Source: Haliotis cracherodii
Lineage: Eukaryota
NCBI RefSeq assembly: GCF_022045235.1
Contig: NW_027266297.1
Coordinates: 34,844,001 to 34,908,000, forward strand
Direction of reading: 5' to 3'
Length of the DNA stretch: 64,000 bases
Under the pieces are notes generated by a model. The model ran no database searches. It was not told where the DNA came from and saw nothing but the letters and a program-made list of their open reading frames with translations. Of this stretch, positions 1 through 64,000 are shown piece after piece. A program made the position numbers and the translations under genes. Within the stretch, counting starts at the first letter, position 1; the number at the start of each line of letters is the position of its first letter.

Positions 1-305
1 CACATGACGTTACTGTGGCTTGATGGGAAGCATGACAGGCCGTCAACTGTTGAAGAGTGATGGTGTGAAAGCGGGGATGCATGTGTGCAGGACTTCTACT
101 CTGTGGGGCCGGCCCTAACCTATCCCTTTCATGTTTGCTTTTTAATGAAGGGACTTAAGTAGAGTTTATTATGCTGTATCCATTGGGTGCACATATGTGT
201 TAAATCAAATGGCAGTGCCCTAAAAGAGCCACTTTGTTCTGATATTCTCCAGTCTCAACTGTAATTCAGAAGTAAATGTATGGTAGGGATCTCTCCATCT
301 CCAGA

Positions 306-468
306 GGTGGTCAGGTAGCCCAGTGGTTAAAGTGTTAGTTCTTCACGCCAAAAACCTGGGTTCAATTCCCGACATGGGTACAATGGGTACCATTTCTGGT
401 GCCCCCCTCCGTGATATTGCTGGAATATTGCTAAAAGCGGCGTAAACCCAAACTCACTCACCCACTCG
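306..468 (+). mobile_element. tRNA-derived SINE, family A
   Basis: A box (tagcccagtgg), B box (ggttcaattcc), (ACTC)n tail, 15-bp TSD ctctccatctccaga at 291-305 and 469-483. Confidence 0.9.
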
Positions 469-1420
469 CTCTCCATCTCCAGAAATGTTTAATCACAAAT
501 GCACTTGACCATCATATTACCAAAATAAGTTAACCCTGATATGTCATTATCAATTAGAGTAAACCAACTTTCCAGAAATTAACCAAATTATCAACATTTC
601 ATAATGAGTGCAAGGGCTTTATGTAACCACCGATTTATCTGATCCAGACCCAGTTATTATGGCAGCCATCATGTTGCTAGAATATTAAGGACTGCGGCTT
701 TAAACAACAATTAAGCATGTTCTTTTTCGATCCGTAAATTGTATGGCAACAAGTTCTTCTCAGTGTTCCCCTGAAGCACCTGCAAGATAGGATCAGTTGT
801 TCCCCTGTTAGCAGCCAGATACACAGTTCATTCTGCAGCATCATCCATCACATACTGGCATCAGCTCGGATTTCAACACTTTGTAAAATATGAACCTAAA
901 AACAAAGGAGGAAATGTCAGGACTGCATTTTCAGGAGAGAAAAAGCTGTGATACACCCTCAGCATACCTCGCGGAGAAAACAGCATCAGTGTCTTTGATA
1001 ACCGAGAAATTGTTTTGGGGGTGTGAATGACAATAGCGCTAATAAGCATGTTTGAAGGTGTACCTAGTAACTTGTGTTCTGTCACACAGAGTACCAGGTC
1101 ATGGCTTCCAGATGGGTTATGTCACTTCTTGTAAGCCGCTAGGATCAGTGAGAAATTGTATCCGGTGTGACACAGTCACCCTCACACTCAAATTGATGAG
1201 CTCAGACTCCCAAGAAATACACTTGCACAAGTCTCTACAGGCATTATCAGTTAATCTAACATTCACAGTTCATTTTTCTTTGAATTTAAAGTAAAGTTTA
1301 AAAAAAGTTAAATTTGGATAAAATCAAGAAATTTAATTCCAAATAGAAGACTGACGTCTTTAGGCTAATTACCAAGTTTTAATAACCGTAATGACACAGG
1401 TTTTTCCTCCTTCAGTCAAG

Positions 1421-1552
1421 GGGCTGTGGGGTAGCCTCATGGTTAACGCGTTCACTCCGGGTTCAATTCCCCACATGGTTACTATGTTTGAAGCCCATTT
1501 CTGGTGTATTGCTGGAATATTGCTAAGAGTGGCATAAAACCATTCTCACTCA
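1421..1552 (+). mobile_element. SINE family A (internal deletions)
   Basis: A/B boxes, shared tail, TSD ctccttcag(t/a)caag. Confidence 0.88.
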
Positions 1553-3688
1553 CTCCTTCAGACAAGCCTAGGAGCAAGGCTATCCCAGCAATGTCTCCAG
1601 TTGTCCCCTGGGTCCTGAATGGTTATATTATATCACTGATATTCGGAAAATAATGTACTTGTACTTCATTGATCGATGAAAGTAAATCACAAGCTCATCA
1701 GCAGGTCATTCTTATGAAGGCTTGGGCCTATTTCTGTTTTTGAAGAATCACTTTCAGGGACGGATTTCTTCAATCTGATTTGCTACTTGCAGAAATGGCT
1801 ATTAAAACTGAAACATGTCCACCTGTCATCTGGATGTTATTACTAATATCGATAACCCTCCAGATGATTGTCAATGACAGAATGCATTTGTTTGGGGGAT
1901 GTGGGGGTGGGGGGTGGGGGGTGGAACAGTGTTGAATATTTACATTACTCTTTCCAAGACAGTTGAGCCAGAAAAAAATCCACCTTGTTTAATTAGCTGC
2001 TAAGGGCGGTAGGAATTGTTGGTGAAAATGATCCTCCAATAAGATATTGTTGAAGCACCAGCAGGAATTGATGGGAAAGGTGTTTGGAGCCTGTAGATGG
2101 CTGGAGGAAACTGAACTTCTCTCTAACCCTTGCTAGAATGAACTTCGGTATCTCTTACAGTTGATGATAGACTGATCTGGATAAATATCTCTCTTGTTTT
2201 CATGGGCAGGAAAAAAGGCAAGTTTGATTCCTTTGGCATACCGAGCGATAATTACACATGTTGCATGGCCTGATGGGTCTTCATGAATGTTTGAACATGT
2301 ATATTGTGTGGACAGGTGTGTAATTGGTCTTCAGAGGTGTTTGTGTGTTCTGTTTCTGCCAGTGTTGTCACTTCATCACATGAAGCCAAGGTTTCAACTG
2401 AAAACATGAATGAATTGGCAAGTCAGTATAGGCACATATATACCATTCAGACAACAGCAGACATTTTATTGTTTTGTCTGGTTGTTGTTTGTGTCTTAAG
2501 GCCATTTTAGCAATTAACATGTATTGAAAACTATTTAACCTAATGCTGAAGGTAAACATGTTAAAATCGGGTTCATATTTATCTTGACCTTCTGATCATA
2601 ATTAGTAAGTGCATTCAGGGTAGTTGAAACTTGATGCATGAGTCTTAAGTGGTTACAAAATGATTATTTGTTATTGAATATCTACCTTTGTTTGTATTCG
2701 AAACAGTGCTGGGCTTTTGGGAAGCAAACTTTTCAAAATAAACAAGTTGGATCTTTATTCTTCCACACTGCTTCATCATTGACGTAAGGCATTCATGAAT
2801 GTAAAAAAAGCTGAACTCTTATTAACCCCACATGTTTATTCATGAGTGATGAATAATATCAATTACGGTATTGAATAAAGGATATATAAGGTGCCCTAAA
2901 CTACCAAGAGAAATGTTTTCAGATGACATGTGTGTTGCCATATGTCAGCCAAATTATTTGTTTAACAAGTAATTAATTTATAGTGACCTCACCGCAAGGT
3001 TCTTTTCTGTAAGGGTTTCAGATATTGAGATATATTTCAGAATAGTTCAGAATATGAAAATTTAAGGATAGTCAACGTAGATTTCATATATTTCTGTTTG
3101 TGGAATGAAATTCATTACTCTGGTGTTTGGTTGGACAGCTGTCTAATTTCGCCATTTTGGCAAGTCTGTTGGCATTTAAAAGCGCAGGCTTTTTACTGAA
3201 TGTTTTTTATACTAATCTGGAAGGAGAACAGCTCGTTGTTTGTTTTCCCAGTGTATCCATCTTTCCATCTTTAACTGCGACATCTACTGTGTTATTCTGG
3301 TTTCCACTTGTGAGTCTTCTCACACAGACCCACCGCAAGATGAGCTAATGGTTTGTTTATGCTGAGATCTAGTTTACCCAACATCTCCTAAAGAATGGAT
3401 CGTCTGCACCCTGCATTTACTTTCTCAAAATAAATGTCTTGCACTCTGTTTGGAGGCTGCAGATAAGTATGAGCATTTGGTTATTGTCCGCTTCATGCAT
3501 GAGTTGAACATCTTCCAGAGGAAGGTTGTGAATTGACGTGGTCTTTTAGGATGTTGTAACATTAGAGGGTTGATGCGGGATTGGGGCATTCTAGAAATAA
3601 AGTGATGTATGTATGGAATGTGGGCTGCAGTAGGGTTGTGCCCCCCCCCCCTTCGACCAACTTGACCCTTGTCATTCTCACATTTGGT

Positions 3689-3852
3689 GGGGGGCGGATA
3701 GCCTAGTGGTTAAAGCGTTCACTCGTCACGCCAAAGACCCGGGTTCAAATCCCCGACATGTGTACAATGTGTGAAACCCATTTCTGTTGTCTCCCGCTGG
3801 GATATTGCTGGAATATTGCTAAAAGCAGCGTAAAACCAAACTCACTCACTCA
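3689..3852 (+). mobile_element. SINE family A
   Basis: Full length; TSD ctcacattt(g/t)gtg. Confidence 0.9.
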
Positions 3853-6207
3853 CTCACATTTTGTGCCCTCAGTAGGTGCAATATTAGTAAAACCAGCCAT
3901 TTAAACCTACATACAACACACACTTTAATGGTTGTGAATATCCTATTAGGCTGGCTTCATCTATGTATAAATCTAGCTCACAAACCCCAAACAGCACTAT
4001 TGTTTCCAGGACCACATAATTACATTTGTAAGACTTAATAAGGTCTAAATTAGCATAAACCAAACCACATTAATAAAAATAAATTTGGAAATTGCTCGCA
4101 TCTGGTGCCATACCTCCCTGACAATGATATAACGAAGAAGCGTCTACCAGATGTTGCATCTTAGAGAAGCAGCCGATTTCCCACTGAGATTTTAATGAAC
4201 ATAGTTCCAGTTTACAAGATGTCCTCTTCGTACCTCATTAGTATGCCACTTATAGCTGTTTCCAGTTTAAAGATGCTCTTATATCCAATTAGCTTGATAA
4301 AAGGACCAAGTTGCTTTGAATAATCTGCATTTTGGTGTAAATTTTGGTGACATGGACAGGAGTCTTTGAAAAAGGGAGATCATTTTCAAAGGTGGTGTCG
4401 CGTTACATGCGTTTACATTAAATTGTCGCTTGAGTCAGCGTCAATTATGATCAAACATGTGATAAAGCTGAAACTGTTGCCTTCTTGTAAAACTGTAGAG
4501 CTTTGAAACCTCAAAGAAACTCTCTTTTCAAACCTACAAAAAATAAGGCCTCGTTCCCGTTAAGATTGATCATATAATTGTGTGAGAAAATTATGTTAAA
4601 CTCAAGATAAATGTATTAGCCTAACTACAAATAGTTTTGTACCAGAACCATTAACCATCATTGACAAATTATTTCATGACCAGCTGGAGAGTGCTCCTTT
4701 ACTTATATCATTTTCACAATAAGCTAATTGATCCCAAAAGCTTTCGCCATTTTTTATTGTCCTACCATTATAATGGGCAGCTGTTGAGTTTTTGTCAAAG
4801 ACAATGCAATCAGGGAACGTCATAAATAAAGTGTTTTCATCCTTGTCAGTCAAGTGGAACATTATGTCATCATATGTCCAATGGAGCAAGGTTGAAAATG
4901 ATGGCCTCACAACAAAGCCAAACTCAGTTGATGTTCTAGCCTTGACAAGATGGTGTGTATAGATGGAGTTTTGTGGAAGATGATGTGAGAGAGTATTTGT
5001 GGATGGACATTTCAAGCAGAACCTGGCATTAAATGAATCAATCTCTTGAGAATCAGCTGTAAAAATATATACCAGTAATTCTTAAAAGTTATATTTGTTG
5101 TTGTCTAGAGGATAAAAAATATTCAACTTGGACAGATGAGGATGTAATATGAAACACAGTTTAGAAGGATTTGTTAATGGTGTTTTTGACACGCCCTCCA
5201 AGGTGAGCCTTAAAACTTGGGCATATGGCTTAGAATTGCAGAGAAAGATGCCAGTCTCAAGCTCCTTGCTGTGATGTGTTAGGGTTTTAACTCACAGATT
5301 ATGGCTGTCTGTGTCCATGTAACCAGATACAGGAGAAACTTAGATTTCCTTCCAACCTTCCTACAGGATAAATATTTGTTTCTCAGCAGGACCATCTATG
5401 AAAAAATGAAAAAAAAAAGGTGGAACTTTGATTGCCTCTGCACGATAAGTACATCTGATTGATAAAGCTTACACCTGTTTAGAAATGCAGTGGTGAGGGC
5501 CTGAGGATATTAAACAGTCATAATATATCTGATATCCTGCAAGATTTGCATATCCAAATGTTGAAAAAAAATCAACATTAACTCTTATCCTCCAAGATGT
5601 GACACATGATGTTATAAATGTCTTGAATAGTTGTTGTGATATCTCTAATAAAAATGTCAGAATTAAGTAATTCACACAAATGTCCTGAAACACTTTTCAT
5701 GATAGCGAAATACACATGTCCATGTTTGTTAGAGTAACGCAAGGAAGAAGAATATTAATTTCTAAAGTTATGAAAAAAACTTTAAATTCCCCAATAGAAA
5801 AAGACTGCACTACAAGATACAAGTGATATCACAAGGAGCACCTGTTCAAGTCTTCTCTCATGGAGGCTGAAAAGTGTATGTTTGCTCAAGTTCATGTTCC
5901 CAGCAGATGCCTCTCTGTCAGACCAAAAGACTCTTTGTGCCTTATGTAGAAGCATTCCCCAAAATTGCTCTATGTTTAGGCTACAGCTCTTTGATGGATT
6001 ATCCAGATTGGTGTGTTTTCTGACAACTGGAGAGGTTTTCAACATTTGGGCAGTTGAGGTACTTGATCATTGAAGCTGTTGACATGACCTGTGCTGAAGA
6101 TAAGAATGAAAGGTCCCATGCATTGGCTTACCACTGTCAGTTATTTTATCATTTGTGTCTAATTTATCTGGTTCTCTAGTGGAATAATGAGGGTTCTGTT
6201 TCTCTCT

Positions 6208-6432
6208 GTCCCTTGGGCACGCCAGAAGCCTATGATTGTGGGTTCGAATCCCAGTTCGCCCTGATTATGTTTCTAGGTTTGTCAGCACCAAACCCTTGCT
6301 CAACGGTTTCACCGAAGTGGTAAATGTCTGAGAGCTGCATCACCTCGGGCTTTCCTCCCACATTAAGCTACCACACCGTGATAGAACTGGAATACTGTTA
6401 AAAGCGGCATTAAACCCAACTCACTCACTCAC
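6208..6432 (+). mobile_element. SINE family C, 5'-truncated
   Basis: B box gggttcgaatccc, ctttcctcccaca motif, (ACTC)n tail; TSD tctgtt(t/a)ctctc. Confidence 0.88.
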
Positions 6433-9310
6433 TCTGTTACTCTCCAAATACTGAAATTGTGTTACTTGGATAGTTTTGTTCCATTGGTTGGATATTTATC
6501 TGTTAATTAATACAATAAATAAAGCGACAAAACCCTTTCCATATCCGATGGAAATTTCTGCATAAAGCAGAGTCACTTGTTAATTCCGACTATATCATGA
6601 GCATGTGTTTATGAATCACTATCAAATAGTGGTGATACCAGGTGTTCACGAAAAGGTGAGCTTATCCTGCCCCACCTGTGGCACCCATCACAAACACATG
6701 CAAAGTAAAGTCAATTGTTCACCAGAAAAAAACAGTAGAACATATGGTACAAGCCAAAATAGGGTATTGCATCGGACATCATTTTTGTCACTGTGTCAAA
6801 TTTGGAAATGTCCTCCACATACAATACAAGTCATGTGTTATAATATTATTTTGCTCCATGTTATACACATGTATTATAATAATGTAGTTATCAGAAGGAA
6901 AAGAGTGTTCGTTAAAATGTGGTTTGATACTTACTTAGCTTCAAATGGGTGTAACTTTCTTTGGGGGATCATTTTCCTGCTTAAGTAAGTCGTAGACATC
7001 AGAACAAAAATGTTTCTTAATCAACTGTTTACGGCTGGTCTACGCATTATAAACCTCTAACGTGAAATCTGTAAAAGTGTAAATGTACTTCAAATGTTTT
7101 GGAACAACATCAGCTATATAGGAAATAACACAATAATCTATTTTCAACAGTAAATAATGTTTGCCTGCCACACTGGGAAATCCAGTTGAGCCAACTTTGT
7201 AAGGACGGCTGTGTGTTGCCATTCTGGTAAGACTATTAGCGGCAGGGCAAGACACTTTATGATGGCAGGGAACAATACACTTACTGCCCACAGGATGCAG
7301 CCATCTTGGATCTACGCTGTATGGCGGGCATGATATAATGGCAAGTGATAGGGAAAAAATGCTTGAAATGTAGGCTCCAACTTGTAATCTTTACTGAACT
7401 GTTGACACAAGTTAAGTTCAACATCAGCCTATTTCAGCAAGTCTATAAATATGTGTATGCAGATTCTTTAAATAAAATTAATGGAAAGAGTTCATGGGAC
7501 TTGTTCACCATTTGAATATTTTGAATTACATTCTGCATCCTTGAAATCGATGAATTCATGCCCCATGCTGTTTTGGAGGGATCTGCCTCCTATCAGACAA
7601 TGAAACTCCCACCATTTTGGCCATTTAGTCACAGAAACTGCTTTTAACGGAAACTGTTTCAGTGGAGCAAATTCTCAGCCATGGGATGTAAACCATTCCA
7701 GCAATAAGTATCCAATGGAGCTATATTAATGTGCATATACACTACTAATCTCTCCTTCATCCCTACAGAGACACCCATTACAATCGTGGGATGCGATGAT
7801 GCACTAAATGAAGCTCTAGCCAAATGAAAGCTTACAGATGCCTAAGTAGATTCAAAATCGAACCTTTTATTGACGGGGGATGAGCAGTTTCAATGCTGGA
7901 GTAAGTGCAAAGATCATGAAATTATTGATAAATGATCGCAAACACCATCCACGGTGAATGGTGGAATGTGCAGCAGTTTAAAAACATGTCCATCTGTGGT
8001 TGTCATGACACACTGAGAATGGACGTTGCGACCATTAAGCGGAGACATGTTTGGTAACTTTCCGTCAATTTTTTGCGAGGCATTGTGAGATATTAGTTTG
8101 ATCTTCCATAGTTATTTAATATTTTGGTATTTGAAGCTTAGTGGTGGATGTATTCTGTACTGTGGTGCATTAGAACGAGAAACGTTAGATGTTTATACTT
8201 TAGAGAATAGTTGCCGATCGTCGTGGTTACTGTTGGCACTCAGACACTGTTTGAGTCATCCAATGACCCAGTCCTAGTCAAACTATCCATCACATATAAT
8301 GCATTATTGATAAGTAGATACAGAAAATTTATGACTGAATGTCAGTTTGACTCGAAGCTACAAAATATTTCTTGATGGGCAACACTTGTAATTTGATTGC
8401 CATCCTACCACTGCCCTTGTTTGTGAAACACTCATTCTTGTCATCCATTAATAAAACAGTTCCACATCTACTTTTGTAGATGGAGAAGGATGAGTGCCGC
8501 TCGAATTAAGTTTCTGAAAAATGATGATTGTTTTAAGTTTGGCAGTGATCAGAAAATAAGTGATCTCCTTATTCCACCATAAATACTGTGTATGAACATT
8601 TCAAGCTGATAATGTTTGAAATTCAGAATGAGGGTCAAGGGGTCCTTGTCATGACCCTTAAGAAATTGTTACAGAATTTTTGGGTCCAGATTATACCAGT
8701 GACAGAAAACCTCGAACACCCCAGGAGCCTTTAGTTTGGGGGGCTGAGGTGAACTCACAACTGAGTATGATTACCATATTGCTCTCCAAATTCCTTCTTG
8801 GTTCAGATTCAGTGAACTCCTACTCCTACTGCCCATATGTAATAAATGAAATCCAATTTACACACAGTAATGGGTTATCCAGCATGCCCTTTGGCCTTCT
8901 GTGTGATGTTCATAAACATGTGAATATTTGATGATGAAGTTTTTCCCCACAGACGACTGGGAGCTGGGGTTAGGTGGGGCTCTGATATGTTCAGCTGGGC
9001 TTGGGTGGACTAGCCATTGCAATTCCATGGCGCCTTTGGCCGGGTGAGAATGGTAAAGGCCTGAAACACATTTCGGTTTATGGTTCAGCCGACTATTTAG
9101 TCAATGGCTTGATTGTTGGTGTTGAGGGTCAGGGAAATGAATAAGAATGCGAAATAAATCCATATATCCAAATATTTTTTTTTTTTACAGTTTGCATGTT
9201 AATGACAAATTTGATTAGTTTTATTTTGTGTTCTTTGATTTCTGTGTAAATTATGTATGTGTGTATAAACGTGGCTACTAATGGCTCATTGCTGTGTCTA
9301 TACCTGTATA

Positions 9311-9541
9311 CCCCCATGAAGATCCAGGTGAGAATTGTCCTCCGCAACCCATGCTTGTGAATAGAGGTTACTAACGGAATCAGGTGGTCAGGCTGGCTGA
9401 CTTGATTGATGCATGTCATGGTATTCCAATTGCATAGATCGATGCTGATTGTGTCAATCACTGGATTGTCTAGTCCCGACTCAATTATATACACATATAG
9501 CTGGAATATGGCTGAGTGCGACATTAAACAACAAACAAACA
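9311..9541 (+). mobile_element. SINE family B
   Basis: Body cccatgcttg...ggtggtcaggct...atcactggattgtct; tail gctggaata..gctgagtgcg..ttaaacaacaaacaaac. Confidence 0.87.
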
Positions 9542-10895
9542 AGATCATGATCACTAGACCACAATGATTTTTGTCAGAATAATGTTATTCATCCCACAGA
9601 CAAGTAAGAACAAACACAATGCCTCTCGCTATCTTCCCCATCTGCAGTGTCCAGGGATTGGCTACATGTTGGTCGTTTTCACTCCTCCTTGCTAGGCTAG
9701 TATCCTATATGTGTTTTTATACCACACTACCACAACATGTACAAGTGTTTCCCTTATTGGCCTCACTTGAACTGACGGGCATAACGGTGTACAGCCTGGG
9801 TGCTAATAGGCATGGAGTGATTGATTGTTTTCATTTTGCAAGAACAGAGGACCTGACCACTCAGAAATGTTTATATACAGTGGATTAGTGTTTTAAGTCA
9901 AGGAACATTATGAACAGCTGGTTCTGGTGCTAGATCGAGATATTAAAGGGAGTGAGGGGATGGAATTGTGATGGGTCTCGCGGGTCATGTTGAGTCGGGG
10001 AAATGTAATGGCTGTGTGATGCAGATGTGCACTGAGGGGCTGGGATGGGTTTGTCTCCCTGTTGAAGAGAACAGTATTTACCCACTTGTCGTACGCCCAA
10101 GCCTCATAACATTTCTTTCGGTCAAGTAAGCTTCGGCAACAGCCCATATAAAGAGTAAAACCTGTTTTGGGAAAGTAGGCTCTGGTTGTGTCACAGAATT
10201 GTCTTTCTTTCAGACTCCAAGCAAATTAACCATTCTATTTTCGACCCCTTCTCAGCTCTAGCAGCCTATATGCATCCCTTTTACAGCCCCTGAAATGAAG
10301 AGACTCTTAAGAGATGAAAGGCTCTTTTAATGCTCATTTGTTCACTTATAGAATGATTTCTATTAACCGTACACATAGCTATTTTTCTGGGACTATGTGT
10401 AAGTCTGGGACATGGTGCGAAAGGGGAGTGGTGTCTTATCATGCAGACAGGTGATATCGAGGATGGTTGTAGGATGATCTAGTATCCGGTTGGTTCAAGT
10501 GCTGTATCTCATGTGATAGGAGGAATCTGCTAGGATGGATGGAGAGCTTGGCTTGTCTCCTGGGTGGTGTTGACTTGATGAACCTTCTTTCTGGTAAAAG
10601 GTAGATAAGTTAATCTTGCCCATTGACATTACTGGTTTTGAGGGGTAGAAAGGGTAATTCTAATGGATCAGATGGTTGGGCCTGTTGACTTAGTTGATAC
10701 TGTGTCCTTGTACCCCAGTGATGTGGATCGTAGCTCATGATATCTATCACTGTCAAGGCTGGTTCAGATTTGATTATTTAGAGGCCACTGTCTTCTAGAT
10801 GGAATATTGCTGAGTGAAGCAAAAAAAAAACTTGCTCTGAACTTGGGTCATAGCATCATTTCAGTACTTTTTGTGGTGACCATGTGGACTTCCTG

Positions 10896-11242
10896 CAGCC
10901 TCATGCTCTCTGACCTCCGACAGCCTCATGCTCTCTGACCTCCGACAGCCTCATGCTATTTGACCTCGACAGCCTCGTGCTCTCTGACCTCCGACAGCCT
11001 CATGCCCTCTGACCTCCGACAGTCTCATGCTCACTGACCTCCGACAGTCTCATACCCTCTGACCTCTGACAGCGTCATGCCCCCTGACCTCTGACAGCCT
11101 CATGCTCCCTGACCTCCGACAGCCTCATGCTCACTGACCTCCTACAGCCTCATGCCCTCTGACCTCCGACAGCCTCATGCCCTCTGACCTCCGACAGCCT
11201 CATGCTCTCTGACCTCCGACAGCCTCATGCTCACTGTCCTCC
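10896..11242. repeat. Minisatellite, 25-bp unit, ~14 copies
   Basis: cagcctcatgctctctgacctccga. Confidence 0.95.
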
Positions 11243-12280
11243 ACCAGAAATGTTTTTGAAGCACACAGGCATCTGAGGTGTGATGACATATTCCACAATC
11301 AAACCTTCACTAAATCGTCTGGTTTATGGGGACGAATCATATCTTGGGAGCCTTTTAACTTACTTAAGTGTACACTATGGAACATTAATTCTTCCTTGAC
11401 ATTTTGACATACTGTGTTGGCTCGCTCTGTGCCAGACATGCCCTGTTGCAGCTTCTCACCCAATGCAACTTTCAGAAATTCTCTCAGTGATGTGACAGCC
11501 TTAGACTCGAGACTCTCACATTAACTGGACGTCTACACTAAAACTACAGACAGAGAGACCTAGAAATAGACTAATCTGATTGACTATTTTGTGTATATGT
11601 CATGTAGATCCTCGAGCCTATCTTCCTGTAGGTCTCTGTGGTGTTACTGTAGGCCTGGTGTGGGTTGCATCACTCCACGAGCAGAGAATGTAGGTAATTG
11701 CACTGATATCATCAACGAACAGGTAATTAGTGACTGTATGGAACACAGAGGGTGATGTATAGTGTACAAGTCGCACTCACACTCGGGATGCTTACACCAA
11801 ACTACAGGGCTATCTTCTAGCCTGTATCTCTCCATCTTGTTACGTTAGAAATTACCCTGTTAGTGTAAAAAGTGTGACTTGTTTTGTGTGTTGTCAATGA
11901 AGTGTGGTTTACTTCTATACACTACTGATCCCTATCAAATCAGCAGAAACCGAAGTTTGTTTAACATGCAATCAGGGATTGAGGCTGTTGTTTTTCACAG
12001 ACAGTTTGCTTTCTGAAAGGCATGTGGAAATAGTTGGCAAATAAAGTCATAATTTCAGTTGAGTAAATGCAGCTTCTATTGTCTTCCACAAGATTCTGTC
12101 TTCTACTGATAAACAATCATGAAAATCATTACTGAATAAGACGTTTTCATTCAAATGATTGTCCAAGCAGGACCTGGAGTAACTGAAAATAATAGACCAT
12201 CAAAACAAACCATTCATAACCAACAATCTATGTTGAGTTCACAACCTAATCACTCATAAATCATTGTTCCTGACAAGATA

Positions 12281-12446
12281 GGGGCGGTTGGGTAGCCTGG
12301 TGGTTAAAGCGTTCGCTCGTCACGCCGAAGCCCCGGGTTCGATTCCCGACATTGGTACAGTGTTTGAAGCCCATTTCTGTTGTCCCCCGCCGTGATATAG
12401 CTGGAATATTGCTTAAAGCAGCGTAAAACCATGCTCACTCACTCAC
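12281..12446 (+). mobile_element. SINE family A (putative donor of the flank carried by the 14655 copy)
   Basis: Full length; TSD tcctgacaagat at 12268-12279 and 12447-12458. Confidence 0.92.
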
Positions 12447-13237
12447 TCCTGACAAGATGAGTATGAGAAAACAAGTCGCTTCTACGCCACTATTACAGTC
12501 ACTTGTATAGATAGTTGTTCACTCACACAGGTGTCTAAGGCGACAGAAATCTATCAAGATGGGTTCATTCCCAGTAAAGAGTTAGCATCTGTGACCTGCA
12601 CCACTTCGGGCTTTCCTCCCACAGAAAAGCTGATATTCCGTGATATAACTGAAGCACTTTTCAAAAGCTGGGTTAAGCCAAGCTCTCTAACTCATTGTAA
12701 GAACATGGTGAGAATATGTCAAGAAGTTGATCTCCAAAGAAGCCCAGAATTTTCCCTGGATCCAATTTGTGTAGGTATGGAGTGAAGGTCTCACCCTAGT
12801 CAAGTCTGCTGATAAATGCCAAGCTTATACAGCCATCATGTCAGAGGTGCCAACTTTTTACCACATCTCTACAGCCTGTTATTCCACATGTGGACAGTCT
12901 TTTGTTGTTGTGAGGATTGGAACGCCGACTCGCATGTCTGATGTGCAGTCAGCTTCTAGAAGCAGGCGGGTGTCAGGGGAGGGGAGTTACACTTACTAAA
13001 TTGTCAGAAGACGAGCTGAAAGTAATGAATAGGACGTAAGAACCTCTGGACAGAATACCAAGAGGTGAAGCTTAGCTGACCAAGCTGTGACACAGAACAT
13101 GAATCTTGGCCCCGAGTCAAGTTGTGGCTTGACTCATCAGTGCCTCGTGTTGCTCAACATGGACAAATGACTGCAGGTTACAGTATGGTGAGATCTGGTT
13201 CCCATCCCACACAGCACTCTTACCAATATGATGGGTG

Positions 13238-14010
13238 TAACTCCCATACTTTGATACCGACTTCCAACACTTGTAGCATTAAGATGATCGTAACTCCCAT
13301 ACAGTAAACTGTGTTTGTAACGAACACGCTTATAACGAACTGACCGATATAACGAACTTATTTTTTAGTACCGGCCATTTGTTGTAATTATGTTGTACAT
13401 ATGCTTATAACGAACTACGGTTATTATGAACTACAATTAGAGGTCCCTTTGACTTCGTTATAACTGTAGTTTACTGTACTTTGATATAGACTTCCGACAC
13501 TTATAGCATTAAGATGAATGAAACTCCCATACTTTAATACCAACTACTGACACTTGTGGCATTAAGAGCATCGTAACTCCCATACTATCAAATAGACTTC
13601 CGATACTTTTAGCACTAAGATGGACACTTGTAGCAACAAGATGGACACTTGTAGCAACAAGATCAACACATGCAGCACTAAGATGAACACATGTTGCACT
13701 AAGATCAACACTTGTAGCAACAAGATCAACACATGTAGCACTAACATGGACACATGTAGCACTAAGTACGACACTTGTAGCAACAAGATCGACACTTGTA
13801 GCAACAAGATCAACACATGTAGCACTAAGATGAACACATGTTGCACTAAGATCAACACTTGTAGCAACAAGATCAACACATGTAGCACTAAGATGGACAC
13901 ATGTAGCACTAAGATCAACACATGTAGCACTAAGATCAACACATGTAGCACTAAGATGGACACATGTAGCACTAAGATGGACACATGTAGCAACAAGATC
14001 TCTTTGTGCC
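13238..14010. repeat. MITE-E-derived tandem array: ~53-bp units then ~19 copies of a 21-bp unit
   Basis: aactcccatactttgata...cacttgtagcattaagatg units, then tagcactaagatcaacacatg. Confidence 0.9.
13302..13476. mobile_element. Tc1/mariner (pogo/Tigger-like) MITE
   Basis: TA|CAGTAAACT...AGTTTACTG|TA; removing it restores cccatactttgat of the host repeat. Confidence 0.87.
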
Positions 14011-14654
14011 CTTGCATGACTCACTTTCAATGGCTGATATTGCTAAAAAAGTGACTACAGGTTACAGTACGTGTTAAAAAAACAGAGGAGTGACTCCATC
14101 AGCAGGTGTTTATTTCTGCTGTTCACTTATCACTATAGCGTTTTGGGGCTGGTTCAGACAGACCTGCAAGCGGGAGTGCACCAGCCTGAAGTTGTAGTGA
14201 TGTGAGCCACATGTACGGCATTAAGTTTAACATTACTGGGTCTTCCTGTTGGGTCATGCCAATGTATTGGGTCTTGTAACAGTCTGGGGATGTAGGGTCA
14301 GCGGAGGAAGGCAGGTGAAACTAAACATGTTTGCCAGACTTTTCCAGACACCCACACTAGCTTACTTCACATCAAATATACTTCCTCTACTAAATATGCT
14401 TCCCCTCCTCTTCAAAAGCGTCTTATCTATCCCCTCTACCATGAAATATATTAACATGCATTTGACTTTTACATCTTGTATCAGCGCAGTAGGTGAGTGT
14501 TATTGATGCTGAGTTTGCTCATGCTAAGACATAAAAGGTGTTCTAATCTTGGCGCTACGCCTACCCTAAGATTGGGTTAAGCATTGGAGGACTCAGTTTT
14601 AGAGCTGGTATTGCTTTGTGGAACAGAATCTTGGTCTTTGCTCAGTTGTAATAA

Positions 14655-14845
14655 GGGGTGGTCGGGTAGCCTAGTGGCTAAAGCGTTCACTCGTCACGCC
14701 GAAGATCCGGGTTCAATTCCCAACATGGGTACAACGTGTGAAGCCCATTTCTGGTGTCCCCCACCGTGATATTGCTGGAATATTGCTTAAAGCGGCGTAA
14801 AACCATACTCACTCACTCACTCCTGACAAGATGAGTATGAGAAAA
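14655..14845 (+). mobile_element. SINE family A plus extra 3' segment copied from 12447-12472
   Basis: TSD ctca(g/a)ttgtaataa at 14641-14654 and 14846-14859 encloses SINE plus extra segment. Confidence 0.9.
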
Positions 14846-16685
14846 CTCAATTGTAATAAAGTGCTAGAATTGCAATGCTATAATCCCTTCGTTTTAAAAA
14901 TTGAGTTGCTTCAATATTTCCATGTGGGTGTAAAGTGAGAAGGCCCCCCACATTATTAAAGTTGTAATATTGCTAGGATTAATCAACACTAGAGTGACAA
15001 AAGCAAAAGCTGGGGTAAACTTGTGTGTTGAAAATGGAAATGTAAATCAGAAGCCTTGTCCAGTACAGTGAAGTGTACATCCTGTTTGCAACCAGCTGCT
15101 TGAGAAGGAAGTCAGTGCTGAAACCTGTTACATACAGAACTGCTATCTCTATCAGATAATCGTGACTACCGCTATCACTGTACCAAGTAACAACAATTTT
15201 TTAGTCTCATTAGCAGGACAGAAATTACCAAACACATTAAATTTGTTATTTTCCACATTTGAGAAACCTTTCTTAATTTCAGAACATCTTTTGTAAAAAG
15301 TAGAAAAATCTTGATACAGCTTAAGTTACAGTTTTGAAGGCTATGGGTTTGTAGGTTCTTTAGAACATTTTTAAACTGTTTTCATTAGAGGTAATAACCC
15401 TGAGATATATTATGGGAGTTTGTTGAAACAAGTTGTTTTCAAGATACCATGTTGCACAGTGTCATGAGTTACATAGGGGATATGAGAGCAAAGCTGGTGT
15501 ATAACTTTCATCAGAGATGTTAGCTTGCGTAACACCTGCCAACTGTGAAACTCCTGCTGGTCACCCATCCAATGTCTGTGTTACTTCACTCTTGCCTCGT
15601 TTCATCTCCTTGTATTTACATTTTGTATGCTCATTTTCACTCTGGGAAAGAAATTGGGCCCCCGAATTCGGAGTAGAAACTTGAATAAATATTTGATCAA
15701 GATCAGTATAATTGTCAGTATGGGTATGTATGAAAAGTCTTTTTATCATGGAGCTCTTGTTGCAAAGCAGATTTTATGATGTTCGTAAATGGCTAAATTG
15801 AACAGGATGTTGATCTGTTGGGTTCTGTAACAATTTGAGGAATGTTTGTTCGAGTCACAGTCAGGGGATCCAAGGTTCCAATCAGTCCCCAGGCACCTCT
15901 GCTGGTCAGAAGAGGCCTTTTAATGGATCTGATGGTCAGACTAGGTGACTTGGTTGATAGTGCCTCATTAGAACCTGAAGGCATGGATCAGTATTCACAG
16001 CATTGATCACTAGATTGACATACCCTTTCTTTCTAAGCTTTTATTTACTCCAGGGAGAAGTAGTATAAATCTAACATAATCTAATATGATATTGATAGAC
16101 AAAATATTTGTCTGTCTCACAGTCCCTTACTATATTCATTTTCTCTTCTGTCCAGGCCTTCCCATAATGCTGTAGCCTTAAATGAAGCAAGTCTACATTT
16201 TCTCCAGGTTCAGGCCCACCTCACTGGGGCTCCTTTTCAATATAAATAGAGTTGAAAAATATGTTATTGTAGCCTCATACACAAGTGATAAAACTGTTGT
16301 TGATGTGAGTACAAATATAAGATACAACAATGTATGATACATGTATGTACTTGTATATATGTGATAACACACTGTGTGAAAGAACAGTGTGACTTTCCAG
16401 AAGAGACCCAGGATATAATAACTATAACACATCTTCCATGTCAGCGCATCTTCAGGAGAAGGACCTCAACTTCTTTAATGGCTACCCATGCAGGGGAGAT
16501 ACCAGAAGGCAACTACACCAGCATTTAAGTTTATGATGATAGCTGATCCAGGGAGGGTTGAGATGGTGGAGCAGCATGGGGTTACATATATCAAACTGCC
16601 ATCAGGGACTCCATCTTTCTCCCAGACAGGCAGGTTGGCTTGTAGGCTGCCCAGTTGGGGGTGGGATAACCATGAATGAGGTTTG

Positions 16686-16841
16686 CAGTGATAGAAATAA
16701 ACAGTTTTAGTCCACTAGTCCTTATAATGACAACATATAGCAAATCCCATAAAAAGGGCAAATTTCTACTAGTCCTTATGATACCTTAACTATTGGGTAG
16801 TTTGACAAGGACATAAGGACTTGTGCCAATTTCTAACACTG
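16686..16841. mobile_element. hAT-like MITE with 6-bp TSD
   Basis: CAGTGATAGAAAT...ATTTCTAACACTG; ggtttg on both sides. Confidence 0.7.
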
Positions 16842-19800
16842 GGTTTGGTGATGTCATTGTCAAAGGTTGGCCATATAGGTGGAGATATGTGGATATGTAT
16901 GATAAGAAAGACATGTCTCTAAAGGCTTGATGGGTAGACTTCTTTGGAATTGGTTAAATGGTTTTGATGACACAAATTTGAAGGTTGTTAATATAAAAAA
17001 AATTGTTTTCCTTGAATTTTAACCTTTGGTGCCTCTGAGAATAAAATTAGTGTTGTTAAAACCAATATTTTGGTAAATTCCAACATTTGACTTGGTTATG
17101 TCTGATGTTGACATTATGTGGAAGTTAGGCAAGGCTCAGATTATTTTGTATATAATTGGCTCATAGTTGTTGAAGTTATTGTCATGTCTAGGAGTTACCT
17201 TAAAAATCATTTGTTGGAAACCGATATCAGTGCACATTGTACAAGGGCAAGGATTTTCAGGATTTTTTTGTTAATAATTAATAGAATTATCAGAGTACAA
17301 CTAATATATTGAAGGAGGCAGTTTGCCATGGCAGCTAATTCCAGTGCTGAAAAGGTAAATAATAGGTTATTTATCTGAACTGGACGACCACATACCTGTA
17401 TATGTCTGGAGAAAGAAAAATTCTACAAGAAATTTTTGTTTGGGAATCAGAAATAAATGAAAACATTCCACGTTTAATAAAACAATCATTAATTGAAAAC
17501 CAACATTTTCATCTAGTACGAGACAAAACAAGCATGGCTGAAGTAAAACTGTATATTCGTTCCATATGTTCTTCAGACTACCAAGAACTTAAAAAATCCA
17601 CAGTAGCTTTATCCCTGCAGGGTTCCCGCCATCTGTTTTCTGGTACCAGGGTACACCGCTAACAACATCAAACACGTGTTTCTGGCATAATGTGCTCCCC
17701 GCTTCACTTGGAGACCTAAATAAAGACAAAATTCAAAATTGGATCATTTTTTCAAGAGGACATCATGTCACATGAGTATTGAGACCGTCTGTGGAAATAT
17801 ATTTCTCATGCCCCTGCTGTCCCGTATGGAGATAGTGATCATGGTGAGGGTTATGGTAAATGCAGACTGGCTTGTCAATTGATGAAAGAATCCTAGGATG
17901 GATTCCATCCTCGCCCAACACATCTGAAATATTCACTCAGTGCGCCTACCAGACCCCACACAACATGGAGATAAAAAATGGATTCATACTGATATGTCAC
18001 AACTGTTGTTTTCTTAAAAGATTTTATCACCATGTGGCAAAAAATTCATATTTTGTTAGATTTGGGCAAACATGTATATGTTAGTGTTTATTTTCACTGA
18101 CATTTGTAATCCAATTGTATTTAAAAGTGTGATATATTGCGTTATACCTTAAATCACATGGGATATCAGTTTAGGTTTTTTAGACATATGATGAAATCAT
18201 GTTATGTATTTCTTAGTTGGCACAACATTCTTTTCAAATATTGGGTTTATTTGAGGTTTGTCTTCATAGTTTTGTTATTAATCTTTCACACTCATGGCAG
18301 AGTTCCAAAGCCGTGATCCAAATAAAAATTATTTTGACAATATCACTCACATGAGATGTTGGCCATAAGTCCTTGGTATTCCAATGTCAAAGTGTTGCTA
18401 GAATTGATGCCTTTCTCCCAGCCATCAATGCCTTTACTTGTGGCTATGGGAACTTTTATTTTATGATGCAACAGATACATACACATATATACCTCAGTTC
18501 CATGGAGTTAGCCAATACCAGTGTCACCATCAGCTTTGTGCCGTTGTGTTCTTGCTGTCTCTTCGGGCTTTCCTCCCATATTAAGCTGACTCCATGATAT
18601 GACTGGAATACTGTTAAACCCAACACTCACACACACACTCACTCACTCACTCACTCAATTAGCTTTCTTACTTTGACCCATAGATATAGATATTTATTTT
18701 ATGTGTTTCATGACGACAAGTTGGACTTAATTGAAAATGGGTATAGTGCAGAACTAAAAAAGTGTAGATGAAACTCGTTATACAGATCAGTCTATTGGTG
18801 AACTGGTGCCTTTTGATGATTTGGCATTTTACAAAAATACTGAACAGCATTATGTTTTCTTCACTGAACTGAAGGTATCCAATGGCAATGAACCAAAAGT
18901 GGGGAAAAGTAGCCATACTCCATATCTGAAGTGCACCAGACTTGGGGATATGTCATCTCCTGATGATTCTTGTTCAAGATAATATTCATCAGAAGCAGTT
19001 ATTACCTTTGTATTAATCTCCCCATAGGCAATATGTTTTGAACCTTTTGCCTGATATCAAGTTAATGAAAAAAGTGCTAAATGTCCCTTCAAAAGGTCAT
19101 TTCAAGCTGCAATTGTGCGGAACCAATGATATATCAGGTGAATGTTTTTAAGAAGTAATATGTCAAACCAGTTCAAGGGGTTGCCCATGGCTTCAAAGGA
19201 GGGGGATTATTTTTGGCATCTCAGATCATATAAATGGCCCATTGCCAATGGCGCCATTTGGGAAGAAGGCATGTTCCCTCTGTTATACCACAATGGTGCC
19301 TTCTTACAATTCCTCTATGCTGTGATGCAGAGCACATTATGTTATGTAGCTCACCTGTAACCTCACGTCTAGATTGAGGGGCTAGGGAAAGAAGATGGAG
19401 GTGGTTCCTGGGGAGAATTTTCATTGAGGTCGGGGAGAGGTCAGGACGATATGAGCAAGCTGCTTGCCATACCACAACTGATCTCTGGACCGAGTTGGGT
19501 ACCTGTGCTGTGGGTGGGGAGGAGGAAGGAGCCAAATTGTGTCAGTTGATGGTTGGCTGGTGGGCAGTAATGGTTGAAGGCTCAACACCTCTTAATGTGT
19601 TTTGTTCAGCCTAAAGAAGGGATAGGAACGCTGGTGGTGGCAAGCAGAGTGCCATTATCACAACCTTGAGTATTTGAGTCTACATGAACACTTACCTCAT
19701 GACAGAATCGCCTTTATATAGATTTATATTTGTGGTTTACTTAGAGTTGTGGGCAAGCTTTTATTTTTCCATTAAAAGCTGTATTTTATGGAGATTGTGT

Positions 19801-21526
19801 CAAATTCATCGTTTTGATTTATCCTAAATGCACGATGTTAGCCTTGTATGTCATCATTTTGTTGAAATATAAATGACTTTTTTGACATTGTACCAAAGGT
19901 TTTTGCAAGTGAAATTACATCTTGTAATAGAATTCTATTCATCCATAAAATCTGAAGTGAAAGAATGTCAGTGCGCTGGTTTAATGGTTTCGCAAGTTGT
20001 AATATGATGCTCTTTATTTCAATTTTATCATCATTACATCATAATTTGAACTTCTAATATTACCACTTGGTCTTGTTAATATTTGAAGTTTTCCATCATT
20101 ATATAATAATTTGAACTTGTAATATAATCACTTTGCCATGTTAGCAGTGGAAGCTGAGTTGTTGGGTCAGTTTTAGAATAAAAGAGTAGACATCATTCTG
20201 AATATGTCTTAAATGGCTACTTGGACCTGAAAAGGGAGATAACTTCTTTGAGGCTGGGAGAATTTGCAGCCCACTAAAATATATGCCAGGATTTAACTAT
20301 TGATAGTGTTATGTCTAGATAAGAAAGGATTGGGTTGCTTTCAACACAGCAGGTGGGGTTAACTGCTTACACTCAAAGATGAAACAGTTACATGAGGTTT
20401 GAATTTTCAAAACATAAATAGTTTAAGGTATTTTTAAACTCCTTTAGCAAATTCATGCCCCTAGTTCAAGACCAAACAATTGTACTATTTCCATATTCAT
20501 GTTTTGGTCTAAGATCCATCAATCATTTCATTTGTTATTTGACCTATATCCATTCCTAGCCTAGTTGTCAAGATGGACAGTTGTCTTGCTTTTCTCATAC
20601 AGGGGTTTCTGACAATATAGATGGTGTCAAACCAGCTGGCGCCGACATAAATCAGATATTATATTCATCAGTATCTCCAGTGACCTCCTGATCAGTTTGT
20701 GTATCAGTTAGATAAAAACGGCCATCACAGCGGTGACAAACACGATACTTATAATTAGATTACTTCCATTATCTTAAATGGAGAGAAGTTTTCCTGGCAC
20801 CTTTGTCCATGTTTTTCAAGCCTGATGAAGAGAAGATCTTGAGTGCTGTCAGAAGTGGCTCGAAGCCAGAGGTCTGAAAAATGATCGCTAGGGTTCACTT
20901 TCTAAATATACGACGTCAATCTTCTACGAGAGTGTTTATCACAGAGATGGGTAACCCCTTTGCTGCCAAATTCAGATTGTGTTAAACATTGATTATCACT
21001 CCGAAGGATAACACTGATTATCGCCCTCAGAGGTAACAAAAGTGGTGTGAGATTCAGGTACCGACTCATAATTGTATCCGTCAGTATTAAATATTTAAAG
21101 TTTTGTATATTCATGAGTCATCTTGTCATGGATTATATTTCCATTATCAAAATGTGGATTCCTAGAGATCACTTTTAAGCACTTGATCTGGTGTCTATTT
21201 TTCCCACATTTGTGTAAGCAGTTCCGGTAGTATAAACATTAAATATGATAAATGTATCTGATATGATGCCAACATATTTTTATTCGCTTTTACCTGGATA
21301 GTCTTCCTTGGGATCCCAGGGAGCCATGGAGAAATGTAAACAGCCTACATTGTGGAGTATACCCTTAAGACATGCATGTGTTTGGAAAGGTTAGGAAAAT
21401 ACAAGTAGTATAGACTGGTGTTGTGGGGATAGCATTCAGTTAGCCCAGCCACAGATGGTCAGCAGTCACAACTGGCTGGCATGCTGACAGGTTTACCGAC
21501 TCTACCCTACTATAGGTCCATCTCTA

Positions 21527-21875
21527 TTCAGATGATCTTCAAGCTTTATGTCAATGGTGAAATATTCAACAACATGTTCTACCAACATTCACCTAGTCTA
21601 GGTCCAACTGGATTCAGATGGTCTTTGAGCTTCATTTCAATGGCAAAATATTCAACATGTTATACCAACATTCACCTAGTCTAGGTCCAACTGGATTCAG
21701 ATGGTCTTTGAGCTTCATTTCAATGGCAAAATATTCAACATGTTATACCAACATTCACCTAGTCTAGGTCCAACTGGATTCAGATGGTCTTTGAGCTTCA
21801 TTTCAATGGCAAAATATTCAACATGTTATACCAACATTCACCTAGTCTAGGTCCAACTGGATTCAGATGGTCTTT
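21527..21875. repeat. Tandem repeat, 83-bp unit, ~4 copies
   Basis: ggtccaactgg at 21601, 21684, 21767, 21850. Confidence 0.95.
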
Positions 21876-22733
21876 CCAGCTCTGGTGTAAATGTCAGCAA
21901 AACGTCCATCAACATGGTTTACCGACATCCCGCTTGTGTCGTCGGTCTGTTGCATACAGGTCATTTTCCCCCAGTTACCCGTATTCATTTCACTGACAGT
22001 GTGTGAAGCATTATGGGGTACCATTATAACTCTACCATAGGTCCTGTTTCATTCAGGTTATCCATTCAACAAATACAAACAGTGTTTAGATATGATGGTA
22101 ATGTTTAACAGAGTAATGTTGTGTTTGTAATCCTACCTCTCTTGATTTGATGCCATGGAAGTCACAGGCTGTTTTGTTCTAAGCCTACGTCCGCAGTGAA
22201 TATGTGGTTGTGATGATATCAAAAGTGAAGTGCTGCTTTAGATTTTTCGCCCTTGAGAGAGATTTTATTTCACGTCTGCTCTTTTGTGAATGTTTGTTCT
22301 GCAGATGTGAGCTCATCAACCAACTTCAAACCTACCTATCTCCTCCAAACTCACCTAACAAACACTTGAAACTGACACACCCATCTCAAAGCCTTCCATC
22401 AGAACACACCCAAGTCCCATCCGCCAGTATGGTTCCAGCCATCAATCACAATATTCTCCAAAGCATCAACTTCTATCACAGGAAAGGCTTTCTCCTTTAT
22501 TTTGATGCCACTTACTTTTCTTCAAACCACCAAAACATTTCCAAACACACCACCGAAAACAGTTCCAAACGCACCACCATTTAAACATTTATAACACACC
22601 AGCAAGCACAATGACCCCCCATCCACCCCACCCCAACTTCGTGTCCAGTGTAGGTCTAGAAGTCTAACAGCTTTTGTAAAAAGATTTTGACTAATTGTAA
22701 TACAGGTTACCATATATTGCTATAGAGAACCAG

Positions 22734-22840
22734 GGCCCACTTGCACAAAGCAATCTTAGCGCTACGACTATTGTAAGCCTATGTTAAAGTATGGGAGTTA
22801 CGATCAACTTTGCGCTAAGATCACTTTGTGCAAGTGGGCC
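22734..22840. mobile_element. MITE family E (PIF/Harbinger-like)
   Basis: TIR GGCCCACTTGCACAAAG / CTTTGTGCAAGTGGGCC; CAG/CTG (CWG) flanks. Confidence 0.85.
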
Positions 22841-22989
22841 CTGATCTAAGACTAGGAGGCAATACAAATAGTGGTTGTAGGGCCTGTTTCAATCTGGTCC
22901 TTCTCAGATTGAAAGCTGATTGGAGATATATATACCCCTGCCTCAATATTATCAAGTAAAGATAAGAATTTATGGATGAACAACTTCTT

Positions 22990-23312
22990 GTCATTCTACC
23001 TGAATATTTCCCCCGGTAATGTAAGATAACACTACCTCACCTAGGTATTCCCGACTTCTTACACTCTGCGGTCATTCTACCGGAATGTTACCCCGGTAAT
23101 GTAAGATAACACTACCTCACCTAGGTATTCCCAACTTCTTACACTCTGCGGTCATTCTACCTGAATGTTTCCCCGGTAATGTAAGATAACACTACTTCAC
23201 CTAGGTATTCCCGACTTCTTACACTCTGCGGTCATTCTACCTGAATGTTTCCCCTGTTAATGTAAGATAACACTACCTCACCTAGGTATTCCCGTCTTCT
23301 TATTCTGCAGTC
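22990..23312. repeat. Tandem repeat, 80-bp unit, 4 copies
   Basis: gtcattctac...gtaagataacactacctcacctagg. Confidence 0.95.
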
Positions 23313-25299
23313 ACATGGTACACCTGCAATCAACATGTTTCTGTATGGAGAGGGTTAATATTACTTCCATGATGTTTGACTTTCACAATTCATGTCCTTT
23401 CATTGTAACAGGGCCCTGAAATGTTGATTGAGAAATTAATGTTTAGCTTTTGTTGTCATCCTGACTATTCCTGTGTTAAAGGTCAGACTGATATTACGAG
23501 CAGTATGTCATACATCACAAGAAGGTGATATAAGAGGATAAACACACGTGACATCAGATGCTCTTGTTTGTATCTGCCCTCAGGAAGACGATCCACGTGA
23601 ACACTTTCTTATATACATCATGAGATTTGTATTTGATAAGAACTGTATTGTGAACTCCGACAAAACAATATATCTGTCTTGCGTGATGTTGATACTGGGT
23701 GGGAGAAGTCTCTTCTCTATTCCTGGCCTCGTATCTTATATCTCCGCAGTACAGGCGCTCAATGTTAAAATAACACATCATCCTCAGGCACTGCCAGCTG
23801 CGAAAGGAGACAATGTGCACCTACATTAGTGTCAAGAATTCAGATCTTGTCAAATGATACTTAGCCTATCCATGCTGGACTTGATAAACCTGGTGTGAAA
23901 CTCCATACCCCCTGCAGCTGTAAACAGAGTTTTGTAGACCGCATGGAGAACTTGACAAAAATAGTAGAAACCTTGGGTGTATCTGTGATATCCAACTACA
24001 TCAAGATAGAGAAAGGTTGAGGTAGACAACTGCTGCTGATATCTGGGATAGATGTAAGAAGTATGTCTGCTCCATAATCAAAACACATTCACAACATAGC
24101 ACGGTCACGCATTCTTTATCATTTCTTCGTTTGCCTGCTTGGATTCACACAGATAAGCTTTGATCAGACAAGAACACAACAAATTAAGCCAGAAATCGCA
24201 TACGTAAAATTCAGAGGAGGTGATTTTATTCTTGAGTTTACTCCACTGTTGCATCTGATGCTTGAGAGCTTCATGTAATATTTACAATATGAGGCTGTGT
24301 ACCTGTTGCCTCCTCAATCATATTGTAAAATGAAATTTGTGCAGGGTGAAAAAGAACTAGACGTTGCCTTTGGGTTGATGGAAAAGATATTTATGGATGT
24401 GCGAGTGGAAGTCATGAATGTTTGATACATGCTGAAGATGTCCAATCTCACGTGGAATAGAGAGCTGTCTGGTAACCCTATGGAGAGTGTACATGCTTGT
24501 CAGGAACTGGTACAGTTCCCACATGGGTACAATTTGTACAATCTACTCTTGTCAGTACCGCCCTCAGTACACTCCTCCGTCATCCACTCTTACAGGATGG
24601 ATAAGAGTTAAACTGTGAAAACCCTATTACTGGTGGTCAGGTTCCAGAAGAATCCTTTCTAGATTCTGTGAACCTGCTCCCCCTGAATACCTTCAGACAA
24701 CTATGTGTGTTCTGCCTTCATCTCCAACTGCCCCTGACATTCTAGAGCCACTTGACCAGTGGTCTGTCATCTTCAGCAAGGATTTGCAAGTAATCCCTCA
24801 ACACCTGGCACAGTTGGAGGTGGTCAGATGTTTGACCTCAGGTCATCTGACAATTCTCAACATGCTTAGTATCAAACTGGACCTTTCATCACCTTTGGTG
24901 GTCAAGTCTCGGTGATAAGTCTGAGGGTGGGGGGATGATTAGGGTGGGGGGATGATTGGCGTGACTCACAGAAGTATTGATTCAGACATAGATTGCAGAA
25001 CATTAAGAAATCTGTTTTTTGGATATGGTTATCCAGTTCCTTGTCATTGTCCTACATTATGGTAAATTTCTATGTTGTGTAGAAAGTTTTCTGTTGAAAT
25101 ACTTTCTGCATCCACTGAGGGTTGAAGAATAAGAATATTTATTGTACATAAACACCCACAGGGGGCAGGATACAAAACATGAACATGACTAATTAAACAC
25201 TGACATACACAAGAGAATACAAATATTGCTATGATTATATTGCTAGAGAGGAGATGCAGACTTTCTTTGCCTGAACATTTTGTGAATGAAATTGGAGAT

Positions 25300-25650
25300 A
25301 ATTTTTGCAAAAGACTGGTGGATTTAAAAGTATTTTTAGAGATATTGAGTGTATAGCCAAGGTGGGTGATGAATATAGTTCCTGTCTCAAGTCTTTGTAC
25401 AGAGGGCATTGTAACAGGAAGTGTTCCTTATCTTCTATTTCTTCAATATCACTGAAGGTACATAATCTTTCTTCTGTTGGAGTGTTAAAGTACCTTCCTC
25501 TCTCAATTTGAAGATTTTGAGCACTGAGTCTTAGCCTTATAACTGCTTTGCGGTGTTCTAATGGTTGTGCTAAATGGTTCAGTAGTGAGAAGATGCTGTA
25601 AGTCATGCTTCCCAAATGTAATCTTAGGTACACTTTGATACTTCAGGCAT
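25300..25650 (-). mobile_element. Non-LTR retrotransposon ORF2 C-terminal fragment (CR1/L2/RTE-X-type zinc-finger region), decayed
   Basis: RLRLSAQNLQIERGRY...RLC...IEDKEHFLLQCPLYKDLR motif in ORF 25235..25633. Confidence 0.8.
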
Positions 25651-25830
25651 AAAGTAGTTACCCTGAGGGAAATACTTAATCCCAAAGGCAGAGTTCAACA
25701 TCTAGTTTTATGCTAATTAGGTTTGCCTGGTGGCATGTACTCAGCAAACCATGGCTAGTTTGTGGTCACTCAGGTGAACAAAAGTGGAATTGAACTCAAA
25801 CAGATGGTCAAAGAAACTGATGTAGCTAGA

Positions 25831-26060
25831 GCAGACTGTCAGCCTTGTAGCAGACGGTCAATCATTGAGTTGACCAAACTGACCGACACCCATGAAGCAG
25901 ACTGTCAGCCTTGTAACAGACAGTCAATCTTTGAGTTGACCAAACTGACCGACACCCATGAAGCAGACTGTCAGCCTTGTAGCAGACAGTCAATCATTGA
26001 GTTGACCAAACTGACCGGCAGCCATGAAGCAGATGGTCAGTCATGGAGCAGACGGTCAGC
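25831..26060. repeat. Tandem repeat, 66-bp unit, ~3.5 copies
   Basis: gcagactgtcagccttgt at 66-bp spacing. Confidence 0.93.
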
Positions 26061-27308
26061 CCTAGGTGTGGTCCAGGTGTATTCATTAGGGTCAGTTCCA
26101 TCTGGACATGTTAGTAATGCAAGATGTTCCTTCTGATCGCTATAATGTGTTGATGGTTGTGGGTCAAGTCCACCAGGCCTGCGAATGAGGCAACACTGGT
26201 GTTGATTATGTAAGAGTGATGCTGCAGGTGTCCTGGTGGAATTGGTATCACTGACAGCGCAGGAAGGAATCCTTGTTACTTGTCCTGACATGCCAGAACC
26301 TGCATTCATTAACCCCACTTCAGAATGAACAGGAACTTGTACAGTCCACATCCAATGACGTCGCAAAAGTAAATTAATGAGAGAAACTTGCACAGTCCAA
26401 ATACTCCCATAGAAGTAGATTAATAATAACTTATATAAAGCCTCCTTACAATAAGGACATTAATCAAAGATAATGCATATATTTGTACTTTTATTGTTGT
26501 ATTGATGGATCCAAGATGCTATTACTCATAAGATATTCATGACTATGTTTTGAATAATGTATACACTTACTTGTCTTTGAAGTTACTTGTTTAAAAGTGC
26601 TACAGATTCAGCACCCATACAATAAAGTTACTGGTAGATAAATATTAATATTGTAATTCTCATTTGCTTTCTTTTCTTTGTTTGTGGACCCTACTTGGAT
26701 AAAAATCAATCAATCATAGATGTAACTTTGTAATATCACAGACCTCTATTCAATTATTTTTTATTGCCAATGTATAGAAATACTGTTGACATCTTTTCAC
26801 ATCCTACAATAACCATCAAAGAGTAAATATTCTTTATGAGATGTGTTGTAACTGCATTGAAACTTACATTACTAGAAAAAATACATTTGCAATCAACAAT
26901 CTGAGAGCAATGTCCCAGTAGAAAATGGAAAGGAAGACCCCCTACTGTGAGAACATACGATAATAAGACCTCCATGTTTTTTTAAGGGAACACAACAAAC
27001 GATAGAAACAGATTTCCTCACAGGAAGATATGATGATTAATCACTGCGATACAAGTATTAAATTTCAATCAAGATCTGATGAACTCGGCCATGATCTTCA
27101 AGTTGCATCTATTTTACTTGTTTCTACATTACAGCAACTCTTGAATAAAAACTGCAATGTGTAACCCATCGTCTGTAAAGAAAACCTCCCGAGATGAGGT
27201 AGCTGGGCCGTGACTGATGTCAAAAGCAATGAGCACATATCAAAGTGTTTTTGCTGTGGGAATATGGAAGAGACATCAGTGAGGGCAGGGTTTTGAGTGA
27301 ACACAGAA

Positions 27309-27565
27309 CATGAGCTGTGGCTGGGAGTCACACAATGAGCTGTGGCTGGGAGATCCACCATGAGCTGTGAGATCCACAATGAGCTGTGGCTAAGAGTCAC
27401 ACAATGAGCTGTGGCTGGGAGTCACACAATGAGCTGTGGCTGGGAGATCCACCATGAGCTGTTGCTGTGAGTCATACAATGAGCTGTGGCTGGGAGATCC
27501 ACCATGAGCTGTGGCTGGGAGATCCACCATTAGCTGTGGCTGGGAGTCCTACAATGAGCTGCACC
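27309..27565. repeat. Minisatellite, ~25-bp unit, ~11 copies
   Basis: atgagctgtggctgggag. Confidence 0.93.
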
Positions 27566-28146
27566 ATGACTATGGAATATATGTATTTTATGAAAACAAA
27601 ACTCAATCTAAATTTACATAAAAGCAAGTCTAGCCAGTACGAAAACTCATTTGCTTTAGTTTTAGAGGAGAGGAATGTATTACGTAATAAAGATTTCATA
27701 GACTATATATTAGTCTAGGAGATCCACAATGACATGTTGCAGGGAGTCCCACCAGGACCTGTCTCTGACCTGTAGCTGGTAGCTCCACCATGAGCTGTTT
27801 CCATAGTGCTGATATTTTTTACCATGTCATGAAGTAATGAGACTCCTCCCACTGAGAACACCAGCATGTTGGCCATGTCCCTGAGTGCAACCTTATATGT
27901 TCCTTTGCCAGGTTGAGATGGTTGTGTTTGGATGCGTTCACCAGAGAATATGCATTATGACACTGTCTGATATGCTTCAATGATGAAAAGTGGTGTAAAT
28001 TATTAAATTAATGTCAATTTTAGACGGAAATTAGTTGGCATCAGTTGTTTGAAGTCATATGGGTAACTATTTTTTTAATCTCTCTTGTTGAAGTTGTGGT
28101 AAGTGAGTGCGAGTTATACAGATACCAAGTACCCTCTGATTATAAT

Positions 28147-28312
28147 GGGGGCGGTCGGGTAGCCTCGTGGTTAAAGCACTCGCTCGTCACGCCGAAGACC
28201 TGGGTTCGATTCCTGACATGGGTACAATGTGTGGAGCCCATTTCTAGTGTCCCCAGCCATCATATTGCTGGAATATCACTAACAACGGCGTAAAACCATA
28301 CTCACTCACTCA
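28147..28312 (+). mobile_element. SINE family A
   Basis: Full length; ttataatgg flanks. Confidence 0.9.
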
Positions 28313-28328
28313 TTCTTGTTATAATGGT

Positions 28329-28390
28329 TGGTTGGTTGGTTTGTTGTTTAACGCTGCACTCAGCAATATTCCAGCTATATGATGGCGGTC
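28329..28390 (-). mobile_element. 5'-truncated SINE family B, antisense, at the TSD of the A copy
   Basis: Reverse complement of gaccgccatcatatagctggaatattgctgagtgcagcgttaaacaacaaacc; third ttataatgg follows. Confidence 0.8.
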
Positions 28391-30992
28391 TTATTATAAT
28401 GGAACACAGTTAGACCAGGATGGAAACATGCTGCTTTTACAAAGACCCATAAAGACCATCATGACACATTTCCAGAGCTGTTACTCTTAAAATGACAAAC
28501 ATTTGGGTCGGGTAAAAATGTTGGTTCTCAATATCAACTAACCCTAAAGAACAGAAGTAGCAGGATGTTTTTGTGTAATTGTATTATCGACTTGAAACAA
28601 CCTGAACTGATCTTCAATAATAATCAAACTCTGTCCTAGATGTTTCCCTGTCTACAATGCATGGCGTCCTTATCTTCACAGTGCCAGCAATAGGTTGTTC
28701 CCAAACACCTCGCTGGGATGACATGTTGTCATTCTGAGGAGCAATTACTCAGTCAGTGAGATCATGGTGTTATGGATGGTGATGGGACATCTTGTTTTTC
28801 TTATCATTATTGCAGGGGAGGAACAACATTGTTTGCATTCATGACGTTATTCTCAAAAGCAGTGAGAGGGAAAGAAGCTATTGCTTTACAATTGCTAACC
28901 AGGTTGCCAGTTGTGCTGTTGGCTGTATAATTATGTATTATTAAACTCAATATTTGATAATGATCTTTATCATGAAAAAGTCTTAACAAATGAAAGAGGT
29001 TGGTCACAGTGTAAAAAAAACATTTTTGAAAGAGTAAATGAATATTTATTTCACTGCTAATGTTATTTTATCTAAATTTTGGTTGTATGTGGTAAAAATG
29101 GTGCTATGCATTATATATGTCCATAATGAATTAATCATCAATTTTTTTAATATTTTTTTAAATTATCACTTACAATCGTTGTGTGGTGAAGGCACCTCGT
29201 GAACTCTTGAAGGGATTTTAAGAGATAATTTCAGGAAAATAGAAAAAGATGACATAGCCTCCTGAATATGTATTCTACACCGTGGGGTTATTCATACCTT
29301 GATCAAAATGGGCAATAAAATGGAACTTAGGTGGGGAATTTGAAGTCAGTGAAGCAGTCATGGAAATCTAATGATTAGTTTTGGCCTAGGTTCCATGCAT
29401 TAAAACCAGGTGATACACAATTCCAAAGATAACTGGACGTACTGGAGTAGAATTCATTTTATGCCTGAAGGTAAAATTTTCAATCAGGATGTTATATTAT
29501 ATTTATTTCAGGCTAATTAAGTTTGTGCCAGTCAAGGTGAAAATCAATACATGGCAATTAGTTGTGAGTCCAAGAGATTCCAGGTTTGACAGCCATCCAT
29601 TTTGGAATTGCTGGTTCTGACAATATTCTAAGTGTACAAGACTTTATCCTTGTAGTATTGCTGTCTTGTGTTGATGCCAGCCATATGTTTTACCCATGGC
29701 CCTAATCCAGCGTTCAGGTTTGGGGCTGTTTTCAGTTTATTTTCCTATCTCCATTTCCCATACAGTTTGCTGGCTTCTTCAGAGGTCTACCAGGCTCTTC
29801 TCTCTCTGTTTATTTGTGTTTTGGATATAAAAGGAAAAAATAAACTTATTTTGAACTCCAGGCAAACTATGCATTGAACTTCAATGGTATGGTTCTTGGA
29901 CTATCCTTGTCTTTAGATAACATCCTGAATCTTTGTTACCCATCATGCTTTGTAAAGCGATGGTATCAAAGACAGTTTCCAGCAAATAATGACTTGAAGT
30001 AAATGATTCATGGAGGATTCCATTGCTGCCACGTGCCTTTCTTTCGTGCCAAGGATGCAGTTGATTTCAAAGGTATTATTTACATAAAACGTAATATTTC
30101 ATTAAGTATTGACTGTTTAAAGTGTGAACCTTTTTCAATAAGACATTTAGTAGAGACAACATAGAATAGGTGGGCAGTAGAGCATTGTCAGATACAGTGC
30201 TAAGGTTTCTATAGTGATGATCCTAACATTGTCATATTATCTGTCGAGAAGTTGACATGATTCGTCAGGCATGAGCACTTATTGAAAACAACTGATTGTT
30301 TCAAAGAATGGCATACACTTTTGGGAATGAAACATAGCCATTCTTCATAAGCCTGAACACTAACTATTGTGCTACCCCATATCTTTGAGTTCAGTGTCAT
30401 GCTAATAACAGTGTCACAACTGGGTAAAAGAGAAGTAGGATTCAAGTCTCCATGGTTAATATTCTTGAAATTCAATCTGATTTTCTCATGTTTTAAAACC
30501 TCATTTCCATATTGCCAGCTACATAGGAAGGTAGTTGTATCTAGAGTTGCAGGTTCAGAAAGACAAGCAAGGACAAATGTGTCCTAATTATCACTTTGAA
30601 ATGTGATGATCAGCGACTGAAATGTGTTTGGTTGTAAAAGATTGCGTTTAATCAGCCCAGCACATGTTCAATGCGGCCATTAGAGGGCCAGTATTGCTGA
30701 TAGACAACTGCTGTGTGAGGAAACTGCTGATTTGTTTTGACTTGTGTTGCTTGTAACAGATTCACCAGGGAAAGCCATGATACTTAAAGCGCATTTCACT
30801 GATAAATACAGCAGTTTTCTGTTGATACCTATTAACACCTAGTTTGGTGAAACCTAACTCGTTGATAAGATGGGTAGAATGTACATATTTTGGGATTAAA
30901 AACAAGCATTCTGAAATGGTACTGTACCAAACAAAAGCCAGTTTCACATTATAATGTAGTGTGAATAATGCTGAAGTTACACTTACTTTTTG

Positions 30993-31238
30993 GACCCGTG
31001 AAGATCTGGGGTAGAATAGGTCTTCAGCAACCCATGCTTGTCGTAAAAGGTGACTATGCTTGTTGTAAGAGGCTACTAACAAGCATGGGTGGTCAGGCTC
31101 GCTGACTTAGTTGATGCATGTCATTGTATCCCAATTGCCTGGATCGATGCTCATGATGTCAATCACTGGATTGTCTGGTCCAGACTGCCGTCAAAGCTGG
31201 AATATTCCTGAGCGCGGTGTTAAACAACAAACAAACAA
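30993..31238 (+). mobile_element. SINE family B
   Basis: Starts gacccgtgaagatc; (AAAC)n tail; acttt(t/g)tg flanks. Confidence 0.88.
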
Positions 31239-31707
31239 AACTTTGTGTTTGTTGTCTTGGTTTTGAATGCCAAGTTTTCATGATGAAATCTTCACTGAGT
31301 TACCTGCTGATAGCTAAATGGGAAAGATGTGCATTTTTTAATGGTAATAAATGGTTCAGTTAAAGTTGATGGAAGTAACGCTTCAAGATTTTGTTTATAG
31401 ATATGGAACATTTCTGTAGTTGCCTTTTTGTCTTGTTGGCAGGTGTAGTTCCGCGAGATGTGGAATATGTTTAGCATGTTATAGACCTTTGATGTGAAAA
31501 ATGATGTTATAAAGAACTCGTATATCACAGATAAGTTGAGGTTCAGATTTCGGTACTGACCTTCAATATGTCAGCTTCCTGCTGTGTGTATGATATCAGT
31601 CATGAGAGATGCAGTGCCTCAGACCATCCTAATCTTACTCGGCAGCATCAACACTTCTCTACCCTCTCTCGCAAGAAGAAAATGAGTGGCTACATCGTGA
31701 CCTAGCT

Positions 31708-31800
31708 GGCAATCTTAGCGCTACGACTATCATAAGTCTGTGTTCAAGTATGGGAGTTACTATCATCTTAGCGCTGAGATAGATCACTTTGCGGAATGGC
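31708..31800. mobile_element. MITE family E, degraded
   Basis: atcttagcgctacgact...gtatgggagtta internal motifs. Confidence 0.7.
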
Positions 31801-31970
31801 TGATTGGGCGTCATAGGAGGTGGTTTGATTCTTGCCTATGCATCCTGTGGTTTGTGATGTAATCTTACTGGCTGATGTTAACGAATGCCTGCTAAGCTGG
31901 ACCTGGCTGTGTCATGGAGTTTGTACCCAGTGGTGGAGCTGAACGAGTACACGATACACCAATTGTTTTC

Positions 31971-32075
31971 AAGGTGGGAACACCAAGAAAGGGCATCAAA
32001 GTGTTCCATGTGGGATTTGAACCAGGTCTTCATCATGATGAGCAAACACTTTGACCACTTGGCTAACCCACCTCT
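31971..32075 (-). mobile_element. Degraded SINE family A, antisense
   Basis: Reverse complement reads gggttagccaagtggtcaaagtgtttgctcatcatgatgaagacctggttcaaatccc. Confidence 0.7.
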
Positions 32076-33295
32076 CATTGACACAGACCTGATGCTGAGA
32101 TAATTGACTTGAACTCTTTCCAATCTCTAAGTCACTCCCATCGCAAATGTTCCTATTTTTGATGGGGTGTCTGGTATTCAAATAGCCTGGAAAGGCTATC
32201 TTTTGTCAGATAGGGCCATTTCCTCTGTACCAGACTTGGTCCAACATGCCCGGTAGGCGGAAATCTGTTGGCCAGCCACTGACCACTGAGATAAGTCAGT
32301 GACCACTCGGACATGTGTGTAAATGTTTTCCCATCAAGATGCAGGAAGTGTGGTATGTGCCTGTCTGTGTGGTTGGTGCACGGATGTGATTCTCCCCAGT
32401 CCCCTGATTCTCACCAATCTTCAACACAGCAGCCATTTACCTCGCAGGTATGGGTCTGCATGTTGCAGGCTATTTCTGGTCAAGGATTTGTGGTCCAGCA
32501 CATGCTAGTTTGTTGCACATAAACCAATACTATACACAAGAGATTAAAAGTTACGCAAAGTGAATATTAGGCAATTAAAACACAGAACAAGAGTTGTAGT
32601 GAGTTCATTGTTAGAAATTGATAGTTCTTGAGGTTTGCTGTTATCTCAGGATGCACTTATCTATCACACTTTCCTATCGGCAACATTAGCATCTAGTCTG
32701 AAGCTAGAGTCAGGTAGAATTACCTATGTCCCAGCCTAGTAAAGTCTCCAGAAAAAGATGCAGGACATGGATTGAGTTGACGCCATGGTTTGAAATTCTA
32801 TAAAACACACAAAGAAGTGGTATGGCGTGGTCTGTGTCGCGGGATGTGTTTTGATTTATGAGTCTTGTGGCCGTGGTAAGGCGTGGTCTGTGTCAGAAGG
32901 TGTTTGGATTGATCCAGCTTGTGGCAGTGGTAAGGTGTGTCGGGATGTGTCTCCGAGTAGAGTATTGATGAGTCTTGTGGCAGTGGGTGGCTGATCGGCA
33001 GAGATAACCCGTCATTACATTATGTATTCCCAGCGATGAGAGGACTTAGTGTAATAGGCTGTAATTATATGGAAACCCAACAGTAAGTGCTGTTATCTTT
33101 CCCAGCCTAGACAGATGATTATGTTCAGGATTTGCTTAACATGCAGTCTGTCGCATATCTTGTAAACAAGGAATATCGCCTGCTGATCGCACACTGAATG
33201 CATCAGGACAATCTCCTACTGTGTAGATAAGATACATCTCCAAACTTCAGGCTCAAACCCTCTCTCAAGTAATGCATTCTCCTCTTCTGTTGAAT

Positions 33296-33638
33296 ACCGC
33301 CTCCGTGGTGTAGTGGTAGAGCATCCGCCTAGAGAGCGGAAGGTCCGGGGTTCGATCCCAGGCCACGTCATACCTAGAGACGTTAAAAGTACTTGTTGTT
33401 ACACTGTCTGGTGCTCGGCATTAAGGGGCCAAAACAAAGACTGGTTGGCTCGGAGTCAGTATACTGTGTCTGAGTGGGATATTCATGTTAAACTGCGGCA
33501 TTGTATCTCAGTGAGCTAGCACTATAAATCGGCATCAGTCCGGACTAGTACAAGCAGCCACACATACACACATGCATGTGCGTCGCTCTATAACTGCAAT
33601 AATCATGGGCGCGATGTTAAACCCAATTTCACCTCACC
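33296..33638 (+). mobile_element. tRNA-derived SINE, family D (degraded second copy at ~55420-55690)
   Basis: tggtgtagtgg A box, ggttcgatccc B box; body agactggttggctcgga...gtgagctagcactataaa resembles molluscan SINEs; cttctgtt(g/t)aat flanks. Confidence 0.85.
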
Positions 33639-35036
33639 GCTTCTGTTTAATCAAGTTGTGTTAAATTATTTCCAAACAGTATGATAGTATTTGATTGGTT
33701 TAGACAACAAATAACGTGAAAAGACCTTGAATTACACCCTTACTACTCATCAATTCTTTTGACTATTATAAGACCTTTTTCAGTATTACTTCACTGACCA
33801 CAATAAGCTGTTCTACAGTCAGTAGAACAAGATTAGTACAAATATATGAATTTGAATTTCCCTCGAACATCAACTTAGGAAAATTCTTCATTATCTGTCG
33901 ACTGAACATTTCCATTGTGTGAAGAAATTGCTTGTAATCTCTCCTTGTTGAGTTCAAATGTACTCCAGAACAGCATGGGCATGCGCTGTATACTGAAATT
34001 TAAAAACATCCAGTTTTAATTATATAACTGGCAATCTACTGCAAATAACACTGGGACAGGCTCACAGGTCTGTGTGCAACCCTTGCAGTGAACTATGTGT
34101 GTGGCATCAGGCTGCATCGTGGGGAAACACAATCCGAAGACACAATCCAGTATAAGGACATATTCAAGGATACTATGAATTAGGAAGTTTACAGGATTAA
34201 TTTGTGAATGCCGCCACATGATTAATTAGCAGACATTGCCGAAGGGTTCCATAACCGATGCCATTTGTGTTCTGAGGATCTCATTTTTCTAAGCAGTTGT
34301 ATCTCCATTCATCAGGGTAATCTATAGTTGAATGTTGGGCAATTGTTTGGTTGAGTTTTGAAATTAGAATTCTGATTTATTTCAACAAAAGTTCCATAAG
34401 ATCGATTTTTTTTATGTTTATGCAAATGTCATTTTGTTGCTTTGTTTGATTTGAATAGGCTAATAAGTGGGTAAAATGTAAGATGTCACAACATTTGTGT
34501 TTAATTTTTCTTCACTGTGTTTATTTGTACTGATTTTTTTTTTTTCTAGATGTTCCACATCTGTGTGTGTGTTGTCCAACACAGTTGTTTTTTGCCTCAG
34601 ATGTTTGTTGATGTTTAATTATAAACATTATGTCCTAGTTTTACAGATTAAAACACTAATCAGTCCTGATTTTTAAATATAATTTCTATTGGTTCTAATT
34701 TATTTGTGTTTAAAGTGAACATATTATTGTGAGTTATAGTGTTAGGCCAGTTGTTTTCAAGTTATATAGTATTTTGTTCTGATTTTACAAAGAGTTATGT
34801 GTATTTTTGGTTATAAAATACCCTTAGGTTTGAGGTGTTGACAAGTTATTAAAGTATGTGAATGTGAAGGAAAGCTAGATACATCGTACAGCATGTTGTA
34901 TATCTATATATTCACATATGCATCTGTTGTCTTGCATTGAGGTGTCTGCAACATTGTTCAAGATAACATATTGCATATGGATGCTATATAAGATGAAGGG
35001 GAATATGTACTTATTGTTTACTTCTTGTGTCTTCAG

Positions 35037-63728
<28,692 letters not shown>

Positions 63729-64000
63729 GTATGTAACTGTTGTCCTCTGTGTTGAAAATACTTTTTTTTCTTGAGAAAGAGCTAAAAGATAGATATATGT
63801 CATTCCTTCTTTAGCCGCGAATAGCTGGAATATTGCTGATGCGGCTTAAAGCAACATTTACTCACTCACTCATTCCTTCTTATCAGCAGAAAGATTTTAT
63901 TCAGATAGATTTTATATTATTTTTTTTTAATTTCCTGTGTTCGGAAGAAAGACTTGCCTCCCAAGTTTAAAGTATGGGATGATTTAGGTGGGTATAAACT

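Follow-up and report, generated by a model that had tools for sequence, protein, structure and literature searches.

Results

The SINE pair and its family

The window (the whole stretch of DNA analyzed, 64,000 nt from Haliotis cracherodii) contains two neighboring SINE copies on the forward strand, as are the parts of this pair described next. Copy 1 (12281–12448) is a full-length, tRNA-headed member of family A with an (ACTC)n tail. Its 5' TSD (12268–12279) matches 12447–12458 at 12 of 12 positions, and its native 3' TSD and the adjoining flank, the putative template, occupy 12447–12472, as located by the 26-mer search. The first T4 downstream, a candidate Pol III stop, is at 12658–12661, approximately 210 nt beyond the tail. 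Copy 2 (14655–14822), the putative recipient, is also a full-length family A SINE. The first four letters of its 5' TSD (14641–14654), CTCA, fit the phase of the tail repeat, and its 14-nt 3' TSD (14846–14859) has a single mismatch at 14850. Between the tail and this 3' TSD lies a segment of 26 nt (14821–14846), comprising 22 foreign letters and one tail unit, that is identical to 12447–12472. By reading the sequence, we recognized a tail remnant, ACTC, at 14845–14848. No tRNA gene was found by ARAGORN.

Family A elements are 166 nt long and end in an (ACTC)n tail. Its head matched tRNA in Rfam weakly (21.5 bits, E 0.033, below the gathering score of 29), TSDs flank 74 of the 115 full-length copies, and exact 3' motifs number more than 18,000 genome-wide. 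With a tRNA-related head (by this weak match), a repeat tail, TSDs, and many dispersed copies, it has the features of a tRNA-derived SINE. The sampled DNA also contains a family with an internal (CA)n and a CACCT-type tail, features outlined for the Haliotis MESC/Meta SINE (Hdi, HalSINE1) in the accessible text of PMC4758252 and PMC4824008 and in keeping with an abalone host. With its 166 nt and (ACTC)n tail, family A is distinct from the MESC/Meta SINE, in a comparison made by text description, and may already have a name.

Origin of the 26-nt segment

Within the window, the 26-mer occurs only at 12447–12472 and 14821–14846, exactly in both cases, with up to 3 mismatches allowed and no occurrence in 100 shuffles. 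The 1.18-Gb genome contains 2 exact matches, and the tail plus the start of the flank, with up to 2 mismatches allowed, also matched twice. A subfamily consensus as its source was rejected on these two genome-wide matches. Segmental duplication of the pair was also rejected: the homology reaches only from the 5' end of the SINE to 24 nt beyond the tail. The first 12 nt of the 26-mer are the upstream TSD of copy 1, and a source element of the same family lies directly 5' of the flank in the same orientation. Among 193 positions, 18 differ between the two copies, and 15 of these fall within the first 110. From the tail through the flank, 39 letters are identical, which places the entry junction inside shared homology. 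At the exit junction, the first two letters of the ACTC remnant form a 2-nt microhomology with the donor flank, and recipient sequence (the tail remnant and TSD) is kept on both sides. Copy 1 retains its own TSD and continuing flank; the change is non-reciprocal. These findings agree with the original prediction, which had reported the same 26 nt behind both copies, native at copy 1 and enclosed by the different TSD of copy 2, copying from copy 1 to copy 2, many differences between the 5' halves, and no TTTT near the donor end. The carried segment is itself free of a Pol III terminator. The event has no evident function.

An assembly or polishing artefact, in which copy 2 absorbed reads from copy 1, is scarcely credible. 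In its favor, no junction-spanning read was seen for this organism, and one raw-read run, sampled 1 in 100, gave no flank depth. However, six runs of this organism from 2 studies hold 0.98–0.99 of 139 sampled words of 14050–15400, which renders misassembly, the objection anticipated in the original prediction, unlikely; all six are possible assembly sources, and an estimated 2–3% of the words are expected across the junction. The 18 differing sites come as close as 13 nt to the shared part, and the flanks of the further cases described below have diverged, unlike merged reads.

Kinship of the two SINE bodies

Copy 1 is 6.6% off the family A majority, with 10 private changes and T134, and copy 2 is 5.4% off, with 8 private changes that are all at positions 1–109. 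The tail variant noted in the original prediction, a T at family position 134, is present in both copies; however, it is weak evidence of kinship. Exact genome matches number 491 for this variant versus 17,850 for the usual tail (2.7%), and 7 of 114 local copies, copies 1 and 2 among them, carry it. T134 was rejected as proof of parentage; its carriers have no other diagnostic change in common. T134 also lies upstream of the donor-only changes 140 and 153, and its presence in both copies calls for a long early tract or, failing that, a coincidence of 3–5%. A template for the substitution cluster at 14495–14585 was looked for and not found.

The two bodies have 1 derived site in common versus 10 and 8 private sites, and 41% of 6,553 random family pairs have at least one in common. 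Over positions 1–110, the partner ranks behind 63 and 69 of the 114 copies in closeness. In this test of body descent, copies 1 and 2 are no closer than random members, and an early transduction would look alike.

Such a classical 3' transduction would have involved Pol III read-through of copy 1, reverse transcription from 26 nt downstream, insertion 2.4 kb away soon after the arrival of copy 1, and a precise later loss in relatives. We regard this as very unlikely. The position of the flank within the TSD, its orientation, the T4-free stretch of approximately 210 nt, and T134 in both copies are consistent with transduction, and private changes are nearly symmetric (10 versus 8), as after an early event. 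However, it requires a local landing (a chance of approximately 4e-6 by our own arithmetic, taking 5 kb in the 1.18-Gb genome), priming by 1 nt at a site matching the tail by 4 nt, and the precise loss of 26 nt. Priming at +26 on read-through RNA would provide 1 nt of pairing, and a target that starts with 4 nt in tail phase, as in copy 2, was found in 7 of 64 ordinary copies versus 1.8% of random sites. For human AluY, the accessible part of 10.1101/2024.04.29.591526 gives 0 confirmed transductions in 118,489 full-length copies. Moreover, cases 3 and 4 below are not producible by transduction, and case 2 includes a terminator-like run.

Copy 2 in relatives

In organisms B, C, and F, contigs reach from the left flank 21–23 nt into the SINE at the 5' junction of copy 2; therefore, the copy 2 SINE is common to them. 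Over 14800–15400 (601 letters), the right-hand contig of organism B supplies 576 letters; its gaps add up to 29 letters, and the listed ones account for 3 of these. The unlisted gap letters are exactly 26, a count from one contig and one run with their position and identity unread. By this count, organism B apparently has copy 2 without the 26 nt. The contig alignment of organism F starts only at 14845 with 2 leading letters unaligned, and these two clipped letters lend slim support. B and F both have G at 14850, as in the 5' TSD, which indicates that the TSD mismatch arose in this lineage. Many alleles are common to B, C, and F against this organism; thus, parsimony alone leaves room for one precise loss between ACTC repeats in their ancestor. 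Joint arrival of the element and flank was not found: the SINE is present in B with 26 fewer letters, by count and with the direction of change unproven.

Further captures

A donor-blind TSD scan of 245 TSD-callable copies yielded 4 captures, the focal one and 3 among the other 244 (95% interval 0.25–3.6%). The remaining 211 of 456 5'-intact copies have no callable TSD and possibly hide events, distant ones included. Donors in cases 1–4 (case 1 being the focal pair) are 2.4, 7.2, 33.5, and 51.4 kb away, with no distant donor, and every captured piece has two occurrences in the genome. The probability of a random donor falling within 52 kb is 9e-5. Weighing against this, short duplicates nearby are common in this DNA: 12 of 1,500 random 100-mers have one 1–60 kb away, and one arbitrarily chosen control likewise matched a nearby sequence. 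Capture was seen in two SINE families, and inserts range from 26 to approximately 170 nt (55–170 nt in cases 2–4). In cases 3 and 4, the recipient's own SINE 3' end resumes after the captured flank; the exit junction of case 3 has a 2-nt microhomology, and the donor of case 4 has no tail. The piece captured in case 2 holds a terminator-like run (T6 in the donor and T4 in the recipient), and its switch point carries a tandem expansion of 15 nt. Among SINE copies with a TSD in the sampled DNA, roughly 1% would have undergone the same process.

Several other candidates were rejected. Those with degenerate or long tails were dropped before the count of 4. Window position 28148 is a nested inverted SINE. 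In window-relative coordinates, 106912, -627583, 264318, and -549271 are local tandem duplications, 281095 and 281226 are microsatellite cases, -503595 belongs to a longer family with the same head, 899155 has a doubled 3' end with the foreign flank absent, and 336649 has a weak distant TSD and a segment with no source in the genome. L202 is a (CA)n insertion and L195 is an alignment extended by chance. A pair 49.8 kb apart with 120 nt in common and no TSD called was ambiguous and left out of the count. Comparisons of tail ends for flanks in common were noisy or missed case 2 and were non-exhaustive; their pairs were mostly tandem or segmental duplications.

In cases 1–3 pooled, non-CpG divergence was 15/298 in flanks versus 45/408 in bodies (p=0.003), with the signal mostly from case 3. 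This result and the letters missing by count in B, the relatives having been compared for case 1 among the four, suggest that the insert is younger than its recipient; the focal pair alone (flank 0/26 versus body 10/123, p=0.14) was not significant. In case 2, flank divergence (13/165) nearly equals that of the body (17/135), which allows for capture near the time of insertion.

A template switch by reverse transcriptase may also be considered, which we judge unlikely. The partner LINE enzyme would prime on the SINE tail at insertion or at a later break, jump at microhomology to a nearby nascent transcript or DNA across the neighbor's flank, and then return to the SINE. Such a switch accounts for tail-phase priming, the retained tail or 3' end, and apparently unrelated 5' bodies, as well as for locality if the template is nascent RNA. 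The tandem expansion of 15 nt in case 2 and the divergence of the case 2 flank, close to that of its body, are also in its favor, and the accessible text of PMC4824008 invokes inter-SINE template switching in the evolution of mollusc SINEs. However, with a switch at insertion, organism B should not hold copy 2 minus the flank, and flanks younger than bodies point to a later event. The corresponding view, that the partner LINE reverse transcriptase performs the local copying and that local chimeras make up approximately 1% of SINE copies (at least a thousand in each genome), with donors within approximately 50 kb that record germline chromatin proximity, is similarly doubtful.

Discussion

We consider it probable that the 26 nt of copy 2 derive from the sequence immediately following copy 1 and were added to an already inserted copy 2 by repair synthesis templated on the neighbor. 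This later capture is favored because the bodies are no closer than random family members, the tail remnant is retained, a SINE-bearing relative apparently lacks the 26 nt, and three further cases exist. Read-through 3' transduction with local reinsertion, which the original prediction found plausible, is the less likely reading, and these four points favor the alternative that it had also offered, conversion or template switching of the 3' end only.

We propose that copy 2 arrived like other family members, flanked by a perfect 14-nt TSD that overlapped its tail; the TSD is observed, and the ordinary state at insertion is suggested by the relatives. A break or collapsed fork may then have occurred in its (ACTC)n tail. 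The upstream end would have found its pairing partner in the homologous 3' end of copy 1, at a distance of 2.4 kb, and been extended through the copy 1 TSD and flank, consistent with the identity of the two segments. The new strand would then have been released and rejoined to the downstream end at the 2-nt microhomology seen at the junction, with the tail remnant and TSD kept. Candidate routes, which sequence does not separate, are one-sided invasion of the RAD51 type (SDSA), a replication template switch, and polymerase theta.

As a standard, 3' transduction is recognized by a flank inside the TSD with a source element upstream of it. The same picture most likely arises here without an element moving; therefore, calls of SINE transduction need orthologous loci and a test of body kinship. 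If 3/244 is representative, the number of such scars in the genome would be on the order of 300–4,700, a figure scaled up from 208 callable copies in 1.86 Mb. Each scar gives a donor, recipient, tract length, and junction. On the same condition, the scars would allow one to measure, in an invertebrate and with no reporter construct, how germline break repair chooses its template with respect to distance and orientation. The repair chemistry itself, templated break repair, is already known. SDSA or one-sided invasion ended by end joining has reportedly been described by Belmaaza and Chartrand in 1994, Richardson and Jasin in 2000, and Tremblay et al. in 2000. Recurrent capture between SINE neighbors that mimics transduction was not found in the literature searched, which excluded most subscription papers and all supplements and does not establish absence from print.

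As far as the accessible parts of 10.1101/2024.04.29.591526, PMC13141329, and PMC9311842 describe them, L1/SVA 3' transductions and rare Alu cases similarly have the source flank between the element and 3' TSD, with the source element directly upstream. The present cases differ in their apparently unrelated bodies, their consistently local donors, the recipient tail or 3' end after the flank, and an element apparently older than the flank. In the accessible descriptions, the AluY pipeline requires a gap of more than 70 nt (10.1101/2024.04.29.591526) and a canine LINE-1 pipeline drops sources within 10 kb; therefore, the focal case would be scored by neither.

Templated insertions by polymerase theta resemble these captures in being short templated inserts with minimal microhomology; in the accessible text of PMC12426944, they are generally under 25 bp, with templates flanking the break. 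The focal 22–26 nt are at the upper edge of this size. In contrast, the present templates are 2.4–51 kb away and start in SINE homology, and inserts reach 55–170 nt in cases 2–4. The polymerase theta pattern, namely, a template adjoining the break and an insert usually under 25 bp, was not found here.

A close likeness also exists to SDSA or one-sided invasion and to FoSTeS/MMBIR template switching. As presented in the accessible parts of PMC4888836 and PMC7407515, these processes also have one junction in homology, synthesis beyond homology, a return at 2–5 nt of microhomology, a nearby template, and an intact donor. Unlike these systems, the present cases are natural germline scars between dispersed mollusc SINEs, in two families and inside the TSD, and they mimic retrotransduction.

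Results

An identical 26-mer is present at 12447-12472 and 14821-14846, in both places behind a full-length copy of family A. This SINE is 166 nt long, its head resembles a tRNA, and its tail is (ACTC)n. Searches of the window and of the 1.18-Gb genome, including positions behind other SINEs, identified no further match. The original prediction held that the 26-mer is native to copy 1 (12281-12448) and lies inside a different TSD at copy 2 (14655-14822), and both points were confirmed. The 26-mer is native to copy 1 because the 12-nt TSD of that copy makes up its first part, and at copy 2 it has the tail on one side and a 14-nt TSD on the other. Segmental duplication was ruled out because the two loci are homologous only from the SINE 5' end to 24 nt beyond the tail. 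The captured 26-mer is a real feature, and no function is evident for the focal event.

The surroundings contain other repeats. The 3' remnant of an old family B SINE (12588-12694; 75-80% to other copies) lies 140 nt behind copy 1 and contains the first T4 after it. A minisatellite with a 21-nt unit (13540-14000) separates copies 1 and 2; at its left edge it is similar to a hairpin element found at 22731-22843 and 59776-59881. Further arrays have units of 25 nt (10840-11290 and 27270-27590), 30 nt (45090-46080), and about 101 nt (47230-47690). At 28148-28400, a family A copy adjoins, in tail-to-tail arrangement, an inverted 3' part of a family C SINE, which apparently falls within the TSD of the family A copy or next to it. 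Two ACTC-tailed copies 186 kb apart on the contig holding the window (C34; ~34,425,280 and 34,239,094) each precede family C sequence from about the same position, a hint that family C harbours a favoured insertion site. In the window and 1.86 Mb, families A, B, and C differ in their heads; since their 3' terminal motifs before the tails are similar, one partner LINE is suggested. The 1.86-Mb sample also contains a family matching the Haliotis MESC SINE as described in the literature, consistent with a likely abalone host.

A TSD scan blind to donors covered 456 5'-intact copies of the three families. Of these, 402 lie on C34, and 54 come from another contig (C1), of which twenty 9-kb stretches were scanned, a non-random sample because they were centred on young family A copies. 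A TSD was callable in 245 copies, four of which contained foreign flank within it. Besides the focal pair (case 1), these included cases 2 and 3, first noticed by neighbour-sharing scans and later listed by the blind scan, and case 4, which was found through anatomy alone. In case 2 (family A; recipient head C34:34,416,746 minus, donor head 34,423,542 plus, 7.2 kb apart and inverted), approximately 170 nt of donor flank, including a T6/T4 run, is followed by a tail remnant and the recipient's own 13-nt TSD. In case 3 (family C; recipient head C34:34,200,552 minus, donor tail 34,251,710 minus, 51.4 kb), 127 nt of flank precedes the SINE 3' end for a second time and then the tail and the TSD, with 2 nt of microhomology at the junction; differences between donor and recipient number 26 in 209 body sites, with no derived site in common, and 5 in 127 flank sites. 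The captured pieces of cases 2 and 3 each occur only twice in the genome. In case 4 (family C; C1:266,423-266,492), a 55-nt spacer has one other genome match, 33.5 kb off and immediately after a family C copy that lacks a tail; recipient and donor have a 2-nt insertion in common, and the recipient's own 3' end resumes after the spacer.

No distant donor was found among the captures from the 245 TSD-callable copies. One distant-TSD candidate was rejected, its intervening segment having no source anywhere in the genome. Just ahead of the donor-like 3' end in the case 2 recipient (C34 ~34,416,500-34,416,620), a 15-nt unit is repeated five times, as if slippage had occurred again and again where the template was switched. 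In a family A copy at C34 ~35,743,155 (minus), a 72-nt 3' end is doubled, slightly diverged, within one TSD and with no foreign flank, which may reflect the same process stopping short of the flank. A possible fifth case is a pair of inverted family C copies 49.8 kb apart (C34 34,347,650 and 34,297,866), approximately 91% alike over 120 nt of 3' flank and with no TSD called; one of them adjoins a tandem duplication that contains an exon-like sequence.

This genome is rich in short local duplicates. Among 1,500 random 100-mers, 12 had one other short copy 1-60 kb off (two of the 12 being the ambiguous SINE pair 49.8 kb apart), and an arbitrary control 60-mer also had a local match. Therefore, local templated copying is probably general, with SINE homology as a steering factor rather than the cause. 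However, chance does not account for a piece that starts right behind one SINE 3' end and is placed at the equivalent position in another SINE. Ranked by distance among family 3' ends, the donor was the nearest in case 1 and the third nearest in case 2, and 31 were nearer in case 3.

Discussion

We consider it probable that the 26 nt were copied into copy 2 after its insertion, by repair templated on its neighbour. The original prediction weighed read-through with local reinsertion against template switching or conversion of the 3' end. Plain read-through transduction is unlikely, in keeping with the zero confirmed transductions among 118,489 AluY copies reported in 10.1101/2024.04.29.591526. 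The copying-type alternative is favoured by kinship, the junction, related organisms, and cases 2-4.

Kinship was assessed among 115 full-length copies from 1.86 Mb joined around the window. Copies 1 and 2 differ at 18 of 193 sites, with 10 private changes in copy 1, 8 in copy 2, and one derived site in common (T134); among 6,553 random pairs, 41% have at least one such site in common. For positions 1-110, either copy is closer to more than half of the 114 other copies than to its partner. The predicted shared tail variant, T134, is present in both copies, but is a poor kinship marker, as it occurs in 2.7% of exact genome matches and its carriers have nothing else in common. Therefore, these copies provided no sign of whole-body descent of copy 2 from copy 1, although copying shortly after the insertion of copy 1 would look the same.

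At family A insertions, the target start is usually in phase with the tail, by at least 2 nt in 44 of 64 ordinary copies (26% of random sites) and at least 4 nt in 7 of 64 (1.8%); for RTE-related elements, PMC6007223 reports that the start of the TSD is linked to the tail repeat. The target of copy 2, with 4 initial nt in phase, looks as if primed on a tail, and without the 26 nt this is an ordinary family A copy. The captured piece is followed by one ACTC unit, the first two letters of which also close the donor segment.

Related organisms bear on the timing. Of the words of 14050-15400, a fraction of 0.31-0.44 was present in runs under five other organism labels and 0.98-0.99 in six runs under the label of this organism; four of the 18 listed runs were aligned, one of them raw reads. 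Left-flank contigs of organisms B, C, and F enter the SINE by 21-23 nt, and copy 2 is therefore common to them. In the right contig of B, 601 window letters are covered by 576 letters and 29 gap letters; the listed gaps are one 1-letter deletion and one 2-letter insertion, which leaves exactly 26 deleted letters outside the list, as expected at places where depth is dominated by other SINE copies. We infer from these counts that the 26 nt are missing beside copy 2 in B. The alignment of F begins at 14845 with two leading letters unaligned, and 14850 is G in B and F, which makes the TSD of copy 2 perfect. C has a coverage gap immediately right of the SINE, and flank depth was nil in the sampled raw-read run. 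Since B, C, and F have many alleles in common against this organism, a precise loss of the 26 nt in their ancestor is possible. Identity over 39 letters leans towards later gain of the flank: at the bodies' non-CpG divergence, the chance of full identity is 0.03 over 39 letters and 0.09 over 26. An unexplained lineage-specific mutation cluster lies 70 nt upstream of copy 2 (14495-14585), with 8 sites in 91 nt at which B, C, and F all differ from this organism, against one listed in the preceding 440 nt; no template for these changes was found in 1.86 Mb.

We propose that a break in the recipient SINE was probably repaired by synthesis on a neighbouring copy, which would be entered within SINE homology and left at microhomology, the donor staying intact and the recipient keeping its own end. 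Judged from sequence, such repair would explain every feature: entry, exit, intact donor, retained end, locality, either orientation, the terminator-like run in one piece, the tail-less donor, and flanks younger than bodies (less diverged, pooled p=0.003, driven by case 3). Reverse-transcriptase template switching is the main rival.

The value of these captures lies in their recurrence and their imitation of transduction; they probably represent a variant form of a known repair outcome. In mode of operation, they resemble SDSA or one-sided invasion closed by end joining, and also FoSTeS/MMBIR, as outlined in PMC4888836 and PMC7407515. In contrast, typical polymerase theta inserts, as described in PMC12426944, differ from them in template distance and insert length.
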